From: Eledone cirrhosa
Taxonomy: Eukaryota
NCBI GenBank assembly: GCA_964016885.1
Contig: OZ024744.1
Coordinates: forward strand, 105,648,001-105,712,000
DNA length: 64,000 nucleotides
Direction: 5' to 3'
Shown here: piece after piece, positions 1 through 64,000 of the stretch
Position numbering within the stretch: the first letter of the stretch is position 1
How the letters are laid out: the number at the start of each line of letters is the position of its first letter
The notes under the pieces: generated by a model
What the model was told of the DNA's origin: nothing
Seen by the model: only the letters and a program-made list of their open reading frames with translations
Databases searched by the model: none
Translations under genes and position numbers: made by a program

Positions 1-3000
1 ACCTACCATCGAATTATCTACCTGCAGTAGAATTATCTACCTACCATAGAACTATCTACCTACCATCGAATTATCTACCTGCAGTAGAATTATCTACCTA
101 CCATAGAATTATCTACCTGCGGTAGAATTATCAACCTACCATAGAATTATCTACCTAGCATAGAATCATCTACCTACCATAGAATTATCTACCTACTGTA
201 GAGCTATCTAGCTACCATAGAATTATCTAGATACAGTAGATTTATCTACCTACCATAGAATTATCTACCTACATTAGAATTATCTAGCTACCATAGAATT
301 ATCTACCTACTATAGAATTATCTACCCACCATAGAATTATCTACCCACCATAGAATTATCTACCTACAGTAGAATTATCTACCCACAATAGAATTATCTA
401 CGTACCATAGAATTATCTATCTACCATAGAATTATCTACCTAACTTAGGATTATCTACCTGCAATAGGATTATCTACCTGCAATAGAATTATCAACCTGC
501 AGTAGCATTATCTACCTGCAATAGAATTATCTACCTACCATCGAATTATCTACCTGCAGTAGAATTATCTACCTACCATAGAATTATCTAACTGCGGTAG
601 AATTATCAACCTACCATGGAATCATCTACCTACCATAGAATTATCTACCTACAGTTTAATTATCTACCCACCATAGAATTTTCTACCTACAGTAGAATTA
701 TCTACCTACCATAGAATTATCTACCTACCATAGAATTATCTACCTACAGTAGAATTATCTACCTACCATAGAATTATCTAGCTACCATAAAATTATCTAC
801 CAACCATAGAAATATCTACCTACCATAGAATTATCTACCAACCATAGAAATATCTAGCTACCATAAAATTATCTACCTACCCTAGAATTATCTACCTATA
901 GTAGAATTATCTACCTACCATAGAATTATCTACCTACTATACAATTATCTACCTACTGTAGAATTATCTACCTACCATAGAATTATCTACCTACAGTTGA
1001 ATTTTCTCCCTACAGTAGAATCATCTTCCTACCATAGAATTATCTATCTAGCATAGAATTATCTACCTGCAGTAGAATTATCTAGCTACCATAGAATTAT
1101 CTAGCTACCATAGAATTATCTACCTACCATAGAATTCTCTACATACAGTAGAGTTATCTACCTACCATAGAGTTATCTACCTACCATGGAATTAACTACC
1201 TACCATAGAATTATCTACCTGCCATAGAATTATCTATCTACTGTAGAAGTTTCTACCTGCCATAGAATTATCTACCTACAGTAGAATTACCTACCTCACA
1301 TAGAATTATATACCTACCATAGAATTATATACCTACAATAGAATTATCTACCTACTATAGAATTATCTACCTACAGTGGAAAAATCTACCTAACGTAGAA
1401 TTATCTGCCTATCATAGAATAATCTACCTGCAGTAGAATTATCTACCTACCATAGAATTATCTACCTGCACCAGAATTATCTACCTACTGTAGAATTAGC
1501 TACACACCATAGAATTAGCTACCCACTATAGAATTATCTACCTACTATAGAATTATCTACCTACCATAGAATTATCTACCTACAGTAGAGTTATCTACCG
1601 ACCATAAAATTAACTACCCACCATAGAATTATCTAGCTACAGTAGAATTATCTACCTACCATAGAATTATCTACCTACCATAGAATTATCTACCTACAAT
1701 AGAATTATCTACCCACCATTGAATTATCTACCTGCCATAGAATTATCTACCTGCCATAGAATTATCTACCTGCCATAGAATTATCTACCTACCATAGAAT
1801 TATCTACCTACCATAGAATTATCTACCTACCATAGAATTATCTAGATACAGTAGAGTTATCTATCTACCACAGAATTACCTACCCACAGTATAGTTATCT
1901 ACCTACCATAGAATTATCTACCTACTGTAGAATTATCTAACTAACATAAAATTATCTACCTACAGTAGAATTATCTACCCACCATAGAATTATCTACCTA
2001 CCATAGAATTATCTACCTACCATAGAATTATCTACCTAACATAGGATTATCTACCTGCAGTAGAATTATCTACCTGCAGTAGAATTATCTACCTACCATA
2101 GAATTATCTACCTGCTGTAGAATTATCTACCTACCATAGAATTATCTACCTACAGTAGAATCATCTATCTACCATAGAATTATCTAGCTACGATAGAATC
2201 ATCTACCTACCATAGAATTATCTACCCACCATAGAGTTATCTACCTACCATAGAACTATCTAGCTACAGTAGAATTATCTACCTACAGTAGAATTATCTA
2301 CCTACCATAGAATTATCTACCTGCAGTAGAATTATCTACCTACCATAGAATTATCTACCTACCATAGAATTATCTACCTACTGTAGAATTATCTACCTAC
2401 CTACCATAAAATTATAAAGCTACCATAGAATTATCTACCTACCATACAATTATCTACCGACCACAGAATTATAAAGCTACCATAGAATTATCTATCTACC
2501 ATAGAATTATTTACCTAGCATAGAATCATCTACCTACCATAGAATTATCTACCTACTGTAGAGCTATCTAGCTACCATAGAATTATCGAGATACAGTAGA
2601 TTTATCTACCTACCATAGAATTATCTACCTACTGTAGAATTATCTACCCACCATAGAATTATCTACCCACCATAGAATTATCTACCTACAGTAGAATTAT
2701 CTACCCACAATAGAATTATCTACGTACATAGAATTATCTATCTACCATAGAATTATCTACCTAACTTAGGATTATCTACCTGCAATAGGATTATCTACCT
2801 GCAATAGAATTATCAACCTGCAGTAGAATTATCTACCTGCAATAGAATTATCTACCTACCATCGAATTATCTACCTGCAGTAGAATTATCTACCTACCAT
2901 AGAACTATCTACCTACCATCGAATTATCTACCTGCAGTAGAATTATCTACCTACCATAGAATTATCTACCTGCGGTAGAATTATCAACCTACCATAGAAT

Positions 3001-6000
3001 TATCTACCTAGCATAGAATCATCTACCTACCATAGAATTATCTACCTACTGTAGAGCTATCTAGCTACCATAGAATTATCTAGATACAGTAGATTTATCT
3101 ACCTACCATAGAATTATCTACCTACATTAGAATTATCTAGCTACCATAGAATTATCTACCTACTATAGAATTATCTACCCACCATAGAATTATCTACCCA
3201 CCATAGAATTATCTACCTACAGTAGAATTATCTACCCACAATAGAATTATCTACGTACCATAGAATTATCTATCTACCATAGAATTATCTACCTAACTTA
3301 GGATTATCTACCTGCAATAGGATTATCTACCTGCAATAGAATTATCAACCTGCAGTAGCATTATCTACCTGCAATAGAATTATCTACCTACCATCGAATT
3401 ATCTACCTGCAGTAGAATTATCTACCTACCATAGAATTATCTAACTGCGGTAGAATTATCAACCTACCATGGAATCATCTACCTACCATAGAATTATCTA
3501 CCTACAGTTTAATTATCTACCCACCATAGAATTTTCTACCTACAGTAGAATTATCTACCTACCATAGAATTATCTACCTACCATAGAATTATCTACCTAC
3601 AGTAGAATTATCTACCTACCATAGAATTATCTAGCTACCATAAAATTATCTACCAACCATAGAAATATCTACCTACCATAGAATTATCTACCAACCATAG
3701 AAATATCTAGCTACCATAAAATTATCTACCTACCCTAGAATTATCTACCTATAGTAGAATTATCTACCTACCATAGAATTATCTACCTACTATACAATTA
3801 TCTACCTACTGTAGAATTATCTACCTACCATAGAATTATCTACCTACAGTTGAATTTTCTCCCTACAGTAGAATCATCTTCCTACCATAGAATTATCTAT
3901 CTAGCATAGAATTATCTACCTGCAGTAGAATTATCTAGCTACCATAGAATTATCTAGCTACCATAGAATTATCTACCTACCATAGAATTCTCTACATACA
4001 GTAGAGTTATCTACCTACCATAGAGTTATCTACCTACCATGGAATTAACTACCTACCATAGAATTATCTACCTGCCATAGAATTATCTATCTACTGTAGA
4101 AGTTTCTACCTGCCATAGAATTATCTACCTACAGTAGAATTACCTACCTCACATAGAATTATATACCTACCATAGAATTATATACCTACAATAGAATTAT
4201 CTACCTACTATAGAATTATCTACCTACAGTGGAAAAATCTACCTAACGTAGAATTATCTGCCTATCATAGAATAATCTACCTGCAGTAGAATTATCTACC
4301 TACCATAGAATTATCTACCTGCACCAGAATTATCTACCTACTGTAGAATTAGCTACACACCATAGAATTAGCTACCCACTATAGAATTATCTACCTACTA
4401 TAGAATTATCTACCTACCATAGAATTATCTACCTACAGTAGAGTTATCTACCGACCATAAAATTAACTACCCACCATAGAATTATCTAGCTACAGTAGAA
4501 TTATCTACCTACCATAGAATTATCTACCTACCATAGAATTATCTACCTACAATAGAATTATCTACCCACCATTGAATTATCTACCTGCCATAGAATTATC
4601 TACCTGCCATAGAATTATCTACCTGCCATAGAATTATCTACCTACCATAGAATTATCTACCTACCATAGAATTATCTACCTACCATAGAATTATCTAGAT
4701 ACAGTAGAGTTATCTATCTACCACAGAATTACCTACCCACAGTATAGTTATCTACCTACCATAGAATTATCTACCTACTGTAGAATTATCTAACTAACAT
4801 AAAATTATCTACCTACAGTAGAATTATCTACCCACCATAGAATTATCTACCTACCATAGAATTATCTACCTACCATAGAATTATCTACCTAACATAGGAT
4901 TATCTACCTGCAGTAGAATTATCTACCTGCAGTAGAATTATCTACCTACCATAGAATTATCTACCTGCTGTAGAATTATCTACCTACCATAGAATTATCT
5001 ACCTACAGTAGAATCATCTATCTACCATAGAATTATCTAGCTACGATAGAATCATCTACCTACCATAGAATTATCTACCCACCATAGAGTTATCTACCTA
5101 CCATAGAACTATCTAGCTACAGTAGAATTATCTACCTACAGTAGAATTATCTACCTACCATAGAATTATCTACCTGCAGTAGAATTATCTACCTACCATA
5201 GAATTATCTACCTACCATAGAATTATCTACCTACTGTAGAATTATCTACCTACCTACCATAAAATTATAAAGCTACCATAGAATTATCTACCTACCATAC
5301 AATTATCTACCGACCACAGAATTATAAAGCTACCATAGAATTATCTATCTACCATAGAATTATTTACCTAGCATAGAATCATCTACCTACCATAGAATTA
5401 TCTACCTACTGTAGAGCTATCTAGCTACCATAGAATTATCGAGATACAGTAGATTTATCTACCTACCATAGAATTATCTACCTACTGTAGAATTATCTAC
5501 CCACCATAGAATTATCTACCCACCATAGAATTATCTACCTACAGTAGAATTATCTACCCACAATAGAATTATCTACGTACCATAGAATTATCTATCTACC
5601 ATAGAATTATCTACCTAACTTAGGATTATCTACCTGCAATAGGATTATCTACCTGCAATAGAATTGTCAACCTGCAGTAGAATTATCTACCTGCAATAGA
5701 ATTATCTACCTACCATCGAATTATCTACCTGCAGTAGAATTATCTACCTACCATCGAATTATCTACCTGCAGTAGAATTATCTACCTACCATAGAATTAT
5801 CTACCTGCGGTAGAATTATCACCCTACCATAGAATTATCTACCTACAGTAGAATCATCTATCTACCATAGAATTATCTACCTTCCATAGAATTATCTACC
5901 TGCAGTAGAATTATCTACCATAGAATTATCAACCTGCAGTAGAATTATCTACCTGCAATAGAATTATCTACCTACCATCGAATTATCTACCTACCATAGA

Positions 6001-9000
6001 ATTACCTACCTGCGGTAGAATTATCAACCTACCATAGAATTATCTACCTACAGTAGAATCATCTAACTACCATAGAATCATCTACCTACCATAGAATTAT
6101 CTACTTACCATAGAATTATCTACCTACAGTAGAGTTATCTACCTACCATAGAATTATCTACCTACCATAGTTTTATCTACCTACAGTAGAATTATCTACC
6201 TACCATAGAATTATCTGCCTTCAGTAGAATTATCTACCTATTGTAGAATTAGCTACCGATCATAGAATTATCTACCCACCATATAATTATCTACCTACCA
6301 TAGAATTATCTATCTACAGTAGAATTATCTACCTGCCATTGAATTATCTACCTACAGTAGAATTATCTACCTACCATAGAATGATCTATCTACCATAGAA
6401 TTATCTACTTACCATAGAATTATCTCCCTACCATAGAATTATCTACCTACCATAGAATTATCTACCAGCAGTAGAATTATCTACCTACAATAGAATTATC
6501 TACGTACAGTAGAATTATCTACCTACAGTAGTGTTATATACCTACCATAGAATTATCTACCTACCTTAGAATTATCTACCCACCATAGAATTATCTACCC
6601 ACCATAGAATTATCTACCTGCCATAGAATTATCTACCTACCATAGCATTATCTATTTACCATAGAATTATCTATCTACCATAGAATTATCTATCTACCAT
6701 AGAATTATCTACCTACCATAGAATTATCTACCTACCATAGAATTATCTACCATAGAATTATCTACCTGCAGTAGAATTATCTACCTGCAATAGAATTATC
6801 TACCTACCATCGAATTATCTACCTGCAGTAGAATTATCTACCTACCATAGAATTATCTACCTGCGGTAGAATTATCAACCTACCATACATTCATCTACCT
6901 ACCATAGAATTATCTACCTACAGTTTAATTATCTACCCACCATAGAATTATCTACCAACCATAGAAATATTAAGCTACCATAAAATTATCTACCTACCCT
7001 AGAATTATCTACCTATAGTAGAACTATCTACCTACAGTAGAATTATCTACCTGCAGTAGAATTATCTACCTACAATAGAATTATCTACCTACTATACAAT
7101 TATCTACCTACTGTAGAATTATCTACCTACCATAGAATTATCTACCTACCATAGAATTATCTACCTACCATAGAATTATCTACCTGCAGTAGAATTATCT
7201 AGCTACCATAGAATTATCTAGCTACCATAGAATTATCTACCTACCATAGAATTCTCTACATACAGTAGAGTTATCTACCTACCATAGAGTTATCTACCTA
7301 CCATGGAATTAACTACCTACCATAGAATTATCTACCTACCATAGAATTATCTATCTACTGTAGAGGTTTCTACCTGCCATAGAATTATCTACCTACAGTA
7401 GAATTACCTACCTCACATAGAATTATATACCTACCATAGAATTATATACCTACAATAGAATTATCTACCTACTATAGAATTATCTACCTACAGTGGAATA
7501 ATCTACCTAACGTAGAATTATCTGCCTATCATAGAATAATCTACCTGCAGTAGAATTATCTACCTACCATAGAATTATCTACCTGCACCAGAATTATCTA
7601 CCTACTGTAGAATTAGCTACACACCATAGAATTAGCTACCCACTATAGAATTATCTACCTACTATAGAATTATCTACCTACCATAGAATTATCTACCTAC
7701 AGTAGAGTTATCTACCCACCATAGAATTATCTAGCTACAGTAGAATAATCTACCTAACATAGAATTATCTACCTACCATAGAATTATCTACCTACAATAG
7801 AATTATCTACCCACCATAGAATTATCTACCTGCCATAGAATTATCTACCTGCCATAGAATTATCTACCTGCCATAGAAATATCTACCTACCATAGAATTA
7901 TCTACCTACCATAGAATTATCTACCTACCATAGAATTATCTCGATACAGTAGAGTTATCTATCTACCATAGAATTACCTACCCACAGTAGAGTTATCTAC
8001 CTACCATAGAATTAACCACCTACTGTAGAATTATCTAACTAACATAAAATTATCTACCTACAGTAGAATTATCTACCCACCATAGAATTATCTACCTACC
8101 ATAGAATTATCTATCTACCATAGAATTATCTACCTAACATAGGATTATCTACCTGCAGTAGAATTATCTACCTACCATAGAATTATCTACCTACAGTAGA
8201 ATCATCTATCTACCATAGAATTATCTAGCTACGATAGAATCATCTACCTACCATAGAATTATCTACCCACCATAGAGTTATCTACCTACCATAGAACTAT
8301 CTAGCTACAGTAGAATTATCTACCTACAGTAGAATTATCTACCTACCATAGAATTATCTACCTGCAGTAGAATTATCTACCTACCATAGAATTATCTACC
8401 TACCATAGAATTATCTACCTACTGTAGAATTATCTACCTACCTACCATAAAATTATAAAGCTACCATAGAATTATCTACCTACCATAGCATTATCTAATC
8501 TACAGTAGAATTATCTACCCGCAGTAGAATTATGTACCTGCGATAGAATTATCTACCTACCATAGAATTATTTACCTATTGTAGAATTATCTACCTACCA
8601 TAGAATTATCTAACCTACAGTAGAATTATCTACCTACCATAGAATTATCTACCTACCATAGAATTATCTACCTACCATAGAATTATCTACCTACCATAGA
8701 ATTATCTAACCTACAGTAGAATTATCTACCTACCATAGAATTATCTACCTACAGTAGAGTTATCTACTTACCATATAATTAACTATCTATCATAGAATTA
8801 TCTACCTACCATAGAATTAAATACCTACCATAGAATCATCTACTTACCATAGAATTATCTACCTACCATAGAATTATCTACTTACCATAGAATTATCTAC
8901 CTACCAATCATAGAATTAACTACCTACCATAGAATTATCCACCTACCATAGAACTATCTACCTACCATAGAATTATATAGCTACCATAGAATTATCTACC

Positions 9001-9822
9001 TACCATAGAATTATCTACCTACAGTAGAGTTATCTACCTACCATAGAATTTTCTAACTACAGTAGCATTGTCTACCACCCATAGAATTATCTACCAGCAG
9101 TAGAATTACCTACCTACGGTAGAATTATCTACCCACCATAGAATTATCTACCTATCATAGAATTATCTACCTACAGTAGAATTATCTATCTACCATAGAA
9201 TTATCTATCTACCATAGAATTATCTACCTACAATAGAATGATCTACCTACCACAGAATTATCTACCTACAGTAGAATTATTTACCTACAGTAGAATTATC
9301 AACCTACCATAGAATTATCTACCTACCATAGAATTATCTACCTACCATAGAATTATCTACCTACCATAGAATTATCTACCTGCAGTAGAATTATCTACCT
9401 ACCATAGAATTATCTACCTCCAGTAGAATTATCTAGCTACCATAGAATTATCCACCTACAGTAGAATTATCTCCCCACCTAGAATTATCTACCCACCATA
9501 GAATTATCTACCCACCATAGAATTATCTACCTACCACAAAATGATTTACGTACAGTAGAATTATTTACCTACAGTAGAATTATCTACCTACCATAGAATT
9601 ATCTAGCTACCATAGAATTATCTACCTACTATAATTCTATGGTAGGTAGTTAACTCTATGGTAGGTAGATAATTCTATGGTAGGGAGATAACTCTACTGT
9701 AGGTAGATAATTCTATGGTAGGTAGATAACTCTACTGCAGGTATATAATTCTTATGCTAGGTCGATAACTCTATCGCAGATATATAATTCTATGGTAGGT
9801 TGAATTATCTAGCTACAGTAGA
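1..9822. repeat. 19-bp tandem satellite (consensus TAGAATTATCTACCTACCA), about 515 monomers, with higher-order structure and a terminal inverted block
   Basis: Monomer directly visible throughout. Diagnostic variants recur at a 2853-bp spacing (CTACAGTGGA at 1371 and 4224). The reverse-complement monomer TGGTAGGTAGATAATTCTA occupies about 9631-9800. Confidence 0.98.
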
Positions 9823-10160
9823 ACAAAAAATGTTTGTAAGCCACTCTTCACTCCCTCTTATTTGAATGACAGTTCAAAGGTATAATAAATTTTGTATAAC
9901 TCTTGAAACCCATGGATTTTGAGAGAGATAAATGAGTAGGGGTCTTTAATTTCATATCACCTGCAGTATTTTCTCTCAGAAGTGTCAGGTTAATTTTGGT
10001 AGATTTAAATCGTGCCTGTTATTGATTTTTCTTTTTGAGAAATAAAAGTTGTTGCAGGCATGCACTTTCATAAAAGTACACTTTCTTATAGTACACTTTC
10101 ATCAACAATGTATTCTTGTTCAGCAATCATCTTCAGTTCCTCAGGGTAGTCAATTTAAAC
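9823..10160 (-). pseudogene. Decayed pogo/Tigger-type DDE transposase fragment
   Basis: Minus-strand translation, with frameshifts, gives YPEELKMIAEQEYIVDES..KCMPATTFISQKEKS..LTLL..NTAGDMKLK.PLLIYLSQNP. This matches the pogo/TIGD motif series DETGL..MPxRTFIS..RLTLL..NAAGDFKLKPLLIY.SENP. Confidence 0.75.
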
Positions 10161-10740
10161 CAGCTTATTTTTTTTTCACCATCTTTTTTCTGTAAATTGT
10201 CATACAAATTTTTAGGTTTTGCTTGTTTTTATTTTCAACTTGGGTGGAAAATATAACTGAAACCATAAAATAAATATAGTCCTATAGTAAATAAATAAAA
10301 GTCATGTTGTATTAACATAAAAGTCATATAGTACAAATATACATATAGTATACATAAAAGTCATATATATATATATATCTTAATTTTATTTTAGCTCTAC
10401 TTATAAATGATGCTAATCAGCCCATGTACATATTTGTGAAAACTATGTTTTCGGCTATATTGAGTTCCAGCAGAGAGCAGGGTTAGGGAGCATTGGCTTG
10501 ATAACGACTAGAGTCAGAAACGACGTCGTCGTCAGTTACCCACCCTTAGCTTCTACTGAAATCCACTAAATCAGAAGGCTTCAAAAAAATGTTTATTTGT
10601 AAACATACCGTATATCACTAGATATACAGTATATATATATGTATAATATAAGTGATTATAGTGGAGTACTTCACTATTTGGTAAGGTGAGAGAGGATTTA
10701 TGCACATTAAAATCCTTGGTTCATCAGGAGTATAAAACAG

Positions 10741-10825
10741 AGACAAATAAGTCTTTGACAGAAAGTTCTCGATGCTGAGGACAGACAAATAAGTCTTTGA
10801 TAATAAGTTCTCGATGCTGAGGACA
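10741..10825. repeat. Two-copy tandem duplication of about 42 bp
   Basis: AGACAAATAAGTCTTTGA...AAGTTCTCGATGCTGAGGAC occurs twice in a row. Confidence 0.85.
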
Positions 10826-11112
10826 GTTCAGGTAGCAGAACATTAATATTTAAAATAACAAAAGACCAAAGTTTAACCACTTATATCCATTCTTTCATTT
10901 CTACGTCTGTTTCAATATGGTTACAATAGTACATGCATATGTAAACAACTGGAGATAATAAATTATCAATTATTAACATAATATATATTACATATAACTG
11001 CATTTCTTCATGAAAATATGAGAAGTAACAAAGTTTACCAAGTTCAAATGGTATTAAGAATAGACTTTACACCATAACATGATATATATATATATAAAAG
11101 TCATGTGGCATA

Positions 11113-11299
11113 TACTATCGGGTCCCAAATAATAGGGGTGGGGTTGAGTTGGAAAATTGGTAATTTTTCTAGGTTGTCTCCATTGATTTATTAAAAAACA
11201 ACAGAATTATTCATTTAGTTTACATATTGGGACATAAGATAAGAGCGGGGGTGTCTGAAAAATTTAATAAGGGGGGCATTATTCGAGACTTTGAAAGTA
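11113..11299. mobile_element. Possible old MITE with imperfect terminal inverted repeats
   Basis: The left end TACTATCGGGTCCCAAATAAT resembles the reverse complement of the right end, TACTTTCAAAGTCTCGAATAAT. Internal AATAAGGGG-like motifs repeat. Confidence 0.4.
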
Positions 11300-11848
11300 G
11301 TATATATAAAAATCATATAGGATATATAAATGTTATATAGTATATATAAAAACAAGTATATAAAAATAGTATAGTGGTGATGTGAAAATGATAATGAGCA
11401 CTCCCTCTGACTTGGCCATAGATAACTCTACACATTCCATTGTTAACATACAACATATGTAGTTACAGAGGCATTGTTATCTTGTTGTTGGTCATTTAAA
11501 AGTTGTTGTTGTTGTTGTTGTTGTTGTTGTTCGTTGTTTTTGTTTAGGTTAATTGTATTGTTGTATCAAGGATCAAAGACATTTCAGTCAACCTTGAAGA
11601 TACACTGGGGTACCTCAGTCCCTCACACACAGAGGTACACTCACGCTCCCTTACATACACACACATTTACAGTAGCTCTGGTAAGGCCAGGCATACTGAA
11701 TTACAGAGAAGGTTAGTAAATTTAAAACTTCAGATTCTTGCATTCTTTCTCTCACAATTCCTACCAACTAAACACATCACATTGAAATACTTTATCAAAT
11801 GCATATTTTGTATTTTCTGAGTGTTCTCATTCACCACATGATTTTGTC

Positions 11849-12389
11849 AATTCTCTGTAGCAGCTGCTGGCCACTTTTCCTGTCTATAGGGGTATTTTAC
11901 CTGATTTTCTATTTATAGGGGTATTTTACATGATTTACTATCTATAGGGGTATTTTACTTGATTTTCTGTCTATAGGGGTATTTTACCTGATTTACTATC
12001 TATAGGGGTATTTTACATGATTTACTATCTATAGGGGTATTTTACATGATTTTCTATCTGTAGGGGTATTTTACATGATTTACTATCTATAGGGGTATTT
12101 TACTTGATTTTCTGTCTATAGGGGTATTTTACCTGATTTACTATCTATAGGGGTATTTTACATGATTTTCTATCTATAGGGGTATTTTACAGGATTTTCT
12201 ATCTATAGGGGTATTTTACAGGATTTTCTGTCTATAGGGGTATCTTACCTGATTTTCTATCTATAGGGTATTTTACATGATTTTCTAAAGCTGCTTTCAC
12301 AGTTATTTTCCTGTGTTCAACATTTTCTATATTTTCTAAAAATTTCAACTTTTAATCATTCAATGTTTATTTACAAAATATTGTCACAT
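11849..12389 (+). mobile_element. Dispersed repeat carrying an internal 29-bp VNTR (about 14 copies of CTATAGGGGTATTTTACATGATTTTCTAT)
   Basis: Both unique flanks and the 29-mer recur as the reverse complement at 45886-46106, where only about 3 units are present. Confidence 0.85.
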
Positions 12390-12599
12390 TGGAAAGCTGA
12401 TATTTAACACTATTTTAGACAATATCTGTTGTCATGTCTCATTTATCTCAATAGTACAGAGTGATCAGCTGGATTTTGAGCGGTACAGAGTTCAATTCTC
12501 TGTAGTGGCTGGCCGCTTTAGCTTCCATACCCCCACCCCACCCACCTCCACCTCTTCCTGCATATCTTGTTCTGTCTTGTGTTTATTCTGAAGTCATTA

Positions 12600-13520
12600 A
12601 TAACTTGTGTTAGGCAGTACATTCTCCCCCAGGGAAGGACTTAGCATTTATTGCTGTCTGTTTATCTCATTGTCTTACAAGTATTCAATCTGATTGTGTG
12701 TGTTTCTGGTTGATATGTGACCAGATGGCTGGCTGGCTGGTTTCCTGAAATTTGTGTGGCAAGTGGTTTGTTCATTTGTGTCACAGAATTCCAGAACCCT
12801 CTTCATTTCTTGAGCCATAACCATAGCCACTGTGACCTCCATTGAATCTACCCTGGTACTGCCCCACATGTCCATTGAAGTCACCTGCCAAGATGATGAG
12901 GTCTCTTTCATCAGTAACTGAGGTTGTCTATAAAAGTTCCTCATACAAACTGTCCTTTTGTTCTCTACTCAGTCCTACCTGTGGGACATAGGTAGATGTA
13001 ATTGTCACCATTCTATTTCCTACAGATATTCTAAGCTTGATGACTCTGTCACTTACTCTAACTACTTCTATTACCTTGTCTATCTAAAGGGTTGCACACT
13101 TTTTTCGGGGGTGTGTGCGACCCCCCCAAGGCGCCTCCTCTCTATTGAGGATTTTGTTACAAATTTTATTTTTTGTTATATTTTATTTTATTTTATTTTT
13201 ATATTTTGTTATTGCCTCCTCCTTATTGAGGACGCCTTTTTGTGTAAACTCCCCTCTTTGTACTTGTCCCACTTTTGATGCCCTGGTGGCAAATAAAAGA
13301 AACATATCTATCTAATTCTCAGTTAGTAAGATACCCACACCATCCACCCCATCACTTGTATCTAAGCTGTTTGTCTGTCAGTAATCTTGCTGAGACACCC
13401 CTCCATATCACCTCTTATATATAGCATATATCTACTTCTCTTCTCTCTAACAATTTCACTTGATTGACCTTTCTGTGAGCCCCGCAATGAGAGTGGCAGC
13501 CCTGAGATGCATAACTTGAC
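12600..13520 (-). mobile_element. Decayed RTE-clade LINE, AP-endonuclease region, interrupted at about 13100-13312
   Basis: Minus-strand motifs LRAATL, VDICYI, GVGI, TYVPQVG, GDFNGHVG and RVLEFCD..NFRK. Confidence 0.8.
13100..13312 (+). mobile_element. 5'-truncated non-LTR retrotransposon 3' UTR inserted in the RTE relic
   Basis: Ends GCCCTGGTGGCAAATAAAAGAAA. It shares CTATTGRGGATTT and this tail with 21800-21950 (-) and 61340-61650 (+). Confidence 0.6.
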
Positions 13521-13854
13521 AGTGATTACACCATTCAGTAGCAGCTCTTTATACCTGAAAAGGAAAAGGGCTGCACAAATGTTTGATGATGGTCGAGGGG
13601 TTCTCACACATGGCTACTCTAACCACCCCACTACCATGCACGACACTAACATAATTAGTGTTATCTCTGTATACACAATTTGTGTGAATCTTATTTGTTA
13701 TGCTTTTCATAATTTTGGTGGGTTTTTTTCTGACTGGATATCCTTCCTTGTTCGTAGAAGACCAGCTGTTGTCAATAGATACCAGTCTCCCCTCTCCATA
13801 CCGATATTGTCCAAGGGAAAGGCAAAGGTGATACAACTTAGCACCAGTGATGTT

Positions 13855-13995
13855 GCAACTCATTTCTACAGCTGAGTAAACTGGAGCAATGTGAAATAAA
13901 GTGTCTTGCCTAAGGACACAACACATTGCCTAGTCTGGAAATCAGACTCATAATGTCACAGTTACAAGCCCAATGCTTTAACCACTAAGCCATGG
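13855..13995 (-). mobile_element. CORE-type tRNA SINE fragment
   Basis: The reverse complement contains CCTTAGGCAAGACACTTTATTTCACATTGCTCCAGTTTACTCAGCTGTAGAAATG, near-identical to 57721-57777 and resembling the MIR/CORE domain. Confidence 0.75.
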
Positions 13996-14106
13996 GCCTT
14001 CATATATATATATATATATGTAAAAGTTCTATTTAAATTGTTGGGATACAACAAGCAAATATTTTTATAACTGATATAAAGCACTCAACAAATAATTGGA
14101 GTAAAA

Positions 14107-14438
14107 ATACGATATTAACAAATGGAAACTATATTTATAAAACCATATTTATTTCATTATACATATTTCAAGGACACCAAGTTAAATTATGGTGTGCTTT
14201 CATCAGATAAAATATAATATAGAGCAGTTTTATAAATAAATATTGACATACTCTTAAAGAATGCAACCATTACGGGAGCTTCCAACAGTAATGGTTGCAT
14301 TCTTTAAGGGTATGCCAATATTTATTTATAAAACTGCTCTATATTATATTATATTTTATCTGATGAAAGCACACCATAATTTAACTTGGTGTCCTTGAAA
14401 TAAATATGGTTTTATAAATATAGTTTCCATTTGTTAAT

Positions 14439-14445
<7 letters not shown>
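14107..14445. repeat. Long inverted repeat (arms 14107-14273 and 14288-14445) of a hammerhead-bearing element; a third, diverged copy follows at 14478-14650
   Basis: The arms are reverse complements apart from a few substitutions, a 14-bp deletion and a 5-bp insertion. (TA)n lies at the right boundary and about 90 bp to the left. Confidence 0.92.
14150..14214 (-). ncRNA. Type I hammerhead ribozyme motif
   Basis: Minus strand reads TATTTTAT-CTGATGA-AAGcACACCA(loop)TGGTGTcCTT-GAAA-TAtgTA-TA^-ATGAAATA. All core boxes are present, stems I, II and III pair, and the cleavage triplet is AUA. Confidence 0.75.
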
Positions 14446-14481
<36 letters not shown>

Positions 14482-14520
14482 GATATTAATAAATGGAAAC
14501 TATATTTATAAAACCATATT

Positions 14521-14585
14521 TATTTCATTATACATATTTCAGGGATACCACATTAAATTATGGTATGCCTTCATCAGACAAAATA
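14521..14585 (-). ncRNA. Type I hammerhead ribozyme motif (diverged paralogue)
   Basis: Minus strand reads TATTTTGT-CTGATGA-AGGcATACCA(loop)TGGTATcCCT-GAAA-TAtgTA-TA^-ATGAAATA. It has two compensatory pair changes in stem II relative to 14150-14214. Confidence 0.75.
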
Positions 14586-15204
14586 CAATATATAACAGTT
14601 TTACAAATAGCTTTGACGTACCCTTTTAAAATACAACCATTACTTTTGGAGGCTGTCTGGATAGTGATTTGTTTATATAATAAGTCATAGTGTTAAGCAC
14701 AATTAGAAAAAGGCGGAGAGAAAGAAAAAGAAAAAAGACGGAGAGAGAGAAAGAAAACCTGGAGAAATATCGGAGAGAGAGAGAAATGTATGGAGAAAAG
14801 AAAGAGATAAATAAAGATAGGAGAAAATAAAAAATAAAAAAGAAAGAAAAGGAAGGAATAAGAAAAACAAAGGAAAGCAACAGAGAGATATCAAGTCATC
14901 ATACAGAAAGAAATACTATATATAGAGAGAGAGAGGGGGGGGGGGGCAGTGACAACTTTACGTCATGTCATATTAAGTTGCGTTAACAATTTATATGAAA
15001 TGAATAATAAAAATATAAATATAAGTATCAATATTCATGAATGGGACATAGATATATAATATGAGAAATTAAACATTGTTCAATAATGACCATATGTTTA
15101 GTTTAGAAACTTGAGATCAATATACCAAAATCTGAGTTCAAAATGTACCCTTGCTATAGAGATTAGTATTTTATGCAAAGACATACAAATATATATCCAG
15201 AGTT

Positions 15205-15397
15205 GACATTGCACTCAGTGCTCCTTTGGGAGCCCCTACATGGACACACTAGAAGAGGAAGACCAAGGTTAACATATGTTGATGCCCTAAGGACAGACAC
15301 TGGTCTGTTGGAGATGCAGGATATGGCAGCGATAATGAGGGACAGAGACCGCTGGAGAGAACTCGTCCATGGATCTCGGGAATTTTACCCGCCTTAG
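15205..15397 (+). mobile_element. 3' end of an RTE/RTE-X LINE ORF
   Basis: LLWEPLHGHTRRGRPRLTYVDALRTDTG...MRDRDRWR is the typical RTE-X C-terminal GRP/DRxxW motif. Confidence 0.85.
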
Positions 15398-16183
15398 ATA
15401 GAGATACATACATATAGATACGCATGTCCTGAAAATAGAAATTATGTTTACTCAAGCCAACAATATAGCCATACAAAACGTAAATGATTTCTCTTAATCA
15501 CTGCTATACATTCTTTGTGTTATAAAAATTTCACAGTATATATATACAAATATATACGATTAACAATCATGTCCTCATATATACGATTACCATTCATGTG
15601 TTTAATATTATGCATATCTGCAACATACCTCTCAACCACATAGATATATACACATACATATATACACATACATATGTATAAATAAATATTTGCGTGCGTC
15701 CTCACGCATCACTCATGTATATATACAGACACATATAGAAACACAAAAAATCTATAACACTTTCTATGCATGTTAATACACACATATGCATTTGTATAGA
15801 GATAATCCAATATCAATAAATTACTAAAGGATTATAATTTGTAAATATAACCATGGAAGGGAGTAAAAATGATTTAAAAGTTAATTTTTCCATATATATA
15901 TATATATATATGGAAAAGAGAGTTGTATATCAAATTATTCGAATAATTTTCGGTGAAAATTCGTACAATCAAGATTTATACATACACAAATATATATAGG
16001 TATTTGTACTTCTCTATCTTCAGAGGATTAAAAAAACCCCATTAAATTGAAGCAGAATATATCTGAAATTCAATTCCCACATTACTATATATATATGTAA
16101 AAGGTAAACAGAAATAACAACACAATCGGTACAGTATATGGAAAGATTATGTTAGTTTAATGCTTGAAATAGCAGGAAGAGGG

Positions 16184-16219
16184 TCTTAACGTTTTGGACA
16201 CTAGTCCTTCATCAGAAGA
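16184..16219 (-). ncRNA. Degenerate minimal (Penelope-type) hammerhead motif
   Basis: Minus strand reads TCTT-CTGATGA-A-GGAC-tagt-GTCC-AAAAC-GT-T-AAGA. The GAAA box reads AAAA, consistent with CpG decay. Stem III is the palindrome ACGT. Confidence 0.55.
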
Positions 16220-16277
16220 AATAATAAGAAATTAGAAAGATTGAAGGGACAGGGAGGGTGGAATCGGGAAAAAAAAA

Positions 16278-16550
16278 CTATATACAGAGGACCTGCGAAG
16301 ATTGGAAAGAAATGAAGCTGGCATACTTTGTTGGATGTGCCATAGTAATATACATGAATGGCAAAGCATAAATGAACTGAGAGATAAACTGGACATAAGA
16401 GGAATCAAATGCAGTTTGCAGGAGAGGAGATTGCAGTGGTATGGTCATGTGATGTGTATGAGGGATAACAGTTGTATAAAAAGGTGCAGGGCAATCAAAA
16501 TTGATGGATGCCGTGGAGTAGGGAGATTCAGGAAGACTTGGGATGAGGTT
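16278..16550 (+). mobile_element. RTE (BovB-like) LINE C-terminal fragment
   Basis: ELRDKLDI...QERRLQWYGHVM...GCRGVGRFRKTWDEV. Confidence 0.85.
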
Positions 16551-16810
16551 TACACCTCTCACAAGATCAAGATTGCTGGTGTTATGCAGTTATGCATAAG
16601 ATCTGCCAACCCATATGTACAGGTTGAAGCATACATTATACACCACTTTTCCATATCTTTTCCTCCTCCATCCTAACACCCCACCCATACCCACGTTCTT
16701 ACCCATACCTCTCACCTGATAAGTACCCTACCTCTAGATCTATGTCTCCAATCCCCATACACCTCCCCCATCCCAGCCCCCATTTTGTACTATAAAGTGG
16801 TCGTCTAGAT

Positions 16811-17132
16811 CAGGGGTTCTCAACCTTATTTTCTCTGTGGACCACCAAAATAAGTAATTTTCTCCTGTGGACCACCTAAACTTTAGAATCTTTTGTAATA
16901 GAACTGCTACTTATAAGCATCAGTAGATGTTGTTTTTTTTTCAATGAATTAGAAAATGCTATTATCATGTCGCAGTGCCTAAAAATCTACGCAAATAAAC
17001 AGCTGAAGTCGTACTTATGCGAAGAATAAGAACAGCGCTTTAAGTCAAATGCATGGATCAAAAAAGAATCTGCTATTGAAAATTTTCTGTGGACCATCAG
17101 AATTTTCCTGTGGACCAGGTTGAGAACCCCTG
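16811..17132. mobile_element. hAT (Charlie-type) MITE, 322 bp
   Basis: Perfect 15-bp TIR CAGGGGTTCTCAACC. 8-bp TSD GTCTAGAT at 16803-16810 and 17133-17140. Four subterminal CTGTGGACCA motifs. Confidence 0.93.
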
Positions 17133-18246
17133 GTCTAGATGTCATGACAAAAACCACCCAGTCCACACTTTAAAGTGGTCATGTAGATGCCACAACAAAA
17201 AGCACCCAGCCCACATAGAAATCAAACCAGAAATAGTTCTGTATGAGCAGGACACAGTCACTTGATCTGATTTGTCTCACAACGGGACAATTCGTCTAAC
17301 CCATGCTAGTGTGGAAGAAAGGATGTTAAACTGTGATGATGATAATTGTTTCTACTTTTGGCACAAGGCCAGCAATTACTCAGTGCATTACTGGTACTTT
17401 ATTTTATCGACCCCGTAAGGATGAAAGATAATGATAATGATATATATATATATATATAGTTATTAGTGGTAATCACACACAAACAGACCTCCCTTTCTCT
17501 TATGAAGATGAACTCTTTATAAAACTCCACACACCAGGAACAAACAACCTAACTGATGAATCATTTGTCACTGATGCTACTGTTAGAGTGGTAAAGTATA
17601 CCACACTGTGGTACCTACTTACAGCTACCTGGACTGTTGACAGTTGTCTTGGTCATAGACATAGTAGTGTTACTGAAATAATAGAATGTGTTGACCTTTC
17701 CAGATGGTTGTCCACAGTTCACAATGAATGTAACAGTACTATTCAGGGCATTTCCTAAATGTGTTTGTTATTTCTGTTAAAGCTATAATTCAAAATGTCA
17801 CAGGCTGTGTGGATCGTAATCTTGTTAAACAAATAAATAAATCTAGGTTTATAATCTTTAGGTATGTGATCTATTACAAGGAAAAGAAATAATCTCGTTT
17901 TATGAAACAATTACAAAAGAAAAACAAGTGTAGGGGTGGTGTATGGAGCAAGTAATAGGAAATTACCACAATTCCTTTTGTCTGTTTCTCTATAAAATCA
18001 TAGCTAATTCATCAGTAAACTACAAAGTAAGTCAGTGTTGTGTAAAATAACCTACTTATTAACTGTGAACAACTTTTGTACTGTAAAAATACTCTACACA
18101 TACACTCATAGATGTTTTCCTCTTTCCAGTGAAAGAATATTTCCATCTTTGTAGAGTGGGATTAGCAATATCTCTCTCTGGTGATACATCAGATGAGAAT
18201 ACTTGGCAAAAGCTGTGATGAAGAACCGCCATGTATCACGAGAGCG

Positions 18247-20363
18247 ATCCCATTGTCTGTTGAGGGGGTTAGTAAGGAGTTCTGTAGGTGATCCCATTGT
18301 CTGTTGAGGGGTTAGTAAGGAGTTCTGTAGGTGATCCCATTGTCTGTTGAGGGGGTTAGTAAAGAGTTCTGTAGGTGACCCCATTGTCTGTTGAGGGGGT
18401 TAGTAAAGAGTTCTGTAGGTGACCCCATTGTCTGTTGAGGGGTTAGTAAGGAGTTCTGTAGGTGATCGCATTATCTGTTGAGGGGGTTAGTAAGGAGTTC
18501 TGTAGGTGATCCCATTGTCTGTTGAGGGGTTAGTAAGGAGTTCTGTAGGTGATCCCATTGTCTGTTGAGGGGTTAGTAAGGAGTTCTGTAGGTAATCCCA
18601 TTGTCTGTTGAGGGGTTAGTAAGGAGTTCTGTAGGTGATCCCATTGTCTGTTGAGGGGTTAGTAAGGAGTTCTGTAGGTAATCCCATTGTCTGTTGAGGG
18701 GTTCGTAAGGAGTACAATAGGTGATCTCATTGTCTGTTGAGGGGTTCGGAGTCAAGTAGGTGATCCCTTTGTCTGTTGAGGGGTTTGGAGTCAAGTAGGT
18801 GATCCCATTGTCTGTTGAGGGGTTAGTAAGGAGTACAGTAGGTGATCCCATTGTCTGTTGAGGGGTTAGTAAGGAGTTCTGTAGGTGATCCCATTATCTG
18901 TTGAGGGATTAGGAGTCCAATAGGTGATCCCATTATCTGTTGAGGGGTTAGTAAGGAGTACAGCAGGTGATCCCATTGTCTGTTGAGGGGTTCGTAAGGA
19001 GTACAGGAGGTGATCCTATTGTCTATTGAGGGGTTAGTAAGGAGTACAGCAGGTGATCCCATTGTCTGTTGAGGGGTTCGTAAGGAGTACAGGAGTTGAT
19101 CCTATTGTCTATTGAGGGGTTAGTAAGGAGTACAGCAGGTGATCCCATTGTCTGTTGAGGGGTTAGTAAGGAGTACAGCAGGTGATCCCATTGTCTGTTG
19201 AGGGGTTAGTAAGGAGTACAGCAGGTGATCCCATTGTCTGTTGAGGGGTTAGTAAGGAGTACAATAGGTGATCTCATTGTCTGTTGAGGGGTTCGGAGTC
19301 AAGTAGGTGATCCCTTTGTCTGTTGAGGGGTTAGTAAGGAGTACAGCAGGTGATCCCATTGTCTGTTGAGGGGTTAGTAAGGAGTACAATAGGTGATCTC
19401 ATTGTCTGTTGAGGGGTTCGGAGTCAAGTAGGTGATCCCTTTGTCTGTTGAGGGGTTAGTAAGGAGTACAGCAGGTGATCCCATTGTCTGTTGAGGGGTT
19501 AGTAAGGAGTACAGCAGGTGATCCCATTGTCTGTTGAGGGGTTAGTAAGGAGTACAATAGGTGATCCCATTGTCTGTTGAGGGGTTAGTAAGGAGTTCTG
19601 TAGGTGATCCCATTATCTGTTGAGGGATTAGGAGTCCAATAGGTGATCCCATTGTCTGTTGAGGGGTTAGTAAGGAGTACAGCAGGTGATCCCATTGTCT
19701 GTTGAGGGGTTCGTAAGGAGTACAGGAGGTGATCCTATTGTCTATTGAGGGGTTAGTAAGGAGTACAGCAGGTGATCCCATTGTCTGTTGAGGGGTTAGT
19801 AAGGAGTACAGCAGGTGATCCCATTGTCTGTTGAGGGGTTAGTAAGGAGTACAGCAGGTGATCCCATTGTCTGTTGAGGGGTTAGTAAGGAGTACAATAG
19901 GTGATCTCATTGTCTGTTGAGGGGTTCGGAGTCAAGTAGGTGATCCCTTTGTCTGTTGAGGGGTGATCCCTTTGTCTGTTGAGGGGTGATCCCATTGTCT
20001 GTTGAGGGGTTAGTAAGGAGTACAATAGGTGATCCCATTGTCTGTTGAGGGGTTAGGAGTACAATAGGTGATCTCATTGTCTGTTGAAGGGTTCGGAGTC
20101 CAGTAGGTGATCCCTTTGTTTGTTGAGGGGTTAGGAGTGCAGTAGGTGATCCCATTGTCTGTTGAGGGGTTAGTAAGGAGTACAGAAGGTGATCCCATTG
20201 TCTGTTGAGGGGTTAGTAAGGAGTACAATAGGCGATCCCATTGTCTGTTGAAGGGTTCGGAGTCAAGTAGGTGATCCCTTTGTTTGTTGAGAGGTTAGGA
20301 GTCCAGTAGGTGATCCCATTGTCTGTTGAGGGGTTAGGAGTACAATAGGTGATTGCATTGTCT
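18247..20363. repeat. 43/39-bp minisatellite (GTAGGTGATCCCATTGTCTGTTGAGGGGTTAGTAAGGAGTTCT), about 50 units
   Basis: Tandem unit directly visible. A variant block recurs 719 bp apart (18823-19062 versus 19542-19781). Confidence 0.97.
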
Positions 20364-21799
20364 CTTTATTGTGCTTGTTTCAATGGGTTTCTATTAGAGG
20401 TGTTAGCAAAGACTAATGGAGAGAAGAGGAAGAAAAGGTGAGGAAAAGTAGGGGGGGGGTGTAAGAGAAAGGGAGTATTAGAGGTGTGGTAGAAAGGTTG
20501 GTGCTTCACATTCCCTCTTATGGTTTAAGCATTTCAGCCATGGCCATCAGCCATCTTACATTTAGACAATGTTTCCAATCCTACATTATGCTGTGTACTC
20601 TGTAAAGTGTGGAATACAGCTTCCAGCGGAGCTGGTCTGTCACCACCATACAACTTTTGTTAACAAGGGTATGTTAAATAATGATGATGACGATAATGTG
20701 TTTGTAAAGCTGCTGCAAATTGTCATAAGTTCATCAAGGGCAGTGAGGGAAATGCAGCAGTTATTTAGTTGCAGCTGTGAATGTTCTGAGTTCAAATCCT
20801 ATAAGCCAACTTTGCCTTTCTATTTTTATTGTGTTGATAAATACAGAGCATGATCAAATGACTGGCCCCCTCCCCTGAGGCTTTTCTGTTGTTTCTCATT
20901 TGAGTTTTCTTGGGCTTTTGAATGACAGAGGTCTCAGTCCTATCATAAAACAACAATGTAACTTTCATAATGGCACTTTAATGGCCCTTCTTTTCAGTAT
21001 ATGTGAGGAAAGTTTGCCACTGTCATTTCAAATGTACTTTTTGTCAAGAATATTCTCAATCCCCCTGGCATACTGTCTTGCACTCTAAAACAGCCCACAC
21101 CTTTCAATCCCATGGTGTTGATATCTATCTACCTTGGGTTGAAATGACTTCATGGTGGTCCTCTGCTGGTCTCCATCTTCTTCTTATTGTTATTTTGCCA
21201 GTCCATCCATGCCTGTCCACCATTACTCTTCATTACTTCAGCCAACCTACCATTCAAAGTTATTTCAAGTTGCTAACTATTTTTATTTTCAAGTCATATT
21301 GTTTTCATCATTTAATATAAGTACCAGAAAGTTGGAAAAAAATAAATTATTTTATCTACGTAACATTGCCTAATGTTACTATAATAGGAAAATGACTTGT
21401 TATATAATGTTTGAATCATTCTGAAAAATAAAACATATTTATACATTCATGCTTATACACAAACAAAATAGTATCATTTAAAAGTTTTTAAGGTTTGTTG
21501 AGTTGGAGAGATATGACCACGTTGGCCATATGTAAAAATAAATATAAAAATAAACAAAATTGAAGTGAAACAAAGCGAAAGGAAAGTTATTTTTATGTCG
21601 CTCTCTCTCTCTTATAAGTGAAAGCTTAGGTTAACTGAATCACAAGATTGAAATTCCACTGTACGAAATAGCAGTGTATGACTTCTAATGACCTCATATA
21701 ATATATATGCAGGGTTTTCATTGGAAGATAGAAAGATGGACTGACAAACCGAGGTAGACTGTTGCTGTTGAGATAGCTGGGGACAGATCAGATATACAC

Positions 21800-21950
21800 A
21801 GATAGATTTCTTTATTAGCCACAAGGGCGCAACAAGAAAAGGGGACAATACAAAGACATGCCGGGGATTTTACATACAGTCGTGTAAAAAATATAAAAAC
21901 AAACAATTTCAACAATCGAAATCCCCAATAGGGGGGGGGGGGGGGGGGCA
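21800..21950 (-). mobile_element. 5'-truncated non-LTR retrotransposon 3' UTR
   Basis: The reverse complement contains CCTATTGGGGATTT and ends GCCCTTGTGGCTAATAAAGAAATCTATCT, the same family as 61340-61650. Confidence 0.6.
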
Positions 21951-22474
21951 ACACAGATATATAGGTAGACAGTTCAGATAGATAGATTGCAAGATACTTC
22001 AGAGAGTCATAGTAGGCAGATTATATATATTGATAGATAGATGGAGCTTTGATAATTAGAGGGAAAGGAGAAGGATGGAGAAATAGAGAAAGACGACAAA
22101 TTGATATATATATATATATATATAACTTTGACAGATGGATGGATGGATAAATATAGACTTAGACTGATAGATAATGAGAAGGGTGGGAGAGGGGAAAAGT
22201 GGAAGGATGTTAAGAATAAGAATCAGGGGAAAAAGAACTGGAAAGAAAGAAAAGAGAATTTCAAGGAAGGGAGTATGTTGTGGCTATCTGGTAACAGCCT
22301 GGCCTACCAACTGTAAAAGCTAAAATTAGCCTCAGATGTGTATATCTGTGTTTTTTTTGTTGTTGTTGTTGGTGGTGGTGATGGTGGAAGGCGGACGGTT
22401 GGGAGGATTGCTTATGTAGCACTTGGCTGTTTGCTGCTGCTAAAACCTAATGTTTATGACAAAACAAAATCTGT

Positions 22475-22511
<37 letters not shown>

Positions 22512-22656
22512 TTAATCAACGACAAACGCAACTTCAAAATTATAGAGAAGAGGTAATTGTTTTATTTAATCAGATATAGGTACGCATACACATTTATGTG
22601 GCTGCATTTGTCTACCCCTTTAACTGGTTTCAGTCATTGAACTGTGGCCATGCTGG

Positions 22657-22720
<64 letters not shown>

Positions 22721-22798
22721 ACACCACACACCACACCACACCACACCACACCACACCACACCACACCACACCACACACACACACACACACACACGCAC

Positions 22799-22833
<35 letters not shown>

Positions 22834-22940
22834 CACACACACACTTTTTTCCTTGCTATTTATATTTGTATATGGAAAAGCAGATGTAAAAAGGATGATT
22901 CTATATATATATATATATATATATTATAAGAAAAGAGTGG

Positions 22941-23076
22941 ACCCCGACAGCTGAGCTCCGGCCGTTTCGACAGCTAGATCCGAACTAGCTGTCGAAACGG
23001 CCGGAGCTCAGCCGTCAGGGTATTGAGTACTCTGGTGCGTTATTGTCTCTGGTATCTTATTACCACACCCTCCTTG

Positions 23077-23080
<4 letters not shown>
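22941..23080 (-). mobile_element. Fold-back element in (TA)n: 37-bp palindrome arms plus body
   Basis: Arms at 22941-22977 and 22985-23021. The body GTATTGAGTACTCTGGTGCGTTAT is shared with the 36.2-36.5 kb and 59.5-59.7 kb copies. Confidence 0.8.
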
Positions 23081-23122
<42 letters not shown>

Positions 23123-23879
23123 ATTTAATATTATATTTGGGGAGGGTTATGTTCTAATATTGATAGGAAAAAATAATAAAATACTCATTTTGGTTTGGTT
23201 TTCGCTTCAGTATATTTTTATATTTCTATAAATAATTTAGCTGGCAATCAATATTTATCATTGATTGACCAACTGTTAAAAATATGAATATAGTTTGTCA
23301 AAATTCTTTCGTCACACATATCTATGACACCATCAGTGAGTATCATGTTTACTCCTGTTGTGTTCCTATAACGTTTTTTTTTTTCTTCTTTTTTTTCTTT
23401 TTCTTTTTCTTTTTCTTTTTCTTTTTCTTTTTCGTTGTTTCTGTTTGTGAGCGTGTATCCTGGTGTGTGTTCATGTCTGAGTCTGCATGTGTTTATGTGT
23501 CTATATTCTACCTTTGGTCATTAGTGTATGTTTATGTGTGGGTGTTGTTATTGCATCTGTGTATATTTATATTCTATCTTTGATCACTAGTGTGTGTTTG
23601 TGTATGGTTGTTGTTATTCCATTCATGTTTTCTGTTCAGTCTATGTTTTCTTAATTCTATTTCTGTAGCTTCCCAAATTTGTCCAATGTCGAGTGAAAAG
23701 CTCTCTATGTCTGCTTGTGTATATGTATATAATATGTATTTGATATATATAATAGCCTTCCATTGGTTTCAACAATGAGTGTTCCATTCACAATGGAACT
23801 TATTTATGAAGCCATAAAGATCAGTTTCGTTGTGGCAGCTTGATGTTGTGAAAGAAACTCTATTGAGTAGAGTATCAAA

Positions 23880-24240
23880 TTACTGCTACAGTCATGCTTC
23901 ATTAGATGTACAATGTAAATGTGAGAGAAAGGTGGAGCTTGGATGAACTGAGGGAGAAGCTGGGTTTAAGAAGAATCTGCTGTGGTGTGTAAAAGAGAAG
24001 ATTGCGTTAGTATGGACATATGATGAACATAGATGATGTTCACTGGGTGAAGAATAGCCAGGTAATCCCAGTGGAGAGAAGTAGCGGTAGAGGTAGACCA
24101 AGGAAGATCTGGGTGGATGTGGTGGAGCCGATTTCAAATTGCTGAGACTCGCAGAGGAGATGACTGAGGAATGCAATAAGTAGAAAGATACTGTGCTGAA
24201 AAGCACCCAGCCAACCCATGCAAGTGTGGAAAAACGGGCG
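23880..24240 (+). mobile_element. RTE LINE 3' fragment with tail
   Basis: Decayed ELREKLGL..RRL..YGH..RGRPRK.W, followed by the tail AACCCATGCAAGTGTGGAAAA. Confidence 0.75.
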
Positions 24241-24327
24241 AGGAGACCACTAATCATAGGAGTACTCAATGCATGGGGAGATGTAGAATGGTTATAGAGA
24301 TGTGTAAAATCCCCAGGATTTTACACA

Positions 24328-24815
<488 letters not shown>

Positions 24816-25033
24816 ATAACTCAGCCTTTTGTTGTATTTCATAATGTAATTCAATTATTATTTTTTTTAGTACCACATATCAATTTTGCATTTTTGTTAT
24901 TCTGTACTTCAATTATTATTTATTTCTCTATTTTGTATATAATTGTCTTTATTTAATCACTCATTACAAATTGTTATGGTTATATATATAGTGTGTGTGT
25001 GTCTCTTTATATATATATATATATATATATATA

Positions 25034-25250
25034 CGAGGGGGTGCTGAAAAGTTCCTGGCTTTGGGTAAAAGAAAACACAGGAAGATCAGTTAATTATGAT
25101 TTTATTCAACATATTCTTCTCTCAGATTCACACACTTATTGCAGCGGTCCTTCAGTTTTTCTAAGCCCTGTAAAAAGAACTCAGACGGTTGGGCCTCCAA
25201 CCAGGCGTCTGTAGCAGTGATCAAGCCAGGAACTTTTCAGCACCCTCTCA
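25034..25250. mobile_element. Mariner-derived MITE, 217 bp
   Basis: 28-bp TIR CGAGGGGGTGCTGAAAAGTTCCTGGCTT with 2 mismatches, and TA on both sides. Confidence 0.9.
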
Positions 25251-25264
25251 TATGTTATAGTAGG

Positions 25265-25595
25265 ACCGGCACATGGTTGAATGGTCAAGGAGTTCACTTC
25301 ACAATCATTAGGTCCTGGGTTCAATCCCACAATGGGATATCTTGAGCAAGTGTCATTTACTAAAGCTTCGGATTAATCTATGCCTTCTCAGTGCATTTGG
25401 GTACCTGCTGGATATAACTGTATCTGTAACTAAAAGACCCCAGCTTTGTCACATACTATGCCATGCTGAACCTCTTTGAGAATTGTGTTATTAGTACACA
25501 TGCCTGTGGAATACTCAGCCACTTACACATTAATTTCTTGAGTAGGCTGTTCCATTGATCAAACAACTGGAACACTCATTGTTGAAACCAATGAA
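25265..25595 (+). mobile_element. Old CORE-type tRNA SINE
   Basis: B-box-like GGTTCAATCCC and CORE-like CTTGAGCAAGTGTCATTTA. The 3' part GTACACATGCCTGTGGAATACTCAGCCA recurs near 49280. Confidence 0.65.
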
Positions 25596-25733
25596 AGATA
25601 TATATTGTACTCATATACACAAGCAGATATAGAGAGTTTTTCACAATGGATGTGTATCAGACATTCAAGAAAAGGTTAGGAAGAAAAATACAGACCTGAT
25701 GGCATGCCACATCCAATTCTCTAACAAAGGTGA

Positions 25734-26019
25734 CAAACACCACAATAGTCACTAATACCCCTGTCTCAGCCCGGTAGCTAGGGTTATACAATAAACTACT
25801 GTGGTATAAGTTTAACATCAAACATCACATCAAACACCACAATAGTCACTAATACCCCTGTCTCAGCCTGGTAGCTAGGGTTATACAATAAACTACTGTG
25901 GTATAAGTTTAACATCAAACATCACATCAAACACCACAATAGTCACTAATACCCCTGTCTCAGCCTGGTAGCTCGGGTTATACAATAAACTACTGTGGTA
26001 TAAGTTTAACATCAAACAT
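25734..26019. repeat. 97-bp tandem repeat, about 3 copies
   Basis: CAAACACCAC at 25734, 25831 and 25928. Confidence 0.95.
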
Positions 26020-26483
26020 CTGAAACAAAGTGATACTACATAGACTCCAGTCACATCTTGACCCTCATCTAAGACAAAGTCAAAATAGCTTCAGATTCAA
26101 GAATCTACATCTCACATAGTTGCTTTCAGGAGAATCAGAGAAGAAGTTAAAAGAAACAACTTATAAGCAGTATTAATCTTTATTGATCTCAATATCCTCA
26201 CAGACACACTACAGTGAGATATTTTGGCCCCTTATCTATTCACAATTGTAATTAATTATGTCATGATAAAATCTATTAATGACAAATCAGAAGAACTTGG
26301 CTCCTGACCCACAGTCAGGAGAAATAGATGTGTACAACGAAAACAATCAATAGAAGTGACCACCTTTATGTATTCCGGTGACATTGCCCTACTACCAGAA
26401 GTATATTAAATACAAGAAATATTGGAAACTGGAGAGAAAGAAACTGAAAAAGTTGCTCTATTTAGCAATACTAACAAAACAGA

Positions 26484-27389
26484 ACTTATGTAATTAAATA
26501 TTACAGACCCTGTGGTCATTAACTTATGTAATTAGATATTACAGAGCCTGTGGTCATTAACTTATGTAATTAGATATTACAGACCCTGTGGTCATTAACT
26601 TATGTAATTAGATATTACAGACCCAGTGGTCATTAACTTATGTAATTAGGTATTACAGACCCTGTGGTCATTAACTTATGTAATTAGATATTACAGACCC
26701 TGTGGTCATTAACTTATGTAATTAGGTATTACAGACCCTGTGGTCATTAACTTATGTAATTAGGTATTACAGACCCTGTGGTCATTAACTTATGTAATTA
26801 GATATTACAGACCCTGTGGTCATTAACTTATGTAATTAGATATTACAGACCCAGTGGTCATTAACTTATGTAATTAGATATTACAGACCCAGTGGTCATT
26901 AAGCTATGTAATTAGTAGATACTACAGACCCAGTGGTCATTAACGTATGTAATTAGTAGATACTACAGACCTAGTTGTCATTAAGTTATGTAATTAGTAG
27001 ATACTACAGACCCAGTGCTCATTAAGCTATGTAATTAGTAGATACTACAGACCCAGTGGTCATTAAGTTATGTAATTAGTAGATACTACAGACCCAGTGG
27101 TCATTAACTTATGTAATTAGTAGATACTACAGACCCAGTGGTCATTAACTTATGTAATTAGTAGATACTACAGACCCAGTGGTCATTAAGCTATGTAATT
27201 AGTAGGTACTACAGACCCAGTGGTCATTAACTTATGTAATTAGATACTACAGACCCAGTGGTCATTAAGTTATGTAATTAGATACTACAGACCCAGTGGT
27301 CATTAAGCTATGTAATTAGTAGATACTACAGACCCTGTGGTCATTAACTTATGTAATTAGTAGATACTACAGACCCAGTGGTCATTAAC
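26484..27389. repeat. 38/41-bp minisatellite (AACTTATGTAATTAGATATTACAGACCCTGTGGTCATT), about 23 units
   Basis: 38-bp units on the left; mostly 41-bp (+TAG) units on the right. Confidence 0.97.
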
Positions 27390-27764
27390 CCAAAATCTGG
27401 ACAGCAACTAAGTTGTTGAACATATTATGAAGCTTGGACTGACAGGTGAGAAAGATATATCAACAAAAGAAAGGTAATAACATGGCAAGGATTTAATTAA
27501 TTATCAAAGACCTGGAAGTCTTGAGGAAGGATATTAAGATCAGAGAGTTTGTAACAACAGTTGAATCAGACTTGTTATATGGCTGTGTGACACTCACACT
27601 CACACTCACACACAAGTTTGAAAATAAGATGTCACATTGAAGTTTATACCAGAAATACAAACAGAATATGAATGAATGATTGTAGTAGTTGCATAATAAT
27701 CATATGCTTGGCGTTGGTCCCAGAGGGTCATTGGAGTACTATTATTTAACATGAGATTTAAAAG

Positions 27765-27948
27765 GGCGGTGGATTGGCAGTATCGGTAGAGGGTCGGACG
27801 CCATGCTTTCAAGCATAGTTACGTCTCTTTACGATCTGAGTTCAAATCCCGCTGAGGTTGACTTTGCCTTTCATCCTTACGGGGTCGATAAAATAAAGTA
27901 CCAGTAATGCACTGGGTAATTGCTGGCCTTGTGCCTAAAGTAGAAACA
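27765..27948 (+). mobile_element. Young tRNA-derived SINE with 24-bp TSD
   Basis: A-box-like TGGCAGTATCGG, B-box GAGTTCAAATC and central CTTTGCCTTTCATCCTTACGGGGTCGATAAAATAAAGTACCAG. TSD ATTATTTAACATGAGATTTAAAAG at 27741-27764 and 27949-27972. Confidence 0.92.
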
Positions 27949-28439
27949 ATTATTTAACATGAGATTTAAAAGTTCAATGGTTGAAGCCTGGCAGTTTTCA
28001 TAGTTAGTTAAACATATGCTCTGCTGTGTATAGTAAGTAGCTTACGACAAGTCTCTGTCTCCTATGAAATCCAAAGCATATCTATCTTGATACTTGGCGA
28101 TTTCCTAGGTTAACACTCCCATTGTGATTGTCAACATTTGATGGTAGGGAGTGCTTTTATGGATTACACTGTCTTAATGTGTGTATGTCTGTAGGTGAAG
28201 ATTGCCTGTAAAACCCTTATCTCCAATGAATGTTCACTATGTATCTCCACACAAGTCAATTAGTAGCTTATGTGCATGTTTTCCTAGTAGAACAAGTGAT
28301 AAATACACAAGCAGGACACATTGCTCACAAGAAATAATAAACATTCTTAGTCAATTTAATATATACGAAAATTAACTACCAGTGTAAGCAGTAATACTAT
28401 ATGCAAATTAGCTCCTCCATTTCATGGTTAGTACTATAT

Positions 28440-28725
28440 GCCGGCCTCCCTTACATATCTGTCGTTGTACGTAAAAGAAGAGTAAGATTTGTTGGCTACT
28501 GCCATCGTGCCACCTCTGGGGCTGTGTCCCCCATTAGTGCTTTGGAAACCACAAGCAGTCACTAATAACAGAGGGTGCAAGCTCTCCTATCCCGATGTCA
28601 TCTCCAGAGATTCTGGTATTGAAATCGAGGACTTGGCAACATCAATGAATGACAGACCCTTATGGAGATCAATTGTTGAGTCGATTTTGGCTGAGGCTGC
28701 TGGATGATGATGATGATGATGATGA
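28440..28725 (+). mobile_element. RTE-X LINE 3' end with (GAT)n tail
   Basis: RKRRVRFVGYCHR..VLWKP..LSYPDVISRD..MNDRPLWRSIV, then (GAT)n. Confidence 0.8.
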
Positions 28726-28813
28726 TAGTTTGTAGTCTTTACAATGTCATCATTTATGCACATCTTTGTGGTTGACTCATCATATAAATGTCCTCCTTTA
28801 AGATTGCAATAAT

Positions 28814-28998
28814 TGTTTCTACTTTTGGCACAAGGCCAGCAATTACCCAGTACATTACTGGTACTTTATTTTATCGACCCCGTAAGGATGAAAGGCAAAG
28901 TTAACCTTGGAGGGATTTGAACTCAGTCCGTAAAGGGACGTAACTCTATGCTAGAAAGCATGGCGTCCGACCCTCTACTGATACTGCCAATCCACTGC
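28814..28998 (-). mobile_element. Young tRNA SINE (same family as 27765)
   Basis: Reverse complement of the 27765 element. TSD CCTTTAAGATTGCAATAAT at 28795-28813 and 28999-29017. Confidence 0.92.
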
Positions 28999-29504
28999 CC
29001 TTTAAGATTGCAATAATGGTTGAAAATTAAGGAAATACAAAAATTTGACATGTTTGGATGTCTAATATATTCAGTGTAATATATGTGTGTACACACATAT
29101 ACATACAGTCTCGGTTAATCTGGTTCTCTATATGTACAGATGTGTATGTTTATCACAAACATACACACGCACACACACACCATCATCATCACCACCATTA
29201 TCACCACCATTATTATCATCATCATCACCATTATCATCATCATCATCTGCCTTGGTATTTCATAAAAATAACAATACATTTTTGCACACATTACAAAATA
29301 TTTGTTGTATAGAATAAAATCTGTGTGTATTTCCTTTTGAAATTGTCTGCAATGTGAGTTACTGTAGAACTTTACTGAATAACGGTTTTTCTGAAATGTC
29401 TGTCTTATTTAGTTTGTTTTAGCCATATCAGCATATATATATATCAATAGCTGATTATTGAATAGCAGATAACTGCTCTTAGGAATAACCCATATAACTC
29501 TCTT

Positions 29505-29598
<94 letters not shown>

Positions 29599-30323
29599 TT
29601 CTCTTATACACACTCTCTTATATACACACACTCTTTTTTCTGTTTGTCTTCTCTCTCCCCCTCCCTCACTTTCTCATTCCTTTTAGGGAGAAAGAGAGAT
29701 ATAATTGCAAGTCAAAATTGCCAGATTTTTCACTATGAATATAGGAATATAAACAATTGAATTATAATAAATTGCTGCTTCATATGTTCTGTAATGTTGG
29801 ACACACGTATTTAATGTGTGTCTTTTTACTTTTGTTTTGTAATTTAGTGGTTTAGCAAATAGAGATCAATAAAATAGATCGAAACAAGTACTGGGATCGA
29901 TATGATTGGTGAAACTCTTGGACACATTGCCCCAGTATGTTCACAGACCAGTTGAATGAGTGAAACCAGTAAAAGATCTGACTCATTTATATTGATCTTG
30001 TTCATTTGCTTTGTTGACTGTGTGTCTATAAAGCTAAATAAAATTAAACCCACCAAGAAAAGTAATATAAAAAAAAAAAATAGGTGAAATGTGTGTGTGT
30101 GTGTGTAAAAACGAGAAAACTCAACCTAGAGTAACTGTTAAAACAGTCCAAATGCTGTCAAAGACAGCAATGGGCAAAATGCCCCAGAGGACAGACCAGC
30201 AGCCACTGGTTGGCAGAGAGAGACAATGCACAAGGTGGGTGACAGGCAGATGAAATATAGAAACGATTGAAAGAGGAGGATGACAAGAAGTGTGTTTTTT
30301 CAAACACACACACACCACACACA

Positions 30324-30414
<91 letters not shown>

Positions 30415-30559
30415 GCGCGCGCGCGCACACACACGTTGATGACATTTTTATCAACATCAGCTTTCAAACCAACAAAATAGTTTCACACAATTTAATTGAG
30501 AGTACCATTTTAAAATGCTGGATCGTGCAACAGAAAAAAAATAAAAATATAGTGTAGTG

Positions 30560-31355
30560 TGTGTGTGATAAAACAAACAGATAGATAGGCATACAGATCA
30601 GGGACCAAAGTAAAGTGCATCTTATCAACACCAAACTGTTGTTAGTAAGGACAGCAGAACAAACAGAACAGACAGACAGATCAGAGAGTGAAGTAAAGAA
30701 TGTTCTATTGACACCAGGCCACTGCTAGAAACTATCGCAGTGTTGCCCAGCATGCCTATTAAAGTCACCTGCAATGATTATGAAGTCACTATCACTCATT
30801 AGGGAGGTAATGTGCATTAGAGATTCGTTAAATCCATTTTTTAGTTCATCTGACAGTCCAGATTGAGGTGTATATACAGATATATGTGTTTCTACTTTAG
30901 GCACAAGGCCAGCAATTATCCCAGTGCATTACTGGTACTTTATTTTATCGACCCCGTAAGGATGAAAGGCAAAGTCAACCTCGGCGGGATTTGAACTCAG
31001 ATCGTAAAGGGACGTAACTATGCTGGAAAGCATGGCGTCCGACCCTCTACCGATACTGCCAATCCACCGCCGTACAAAGTGTATATACAGATATAATTGG
31101 TAGAGTTGTTCTATTTAGTACTAATCTAAGTTTAATTATTCTATCATTTACTATATTTATAGAAATTACTTTATCTACCCATTTTACAGCTAACATGATA
31201 CCTACTCCAACCAGCCTGTTGTCATTGCCCACCCAGAAACATTTGTAGCATAGTTTTTTCCCTGCAAGAAGTCTAGTTGACATTCCTCTCCATACAACAA
31301 CTTATCCTGATCTTCCTTTCATTGTGCCTACATTGATTGTGGCAGCTCTGAAGTT
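30560..31355 (-). mobile_element. Decayed RTE LINE endonuclease region, interrupted by a SINE
   Basis: FRAATINVGTMKGRSG, GVGIMLAVKW, DRIIKLRLV..IISVYTPQSG and AGDFNRHAG on the minus strand. Confidence 0.8.
30885..31078 (-). mobile_element. Young tRNA SINE with 17-bp TSD
   Basis: TSD GTGTATATACAGATATA at 30868-30884 and 31079-31095. Confidence 0.92.
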
Positions 31356-31557
31356 TGGGAGTTCACCAGAAGAGGGAGAGGAAGATGAATACTTGGGGAG
31401 GGGAGTGGGAGATGAATTGGTGTTGGCTTTCCTTGTCTGAAATAAAGAAGAATGTTCACATGGTTGCCTGAAGATGAATGATGTATTCATATTCGTATTT
31501 AGGAATGCTCCAACAGTGTAGTCCATATGCCATACAAACCACCAAGCCCTTAACAAC

Positions 31558-31598
<41 letters not shown>

Positions 31599-32022
31599 AC
31601 TATGAGTTAAGAGTTTAAGACATTTTCTCACTACTGTGGTTTGATTGGATTAGCAGGATATGGTGGTAAGGTGGAGGGGAGGAGGTGAGATGTAAAATAA
31701 GAGATGAGCCAGAGGCACCGACCATATAGAAGCTGCTAAAGATATGTCCAAATGTTATATATAAATAAATGGAGGGAATAAGAAAATATGAAAGAGATAG
31801 AGCTGGACCGCATGTTTATCTACTGAAGGGAACATATAAAGTTGAAGGAAAAAAAGCTTTTACACACTTTTTTATTAAGCCAGTACAACAGGTGTGTATG
31901 TATATATGTGTGTGTGTGTGTGTGTGTGCATATGTGGTTGATGCACTTATTAATCTACGTAAGAGCGTATATGGATTATGGATGTACGTATAGATGTGCA
32001 TGTGGTTTTATGTATGTATGTA

Positions 32023-32053
<31 letters not shown>

Positions 32054-32110
32054 TTTCCTCATTATACCTTTCATTTTTAATAGATATCAATTTCAAATGT
32101 TTATATCTAG

Positions 32111-32194
32111 ATAACTATTTCATCTGATGAACGGGCTAGACGTTTCTGTAAGGATCGTCTAGTTTCTTGAAACCTTTGGTAATGAAATAATTAT
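32111..32194 (+). ncRNA. Complete type I hammerhead ribozyme motif in the intron upstream of the SIPA1L exon
   Basis: Stem I ATAACTATTTCAT/ATGAAATAATTAT pairs 12 of 13. CTGATGA at 32124-32130. Stem II GGGCTAGACG/CGTCTAGTTT. GAAA at 32169-32172. Stem III ACC-ttt-GGT. Cleavage triplet GUA ends at 32181. Confidence 0.8.
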
Positions 32195-32275
32195 ATTGTG
32201 TTGTTTATTATGTAATTAAATAGCTCTGTACTATACATAGAGCACTCTTCTTTCCTTTACCTTTTCTACAGAAAT

Positions 32276-32339
<64 letters not shown>

Positions 32340-32409
32340 ATCTTTTATAGATAAAATTAAAATTATTTTATTTTATTTCTCCTAATTTCTATTTTTGTTT
32401 CTTCCACAG

Positions 32410-32690
32410 GTCTTGCTGTATTGCATTTTGGCAGCCTTTCAGTTTTACATGCTTGGAGAGGACAATTTCTTTGAAACAATGATTCCAGCAAATATAGCTA
32501 ATTTTCTAGCTATATTAACATTACTAAATCCACAAAATTCTTCAGTTATATTCAATTAATTTGGTAATGAAAAGATTTTTGATTATCATGAAACTTTGGA
32601 AATATTTACTGTTGTAATTTCAATTTAATATAAATTTGAAAAAAATTTCGTCTTCGTGAAAAGTAGAAATTAACAACCACCATTACTGTC

Positions 32691-32721
<31 letters not shown>

Positions 32722-32775
32722 GAAAAATTACTATATTTCTATCACTTTGAAATGACAGAAGAATAATGTTATGCC
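32410..32775 (+). promoter_or_regulatory. Predicted 5' UTR portion of the SIPA1L exon, with several uORFs
   Basis: Strong acceptor TTTTTGTTTCTTCCACAG|G before 32410. Upstream ATGs at 32449, 32567, 32752, 32766 and 32771. Confidence 0.55.
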
Positions 32776-34180
32776 ATGGCTTCAGATGAACAAGCAGTTC
32801 CATCAAAGAGAAGGGTAGGTAGGTGCTCTTCGTATATAATATCTTTGGACACATCTCCCCCTAGGACGAAGAAATCTGCAGATTATGGTCAGAAACAGGT
32901 GTTAAATGAGAAGGCGTCTAATGTCTGTGATGATGAAAGCGATGTATGTAGACACCATAATCAATCAGATGATAATGGTGGAGATAGAGATTATTTTCAA
33001 ACCCGGGAAAACTTTCAACGAACTAGTTTGAGGTATCTTGAAATGCATCGATCAAGCACAGAAAAATTTCTAGCCCGACACAAAGCAAGTTACAAGATCA
33101 ATCAATCACCTTCTGAGAAACCAGTTTCTACTCAGATGCCTAAAGTGCAAAAAGAAAGTAAAGTTGAACAGTTGAGTAGGGTTGGTCTACATCGGAGCAA
33201 TAGTAACTTAGAGATGGATAGTGTGGAGCATTCTGATGAAGATGTCTCTACAACTGTTGTTTCTTCACGCAGAGAATATGGAAGTACATCTTCACTTGAT
33301 ACTCTTCCAACAAATCATGAAGTTTTTTTTGACATGGTGAGAGATTTTAAACTGGGGAACCCAGATCAACGAAGTCCTGCTCCTCCAAAGCTCCTTGATG
33401 TCTTGCGAGGAAAACCAATGCCTGAAAAGCTGAATCAAAGCAGTCGCAGTGTTATGAAATCAGAATTTCTTTCTCCTTCTGAAAAAGATTCTGAAAGCAC
33501 CCAAAGTCCAAAGTTGAAAACAAAATTTAAGCACAAGGATCGCAAAGTACGTGCTAAGTCTATCACTGGAGAAGCTGGCTCAGGGATATTCCGAAAGTTT
33601 CGTGGTGCAAAAGTTGATGGATCTGATTTACCAATAAAAAATTCTGATGTATCTGATGGCTTTGATAGTCGTAATGAGGAGAGAATAATGCGTAAAGCAT
33701 TTGTTCATTTTGATTGTCAAAGTATTGGCATTAATGTGTATGATTTGATAGAGAAACGAAATAATGCAACAGAGAGGAAGAATACAACGACAGGTGCATC
33801 AGCTGCATCTGTTAATCGTAACAGTTACACGGGGGACAAAGATAATTCTGAATTGTGTTCTGATCAGGATGAAGGGGACAACAAAAGCAATAATTTAGTC
33901 TTGAGTTGTCCGTTTTTTCGAAATGAGCTGGGTGGCGAGGAGATTCGAAACATTAGCTTGTGTAAAGTCACAGCACAGAAACGAAACAAGCTACCTTCCA
34001 ACAAAGAGATAGAACAAGATGTTATTTATAGAAATTCTATTTGTACAGGAATCTCAATCTTGGACTCCTCTTTGAGCTCATCAGGTCAGCCACTGCCATC
34101 ATTTATAAAACACAAAGATTTCATTATAGAGTATGTGGATTACGGTGCTTACTATTACAGATCCTTTTTTTATGAAACTG
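32776..34180 (+). CDS. SIPA1L1: Signal-induced proliferation-associated 1-like (SPAR/SIPA1L, Rap GTPase-activating protein), large first coding exon (468 codons + 1 nt, phase-1 intron)
   Basis: GCCATGG Kozak start. SIPA1L family motifs REYGSTSSLD, FVHFDCQSI, RKNTTTGASAAS, GDNKSNNLVLSCPFFRNELGGE and IEYVDYGAYYYRSFFY. Donor G|GTAAGT at 34180/34181. The ORF tail to 34236 is intronic read-through. The gene is probably co-orthologous to vertebrate SIPA1L1/2/3. Confidence 0.93.
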
Positions 34181-34371
34181 GTAAGTTAAACTATTTATAT
34201 TATTTTTGTTGTTTTTTTAAACTTCTCTGTATATAACTACATTTTCAGACACCACCAACTTGCTTCATTGCAGGCTAGCATGTAAAGCCAGACACACTCC
34301 ACAAATGTCAGACACTACCCACCCATCCACTTGCCTTGAGGTTACCCCTATGAATCAGCACCTCCCTCTCC

Positions 34372-34436
34372 CTCTGTGGTGTGTATATTTCCACTGTGGT
34401 GTGTATATTTCCACTGTGGTGTGTATATTTCCACTG
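34372..34436. repeat. 20-bp tandem repeat, 3 copies (CCACTGTGGTGTGTATATTT)
   Basis: Directly visible. Confidence 0.85.
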
Positions 34437-34787
34437 GTTTAAAAGCCAGTGTTGTTTATGTGACTATCAGTGTCTTAGAAATTGATAAAACAAGTACAAG
34501 ACTGACATGAGTTTTGGGTATATGATCAACTAAAACACCTTGACGGTAACTAGTGAAAAGGTAAAAGAATGAATCCTTAACTCCTTGTGTAGTAGTTGTA
34601 GGGACAAAGGGTCAGGAGAACACTTCCTTAGTGTTTGTGCTATGATAAAATACACTCAGGAGAGCCTGGGATTGTATGTCTGGTCCCTGGCCCACCTAGA
34701 TACCAGAGGTTCCACTTGAGTACTGACCAGTCACTGATGATACGTCCAACCTTTCCTACTAAGCCATCATTATTTATGATCATCAGC

Positions 34788-35008
34788 GTGGTGAATTGGC
34801 AGAATTGCTGGAGAGTGACACAAAATGCTTAGTAGTATGTTGTTTCAGTCTTTTACATCCTGAGTTAAAATTTGAGGTCAACTTTGCCTTTCGTCTTTCC
34901 GATGTTGATAGAATAAAGTAGCAACAGTGAGGCACTGGGATTGATTTAACCAACTGTCTCCTCCCTCCCTCCCCTAATTGCTGGTCTTGTGCCTAAAATA
35001 GAAACTAT
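34788..35008 (+). mobile_element. Older, longer subfamily copy of the tRNA SINE
   Basis: Same head and central domain (CAACTTTGCCTTTC..GATAGAATAAAGTA) and tail GTGCCTAAAATAGAAAC. It has about 35 bp extra that the young copies lack. Confidence 0.75.
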
Positions 35009-35253
35009 TGACCCAGTGGTCATTAACTTATGTAATTAATTTCTGGTGAGACTGAAATTGATCTGGTTTGTGTTAACACCAGATTAATCAAGTGATCAAG
35101 TGCTTAGTCAGATTCCTGAACTTAAGTATTACAGATTGCCAAATCATTTGATTCACAGAACTCCACAATGTAAAAAGTATAATCATGAGTAGAATGCCTT
35201 TGATCACAGTTCTGTTCAGTCAGGGTTGGCTAGGGGCTAAACACCTACAATGT

Positions 35254-35286
<33 letters not shown>

Positions 35287-36036
35287 ATAGTAGTGGTGGG
35301 CAGAATATGTGCTGTGCCTAACAAAACATGTCTTACAATATTTAGTTAGGTTCAAATCCTCCTGGGGGAAATTTTTTCCCAATGATTTTATTGACTGCAG
35401 AGGAATAACCTCTGCAGTCAATAAAATCATTAAAAAAAAAATAGATTTTTTTTTATTTTTGTTTTTTTTATAACAAGTATGACAACAATTCTGTACATGT
35501 TTCAGTCTTATTCTGACCTCATCAATAATCAATAGAACATAGACTTCACTGTATTTGATAAATTAGTGATGGAAAAATAGATATGTGGTGAGCGAAAAAA
35601 AAAACTATATCAGTTGATATGGGAAACAACTCTATACATGTTCAAATCTTATTCGGAACACATTAGTGAAGCATGGCATTCACTTGACTTACTAAAAATG
35701 CCTCAAATAAATAACTGTACAACATTATACACTGTTTGGTGTAGAAATATAGAACATTTTATAGAATAAATAACTGAGAAGTGGTGTATTTGGAAGAGTG
35801 ATCTGGACATAGTTTAAATCAGAACAATTTAGGTAGTAAAGTAGATTATATAAGCCCAACACGTACATACCATCATTAGCTACACTAATTGTTGTTATTA
35901 CTTGCTAATATTTATTAATATATACACCAACCCCACACACTAATTATACATTTCTTTGCCTCTTATATATATTTTTACTTACCACACTTATTTAAACAAC
36001 AGTTGCCCCTGTTTTTCTTTCGTTTCATTTTACTTT

Positions 36037-36068
<32 letters not shown>

Positions 36069-36175
36069 TATATGTATGGGTTTAGCTGTATAGATGTGTA
36101 CATATATATGTATATTTATAGATGAATATATATATATGTATGTGTGTGTGTATATATATGTATATATATATATAT

Positions 36176-36312
36176 AGGAAAAGGTATGACCCCGATGGCA
36201 GAGCTCAAGCCGTTTCGACGGCTATTTCCTATTACCCACTCTACTACCCTAAGTATTGAGTACTCTGGTGCGTTATGGTCCATCTGGTTCCTTACCACAC
36301 TTCCTTCGTTAT
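36176..36312 (-). mobile_element. Fold-back element copy with one palindrome arm lost
   Basis: Single arm GAGCTCAAGCCGTTTCGACGGCTA joined to a body that is the reverse complement of 36336-36420. Flanked by (TA)n. Confidence 0.8.
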
Positions 36313-36335
36313 ATATATATTATATATATATATAT

Positions 36336-36527
36336 AACGAAGGAAAAGTGGTAAGGAACCAGGTGGACCATAACGCACCAAAAGTACTCAATACTTGAGG
36401 TAGTAGAGTGGGTAATAGGAACCAGTAAGACCCCGACAGCTGAGCTCAAGCCGTTTCGACGGCTAATTCTGCGTCGAATTAGCCGTCGAAACGGCTTGAG
36501 CTCAGCTGTCGGGGTCTTACTGGTTCC

Positions 36528-36530
<3 letters not shown>
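36336..36530 (+). mobile_element. Fold-back element in (TA)n with perfect 55-bp palindrome arms
   Basis: Arms at 36415-36469 and 36476-36530, loop TGCGTC. Confidence 0.9.
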
Positions 36531-36606
<76 letters not shown>

Positions 36607-36719
36607 ATATATATATGTGTGTGTATGTATATATATATAAATACAGATATATATGAGAGTAAGTGTGTGTGTGTGTATAATAGTGAGTGACGTTCCTCAG
36701 TTCTATTGAGGAATTGTTG

Positions 36720-37230
36720 ACTCCTACATGTGTACTGTCTCCTACATGGTACTGTCTACTACATGTATACTGCCTCCTACATGTGTACTGTCTACTACAT
36801 GGGTATTATCTACTACATGTGTACTGTCTACTGCATGTATATTGTCTACTACATGGCACTGTCTACTACATGTGTAGTCTATCTCCTACATGGTACTGTC
36901 TACTACTTGTGCATTATCTATTACATGTGCACAGGTCTGTCTACTACATGTGTATTGTCTATTACATGTGTATTGTCTATTACATGTGTACTGTCTATTA
37001 CATGTGTACTGTCTCCTACATGGTACTGTCTCCTACATTGTACTGTCTGTCTGCTACATGTGTATTGCCTGCTACACGTGTACTGTCTTCTACACGTGTA
37101 CTGTCTGTCGCCTACATGTGTATTGTCTCCTACATGTGTACTGTCTACTACATGTGCACTGTCTGTCTCCTACATCTGTACTGTCTTCTACATGTGTACT
37201 CTCTGTCTCCTACATGTGTAATCTACTACA
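36720..37230. repeat. Degenerate minisatellite of about 18 bp (CTACTACATGTGTACTGT)
   Basis: Directly visible. It is the source of the YCLLHV pseudo-ORFs. Confidence 0.9.
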
Positions 37231-37295
37231 AGCCTTTCTAGGAACATTTTTCTTCATTTAAAACATTTACTTGACTCTGAATGATTGCGTGGGTC

Positions 37296-38425
37296 TTTGT
37301 ATGTGTACACATGTCTGTCTGTCTGTCTTTGTCTGTGTATGTGTACATATGTATGTCTGTCTGTCTTTGTCTGTGTGTGTGTGTCTGTGTATGTGTGTCT
37401 GTCTTTGTCTGTGTATGTGTACATATGAATGTCTGTCTGTCTTTGTCTGTGTATGTCTGTCTGTCTTTGTCTGTGTGTGTGTGTCTGTGTATGTCTGTCT
37501 GTCTTTGTCTGTGTATGTGTACATATGTATGTCTGTCTGTCTTTGTCTCTGTGTGTGTGTGTCTGTGTATGTCTGTCTGTCTTTGTCTGTGTATGTGTAC
37601 ATATGTCTGTATGTCTGTCTTTGTCTGTGTATGTCTGTCTGTCTTTGTCTGTGTGTGTGTGTCTGTGTATGTCTGTCTGTCTTTGCCTGTGTGTGTGTGT
37701 CTGTGTATGTCTGTCTGTCTTGTCTCTGTTGTGTGTGTCTGTGTATGTCTGTCTGTCTGTGTGTGTGTGTCTTTGTGTGTCTGTGTATGTCTGTCTGTTT
37801 GTGTGTGTGTGTCTGTGTATGTCTGTCTTGCCTTTGTCTGTGTGTCTGTGTATGCTTGTCTTTGCCTGTGTGTGTGTGTGTCTGTGTATGTCTGTCTGCC
37901 TTTGTCTGTGTCTGTGTCATATGTCTGTATGTCTGTCTTTGTCTGTGTATGTCCTGTCTGTCTTTGCCTGTGTGTGTGTCTGTGTATGGTCTGTCCTGCC
38001 TTTGTCTGTNNNNNNNNNNNNNNNNNNNNNNNNNNNNNNNNNNNNNNNNNNNNNNNNNNNNNNNNNNNNNNNNNNNNNNNNNNNNNNNNNNNNNNNNNNN
38101 NNNNNNNNNNNNNNNNNNNNNNNNNNNNNNNNNNNNNNNNNNNNNNNNNNNNNNNNNNNNNNNNNNNNNNNNNNNNNNNNNNNNNNNNNNNNNNNNNNNN
38201 NNNNNNNNNTGTGCATGTATCTCTGTGTGGGTGTATATGTGTGTCTGTGTGTCTGTGTGTCTGTATCTCTGTGTGAGTGTATATGTGTCTGTGTGTCTGT
38301 GCATGTATCTCTGTGTGGGTGTATATGTATGCCTGTGTGTCTGTATGTATGTCTGTGTGGGTGTATATGTGTATGTATATCTGTGTTTGTGCATGTGTGT
38401 CTGTGTGGGTGTATATGTATGCTTC
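37296..38425. repeat. Compound (GT/GTCT) microsatellite spanning a 200-N assembly gap (38010-38209)
   Basis: Directly visible. Confidence 0.95.
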
Positions 38426-38765
38426 TTGAATTGTCATCTGGTTTACATTTTCCACTGTATTTAATGTCTGCTAGCCGAGGCAACAAGGCATTCTCAATGT
38501 GGTTATTGGATCTGCTAGAAATAGCAGGCAAAAATACTTCCAAATCACCCTAGTGCCTTGAAAAAAAAAAAAAAAATGAAGCACACATTAGGTAGTATAT
38601 TCCTAGATCATAGGACAGGATGCCCCTAACCTTTGAACATACACATATTTAAGCAGAACTGACCGAGGGTTAAACAACCTCAGCAATGTCTGTTACCTCT
38701 TAAACTTTCTGCTTGTATGTGTAGTGACTGTCTGAAATAGTTAGGCATGTGTATGTGTGTTTATA

Positions 38766-38798
<33 letters not shown>

Positions 38799-40598
38799 AA
38801 CACACATACATGATGGCTGCCCCCTTGTTATCGAGTATGGCCATTGCACGATTAACCACTATTAATAATTATCAATTAATGCCATCATGCAATGCCTGTG
38901 TGTGAAGATTTTTTTTTAAATGGGGGAAGACTGTGCACTGAGCCAATCCCACTCTCTGAGTGACAGTAGCTATAACCCGAAAAGAAGAAAAGATCAACAT
39001 CATTGGTAACTACTGAGCCGCAGATTTTATATCGGAGTTATCCCAGTTTCCTGAATTGCCTTCTCCTAGAAGAATGCCCTGACATAGGTTAGGGGTCCTT
39101 CACTCCCAGTGTTTAACCACACGATCGAGTTTCCAGCCTGACTATTTTTATGTGCCCGCGCATATATATACACATGCACATACACATATACATGCATATA
39201 TGGTGGCTGCCAACTCGTTTTCGAGTACGGCCACTACTTTATATCCATGTAGGAGAACCCCCACCGATGCGCTGAACGAGTGTGACTTTTAGTCCAGCCA
39301 GCGACTTGAAAACTCTGGTACAAAACACTACACTTGTGACAATTATTGACACATAGTGCTGGGCCCATGGTACCATGTGACGACAAGTGCAGAGGGATCT
39401 CCAGATATAAAACAATGCCTGTGCCGTGAAGCTTTTATAGTGAGCAAAGGCACTGCACAAAGCCAGCCCCACTCTCTTAACCAAGATGATATTTACCAAA
39501 AAGAAGAGCAAGTCAACATCATTGGATACCATCAGAGTTGCATATTTACACATTTTGGATGGCCATTGACTCTTATGAGTTTTTCCGCCCTTTGTCAGGT
39601 TTTGTTTTTTGTCCTGCAGGGTGTCCAAATATTACCCTCCTCACCAATTAAAATTGGTGGGGTTGCCGGTTTAGTCACCGACCCGACCATGTGACAGGTT
39701 GTACTGGGTTACATGTTACCAGTAGCACTCAAGAGTGACCCGACATAATACATACATTATACACATGCACACGCACACGCGCACACCTATATATATAATA
39801 AGAAGTTGACGGACCCAGCATATTTTAACAATGCCAGGACCAGTTGTATCTCAGCGTACTCAATAGATAATGTAGAATACATTCCAGAGTATACACAGTT
39901 ATTCGCTTCAACACAACACACGTAAACGGGTGTCTATATTAGTTCTCGGACTTGAGTTTCGGCCCCACTTAATGCAGCAGTGGGGTGCACTGCACCCCCT
40001 GTTTGCATATATTATGCAAAAATGCATAATCGGCGCATGTGGGTTCATCAGCGGGTATCGCCTAATCAATAACCAATCGATCGACAGAGTTCAACCCCAG
40101 TCCATGCCAGCTATGACTAGATGTGACAGCCAACACAGTAAAGTGATTAGCAACTGGAATCTGATACAATGCTGTCCCCGCCTGGTCACCGATTTATAAA
40201 TTTACGTGATGACAGATTAGAAATCAAATAGTTCTGCTCCCGTCATAAACTCTCAGCCAACGTGTCTCAAACACAAATTAATAAGATAGTGAAAAGTTGG
40301 TTATTAGAAAAAGCAGTCTCACATCGTTGTATAATAGAATGGTAGCATTCGGCTCTAGTCTCCAAGTCCCATGGCGATAGGATGGTGATGGTAACCGTGG
40401 TAGGGCCTAGAACCTTTAACAGTCATTAAATGCCTCCATCCACTATACATTGATATAGAGTAGCGTGCTGGTAATGGCAGCTACGTGTGTAAACCATTCT
40501 ATCTCACAACTTAGACGATTCAAAATGCAAGCAAGAGAGAAAAAAAATTAGTAGCAGGAATTAGAGCGCATATCAAAACAGACACAATAAAAAAAGTG

Positions 40599-40631
<33 letters not shown>

Positions 40632-40844
40632 ATATAGAGAGAGAGAGAAGAGAAGAGAGAAATCAATAAGTAATGAGAAAATTTCAGGAGCGGCATTAAA
40701 TATCATTTAATTAGAATGCTACTTCATGGTGAAGTAGACTTACATATAATGTATAAAGTGACTTACTGGCAACTTCCTATCTGCTTAGGTTGAAGCACAG
40801 TCATGTATGTGGCAGAACCAGTGTTGTTCTATCTGTCAACATGT

Positions 40845-41800
40845 GGCGAGATGCAGGGAAACATGGAGCAACATTACACCATCAAATTTTGTGTTAAACT
40901 TAAGAAAATCCAAGAAGAAGCTTATGGAATGTCAGATGAGGCCTATGAGGGTGAAATGATGAGCAGAACAAGTTACTACATATGGGTTGAGGATGAATGC
41001 AGATCTGGAGCACCAAACAGAGCATGAAAGGAGGAGAACATTGAGGAAGTGCAAAGGTTGGTAATACAAGACCTTCAAGCTACTGTGAAGATGATACCTG
41101 AAGCTATTTGTATTGGTACAATCGAGACAATTGTGACCAAAGATCTGGAGCTCCACAAAGTGTACTAAAGATCCTCTCCAATTACCAGAGGCAGTTTTGT
41201 ATGGAATGTTGCAATGACTTTCTTGATATGATACCAACTAATTCTGGGTCCTGAATAAAGTAGAGACTTGTGACAAAAGTTGGGTATTCAACTTGAGAGT
41301 AAATGTCAGGGTGCCCAGTGGAAGTACATGTCCTCCCCCAGAAGGCAAGATAAGCAGGTCACAAGAGAAGACCATGACTCCCAGGGGCTAATTCACATTT
41401 AATGGGTTCTTGAGGGATAAACCATCAATAAGGAGCACTACTTGAAATTCTGAAAAGATTCAAGGACAGGATGAAGAAGAAAAGGCCACAACAGTAGAGA
41501 ATAGTGGTTCCACCAGGACAATACGTCACGTCATAAGTCAATGACCACCTGGATGACCAACAGGGGAGTGAAAGTGGTACAACATCCACCCTACAGCCCT
41601 GACCTGGCTTCTTGTGACTTCTTCCTGTTCCCACACATTAAAAGACATAGAGGAATTAGATTCAAGTCAACACAGGAGCTGAAGGAGGCATTTCCTGGTG
41701 GGTCTGTAGAAGGACTGGGAGGAGGTCTTCCAGGAGTGGGGAAGACAACAACACAAGTGTGTAAATGTGAGGGGTCATTATTTTGATAAAGATTATGAAA
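40845..41800 (+). pseudogene. Decayed mariner transposase
   Basis: N-terminal MEQHYTIKFCVKL..EDECRSGAP and C-terminal HPPYSPDLASCDFFLFPHIK (mariner YSPDL motif), with many stops and frameshifts. Confidence 0.88.
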
Positions 41801-42483
41801 ATAAGAAGTTTTCTCATTATTTATTGAACATACCTAAAACACACAGATATAAATTGAAATAAAACATCTTGATTTTGTTGTTCTGTTAAAAGCTCAATGC
41901 AAAAAAGATGTGAAAAAAAGCCTTATACCAGAACACACTTATTCTACAATATTACAGATACTCTCTCTTGCACCAATGGCCAGCCAACATAGGCTGGAGA
42001 TAGAATGTGTAGCAACAAGGGTGGTGCGCCAGCATAGCTTCAGCCGGATGGCTGGAACAGGTAAAAGAGTATACAACATTAATTATATCTTGTAATATAC
42101 ATGACAAGGTACAAAAGTAATCAGAGCATAAAAATATTCCTTATATTACTAACTGTACTTAAATGATACCTATACGGCTGTTTTGAATCGCAGTTAAAAT
42201 AAAATCAGCAAAACCAAAGACTCAGATTATCTTCATTAGGGAATGTCTTTTTTTTTCTATTACAAAATATAATCTATCTATTAGGACATCAGTTGAAGAA
42301 CTGACTCGTATCTGTTGTAAGATAGGCAAATGACACCACACTGGAATGAACTCATTACATGTGCTTTTTTGGTGTCAAGTGGACATACACATTTGATCCT
42401 GTGAGTGTGCAGATGAAACTGCAGAGTAACAAGGCCAAAATAAATGAGTGTGTATATATATATATATGTGTGTGTGTGTGCGC

Positions 42484-42522
<39 letters not shown>

Positions 42523-42829
42523 CCAGTCGTAGAAAACCAGCCAGAAACAGTCCTATACAAGTGAGACACGATCACCCGATCCAACTTGCCTCAAATGAAA
42601 TGAGACACCCGTCTAACCCATGATAGTGTGGAAGATAGACGTTAAATGATGATGATCATCATCATCATCACCATTTAACATCCATTTTCTATGCTATCAT
42701 GGGTTTGACAAGTTGTTCTGTTGTGAGATGAGTCAGATCAGGTGATCATGTCTTGCTCATACATTACTGACTCTGAGGCCTTTTGATTCCAGGTTTTGCT
42801 TCCATGCCTGGAATTTCTTTTCTAGTTCA

Positions 42830-44740
42830 GCCGTAGTTTCAGCTATGAGGGTTATCATTGACATATAAGGGTTCCCTTGTGCAGCCAGTTTTAAACTCCT
42901 CTGTTATGGCCTGAAGAACAGGAGGGGTTGAGGACTAAATTTGTCACTATATTCATTGTTGACACTAGCCTCCACTTCTGTACATAGCTTGAACCACTCT
43001 TAAACCGGCCATATCCAGCCAGAATTCTCTCACCTCTTTCTATTCAAATCAGTTGTACCTGGCCCTTCATACCTACACCATTCTGCCATGGATTCTCTTC
43101 ATTTAGCAGTTTCTCATAATGGTACTTCAATGTTTCTTTTTTCTTGAAGGGGTAAGGGCAAGTCCTACACTCTCAGTTCAGACACATATCTCTCCAACAA
43201 TGTCTTGATTTTATCTCACACTTTTGGTTCTCATGGCACAAAACATGTGTAAACTTCTTGCTTCCTGCTTTCCTCTTAGCTAAGTGTACCTGTTGCATAG
43301 CTTCTCTTCTAGCTTCTTGATATTGTTCCCTACTTTCCCTATTTTGCCAGTCTTTCCAGGCCTGTTTCTTAACTTTAGCTACCTTGTCCACCCTTCTATT
43401 CCACCACCATGTCTCTCATTGTCATCCTGGGGTCTTGCACCAGTCACAGACCTCGTCAGCAACCTTCAGCAAGTTATCCTTCAGTGACCTCCACTGTTCT
43501 TCTATGCTACGAGTCTCTAACTTGTCTTCCTTACTGTCATAAGTGTCTATCAGGGTCAGCCTGAATTTGTTACTGACTGAGGGCTCCTTCAGCTTTCATG
43601 TCCTTTTCCTCCAGCTAACTTTCTGTCTCTGAGCTCACTTAGCTTAACTAATTTATGTTGGGTTGTATACTCTTCCCTAGGTAGAGCCTTTGTCTTTACA
43701 ACCATCAGTCTCGGTTTCTGGTGAGGATAAAATCAATCTGACTTTTGTGTTCACCTGACTTATAGTGATCATGTGGTTAGCTGGGTTCTTTTTTAAGTGT
43801 GTGTTGCAGATAGTCAGATCATTAGCACCACAAATTCCCAGGAGTCTTTATCCCTCCCTATTTCTTTTACTGAAGCCAAAGCCTCTGTAGACGCCAGGAG
43901 AGTTCTCACAGCATTGCCCAACATGACCATTGAAATTGCAAGTGTTGATTATAATATCACCATCGCTTGTTAAAGAGGAAGTTTGTTTAAGGTTCTCCAT
44001 AAAAGTTGTCTTTCAGTTCATTTGTCAGTCCTGATTGTGGTGCATATGCAGAAATAATTGTCGCAATGTCTCAAAGGCAATGACACACGACCGTGACCTC
44101 TGGTGTCACGCAGTAATACAGAGTACCCGACCTCCCATGGGTACAAGCTGAAGCATATAGACAATATGCCCCCACACCCCCACCGCAAGGTGGTCGTGGA
44201 GGTGCCACGGCAAAAAAGCACCCAGCCCACATTGTAAAGTGGACGTGTAGGCGCCACGAAAACGCACCCAGCACTCACTGTAAATGAGGTTGGTGTTAGG
44301 AAGGGCATCCAGCTGTAGAAATCAAGCCAAATCAGTTCCTGTATGAGCAAGGCATGGTCAGCCGACCAGACACTGCCCACAACAGGACAACCTGTCTAAC
44401 CCATCCTAGCGTGGAAGAACGGACGTAAAGCGGTGATGATGAATCGTCTAACCTAAGACCAGTCTAAGATTAATGACTCTATCACTCACCTTAGCCATAT
44501 CAATTACCTTGTTTACCCATTATACCTCTAACAGTATACCTACACCTCTTAGTCCATCATTACCTATCCAGAAGAACTCTTACCCATATAATGAACTTGG
44601 TTCATGTTCCTCTCCACCTGGTCTCTTGTATGCAACACACATCCATTTGCTTTCACTCAGATAACTCTTACAGTCTCACACGATCTCCCTTTCATCTTTT
44701 CAACATTGATAGTGGTGGCCTTGAGGTTTTGAAGTTTACA
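42830..44740 (-). mobile_element. Decayed RTE LINE of about 2 kb (endonuclease and linker), with nested insertions
   Basis: IISAYAPQSG, NFNGHVG, QIDFIL and KKQAWKDWQ on the minus strand. Confidence 0.8.
44072..44442 (+). mobile_element. SINE fragment with RTE-type tail, nested in the RTE relic
   Basis: GGAGGTGCCACGGCAAAAAAGCACCCAG..GGAAGGGCATCCAGCTGTAGAAA is shared with 57820-57905. Tail AACCCATCCTAGCGTGGAAGAACGGACGTAAA. Confidence 0.75.
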
Positions 44741-45494
44741 AGGAGTGGGAAGGGCCTGGAAGGTGGGTTGATTGGCATTGGATTTGGTTGTCCTGTGTCT
44801 GGGATGTAGAGCGTTTGCATCGTCTTCCAGTCATATTTGTGAACATGATGATCTGCCATAACTATTTCACTTATATCTTGGTGAGAACCTGCTAGTTTGA
44901 TTGGTCAGAGACTACTGTTTGTGGATAGGGGCAGAATGGAAGAGGGGTAGGCGAGGACGGGGGGGGGGGGGGATAGGACTTTAGAAGAGAAACAGGGAAA
45001 AAAGCACATGTCCAAAGAAACAGAACCTTTAGGGTCATAGGGGAGATTGTAAAAGAAAGTAAGCTTTAGAAGAAGAAGGTTGAGATAGAAAAGCGAAAAT
45101 ATATATGGCAGTATTTGAAAGAAAAGGGTTTACACCAGTCACATAGTGTTCTGTGGGAGAGATGATATCTCTATAGGTAGATAAGAGCGCAGAGAGGGAG
45201 GGAGAGAAACAAACAAATATAGTCCCTTCTAGAACAGTCTGGGAGAGAGGGTGAGGGATAGGACTTTAGAAAAGAAACAAGAAAAAAAAGCACATGCTGA
45301 TTATATGTATATAAATGTGAATGAGTGTGTGTGTGTGTGTATATGTACATACATACATATATATGTGTATTTATATGTGTATATATGTGTGTGTGTGTGT
45401 GTCTGTATATATGTCATCATCATCATCTTCGTTTAACGTCCATTTTCCACGCTAGCATGGGTTATACATATATATATATATGTGTATTTATATG

Positions 45495-45529
<35 letters not shown>

Positions 45530-45611
45530 ATATATTTATGTATATTTGTATGCATATATATATATATAATATATGTATATGTGTGTGTGTATGTGTATAT
45601 ATATATATATA

Positions 45612-45872
45612 TGAGAGAAGCCGGCATTTGCATAGACATGTGATGTGCATGGAGGATGATCCTGGAGAAGTGCCAGGAATTCCCAGCGGAAGGAAGCCGC
45701 TGCAGGGATAGACTTGGAAAGACCTGGGCATAGGCAGTGAAAGCTGATCTCAAAATTGCTGGGATTCACAGAGGAAATGATGAAAGAATGCGATGAGTGA
45801 TGAGATGCTGTGCTGAAAAGGACCCGTCCAACCCGTGCAAGCATGGAAAAGAGGACTTAAGAATGCTGATGA
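45612..45872 (+). mobile_element. RTE LINE 3' end with tail
   Basis: Decayed [18 protein letters not shown], then ACCCGTGCAAGCATGGAAAAGAGGAC. Confidence 0.7.
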
Positions 45873-45885
45873 TATATACATCATC

Positions 45886-46106
45886 ATGTGACAATATTTT
45901 GTAAATAAACATTGAATGATTAAGTTGAAATGTTTAGAAAATGTAGAAAAGGTTGAACACAGGAAAATAGCTGTGAAAGCGGCTTTAGAAAATCAGGTAA
46001 AATACGCCTATAGATAGAAAATCTGGTAAAATACTCCTATAGATAGAAAATCAGGTAAAATACCCCTATAGACAAGAAAAGTGGCCAGCAGCTGCTACAG
46101 AGAATT
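45886..46106 (-). mobile_element. Second copy of the 29-bp-VNTR-carrying dispersed repeat (about 3 units)
   Basis: Reverse complement of 11849-12389 with a short array. Confidence 0.85.
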
Positions 46107-46289
46107 TACCTCTGTACCTTTCAAATTTGTACCTCTCTGTTGGTGATTGCCAACAAAAAAAAAGTGTTGACCAAGTAAAGAAATGCCTTCAGCAATAAGG
46201 GGATTAACAGTGAGTTCAATAAATTTAATGTGTAGGTAGGCATTCTTCAGAGACCAAGTCTCAGATCCTTTCTGTTTATTATAGCGTTT

Positions 46290-46930
46290 AAACCATAGCA
46301 GAAGTGCTTATTTTAGAGGACTTAGTCTCATAGCTGGAGTTGTTGAAGAATTATAGAAGAAATTTTGAATGTGTAGGCAAAGCCAAGAATTGAGAGCTCT
46401 TAAAGTAAATATAGCAAGCACAAAAGTTTTAGTTAGTAGGAAAGAAGACAAGGCTCTACTGCTATCTGGAAGTGGCCATGCAGAAAAGGGGATAGATAAG
46501 ACCTCTGCATGATACACCCAATATAGACTGAGTACAGAAGAGTTGTTGTGGGATCATAGGGAGGCTTAGAGAGAAGAAACATTTGATATGTTACAGATGC
46601 ACAGAAGTTGTTAACAGTAAGAACATTCATGAAATGAATTCTTTTAAATACCTATAAAGCTCCCTACAAATAGTTGGTAGGCTTCAGTTACCAAGACGAC
46701 CTAATTAGCTGTGGTGCTGGGTGTTCTGATCACAACACACTCAAGATAAAGGGATGTGGTGGAAAATGTTCGGGTAGCTATTATCTCAGTTGGTAACAGA
46801 GGGATCTTCTTTGTGAGTGATGGCTCATTTGATTGCCAGTTGCACAGAAAATATGATATTGCATGATAGTAATACATGGTCAGTGAATACAGATGAGGCT
46901 CAAAGGTAAGAAAGAAATGATGCGAGCATC
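46290..46930 (+). mobile_element. Decayed RTE LINE reverse-transcriptase C-terminal region
   Basis: DL.LIA..EEL..KF..LKVNIASTKVLVS..SGKWPC-like segment, then F.Y..DLISCG. Confidence 0.6.
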
Positions 46931-47488
46931 TACTGAAGGATGTGTAATGTTAGTGTTCATGAACAATAGAACTCAAAGAAGCTGAGAGAAAAAAAAATTA
47001 GGTCTAAAAGTATAAGGGTAAAGACTGCACTGGTACAGACATGTAGCATGTATGGGTAAATAAGTGGATAAATAATTATGGATAAATAAGTGTCAAATGA
47101 TGCAGGATTCTGTGGAAGATATTGGCAGAAATGATAAACGCTGACCTCAAGTATCTGGACATCACAAACATGAGAAGAAACTGCAACAAGCAATGAGATG
47201 CAAAGACCTTTGCAATAAATATGCAAACATCTAAAAATGATGATGATGATACATAACAGATAGTATAAAAATGAATTACAGAAAGAGTAGAAAGGTTTTA
47301 ATGCAGTATAGTATTTTATCATGATCTATAAATAAAATAAAATACCAGTCAAATATTGGGGTCTAATTAGTCATGGCTACACTTTTCTAGAATCTATGAC
47401 AGTAGCTATGTTAAAACTTTACATTTAGAAAACAATTTTTTTTTTTTTTAGCATCCCACTCCCTGCTCCATTTAAACTAGATATTTCT

Positions 47489-47948
47489 AACATTAACCAG
47501 TGTTCATCTATCTGGTTCAACATTAACCAGATGTACATCTATTTTGTTCAACAAGATATTTCTAACATTAACCAGATGTACATCGATCTGGTTCAAAATC
47601 AACCAGATGTACATCTGTCTGGTTCAACATTAACCATATGTACATCTGTCTAGTTTAACAGTAACCAGGTGTACATCTGTCTGGTTTAACAGTAACCAGA
47701 TGTACATCTATCTGGTTTAACATTTACCAGATTTACATCTATTTTGTTCAACATTAACCGGATGTACATCTATTTTGTTCAACAAGATATTTCTAACATT
47801 AACCAGATGTACATCTATCTGGTTCAACATCAACCAGATGTACATCTGTCTGGTTTAACAGTAACCAGATGTACATCTATTTTGTTCAACATTAACCAGA
47901 TGTACATCTATCTGGTTGAACATTAACCAGATGTACATGTCTGGTTCA
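47489..47948. repeat. 31-bp palindromic minisatellite (AACATTAACCAGATGTACATCTATCTGGTTC)
   Basis: About 14 units, most containing AGATGTACATCT. Confidence 0.92.
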
Positions 47949-48489
47949 CAAATGTTAACTCTACAGCTACTCAGTTTCCTCCTCTACTTCTATTTCTTTA
48001 GGTCAACCTTCATTTCATGAATAAGTAAAACATAATCTTTTTAAAAAGTTTTATATACTGTGATATCTATCAAACAACTGTGTGTTAGTAGACTGCCCCG
48101 TGGACAAAATGGCAAATACCTTATTGTGGGGAATGGGCATAGATAGCTGCAGCAACAGCTACCCTATGTCATGGGAGCCCCTCCTTAAGTGGGCTGCTGT
48201 CTTTCTGATTTTGCAGAGGAAATCAGCAGGGCAGAGATCAAGGACATCAGCGGTCTCAATGGAGACTCGTACAAAGAGTTTGTGGTTGGTTAGGCTTCGG
48301 TGTTTAACTCATCTTGTGTATGAAGGGATCAGCCTAAAACGTTACATATCACAATTTTAACTTTTACTCTAACACTTGCTAGAACACCACAGTTGCCTTC
48401 ATATTCTAGACATAACCTTTGTTTATCTCTTTTTCTGTCTGCTTGCCTCCCTGTTTAACTATCTCTACATCTGTCTGTATAGCTATCGG

Positions 48490-48790
48490 TTAGCCTGTAT
48501 ATCTAGCTATCTGTTTGCCTGTGTAACTCTCTATCTGTTCATCTGTTTGCCTGTGTAACTCTCTATCTGTTCATCTGTTTGCCTATATAACTCACTATCT
48601 GTTCATCTCTTTTTATGTGTAACTCTCTATCTGTTTATCTGGTTGCCTATATAACTCACTATCTGTTCATCTGTGTAACTCTCTATCTGTTTGCCTGTGT
48701 GTAACTCTCTATCTGTTCATCTGTTTGCCTGTGTAACTCACTATCTGTTCATCTGTTTGCCTGTATATCTAGCTATCTGTTCATCTGTGA
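48490..48790. repeat. Minisatellite of about 32 bp (TGTGTAACTCTCTATCTGTTCATCTGTTTGCC)
   Basis: Directly visible. Confidence 0.88.
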
Positions 48791-49877
48791 CTGTGTTACT
48801 TTGGAGCTGTATCCCCATCTGGCTGTGTTCTATAGATATCAAAATATTTCACAATGGATTAACACACATCACTGTTGCTTGCCACAAATATTGATTCTTG
48901 CTAACAAAATACTACATCACTTCTTTCATCATGTCCTAGTGGTTATCTTAGTTTGTTGGTGTCTCAAATATAATAACTTTCAACTAAGTGGACACACTAT
49001 GGTCAAATGGCGAAGAAGTTTACTTGACAACCACGCGGTCCCAGCTTTGACCTCACAGTGTTACATATTGGACAGGTGTCTTTACCATAACCTGAGGTCA
49101 ACCCATGACTTGTGAGTGAAATTGTGTAGGCAGAGACTGTGTAGAAGCTCATCATATGGACTGTACCTGTAATTCACAGGGCCAGCCATTTACAGTAGAA
49201 TGCTCAGCCACTTACATTATTATACAGGATTGGCTGTACCTGTAATGTTACACTGAATCTCCGTAAGAAGTAGGTTAAGTGTACACATGTCTGTGGAATA
49301 CTCAGCCATTCTCACATTAATACAATGATTAAACAACTAGGAAACTCATTGCTGAAACTAATGGTTGTAATTCTTCTTCTGGATTATATTTTCACTGAAT
49401 TCTCTTTCATCAACACAGACTACCAAATCCTCTGTATGGTTGTTTCATCTGCTAAAAATAGCAGCCAAAATCTCACGAACAATATCTGGCCATTTCGTAA
49501 AACTGGACACCTTTGATAATATATTCTAGGGTACACTATTCCTGAAGACGGTTATGGTTGGAATACCTTTGATCATAGACCAGGGCTTACATAGGGCTAA
49601 AAAAAGCAATATCAACATCAGAGAGAGAGAGGAGCATCAGTAGAGGGAAGGAAAGAGGAGGAGAGTGACATTGATTGATTGATTTTGAAGAAGAATCAAT
49701 CCCATTACTGGACTGTTACTTTATATATTAACTCTGAGATGATGTAAGTTGACCTCAACGGGATTTGAGCTGACAGTATAGTGAGCCAGAAAAGATTCTG
49801 GGGAATTTAATCTCATGTCCTGATAATTCTACCAATTTGTCACCTGGTGATGTAAGTTTACTAAAAGGCTAGATACA

Positions 49878-50235
49878 TGTTATCACAGTATAAAACTTTG
49901 TTATCAAGGTATAATACTATGTTATCAAGGTGGTATCATGGTATAAAACGTTGTTATCAAGGTGGTATCATGGTATAAAACGTTGTTATCAAGGTGGTAT
50001 CATGGTATAAAACGTTGTTATCAAGGTGGTATCAAGGTATAATACTATGTTATCAAGGTGTAATACTATGTTATCAAGATGGTATCAAGGTATAATACTA
50101 TGTTATCAAGGTGTTATCACAGTATAAAACTTTATCAAGGTGTATTACTATATTATCATGGTATAATACTTATGTTATCACGGTATAATACTATGTTATC
50201 AAGGTGTTATCAAAATGTTATTAAAGTATTATCAA
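49878..50235. repeat. Degenerate minisatellite built on GTTATCAAGGT subunits
   Basis: Directly visible. Confidence 0.85.
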
Positions 50236-50276
50236 AGTGTAAAACGACCATGGAAAAACAGACAGAAAATAACAGT

Positions 50277-51412
50277 GTTGTTGTGGTAGTGTTGGTTTTG
50301 TTGTTGTTGTTGTGGTGGTGTTGTTGATATTGTTATGACGGTCTTGATGTGGCTGTTGTTGTGGTAGTGTTGGTTTTGTTGTTGTTGTTGTGGTGGTGGT
50401 GGTGGTGGTGTTGATATTGTTATGACTGTCTTGTCGTGGCTGTTGTTGTGGTAGTGTTGGTTTTGTTGTTGTTGTGGTGGTGGTGTTGATATTGTTATGA
50501 CTGTCTTGTCGTGGCTGTTGTTGTGGTAGTGTTGGTTTTGTTGTTGTTGTGGTGGTGGTGTTGATATTGTTATGACTGTCTTGTCGTGGCTGTTGTTGTG
50601 GTAGTGTTGGTTTTGTTGTTGTTGTGGTGGTGGTGTTGATATTGTTATGACTGTCTTGTCGTGGCTGTTGTTGTGGTAGTGTTGGTTTTGTTGTTGTTGT
50701 GGTGGTGGTGTTGATATTGTTATGACTGTCTTGTCGTGGCTGTTGTTGTGGTAGTGTTGGTTTTGTTGTTGTTGTTGTGGTGGTGGTGGTGGTGTTGATA
50801 TTGTTATGACTGTCTTGTCGTGGCTGTTGTTGTGATGGTGGTGGTGGTGTTGGTAATGCTGTTGTGATGGTCTTATTTTTGTTATGGTAGTTGTGATGGT
50901 GGTGGTGATGCTGTTGTTGTTAGCAATGATGGTGGTGCTGTTGTTGTTGGTGGTGGTATTATTGCTTTGATAGTGGTGATGATGATACTGTTGTTGTGTT
51001 GGAGTTGTTGATGGTTGTTGTTGTTGTTGTTGTTGATGGTTGTGTTGTTGTTGTGCTGTTGTTGTTGATGGTTGTGTTGGTGATGATGATGATGATACTG
51101 TTGTGGTGCTGTTGTTGTTGGTGGTGATGATGATGATGATACTGTTGTGGTGTTGGTGTTGTTGGTGGTGCTGATGATGATACTGTTGTGGTGCTGTTGT
51201 TGTTGGTGGTTGTGTTGGTGGTTGTGTTGGTGGTGGTGATGATGATGATGATGATGTGGTGGTGATGATGATACTGTTGTGGTGTTGGTGATGATGATGC
51301 TGTTGTGGTGGTGATGATGATACTGTTGTGGTGTTGGTGGTTGTGTTGGTGATGATGATGATACTGTTGTGGTGTTGGTGGTGAAGATGATGCTGTTGTG
51401 GTGGTGTTGGTG
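50277..51412. repeat. (GTT/GGT/GAT) low-complexity tract containing a 75-bp tandem unit (about 7 copies, 50277-50835)
   Basis: Unit repeats every 75 bp. Length variants are whole triplets. Confidence 0.92.
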
Positions 51413-51671
51413 GCGGTCTTGATTCAGAAAGTTGAAGTCTGGTTTTATCCCCTTGACACCCTCCAGCTATTCTGGGAGCCTTCAGCATCTGATAACAACC
51501 ATCTGCTGGTCTTTCTAAGTAAAACCAATTTAGGTTTTTAGTGATAATCAACAAAAAACAAAACAAAAAAAAAAACACAAATGGTTTCTTAATGTTCATA
51601 TTTATTTAGGTGAGGTGGCGAGGGAGACTAGTATTTTCTTTGTTCTCTCTCTCTCTCTTTCTCTCTCTCTC

Positions 51672-51716
<45 letters not shown>

Positions 51717-51911
51717 CACAAACACATAAACCAAAGAGGGGATTTCTACATGGACACTCCTCCTGCTAGAAATAGTAGCCAAATGTGTCTCAAAGCCCCC
51801 CCCCCCCTCTCCACTGTCTTATAAAAGAGCACATTGAATTATGTTGTCTAAAGTACAATATATTGCAGAAAAAAAAGATGATGTGGCCATGGGTTAGTTT
51901 AACATTTGATC

Positions 51912-54376
51912 ATATATCTGTATCGGGGCTGACCTAGGGTTATAGAGTACAACAACAGCTACATCCAAGATATACCTGTATCGAGGCTGACCTGGGGTTA
52001 TAGAGTACAACAACAGCTACATCCAAGATATACCTGTATCGAGGCTGACCTAGGGTTATAGAATACAACAACAGTTACATTCAAGATATACCTGTATCAG
52101 GGCTGACCTGGGGTTATAGAGTACAACAACAGCTACATCCAAGATATATCTGTATCGAGGCTGACCTGGGGTTATAGAGTACAACAACAGTTACATCCAA
52201 GATATACCTGTATCAGGGCTGACCTGGGGTTATAGAGTACAACAACAGCTACATCCAAGATATACCTGTATCAGGGCTGACCTGGGGTTATAGAGTACAA
52301 CAACAGTTACATCCAAGATATACCTGTATCAGGGCTGACCTGGGGTTATAGAGTACAACAACAGTTACATCCAAGATATACCTGTATCAGGGCTGACCTA
52401 GGGTTAAAGAATACAACAACAGCTACATCCAAGATATACCTGTATCAGGGCTGACCTAGGGTTATAGAATACAACAACAGCTACATCCAAGATATACCTG
52501 TATCAGAGCTGCCCTAGGGTTATAGAATACAACAGCAGTTACATCCAAGATATACCTGTATCAGGGCTGACCTAGGGTTAAAGAATACAACAACAGCTAC
52601 ATCCAAGATATACCTGTATCAGAGCTGCCCTAGGGTTATAGAGTACAACAACAGTTACATCCAAGATATACCTGTATCAGGGCTGACCTGGGGTTATAGA
52701 GTACAACAACAATTACATCCAAGATATATCTGTATCAGGGCTGACCTGGGGTTATAGAATACAACAGCAGTTACATCCAAGATATACCTGTATCAGGGCT
52801 GACCTAGGGTTATAGAGTACAACAACAGTTACATCCAAGATATATCTGTATCAGGGCTGACCTGGGGTTATAGAGTACAACAACAATTACATCCAAGATA
52901 TATCTGTATCAGGGCTGACCTGGGGTTATAGAGTACAACAACAGTTACATCCAAGATATATCTGTATCGAGGCTGACCTGGGGTTATAGAGTACAACAAC
53001 AATTACATCCAAGATATATCTGTATCGGGGCTGACCTGGGGTTATCGAATACAACAACAGTTACATCCAAGATATACCTGTATCAGGGCTGACCTGGGGT
53101 TATAGAGTACAACAGTTACATCCAAGATATACCTGTATCAGGGCTGACCTGGGGTTATAGAATACAACAGCAGCTACATCCAAGATATACCTGTATCAGG
53201 GCTGACCTGGGGTTATAGAGTACAACAACAGCTACATCCAAGATATACCTGTATCAGAGCTGCCCTAGGGTTATAGAATACAACAGCAGTTACATCCAAG
53301 ATATACCTGTATCAGGGCTGACCTAGGGTTATAGAGTACAACAACAGTTACATCCAAGATATATCTGTATCGAGGCTGACCTGGGGTTATAGAGTACAAC
53401 AACAGCTACATCCAAGATATACCTGTATCAGGGCTGACCTAGGGTTATAGAATACAACAGCAGTTACATCCAAGATATACCTGTATCAGGGCTGACCTGG
53501 GGTTATAGAGTACAACAGCAGTTACATCCAAGATATACCTGTATCGGGGCTGACCTGGGGTTATAGAGTACAACAACAGTTACATCCAAGATATACCTGT
53601 ATCAGGGCTGACCTGGGGTTATAGAATACAACAGCAGCTACATCCAAGATATACCTGTATCGGGGCTGACCTGGGGTTATAGAGTACAACAACAGTTACA
53701 TCCAAGATATACCTGTATCAGAGCTGCCCTGGGGTTATAGAGTACAACAACAGTTACATCCAATATATATCTGTATCAGGGCTGACCTGGGGTTATAGAG
53801 TACAACAACAGTTACATCCAATATATACCTGTATCAGGGCTGCCCTAGGGTTATAGAGTACAACAGTTACATCCAAGATATATCTGTATCAGAGCTGCCC
53901 TGGGGTTATAGAGTACAACAACAGTTACATCCAAGATATACCTGTATCAGGGCTGACCTGGGGTTATAGAGTACAACAACAGTTACATCCAAGATATAGC
54001 TGTATCGGGGCTGACCTGGGGTTATAGAGTACAACAACAGTTACATCCAAGATATACCTGTATCAGGGCTGACCTGGGGTTATAGAGTACAACAACAGTT
54101 ACATCCAAGATATATCTGTATCGGGGCTGACCTGGGGTTATAGAGTACAACAACAGTTACATCCAAGATATAGCTGTATCGGGGCTGACCTGGGGTTATA
54201 GAGTACAACAGTTACATCCAAGATATATCTGTATCGGAGCTGCCCTAGGGTTATAGAGTACAACAACAGTTACATCCAAGATATACCTGTATCAGGGCTG
54301 ACCTGGGGTTATAAAGTACAACAACAGTTACATCCAAGATATATCTGTATCGGGGCTGACCTGGGGTTATAGAATA
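51912..54376. repeat. 58-bp minisatellite (GATATACCTGTATCAGGGCTGACCTGGGGTTATAGAGTACAACAACAGTTACATCCAA), about 42 units
   Basis: Directly visible. It begins at the 3' end of a dispersed repeat that starts near 51760. Confidence 0.97.
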
Positions 54377-54819
54377 CACCCAAGAAATATCCATTCATTT
54401 GATAGACAAGCTAAAGTTCATTTACACTTGATTAATACCTCATTCAACATCATCATCATCATCATTTTTACATTCAATTTTCAATGCTAGCATGGGTTGT
54501 ACGGGACTTTTTGAGGCATGTTTTACAGCCAGATGCCTTTCATGCCACCATACCTTTTAATCTCTTCTTATGCCATGCAGGTATATGGTGTACCTATTCT
54601 AAACCAGATGCACAACATGTCCCTCATATTGTCTATTACTTATTACTGACCACTAACAATGAATTCTGCTTCTCTAATATCATCCACCACTAAACCCACT
54701 AACTGTACTTAACTATCTTTCTTATGTTACCTATTCACCCCACAAAACCATGCCTCACACCATAGTGTAAATACTGAACTTGTCAGTAATAAGTGAGGTT
54801 AAAATGTTCATCAGTTTAA

Positions 54820-55013
54820 CCCTTTAGCATTTACATTATTCTATATTATCTATTGTATTTTCACTGTAAAGGTTTTACCTCACATAATTATCTCGTATAA
54901 TATCAAATCTACAATATACCTACACATAAGTATGAGCAGCCAGTTGCAGCCGGTTTGAACAGAAAGAAGTGAGAAAATTCTGGTCGGATATGGCCAGTTT
55001 AAATGTTAAAGGG
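54820..55013. mobile_element. piggyBac-type MITE, 194 bp
   Basis: TTAA-CCCTTTAGCATTTA ... TAAATGTTAAAGGG-TTAA gives a 13/14 TIR match and TTAA TSD. A related fragment lies at about 42990-43080. Confidence 0.85.
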
Positions 55014-55087
55014 TTAAAGGTTTCACTGTTTCTATGGCAGTAAATGTATTCTTCTGTCTATTTAAAAGTCAGAACTAGATAGATCTT

Positions 55088-56904
55088 CCAGGGGAATTGC
55101 CAGGGGAATTACCAAGGGAATTACCAGGGGAATTACCAAGGGAATTACCAGGGGAATTACCAGGGGAATTACCAAGGGAATTACCAAGGGAATTACCAGG
55201 GGAATTACCAAGGGAATTACCAAGGGAATTACCAGGGGAATTACCAGGGGAATTACCAAGGGAATTACCAGGGGAATTACCAGGGGAATTACCAGGGGAA
55301 TTACCAAGGGAATTACCAGGGGAATTACCAGGGGAATTACCAAGGGAATTACCAGGGGAATTACCAAGGGAATTACCAGGGGAATTACCAAGGGAATTAC
55401 CAAGGGAATTACCAGGGGAATTACCAGGGGAATTACCAAGGGAATTACCAGGGGAATTACCAGGGGAATTGCCAGGGGAATTACCAAGGGAATTACCAGG
55501 GGAATTACCAGGAGAATTGCCAGGGGAATTACCAGGGGAATTGCCAGGGGAATTACCAGGGGAATTACCAAGGGAATTACCAAGGGAATTACCAAGGGAA
55601 TTACCAGGGGAATTACCAGGGGAATTGCCAGGGGAATTACCAAGGGAATTACCAGGGGAATTACCAGGGGAATTACCAGGGGAATTACCAAGGGAATTAC
55701 CAAGGGAATTACCAGGGGAATTACCAGGGGAATTACCAAGGGAATTACCAGGGGAATTACCAAGGGAATTACCAGGGGAATTACCAGGGGAATTACCAAG
55801 GGAATTACCAGGGGAATTACCAGGGGAATTACCAGGGGAATTACCAGGGGAATTACCAGGGGAATTGCCAGGGGAATTACCAAGGGAATTACCAAGGGAA
55901 TTACCAAGGGAATTACCAGGGGAATTGCCAGGGGAATTACCAAGGGAATTACCAAGGGAATTACCAGGGGAATTACCAGGGGAATTACCAAGGGAATTAC
56001 CAGGGGAATTGCCAGGGGAATTGCCAGGGGAATTACCAGGGGAATTACCAGGGGAATTACCAAGGGAATTACCAGGGGAATTACCAGGGGAATTACCAAG
56101 GGAATTACCAGGGGAATTACCAAGGGAATTGCCAGGGGAATTGCCAGGGGAATTGCCAGGGGAATTACCAGGGGAATTACCAAGGGAATTGCCAGGGGAA
56201 TTGCCAGGGGAATTACCAAGGGAATTACCAAGGGAATTACCAGGGGAATTACCAAGGGAATTACCAGGGGAATTGCCAGGGGAATTGCCAGGGGAATTAC
56301 CAAGGGAATTACCAAGGGAATTACCAAGGGAATTACCAAGGGAATTACCAAGGGAATTACCAGGGGAATTACCAAGGGAATTACCAAGGGAATTACCAGG
56401 GGAATTACCAAGGGAATTACCAAGGGAATTACCAGGGGAATTACCAAGGGAATTACCAGGGGAATTACCAAGGGAATTACCAGGGGAATTACCAGGGGAA
56501 TTGCCAGGGGAATTACCAGGGGAATTACCAAGGGAATTACCAGGGGAATTACCAAGGGAATTACCAGGGGAATTACCAAGGGAATTACCAGGGGAATTAC
56601 CAAGGGAATTACCAGGGGAATTACCAAGGGAATTACCAGGGGAATTACCAAGGGAATTACCAGGGGAATTACCAAGGGAATTACCAAGGGAATTACCAGG
56701 GGAATTACCAAGGGAATTACCAGGGGAATTACCAAGGGAATTACCAGGGGAATTACCAAGGGAATTACCAGGGGAATTACCAGGGGAATTACCAAGGGAA
56801 TTACCAAGGGAATTACCAGGGGAATTACCAAGGGAATTACCAAGGGAATTACCAGGGGAATTACCAAGGGAATTACCAAGGGAATTACCAGGGGAATTAC
56901 CAAG
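55088..56904. repeat. 12-bp minisatellite GGGAATTACCAR, about 151 units
   Basis: Nearly invariant length. Two main variants (CCAGGGG and CCAAGGG) plus a minor TTGCC variant. Confidence 0.98.
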
Positions 56905-57196
56905 CTTATTCGGGGAAGATTTATCTCTCATCCATGTATTTACTTTACATTTTCATCAGGGCACCGGTCTCATTGGTTTACTATATATCTGATGACACCT
57001 GTGACAAGGGACCACCTGTAACTCAGTGCCAAATCTTTGAAGAGTGTCAGCTTTGTTAGAGCATCAGATAAGATGCCTTAGCCATATTTGTTCCAGCTCT
57101 TTGTATTCTCAGCTCAAATCTCTCTGTGGAATTCCTCATAGAATTATAACGTTATCACGTTATCAATTATTGTAGTCCACTGTAATTCTGCAGCAA

Positions 57197-57445
57197 TACT
57201 GTTCATACAAAGAGACATCACAATTCATTACCATGCTCTTCATACAAAGAGACATCACAATTCATTACCTTGCTGTTCATACAAAGAGACATCACAATTC
57301 ATTACCATACTGTTCATACAAAGAGACATCACAATTCATTACCATGTTGTTCATACAAAGAGACATCACAATTCATTACCATGCTGTTGATACAAAGAGA
57401 CATCACAATTCATTACCATACTGTTGATACAAAGAGACATCACAA
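57197..57445. repeat. 37-bp minisatellite (ATACTGTTCATACAAAGAGACATCACAATTCATTACC), about 6.7 units
   Basis: Directly visible. Confidence 0.93.
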
Positions 57446-57483
57446 CACACTGATCATACATCCATTTCCCTATATATATATAT

Positions 57484-58436
57484 AAATATAAATTCAGCGA
57501 GAATCGCATTTCGGCAGGTAGAAAAAGCGAAACCAAACACAAAATCAGAGTTAGTCTGGCAAGCACTCCATAGTTAAAAAAGCAGAGCTAAACATATATG
57601 TTAAAACGCCATCCAAACTGAAAAAGTGGTCAAGAAGGCATTAACCGCCTAAGCCAAAAAACATGGCCTTGCAATCAAAAGGTTGTGAGTTCAATTCTCA
57701 GACCGGGTGATGTGTTGTTTCCTTGAGCAAGACACTTTATTTCACATTGCTCCAGTTTACTCAGCTGTAGAAATGAGATTATAGGGACTGGGGTCACTAT
57801 CATTCCACTGCCAAGTTGTCGTGGAGGTGCCACGGCAAAAAAGCACCCAGCACTCACTGTAAATGAGGTTGGTGTTAGGAAGGGCATCCAGCTGTAGAAA
57901 TCAAGCCAGCATCAGTTTCCGTCCCACCCTTGCAAGCAGGGAAAAAGCGGACGTAAAATGAAATGAATGAATGAATGAAATATATATATACATATACACA
58001 TATATAACCGACCTGGACCCATTGGAATTGATGGTAAAATTCAAATGCAGGGTTTCTATGACACCTAAATCAATAATACTGTTTGCTTAAAACTATAAGC
58101 TTTTGGTATAATGATCGAACAAGGAATATCACGTTATCAACAGGTATTTTGCTCTCTACCAACTTTGTGAATGACGTAGAGCCTTGTAAAAGCACAGGCG
58201 TAACTCACAAGGGGAAAAACCACAGATTTTGGCAAATGAATTCAGTATGTGTAAATCATGCAAAAAATTGCATAAATAGCACAAATAGAATAAGCACTCA
58301 ACCGGGTAGTTTTAAAATAAACTTATGCAATTAATCTGTCAATAGAATTATTAACAGGTTAATTGTAAGACTCGGGAGATTAATACAAATATAAATTCAG
58401 CGAGAATCGCATTTCGGCGGGTAGAAAAAGCGAAAC
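57484..58436. mobile_element. Unclassified segment bounded by 50-bp direct repeats within (TA)n
   Basis: AAATATAAATTCAGCGAGAATCGCATTTCGGCRGGTAGAAAAAGCGAAAC at 57484-57533 and 58387-58436. Confidence 0.55.
57662..57978 (+). mobile_element. CORE-type tRNA SINE with RTE-type tail
   Basis: B-box GAGTTCAATTC, CORE-like CCTTGAGCAAGACACTTTA..CAGCTGTAGAAATG, and tail GCAAGCAGGGAAAAAGCGGACGTAAAATG(AATG)n. Confidence 0.85.
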
Positions 58437-58547
58437 GATATATATATATATATATATATATCAATCATCATCATCATCATAATTGTTATAGTTTTAATGT
58501 CTGTTTTTCCTGATAGTAAGGGTTGAACTGTGTAAATGATAAATGAT

Positions 58548-58737
58548 AGTTTCTACTTTTGGCACAAAGCCAGCAATTATTCCAGTACATTACTGGTACT
58601 TTATTTAATTGACTTTGTAAGGATGAAAGGCAAAGTTAACCTCGGCGGGATTTGTACTCAGACCCGTAAAGGGGCGTAACTCTATGCTGAAAAGCATGGC
58701 ATCCAACCCTCTACACATACTGTTAATCCACCACCCT
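58548..58737 (-). mobile_element. tRNA SINE (family of 27765)
   Basis: Reverse complement of the consensus, moderately diverged. Confidence 0.88.
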
Positions 58738-58890
58738 TGGTAATAATAATGAATACCAACTTTTCCAATACCTTCATTTTACTGTCCAATTTTCATTGTC
58801 TTATATATATAGCTTCTTGAGCGGTAGTGGGAGATACACACACAGTTTAAAAAAAGGTACTCAATACCTTGGTAGAATATAGCATCTTTA

Positions 58891-59015
58891 TTATATATAG
58901 AAATAACTTCTACAAAACTAGAACTGTTTCATTTGTATGAAATCATCAGGATATTCTTGATTATTTCATGTGAGTGAAACAGTTCTAACCCTGTTGAAGT
59001 CCTTTCTATATATAA
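58891..59015. repeat. Imperfect palindrome (arms about 62 bp) with hammerhead-like core remnants
   Basis: TAGAACTGTTTCA..TCATCAGGA pairs with TCTTGA..TGAAACAGTTCTA. It is preceded by GTACTCAATAC, as in the fold-back family. Confidence 0.7.
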
Positions 59016-59149
59016 TCGTTGTCATCACCGTTTGACATTCATTTTTTCCATGGTAGCATGGGTTAGACGAGTTGTCCTGTTGTGAAAAATGCCAGGTCAG
59101 GAGACCATGTCTTGCTCATACAGCTGGATGCCCTTCCTAAGGCCAACCA

Positions 59150-59499
59150 CATTGACAACATCTGGCCTCCTAGCTCGCCTGACTGCAATCCTCTCGACTT
59201 CTTTGTGTGGGGTGCAGTGGAACGAGACACCAACAGATCCAGCTGCAATACGAAAGACGATCTGAAGGCCAGGATCACAAGTGCCTTTAGAGGCCTAAGT
59301 CGGGGGACAGTGACGAAGGCCTGTAGCTGGTTCCGAGGCCGTCATCAAAGCCAATGGCGGGTTTATTGAGTGAGATCGAAAGAACAAGTCATGAAGACAA
59401 ACTGACCTAAGTTTGATAAATATATCTTAAAAAATAAAACTACTGTGTTATTTTTTCCTAGACAGTAATCTTGCGAACAAATATCGCCTGCACCTTGTA
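59150..59499 (+). pseudogene. Tc1/mariner-superfamily (probably DD37D/maT-like) transposase 3' fragment
   Basis: IWPPSSPDCNPLDFFVWGAVE...LKARITSAF...KAC. Ends CACCTTG-TA in (TA)n. Confidence 0.85.
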
Positions 59500-59524
59500 T
59501 ATATATATATATATATATATATAT

Positions 59525-59719
59525 AACGAAGGAAATGTGGTAAGGAATCAGGTGGACCATAACGCACCAAAGTACTCAATACTTAGGGTAGTAGAGTGGG
59601 TAATAGGAACGAGTAGGACCCCGACGGCTGAGCTCAAGCCGTTTCGACGGCTAATTCTAGTCCAGAATTAGCCGTCGAAACGGCTTGAGCTCAGCCATCG
59701 GGGTCCTACTCGTTCCTAT
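59525..59719 (+). mobile_element. Fold-back element after (TA)n with 56-bp palindrome arms
   Basis: Arms at 59603-59658 and 59664-59719, loop AGTCC. Collinear with 36336-36530. Confidence 0.9.
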
Positions 59720-59736
59720 AATATATTATGTATAAT

Positions 59737-59920
59737 TGTTTCTACTTTTTGGCACAAGGCCAGCAATTACCCAGTGCATTACTGGTACTTTATTTTATCG
59801 ACCCCGTAAGGATGAAAGGCGAAGTTAACCTCGGCGTGATTTGAACTCAGAAAGGCAAGGGCCGTAACTCTATGCGTCAAAGCATGGCGTCCGACCCTCT
59901 ACCGATACTGCCAATCCACC
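59737..59920 (-). mobile_element. Young tRNA SINE with 16-bp TSD
   Basis: TSD ATATATTATGTATAAT at 59721-59736 and 59921-59936. Confidence 0.9.
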
Positions 59921-60289
59921 ATATATTATGTATAATATTATTAATATAGGAATTCTTTTCGTCTGAAGCCTAAAACGTTCCAGCAGCCCATGCTACAATA
60001 CAAAGCTGTAGAAATAATCTTGTGAATGCTTGTGTGTGTATATGTGCAACTGTACATGAGCTAAGTATGTGTGTGTATCTGAGTGGTTGACAATATCTGT
60101 AGAAAGTGTTAGAAACGGTAGCCAAACATTTACTCAACAAATCTGTCAGTTTTGATGTCAACAAACAAAATTCATAAATCTGTTTTTGATAACATCATGC
60201 CAGAATTCAAATTGGGATTGACTGCTGCTGCTGCTGCTACTGCTGCTGCCGCCGCCGCCAGCAACACCACCACCACCACCACCACCACC

Positions 60290-61258
60290 ACTCGATTTAA
60301 TCGACTTTCTCCTCCCCCAAAATTGGTGGCCTTGTGCCTATATAAGAAACCATTATTATTATTATTATTCGGGGCAGTGGATTGACAGTATTGGTAGAGA
60401 GTCGGACGCCATGCTTTGACGCATAGAGTTACGGCCGTTTATGATGGGAGTTCAAATCCCGCCGAGGTTAACTTTGCCTTTCATCCTTACGTGGTCGATA
60501 AAATAAAGTACCAGTAATACACTGGGATAATTGCTGGCCTTGTGCCTAAAGTAGAAACAATTATTATTAGGGGCAGTGGATTGGTAGTAACGGTAGAGCG
60601 TCAGACCCCATGCTTTACAACATAGAGTTATGGCCCTTTGCGGTCTGAGTTCAAATCTCGCTGAGGTTAACTTTGCCTTTCATATTTACGGGGTTGATAA
60701 AATAAAATACCAGTAATGTAGTGGGGTAATTGCTGGCCTTGTGCCAACAGTAGAAACAATTATTATTTTACCAGCTTCAGTCATTAAACTATGACCATGC
60801 TGGGGCACCGCCTTTATAAAATAATAATAAAAAAATATATATATATATATTTATATCTGGTAACTATTTTATTAATCTGTTGAACTGCAAAGTTGCAGGA
60901 CATAAGCAAACATCAAACCTACACACAGACTCACACACACAAGGGTTTTATTACTTTGCCTTTCATCCTTACGGGGTCGATAAAATAAAGTACCAGTAAT
61001 GCACTGGGTAATTGCTGGCCTTGTGCCTAAATTAGAAACAATTATTATTGTTGTAAAGCGGAGGGCGCTGAAATGGCAGTATTAGTAGAGGGTTGGATGC
61101 CTTACTTTCTAGCGTAGTTACAGCCCTTTATGATCTGAGTTCAAATCCCGCCGATCTTAACTTTGCCTTTCATCCTTACGGGGTCGATAAAATAAAGTAC
61201 CAGTAATGCACTGGGTAATTGCTGGCCTTGTGCCAAAAGTAGAAACAACTATTATTGT
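60290..61258 (+). mobile_element. Head-to-tail cluster of five tRNA-SINE copies (3 full, 2 partial)
   Basis: Copies start near 60290 (tail only), 60371, 60570, 60950 (3' half) and 61063. Each ends GAAAC followed by (ATT)n. Confidence 0.9.
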
Positions 61259-61339
61259 TGTAAAGCTCTACACTGTGTAAATTTTCTTTGAAATGTTCCC
61301 TCATTTGGAACCCTTGTGGCAAATAAAAGAAATTAATTT

Positions 61340-61650
61340 ATTGAAAGGTGGGCAAGAGAGGTTAACTTGGCTCCGCGCTGGGTGTACGCCTGTAGATTGG
61401 ACAACTGGGACAGGGCACTAGCAATAACTGAAATTTTTGTGGACTTTCTCTACAAGTGACCCTCAGAGGTCTTTTCCCCTGCCCCACACCTATTGGGGAT
61501 TTGTGTTTGTTTGATTTTTAATGGTTTATATATTTTTTTAGTTTTTGTTATAACAGTTTTTAATCCATCCCACCCCACCCCCACTGTATTGTCCTGTGCT
61601 ATCCCTATTGTTTGCTTAATGTCAGCCCTTTGTGGCTAATAAACAAATCA
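61340..61650 (+). mobile_element. 5'-truncated non-LTR retrotransposon 3' end
   Basis: CCTATTGGGGATTT ... GCCCTTTGTGGCTAATAAACAAATC running into (ATC)n. A shorter copy ends near 61332. Confidence 0.6.
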
Positions 61651-61705
61651 TCACTGTCATCATCATCATCATCACCACCACCATCACCACCATCATCATC
61701 ACCAC

Positions 61706-61740
<35 letters not shown>

Positions 61741-62075
61741 CCACCACCGTCATCATCACCAGCACCATCATCACGTTCATCATCATCACCATCACCACCA
61801 TCACCACCACCATCACCACTGTCACCACCATCATCATCATCACCACCACCACCACCACCATCATCACTATCATCACCACCATCACCATCATCACCATCAT
61901 CATCACCACCACCACCACCACCATCATCACTATCATCACCACCACCACCACCATCATCACCACCACCATCATCACTATCACCATCATCACCACCACTACC
62001 ATCACCACCACCACTAACACCACCACCATCACCACCTCCATCACCACCTCCATCAATCAATCATCATCATCACCA
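61648..62075. repeat. (CAT/CAC)n compound microsatellite
   Basis: Directly visible. Confidence 0.95.
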
Positions 62076-62644
62076 TTTCTACTGTGAATTATTGTTGGTA
62101 AGTGGCATGACTTATGTGAAGCAGGGCTGTAAAGTGTATTAAGTTACAATGAGCTGCACCTTACTTTAAACTTCTGAATCATTCTTATAATATGGGAGGA
62201 GGGCTTCCTTTGGGAATTTTTATGGCAATGACTTCCGTATGTTGAATGCTGAAAATATATCAGGATGGAACTGTGTTCATTAAAGAAAACTTTTGTTAGT
62301 TCTTTTGTGTAATATTTGCACTATTTCACACCCCCACCCCCACCCTCGTGAAACATAAAAAATAGAACAACATAAATTTATAAAGAAAAATCTGTTTTCT
62401 TAGAAGCTGGAGAAATCTTTGAGTAAATTATATAAAAAAAAAAAGGGGGAAGTGGAACATGAAAATACAATTTTAGTCATAGCATAATAATTATTATTGT
62501 TTTGTTGAAGCCCAACAAATACTTTCATGGCAAAGCATGAATGTTACAACTTCCATTACATTACATTGAAAGATTTCATGAGTATTTAGTTATAAAAAAT
62601 GTTTATTGTTGTCATTTTAATTGACTCTTGCTTTTAATTTTATA

Positions 62645-63120
62645 TATGGATTAACCCTCTTCCCTTTCGAGGGAGGTAAATCCCTAATTTGGGATGTGAC
62701 GTACTGTAACTCTTTCTCTGCCGCCAACCTGGTCACTTTGGCCACAAACCCAGGCCCCGCTGCCTGCAATGCAGAGGAGGAGAAGATAGTTAAATACCGG
62801 GGCCCTGACCAAACGCCACCTCTTTGTGCTGGTCTATGCTGTGCTGAGACCCCAGATATCCTTGGTCCCTGCACTGCTGATTTTCTCAGTATCCAGTCCA
62901 GTTAAGGAGGGAGCCTCATGAAGTGGAGTTGCTATTGCAGTAGGTTTCAATTTGTGTGTGGTGCATGGTTGAGGCTCTGCCCAGGCTGGAGTGTTATGCT
63001 CCCACTATCTCTCTTTCTTTCAATGCTTAATTCTTTTGTCTTTTTCTTCTTTTCATTTCCCTTTTGTTTCTGTTCCTTTTTAATAAACAGCTCCGTATGT
63101 CCCGAGGGTTTACAATAAAT
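62645..63120 (+). mobile_element. 3' end of a CRE-like (restriction-like endonuclease) non-LTR retrotransposon
   Basis: GLTLFPFEGGKSLIWDVTYCNSF...GPAACNAEEEKIVKY resembles the CRE-clade (PD)GLTLxPWxxGKxLxWDxT..AAxxAExxKxxKY motif. AATAAA at the end. Confidence 0.7.
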
Positions 63121-63240
63121 ACACGTGTGCCCTTCTCACATCTGATTCCAACCTGCCCAAAACTACCTTTGCTTATTATACAAAACAAAATCAGAAAATT
63201 TTAAGGGTTTCTTTTTAATTAAACCTTCCAATATAAGATA

Positions 63241-64000
63241 TAGGGTGTATATATCCTAGGGTGTATGGTGTATATATCCTAGGGTGTAGGGTGTATATGT
63301 CCTAGGGTATATGGTGTATATATCCTAGAGTATAGGGTGTATGGTGTATATGTCCTAGGGTGTAGGGTGTATATGTCCTAGGGTGTAGGGTGTATGGTGT
63401 ATATGTCCTAGGGTGTATATATCCTAGGGTGTATGGTGTATATATCCTAGGGTGTAGGGTGTATATGTCCTAGGGTATAGGGTGTATATATCCTAGAGTA
63501 TAGGGTGTGTGGTGTATATGTCCTAGGGTGTAGGGTGTATATATCCTAGGGTGTATGGTGTATATGTCCTAGGGTGTATGGTGTATATATCCTAGGGTGT
63601 ATGGTGTATATGTCCTAGGGTGTAGGGTGTATATGTCCTAGGGTGTATGGTGTATATGTCCTAGGGTGTATGGTGTATATGTCCTAGGGTGTAGGGTGTA
63701 TATATCCTAGGGTGTATGGTGTATATGTCCTAGGGTGTATGGTGTATATGTCCTAGGGTGTAGGGTGTATATGTCCTAGGGTGTAGGGTGTATATATCCT
63801 AGGGTGTATGGTGTATATATCCTAGGGTGTATGGTGTATATGTCCTAGGATGTAGGGTGTATATGTCCTAGGGTGTATGGTGTATATATCCTAGGGTGTA
63901 GGGTGTATATGTCCTAGGGTGTAGGGTGTATATGTCCTAGGGTGTAGGGTGTATATATCCTAGGGTGTAGGGTGTATATGTCCTAGGGTGTATGGTGTAT
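63241..64000. repeat. 23-bp minisatellite (TAGGGTG-TATGGTG-TATATGTCC) running off the window end
   Basis: Directly visible. Built from 7-nt TAGGGTG-like subunits. Confidence 0.96.

Follow-up and report, generated by a model that had tools for sequence, protein, structure and literature searches.

The stretch of the Eledone cirrhosa genome analysed here (64,000 nt; hereafter, the window) contains three motifs resembling hammerhead ribozymes in close succession, and the question raised by this locus is whether they make up a single self-cleaving cassette or have come together in some other way. An earlier note on this DNA took them for a three-copy cassette from which cleavage at two minus-strand sites would release a unit of about 370 nt, as in retrozymes. 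We find that the motif is the hammerhead that Penelope-like retrotransposons (PLEs) carry as standard at their 3' end, that it belongs to a very abundant repeat of a known kind, and that it is to be annotated accordingly. The motifs are very probably of the hammerhead type, lying 48 nt from PLE 3' ends, and self-cleavage of their RNA, after AUA, is predicted to require the pairing of two copies via stem III.

Three hammerhead motifs

Sequence reading and a pattern scan located CTGATGA-30 nt-GAAA at 14166-14206 (minus strand), 14360-14400 (plus strand) and 14537-14577 (minus strand), within motifs that span 14146-14218 (HH1, minus strand), 14348-14420 (HH2, plus strand) and 14517-14589 (HH3, minus strand). 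A loose core pattern matches the window 7 times against an expectation of 1.26 +/- 1.00, and none of 100 shuffles reached 7. As the earlier note had it, HH1 and HH3 each contain the full conserved type-I core: C3-A9 is CUGAUGA, G12-A14 is GAA, A15.1 pairs with U16.1, and H17, which is not G in hammerheads, is A. At 10.1-11.1, A-U or G.U replaces the G-C that hammerheads usually have, which counts against the hammerhead reading. With the family model R1, HH1 scores 101 bits (not an independent value, because the model was partly built from HH1 itself), HH3 scores 98.6 bits, and HH2, in which stem I pairs are broken, 71.5 bits.

Stem I of HH1 comprises 8 bp, stem II comprises 10 bp, contains a C.C mismatch and is capped by a 10-nt loop, and stem III is AUA/UAU with a 2-nt loop; the minimum-free-energy fold retains stems I and II. 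Cleavage is predicted after A14158 in HH1 and after A14529 in HH3, that is, between 14158 and 14157 and between 14529 and 14528 on the minus strand, 371 nt apart. In HH2, CUGAUGA, GAA and stem II are intact and 14 nt are missing: HH2 reads GAAATAAATATGG where HH1 reads GAAATATGTATAATGAAATAAATATGG, the segment between two GAAAT(A) repeats being absent. This deletion, correctly described in the earlier note, takes away stem III, U16.1 and the cleavage-site A (H17), leaving the type-I core incomplete, and HH2 is predicted to be unable to cleave.

Copies 1 and 2 share the stem II sequence AAGCACACCA/TGGTGTCCTT, and copy 3 has AGGCATACCA/TGGTATCCCT. The two pairing-preserving double substitutions noticed at first reading are present: pair 2 changes from A-U to G-C and pair 6 from C-G to U-A, and the C.C mismatch at pair 4 is common to all three copies. 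Of the 73 positions of the motif, 8 differ between copies 1 and 3, and 4 of these make up the two compensatory pairs; of the remainder, one turns an A-U pair of stem I into G.U, two fall in loop II and one in the 5' flank. No difference affects the core or breaks a pair. Another subfamily, represented at 32112-32193, has ACC/GGU as its stem III.

Stem III is self-complementary (AUAUGUAU) and appears too short to be stable in a monomer, which fits the dimeric type of PLE hammerhead, as had been suggested from its length. Published accounts portray PLE hammerheads as dimers whose activity in vitro is weak (PMC4209133, PMC6765202). The predicted energies of the domain-swapped dimer are -25.2 (HH1) and -22.0 (HH3) kcal/mol, compared with dimer optima of -27.5 and -31.7 kcal/mol, respectively. 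The modelled hammerhead-type dimer is near the predicted optimum and is not itself the optimum, a result compatible with the dimeric reading and not counted as support for it.

Two elements in one (TA)n tract

The locus begins with an (AT)n microsatellite (14002..14019) on the tail side of a foldback mini-element. This element consists of a one-sided tail of ~90 nt (14020..14109, plus strand), which has no partner in the other arm, and two arms. Arm A (14110..14273, minus strand), delineated by inverted repeats and colinear with the terminal repeat of a long family member, L061, is an inverted copy of the PLE 3'-terminal ~165 nt and contains HH1; arm A' (14274..14442, plus strand), delineated by repeats and local alignment, is a direct copy of the 3'-terminal ~170 nt and contains HH2. 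The 14-nt centre (14274-14287, plus strand; GGGAGCTTCCAACA) lies within arm A' and runs on colinearly into long-element sequence. A (TA)n tract (14443..14470) separates the foldback from the second element, a long PLE that belongs to another subfamily and has been truncated at its 5' end to ~1.4 kb (14471..~15850, minus strand). This copy consists of the terminal repeat, with HH3, and the 3' non-coding region.

A repeat search found segments 14202-14273 and 14288-14359 to be 93% complementary with 14 nt between them, and segments 14140-14221 and 14345-14426 to be 90% complementary, confirming that copy 2 is the fold-back arm of copy 1. The same search gave a direct spacing of 371 nt between copies 1 and 3, with 90% identity over 137 nt. 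In blastn, the region 14471-15850 matched L061 colinearly with 82.6% identity over 701 nt and 82.5% over 480 nt, in agreement with local alignment. A tblastn search of the window with P0001, an ORF of the long elements, gave no match, and the truncated copy retains no ORF.

These blastn and local alignments, together with the occurrence of the ~420-bp foldback unit alone at 28 other fetched places, indicate that the locus is two elements, not one, arranged tail-to-tail in one (TA)n tract: the foldback carrying HH1 and HH2, and the truncated copy carrying HH3. The hammerheads were likely left by two separate insertions into one TA-repeat. The cassette is not supported as a single unit, given that copies 1 and 2 are foldback arms and copy 3 belongs to a truncated copy of another subfamily.

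Abundance and covariation in the genome

The pattern CTGATGA-N26-40-GAAATATRTATAATRAAA has 34,162 exact matches (17,297 + 16,865) in the 3.0-Gb genome, and a reversed-pattern control has none (0 + 0). In an alignment of 45 distinct family hammerheads made with MAFFT (A2), 97.4% of the cells are paired, compared with 38-52% when the partners are slid. Changes on both sides of the pair occur in 6 of the 9 stem II pairs of A2, and there are 56 compensatory cells against 17.5 +/- 6.1 in shuffles, none of 500 reaching the observed value, with the proviso that the subfamilies are related and shuffle controls accordingly overstate independence. Each of the two C residues at the 4th stem II pair is at least 90% conserved in A2. 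In an alignment fitted to the model (121 hits, 75 distinct), 94.9% of the cells are paired, 13 of 17 pairs show two-sided change, and compensatory change is found in 8 of the 9 stem II pairs.

Stem I (8 bp) shows one-sided A-U/G.U changes in A2 and few two-sided ones in the model-fitted alignment. Half of the sequences were fetched with a pattern that fixes stem III, the 3' side of stem I and the core, where invariance arises by construction; covariation is freely tested in stem II and on the 5' side of stem I. The invariance of helix III (3 bp, 2-nt loop) is hence uninformative. Overall, three helices surround the core, with helix I open, in a covariation-supported type-I arrangement. Because two-sided changes affect between 6/9 and 8/9 of the stem II pairs, the alignments support the proposal, already made in the earlier note, that the hammerhead fold was under selection while the family spread.

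Reads from four sequencing runs of unknown kind at the locus gave short contigs with a huge summed depth, as expected of a repeat.

Rfam models and the long-stem-II variant

A search with Rfam Hammerhead_1 had been suggested for detecting the motif, and it failed to do so. Searched at the gathering score, the whole window gave no match to a hammerhead family; neither did the region 13900-14800 searched with the hammerhead families at E <= 10, nor the family motif in 8 other family loci searched with the hammerhead models. The motif is not recognised at the gathering threshold of RF00163 or its clan CL00010. The 45-position RF00163 model did match a different, canonical motif in one fetched locus (L040:1110-1154) with 30.7 bits, the gathering score being 34. 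Many microRNA-precursor matches far below threshold were also returned, and these are artefacts of hairpins or TA-repeats.

Affiliation with Penelope-like elements

Three homologous elements of 3.6-3.9 kb (L061, L062 and L063) carry the hammerhead in terminal inverted repeats of 276-296 bp that are 98.2-99.7% identical, which supports the original assignment of the motifs to PLEs with inverted terminal repeats. In another locus, L072, two same-strand hammerheads 3,489 nt apart flank an ORF in sense, and a further inverted copy is present. The ORFs reach ~740-816 aa in elements of ~3.5-3.9 kb, and all 77 scored genome matches of the ORF are 87-100% identical, 41 of them having no internal stop.

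P0001 contains a YRDD motif, the linker CNCRNKSNC (of the form CxCX5C) and, at the C-terminus, a motif-level GIY-YIG-like match (VVY...YVGST...R...H). Its AlphaFold model (pLDDT 77.9) matches reverse transcriptases (RTs) in the PDB with E values of 5.6e-10 to 1e-6; retron and DRT RTs reach 5.6e-10, and telomerase RTs give the highest query TM-scores (0.39-0.43). The YRDD motif and the predicted structure fit the telomerase-related RT of PLEs. The GIY-YIG assignment rests on the motifs and on the Atlas neighbours of a homologue, P0003, which carry RVT_1, GIY-YIG, HTH_animal and DUF8422, with PF01541 in 26-50% of the members of the neighbour clusters, because Pfam searches of the ORFs and homologues found no RT or GIY-YIG match and a profile of 22 homologues found no match among PDB sequences. 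The GIY-YIG end of P0001 had no domain-level fold match. Thus, of the linked RT and GIY-YIG ORF that had been anticipated, an RT ORF with a GIY-YIG-like end is found in longer family members elsewhere, and none in the window.

Other hallmarks of PLEs are present in the family: pLTRs in L061-L063 and L072, 5' truncation in the copy at 14471-15850, and a one-sided tail in all 30 family loci (see below), as has been described for PLE insertions (Craig et al. 2021, PMC8557442). The combination of CxCX5C linker, (TA)n insertion and hammerhead is that given for the Hydra clade (PMC8557442), and the linker and the (TA)n target of the family fit this clade, to which these sequence features point. The nearest named homologue is from a mollusc.

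Comparison with described PLEs and their hammerheads

The minimal or dimeric type-I hammerheads described in PLEs (Cervera & de la Pena 2014, PMC4209133; Lunse, Weinberg & Breaker) share with the motif type-I topology and a location in PLE terminal repeats. They are likewise massively abundant in an animal genome, with a helix II longer than usual, a tiny palindromic helix III that is stable only between two copies, and no recognisable loop-loop tertiary contact. The motif differs from the hammerheads in these descriptions in the length of helix II (10-11 bp with a 7-12-nt loop, compared with 3-8 bp) and helix I (8 bp, compared with 4-5 bp), in the conserved C.C at the 4th helix II pair, and in the A-U or G.U at 10.1-11.1.

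Similarly to the C-terminal-EN+ PLEs of the Hydra clade (PMC8557442), the long elements encode one ORF with an RT followed by a GIY-YIG-like end, possess the CxCX5C linker and the (TA)n association, and carry the hammerhead near the 3' end; the hosts listed for this clade include Mollusca, in keeping with the molluscan homologue. This comparison is one of traits, and the elements are longer (~3.5-3.9 kb) than the 'generally <3 kb' given for the clade. The Hydra-clade hammerheads described there, with a 3-7-bp stem II and tetraloops, are unlike the motif; hammerheads with a 1-2-nt loop III are listed in a supplementary table of the same work.

The insertion architecture known from PLEs (Craig et al. 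2021, PMC8557442) is seen throughout this family: elements truncated at the 5' end, pLTRs in partial tandem, inverted and 5'-truncated copies placed at the 5' end, a tail on one side and a microsatellite as target. At ~90 nt, the tail differs from the 30-40 bp of the PLEs described there, and the foldback, with ~165-170 nt per arm, is an extreme form and, unlike those PLEs, is itself a high-copy family.

The foldback mini-element family

A first look at the genome yielded 925 candidates for the foldback element. The 30 fetched family loci correspond to 29 places including the window itself, since L017 and L023 are one place on both strands, and this duplicate is still counted in the tallies of tails, deletions, arm divergence, substitutions and (TA)n that follow. 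An 85-nt tail probe aligns on one side only in 30/30 loci (with a score of at least 71 of 85 in 28), and the same tail is found at the ORF-5' end of L061, L062 and L063. A (TA)n run of at least 4 repeats is present on the tail side in 25/30 loci, and (TA)n is present on the other side in 29/30.

Arms diverge by 2.0% within a locus compared with 4.2% between loci, and 59 variants are mirrored in both arms, with 93 confined to one. Across 60 arms, CUGAUGA carries 13 substitutions in 420 positions and the remainder of the arm 162/5870; the core is not depleted, implying no constraint after insertion, and depletion over the motif as a whole is mild (65/3592). The substitution pattern of the arms is read as neutral decay following insertion and is not taken as evidence of selection.

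The 14-nt deletion of HH2 recurs in one arm of 5/30 fetched loci. It was considered as a mark of one arm or of a sublineage and rejected as such, being found in both the non-tail arm (3 loci) and the tail arm (2 loci); it is explained more simply by slippage from one GAAAT(A) repeat to the other.

Proposed origin and alternative explanations

Target-primed reverse transcription directed at (TA)n would have brought in both elements. Private variants are common to the two arms of a locus, and for this reason the inverted arm and its partner likely arose in the same insertion event. In source elements with direct repeats, the hammerhead would likely trim read-through or tandem transcripts to unit length, a role that has been proposed for hammerheads in PLEs. 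In the foldback, the transcript of 14021-14442 (422 nt) is predicted to form one long hairpin with a ~160-bp stem (-221.5 kcal/mol), in which HH1 would be locked. The hammerhead copies at 14020-~15850 are most likely inert relics.

The retrozyme-like alternative, in which the minus-strand hammerheads cut out a ~370-nt unit that circularises and serves as a retrotransposition intermediate, draws on the position of HH1 and HH3, both complete, on the same strand and 371 nt apart. The monomers of metazoan non-LTR retrozymes are described as measuring 150-450 bp, being low in GC and containing type-I hammerheads (de la Pena et al. 2020, PMC7229834), and a 2026 preprint (Li et al. 2026) ties animal retrozymes to PLE pLTRs; the mini-element resembles them in being short, AT-rich, non-coding and hammerhead-bearing, and in that it would need PLE enzymes. 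Retrozymes, however, are head-to-tail tandem monomers with canonical hammerheads, expressed as circular RNAs (PMC7229834), whereas the mini-element is a foldback that stands alone and has a single sense hammerhead on each strand, and therefore does not allow cutting at both unit ends. HH1 and HH3 could still heterodimerise via stem III (predicted -23.6 kcal/mol), but they derive from different subfamilies (90% identity), and the interval between them joins the end of one element, (TA)n, an antisense arm and a sense arm, with no repeated monomer. The RNA released would have the antisense arm next to the sense arm, a near-perfect hairpin. The foldback occurs singly at the other fetched places, with no head-to-tail array of 371-nt period, and the interval here is no tandem array of 150-450-bp monomers with one hammerhead each. 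Among the first 100 genome matches, 26 neighbouring pairs lie within 5 kb; in a count by eye, the two hammerheads point away from each other in 17 of these pairs and towards each other in 2, and only 7 pairs have both on one strand. We therefore regard a retrozyme-like unit as very unlikely: with two elements abutting in (TA)n, the 371-nt 'retrozyme unit' is a chance juxtaposition.

Two further readings leave the hammerhead without a function at this locus. Near-perfect inverted-repeat arms, small size, non-coding sequence, TA-rich flanks and dispersal in hundreds of copies or more are also what one would expect of a MITE or foldback DNA transposon, a ~420-bp palindrome moving by cut-and-paste via its inverted repeats with the hammerhead as a passenger devoid of RNA function. 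The ~90-nt tail on one side only breaks the symmetry that such an element would have, and both arms align colinearly with the 3' end of elements encoding an RT-fold protein; a MITE would have symmetric inverted repeats and no RT-linked origin, along with target-site duplications, which are unreadable in (TA)n. Solo 5'-truncated copies, such as that at 14471-15850, are typical of reverse transcription, the mirroring of variants between arms fits their fresh synthesis at each insertion, and covariation of stem II across subfamilies, with C.C kept, is not expected of a passenger, making this explanation very improbable. The predicted ~160-bp hairpin would also suit a locus that yields long dsRNA and, from it, small RNAs, with the hammerhead irrelevant here, and weak matches to Rfam microRNA precursors (e.g., 52.5 bits against a gathering score of 140) are in line with it. 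Such matches are far sub-threshold and typical of any inverted repeat; production of small RNAs would leave the covariation of the hammerhead across subfamilies unexplained and does not conflict with a PLE origin, and as a replacement for that origin it is likewise very improbable.

Implications

The motif that appeared striking at first reading is the standard 3'-end hammerhead of PLEs, in a long-stem-II variant that escapes the Rfam models in spite of at least 34,000 copies, and hammerhead counts in such genomes are therefore gross underestimates. For helix II, the conserved C.C mismatch included, its many subfamilies amount to a natural covariation data set of unusual richness. The formation of inverted copies during PLE insertion is unresolved in the literature, and foldbacks whose arms share private variants offer a handle on how PLEs make them. 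A bolder reading, less likely than not, takes the foldback to be a non-autonomous derivative of PLEs that stands by itself at high copy number (a 'foldback retrozyme'), its arms remade from one ~170-nt RNA template at each insertion, and the long-stem-II C.C hammerhead to be the mark of a very large expansion of PLEs in this lineage. If so, a transcript of either strand would begin with an antisense and end with a sense hammerhead, and the hammerheads of the element would face outward.

Hammerhead motifs of the window

A pattern scan located CTGATGA-30 nt-GAAA at 14166-14206(-), 14360-14400(+) and 14537-14577(-), within hammerhead copies HH1 (14146-14218, -), HH2 (14348-14420, +) and HH3 (14517-14589, -), respectively; a loose core pattern matched seven times in the window vs 1.26 +/- 1.00 expected from shuffles. 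The motif RNA comprises, from 5' to 3', the stem I 5' strand UAUUUURU, CUGAUGA, a stem II of 10 bp whose fourth pair is a C.C mismatch and whose loop has 10 nt, GAA, the segment A15.1-UAUGUA-U16.1, A17 and the stem I 3' strand AUGAAAUA. Of the 73 motif positions, 8 distinguish HH1 from HH3. Two compensatory pairs, one from A-U to G-C and one from C-G to U-A, account for four of them; the others are one stem I change from A-U to G.U, two substitutions in loop II and one in the flank. In HH2, a 14-nt deletion between two GAAAT(A) repeats has removed both stem III and the cleavage site. Every element of the sequence observation in the earlier note, namely, three copies, compensatory changes in stem II with a conserved mismatch, and a fold-back copy without stem III, is borne out by these reads and the scan, and the observation was real and well read.

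The segment 15.1-16.1, AUAUGUAU here and AUAUAUAU in other subfamilies, is self-complementary and, judging by its sequence, would form an 8-bp intermolecular helix III. The Rfam hammerhead models, including Hammerhead_1, with which the earlier note had proposed to check the motif, missed it in the window and in eight other family loci.

Two elements joined at a (TA)n tract

HH1 and HH2 lie in the two arms of a mini-element of about 420 bp (14020-14442), hereafter foldback, which is a unit that occurs alone elsewhere in the genome. Flanked on the left by (AT)n (14002-14019), the foldback consists of a unique tail of ~90 nt (14020-14109), arm A (14110-14273) and arm A' (14274-14442), the reverse complement of arm A except for the 14-nt centre 14274-14287. 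Beyond (TA)n at 14443-14470, a second copy of arm A, 90% identical, starts at 14471 and continues rightwards. From 14471 to ~15850, the sequence follows the long element L061 colinearly through its terminal repeat and 3' non-coding part (82.5-82.6% identity over 701 and 480 nt). No protein match was found within this stretch, which is a 5'-truncated copy from another subfamily. The GA-rich low-complexity stretch at 14700-14880 (GAGAGA and AAAGAAA units; a ~21-nt unit repeated three times) lies inside the truncated element and is common to the L061 interior; it is part of the 3' non-coding region of the element, not a separate microsatellite. On the other side, a tRNA-derived SINE-like repeat (~13860-13999) adjoins the left (AT)n, with a weak tRNA model match at 13943-13999(-) (19.6 bits, gathering score 29); another family copy has a similar sequence next to it (L020:1981-2100).

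Across the 30 foldback family loci (29 places, the window among them), the unit is 397-441 bp long, the tail is on one side only in all 30, and (TA)n flanks the tail side in 25 and the opposite side in 29. Each arm aligns colinearly with the final ~170 nt of the long elements. Mean arm divergence is 2.0% within a locus vs 4.2% between loci, and of the non-consensus sites, 59 occur mirrored in the two arms vs 93 that are confined to one; the mirrored variants fit the origin of both arms from one template at insertion. The 14-nt deletion between the GAAAT(A) repeats (window 14393-14400) recurs in one arm of five of the 30 loci, in the non-tail arm of three and the tail arm of two, through either recurrent slippage or recurrent template jumps.

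The earlier note read the cassette as a source of retrozyme-like units of about 370 nt. The predicted cuts, 14529|14528 and 14158|14157, would indeed free 371 nt. Rather than the monomer of a tandem array, this stretch is a combination of 58 nt of one element, (TA)n, the antisense arm and 116 nt of the sense arm. The foldback transcript folds into a hairpin of ~160 bp (-221.5 kcal/mol), which in this model would bury HH1. The defining feature of retrozymes is the tandem arrangement, according to the part of the literature consulted (PMC7229834). Of the 26 neighbouring pairs (spacing within 5 kb, counted by eye) in the first 100 matches from the genome, 17 face apart, two face each other and seven are on the same strand; retrozyme membership therefore fails on the tandem feature. 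Neither the cassette nor the retrozyme reading is supported. The two elements abut with their 3' ends at a single (TA)n tract, which fits (TA)n targeting together with the tendency of Penelope-like elements (PLEs) to land beside each other, noted in a passage of PMC6765202. Dependence on PLE enzymes is plausible.

A carrier element with a reverse transcriptase

Outward-facing motif pairs 3.3-3.7 kb apart led to three homologous long elements, L061, L062 and L063, with terminal inverted repeats of 276-296 bp (98.2-99.7% identical within an element) and interiors in common (e.g. 93.9% identity over 1,325 bp). The L061 ORF, P0001, encodes 564 aa with YRDD, CNCRNKSNC (CxCX5C) and a C-terminal VVY...YVGST...R...H. 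Neither P0001 nor its homologues matched a local copy of Pfam, and a 22-sequence profile found no match among PDB sequences. Relatives at E <= 1e-5 number 843 among 7,999 candidates scored; one is an Argonauta hians hypothetical protein (43% identity) whose Atlas neighbours carry RVT_1, GIY-YIG, HTH_animal and DUF8422. The AlphaFold model of P0001 (pLDDT 77.9) matches reverse transcriptases (RTs), with E 5.6e-10 for retron and DRT RTs and the best query TM-scores (0.39-0.43) for telomerase RTs. The linked ORF sought in the earlier note is present as to its RT fold and YRDD; its GIY-YIG part is a putative assignment from motifs, not from a domain hit, and placement in the Hydra clade is likewise suggested by motifs, not by a tree.

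All 77 scored genome matches of P0001, of 100,631 first-look candidates, are 87-100% identical, and 41 have no stop inside the match, with open frames of up to 816 aa. The autonomous family with the linked RT ORF is both young and very large. L072 has two same-strand hammerheads, 3,489 nt apart and one on each side of the ORF in sense, and another copy, inverted, lies upstream; L075 and L076 have an inverted upstream copy. The ~90-nt tail always borders the inverted copy on its outer side, at the ORF 5' end (L061, L062, L063; window 14020-14109), and holds the TATA-like words TATTTAAAT and TATAAAG; it may be either a leader/promoter or an insertion by-product.

Family size and covariation

A search of the 3.0-Gb genome with the 371-nt unit gave 925 first-look candidates, and the 40 scored are full-length, 85-94% identical and spread over many contigs and both strands. 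A strict hammerhead pattern (core, 26-40 free nt, GAAATATRTATAATRAAA) has 17,297 + 16,865 exact matches genome-wide vs 0 for the reversed control; the matches listed represent many subfamilies that differ in stem II sequence.

In an alignment of 45 distinct motifs out of 63 fetched loci, 97.4% of cells are paired vs 38-52% with slid partners, two-sided change occurs at six of nine stem II pairs, and there are 56 compensatory cells vs 17.5 +/- 6.1 in shuffles (observed value reached in 0/500); because the core, stem III and the stem I 3' strand were set by the pattern used for fetching, stem II and the stem I 5' strand are the only free tests, and the subfamilies are related. The covariance model built from this alignment (R1) gave 121 matches (75 distinct) in 65 sources; the model-fitted alignment, which leans towards the model, has two-sided change at 13 of 17 pairs and 94.9% of cells paired. 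Stem II covariation with the C.C mismatch kept is clear. In 60 arms that BLAST alone had retrieved, the core is not depleted of substitutions (13/420 vs 162/5870 elsewhere); selection hence operated on the source elements rather than, after insertion, on their copies. Selection on the fold during family activity, as proposed in the earlier note, is supported in this form.

A fourth, divergent hammerhead candidate lies at 32112-32193(+) of the window (R1, 27.1 bits, E 0.0075), in a ~220-bp fragment with (TA)n and (GT)n on either side. Its core and stem I are those of the family; stem II, of ~12 bp, includes a C.C mismatch, and stem III is a proper helix of 3 bp (ACC/GGU, UUU loop), with which the candidate could fold as a monomer. 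A strict pattern for this type found 14 + 9 copies genome-wide (control 0 + 0), visibly more diverged and hence of an older family. L040:1110-1154(-) is a canonical short hammerhead (CUGAUGAGUCC..GGACGAAAC), which Rfam Hammerhead_1 scores at 30.7 bits (E 5e-4; gathering score 34). Its sequence is unrelated to that of the family studied, and the genome thus contains at least three hammerhead types.

Comparison with published Penelope-like elements

The sections consulted of Craig et al. 2021 (PMC8557442) describe for PLEs 5' truncation, partial tandem terminal repeats (pLTRs), a one-end tail, a 5'-truncated copy that lies inverted at the 5' end and (TA)n as microsatellite target, and for the Hydra clade hammerheads close to the 3' end, a CxCX5C linker and (TA)n as insertion site; every one of these traits is present here. 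PLE hammerheads, in passages of Cervera & de la Pena 2014 (PMC4209133) and a 2019 review (PMC6765202), are type I with a long helix II and a tiny, palindromic helix III, are thought to be dimeric, and are weakly active in vitro and massively abundant in metazoan genomes. A search of the hammerhead, Penelope and octopus literature, of limited coverage and thus weak evidence, found no description of this family. The motif is the ordinary hammerhead of a PLE family with very high copy numbers.

Follow-up and report, generated by a model that had tools for sequence, protein, structure and literature searches.

A young Penelope-like element hammerhead copy upstream of the first SIPA1L coding exon in Eledone cirrhosa, most likely a passive relic

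The SIPA1L locus and its hammerhead motif

The window, by which we mean the whole 64,000-nucleotide stretch of Eledone cirrhosa DNA under analysis, carries the first coding exon of a gene that a preliminary description of this DNA had named SIPA1L, and the name is borne out by 84% identity to an Octopus sinensis SIPA1L2 protein, with 22 alignment blocks extending the gene from 32776 to 199587 in window coordinates. Upstream of this exon and on the same strand, a type I hammerhead motif lies within a repeat copy that abuts a microsatellite (Table 1). The motif ends 215 nt, and its predicted cleavage site lies 228 nt, before a CAG ending at 32409. The preliminary description had placed the hammerhead about 215 nt from the splice acceptor of the gene; the distance to this CAG agrees, but the site is acceptor-like by sequence only. 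None of the contigs from relatives' presumed RNA runs joins at 32409/32410; these contigs reach the coding exon and not the UTR, the acceptor or the motif, and hence are silent on the acceptor. One relative's contig includes 505 letters upstream of 32746 that stay unaligned at 80%.

Table 1. Features at the hammerhead-bearing repeat and the start of SIPA1L (window coordinates)
Feature	Position	Strand	Details and basis
Pseudo-LTR copy, 5'-truncated, of a probable Hydra-type Penelope-like element (PLE)	31892-32277	+	~385 nt; similarity to L251 and other copies
Type I hammerhead	32111-32194	+	direct reading of the sequence
Stem I	5' strand 32111-32123; 3' strand 32182-32194	+	sequence; pair counts across copies
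Catalytic core C3-A9	32124-32130	+	CUGAUGA, intact; sequence
Long stem II	32131-32168	+	38 nt; base is A-U, then a C.U mismatch; sequence
Core G12-A15.1	32169-32172	+	GAAA; sequence
Stem III	32172-32180	+	3 bp (A-U, C-G, C-G) with UUU loop; sequence
GUA triplet	32179-32181	+	predicted cleavage after A32181; sequence
PLE tail	32223-32277	+	55 nt; many copies lack it and end at 32222
(GT)30 microsatellite at the 3' junction	32278-32337	+	repeat scan
Putative host splice acceptor	32380-32409	+	pyrimidine tract and CAG; acceptor-like sequence
First SIPA1L coding exon	32776-34180	+	ATG at 32776; relatives' contigs exit the window at 34180

The core positions of a type I hammerhead are all present: C3-U4-G5-A6-N7-G8-A9, G12-A13-A14, the A15.1-U16.1 pair (U32180) and H17 (A32181). 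With all helices, the core and the GUA site found on the plus strand, the complete sense-strand hammerhead of the preliminary description is confirmed. Stem I, described as 13 bp with one mismatch, has 12 pairs and a single C.A mismatch (32115/32190), with no other internal interruption. The mismatch noted near the core at the base of stem II is likewise real, and inherited: the closing pair 10.1-11.1, usually G-C in type I hammerheads, is A-U in 50 of 59 related copies, and the position next to it is unpaired in 57 of 58. A long stem II also stands, its stable upper part formed by 32136-32142 paired with 32156-32162, but the register first proposed for its base does not, the family favouring A-U, C.Y, G-C and G.U/A-U rather than GGG/UUU; the latter is what ViennaRNA prefers for the window copy alone.

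The core pattern occurs seven times in the window against 1.26 expected (0/100 shuffles), and a full-motif scan over 344 kb returned 22 motifs, compared with 0-3 in each of 10 resampled controls. The fold of the window motif has z = -2.08, with 6 of 200 shuffles equally stable. Rfam gave no match at gathering score across the window, and none of its hammerhead families came up in 31900-32450 at E<=10, a silence that is no argument against a hammerhead motif.

Between the coding exons of SIPA1L (70073-199176; L084-L090, L267-L273) the analysis detected 17 more motifs from several other families, 9 of them sense and 8 antisense. Sense-strand motifs are evidently common in the gene, at a density of about one per 20 kb. 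Because many of these 17 intronic motifs form inverted pairs, the balance of sense and antisense is a weak test. One sense motif lies ~600 nt before the last SIPA1L coding exon. Within the 344 kb, the family of the window motif has no intact partner and is represented only by pieces at about 182.7 kb and 202.6-202.8 kb.

A different hammerhead family, with a palindromic stem III, has three copies in inverted arrangement at 14095-14640 of the window, and the one on the plus strand, at 14360, no longer has its cleavage site or the usual stem III. The exit AUGAAAUA, reported earlier as common to these 14-kb copies and the window motif, does occur, but it is a minority variant in the family of the window motif (2 of 28 copies carry A at 32185), and the 14-kb motifs are another family. 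Among the loci examined, 33 alignments did not place this family before a Hydra-type ORF.

A dispersed repeat and its Penelope-like parent

The repeat around the window motif is dispersed through the genome. A search with 32050-32280 produced 2635 candidates, of which the 40 that were scored are 87-97% identical, apart from the window itself. Exact genome matches to the core pattern, in which 24 letters are fixed, number 751 (363 on the plus and 388 on the minus strand; control 0), a count that includes sister subfamilies, and another contig carries a copy identical over 61 nt of the core. The 5' part of the window copy is TG/TA-rich and blends into host microsatellite. At the other end, the remaining 19 best copies all terminate at the counterpart of 32277, beyond which lies (AC)n/(AT)n. 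A second end point, 32222, recurs in many copies, often the inverted partners, with (TA)n beyond, and in run X8 44 loose ends stopping there run on as (TA)n. The tail between these two end points runs on into the 5' UTR in ORF-bearing copies. Insertions of the family into (TA)n were seen; the window copy itself abuts (GT)n. The family thus combines partial tandems, 5' truncation, inverted 5' copies, an optional tail and a hammerhead in the pseudo-LTR; the truncation, the inverted copies and the optional tail are part of PLE anatomy as described in the accessible text of PMC8557442.

The tail of the window copy also contains, at 32245-32271, an acceptor-like pyrimidine tract and CAG (32269-32271), 138 nt upstream of the putative host acceptor and no poorer in pyrimidines than it (0.91 vs 0.82). 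The CAG is found in 5 of 13 full-length copies, and the site is a possible cryptic acceptor.

Most sampled copies lack an ORF and begin in microsatellite-like sequence, and an upstream walk from the longest copies ended in microsatellite. RT fragments of one kind adjoin the repeat at two loci (L038, L081), and searches from these fragments reached two more, L251 and L264. The L251 copy matches the window at 81% over 395 aligned columns and at 89% over 32069-32277, and lies ~100 nt before a broken RT/GIY-YIG ORF whose pieces span aa 1-704 of an intact 714-aa relative at 55-77% identity; in L264 a sister-subfamily repeat is likewise placed before the ORF. Additionally, the family hammerhead occurs in 10 of 17 ten-kb stretches around the top endonuclease matches, or in 8 of 14 after removal of three chosen partly for nearness to known copies, where 0.0025 are expected per 10 kb. 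These junctions identify the repeat as the pseudo-LTR of an EN+ Penelope-like element; the preliminary description was right to call the ribozyme retroelement-derived, and its source can be named.

The intact relative (L247-L249) is young and forms ~4.3-kb tandems. Its pseudo-LTR is related to the window repeat (74% over 32169-32277) and holds a hammerhead as well. Its ORF bears RWK, DKT and YRDD motifs, a CxCx5C linker, and CxxC and CxH (around E and N), without CCHH; RWK is also present in L251. The available account of the Hydra clade lists RWK, DKT, CxCx5C, CxxC, CxH and the lack of CCHH as its features (PMC8557442). Pfam recognized neither RT nor GIY-YIG in the 714-aa protein, and the homologues retrieved are almost all unnamed; the domains were judged, and the parent is assigned to the Hydra-type PLEs, by ORF motifs. 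The hammerhead of L247-L249 combines a U.A/U.A-rich stem II with a stem III of CCACUGG, and would suit tests of dimer cleavage.

Two young autonomous PLEs, with ORFs of 775 and 784 aa, and the L082 ORF were rejected as parents, having other or no hammerheads. The intact 775-aa element (L151, L153, L154) gives RVT_1 and GIY-YIG matches, and its pseudo-LTR holds two motifs that resemble hammerheads but have changes in the core, one combining U3 with G8 and the other U3 with A8. The intact 784-aa element (L152, L155, L156) is Hydra-like and forms ~3.5-kb tandems; motif scans detected no hammerhead in it, in contrast to Hydra elements, which are described as always hammerhead-bearing.

Decay across copies and prospects for cleavage

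Among 59 copies that were picked by the core pattern and are mutually related, 81.6% of cells in the helices are paired, a proportion reached in none of 500 shuffles, with stem I left open; the covariation score was matched in 1 of 500 shuffles, and the number of pairs changed on both sides in 46 of 500. A second sample of 30 copies was chosen by upstream sequence alone, and among the 29 that cover the motif (1 was dropped) the 12-nt core is kept in 13. Deviations amount to 15/298 (5.0%) in the core and 30/490 (6.1%) in the flank for 26 of the 30 copies (p=0.64), and to 2.8% and 6.0%, respectively, for 13 full-length copies (p=0.17). The family core decays at about the flank rate.

Over 32111-32277 the window copy is the least diverged of the 30 compared, the tail columns including truncated copies, and its 96-97% identity to dispersed copies, tail included, marks the element as young. 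Set against the commonest letters of the 13 full-length copies, it departs at 4 of 84 positions within the ribozyme and at 1 of 83 in the downstream flank, a comparison of low power that fits a young copy rather than one selectively kept. Its changes at 32138 and 32185 convert G.U into A-U, and both variants are known in other copies.

For stem III, the predicted energies are +0.4 kcal/mol as a hairpin and -5.1 kcal/mol as a self-complementary duplex. In isolation, predicted pair probabilities are 0.4 for stem III and about 0 for the A-U closing pair of stem II; that of stem I, with flanks, is 0-0.13. Such low values do not prove inactivity, since ViennaRNA ignores the tertiary core, and natural hammerhead variants with weak stem II bases exist (PMC3088659, in the part available). 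A stem III of three pairs is typical of PLE motifs thought to be poor at cleaving alone. For metazoan PLE hammerheads, the accessible literature reports no or low monomer cleavage and, in one test, weak cleavage as dimers with none as monomers (PMC4209133), and dimer pairing has been proposed for them (PMC4209133; review PMC6765202). For an anole PLE, the ribozyme is described as dispensable for insertion in vitro, with no reads ending at the cleavage site in the portion of the report available (PMC11167929). As modelled here, the window copy, as a single unit, most likely cleaves slowly or never.

What slow cleavage would mean for the host transcript can be gauged from reported cases, in which hammerhead cleavage of an intron left it able to splice, whereas a fast HDV ribozyme blocked splicing (accessible text of PMC2995048, citing Dye 2006 and Fong 2009). 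On this evidence the host would likely tolerate a slow motif located upstream of the branch region.

Interpretation and comparison with known hammerheads

Our conclusion, held with considerable confidence, is that the window motif belongs to a young 5'-truncated PLE hammerhead copy that precedes the first SIPA1L coding exon in sense orientation and is most probably a passive leftover, not a gene switch. The endonuclease of the parent would have nicked a TA/GT microsatellite at this site, and reverse transcription would have begun in the tail and halted after ~385 nt. In the tandem transcript of the parent, neighbouring hammerheads may pair via their self-complementary stem III and trim the RNA; a lone copy would be expected to cut too seldom, or not soon enough, to affect splicing because of its 3-bp stem III, the lone A-U before the stem II mismatch and competing folds. 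The preliminary description had singled out the motif as the best undescribed functional element, one cutting SIPA1L pre-mRNA. The analysis does not support this standing, in view of at least 751 related motifs, an inherited mismatch, a core decaying about like its flank, and nine other sense-strand motifs between coding exons of the same gene. Some observations count against the passive reading, namely the fully intact core, the low divergence of the copy, its two changes from G.U to A-U and, among the 13 full-length copies, a core that deviates less than the flank.

The PLE relic might nevertheless cleave SIPA1L pre-mRNA measurably by accident, with neutral or slightly harmful consequences, lowering or delaying splicing without being selected. 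The intact core, 12-pair stem I, GUA site and sense orientation to SIPA1L would permit this, as would a predicted cut 228 nt before the acceptor-like site, and fast ribozymes can abort splicing according to the available text of PMC2995048. We nonetheless regard accidental cleavage as unlikely in light of the weak stem III, weak stem II base and competing folds, the lack of an intact same-family dimer partner in 344 kb, and the coexistence of nine other sense motifs in SIPA1L. Tandem retrozymes of Xenopus are reported, in the accessible part of a preprint, as excluded from introns (bioRxiv 10.64898/2026.07.22.740005), an exclusion that counts against the passive reading by suggesting that selection can act on active hammerheads within genes. 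In a broader version, which we consider quite improbable, long nascent neuronal transcripts of octopods would be cut by intact retrotransposon hammerheads, alone or paired through palindromic stems III, and the window copy, which places a cleavage site and a new acceptor-like site close to the first coding exon, would be an early regulator step for SIPA1L. If pre-mRNA cleavage were shown, SIPA1L would offer a natural test of how well a long gene tolerates many self-cleaving motifs, and insight into the origin of conserved intronic ribozymes such as that of RECK.

It has a very low probability, in our judgement, that the repeat is a non-autonomous SINE-like or retrozyme-type element copied as a short unit via circular RNA. 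Most sampled copies do lack an ORF and start within microsatellite-like sequence, and animal retrozymes, as far as the available literature describes them, bear hammerheads of type I and are kin to the pseudo-LTRs of PLEs; the direct joining of copies to a PLE ORF (L251, L264) nevertheless weakens this proposal, as do 5' ends that vary between copies and the absence of head-to-tail arrays of 150-450-nt units from the loci compared, the window itself holding a single copy. Finally, a domesticated intronic ribozyme selected to regulate SIPA1L mRNA biogenesis, as proposed for amniote RECK and C10orf118, is hardly credible: the accessible literature offers precedent in conserved amniote intronic type I hammerheads thought to be retroelement-derived, one of them in a 5'-UTR intron (PMC6155905, PMC3088659), and the core is intact with two wobble-to-Watson-Crick changes, but the whole element, non-ribozyme tail included, is near-identical to dispersed copies, the 61-nt core recurs unchanged on another contig, and the low-powered site comparison detects no ribozyme-specific conservation within the family.

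By the features examined, then, the window motif is a PLE pseudo-LTR hammerhead, and its nearest published counterparts are those of Hydra PLEs, known from Hydra-1_Obim (Octopus bimaculoides), Penelope-2_HM and Penelope-5_HM (Craig et al. 2021, PMC8557442). As far as the accessible text of that study goes, both are type I, sense to the ORF and near the 3' end of the unit, and both families share (TA)n targets, inverted 5' copies and a tail. The stem III of three pairs around UUU recurs in Penelope-2_HM and Penelope-5_HM, that of Hydra-1_Obim (ACCA-A-UGGU) is likewise short and self-complementary, and in many Hydra-PLE motifs the base of stem II contains unpaired nucleotides. Unlike these motifs, the window copy has a longer stem I (12 pairs), a 38-nt stem II with internal loops and a mismatch that comes after an A-U pair. 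Its family also has a tail of about 55 nt rather than 30-40, and a unit of about 4.3 kb (in the intact relative) rather than under 3 kb. Judged by hammerhead sequence, the family is distinct from Hydra-1_Obim.

The minimal hammerheads of metazoan PLEs (Cervera and de la Pena 2014, PMC4209133) resemble the window family, in the part of that report available, in their long stem II and unstable palindromic stem III, their thousands of dispersed single copies from truncated PLEs and their opposite-strand pairs 100-700 bp apart; they differ in having a single extra base followed by G10.1-C11.1, absent from the window motif, whose stem III is a genuine helix of 3 bp and whose stem I is long. With the conserved intronic hammerheads of amniotes (RECK, C10orf118/CTCL and DTNB) the window motif has in common its type I fold, its sense orientation to the host gene, a retroelement-like origin and a position that is probably intronic, but the amniote motifs are described as conserved across birds and mammals, their defining trait, and as cleaving in vitro (PMC6155905, PMC3088659), in contrast to a young copy of a high-copy family, and the likeness is one of position only. 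Animal non-LTR retrozymes, in the available description (PMC7229834), share the type I hammerhead and the short AT-rich non-coding repeat; the window family, unlike them, shows no tandem arrays of 150-450-nt units and is tied to a coding PLE.

Literature searches, with most subscription papers outside their coverage, found no report of this PLE family or of a cephalopod intronic hammerhead. The analysis adds one more probable Hydra-type PLE family and a hammerhead variant to an octopus genome already known to hold such elements, and its value is one of annotation. It also cautions that cephalopod intronic hammerheads are common repeat debris, for which a copy-number check is needed.

Several minor observations concern other repeats. 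On the minus strand of L251, at 7322-7942, three identical hammerhead-like motifs spaced 310 nt apart form a possible tandem retrozyme. Short SINE-like repeats occupy 27835-27915, 28846-28945 and 30915-31010 of the window, where thousands of contigs from the relatives' presumed RNA runs pile up. The first part of the window (1-9800) holds a satellite whose 19-bp unit recurs about 506 times and of which a short block, at 9631-9800, is inverted.
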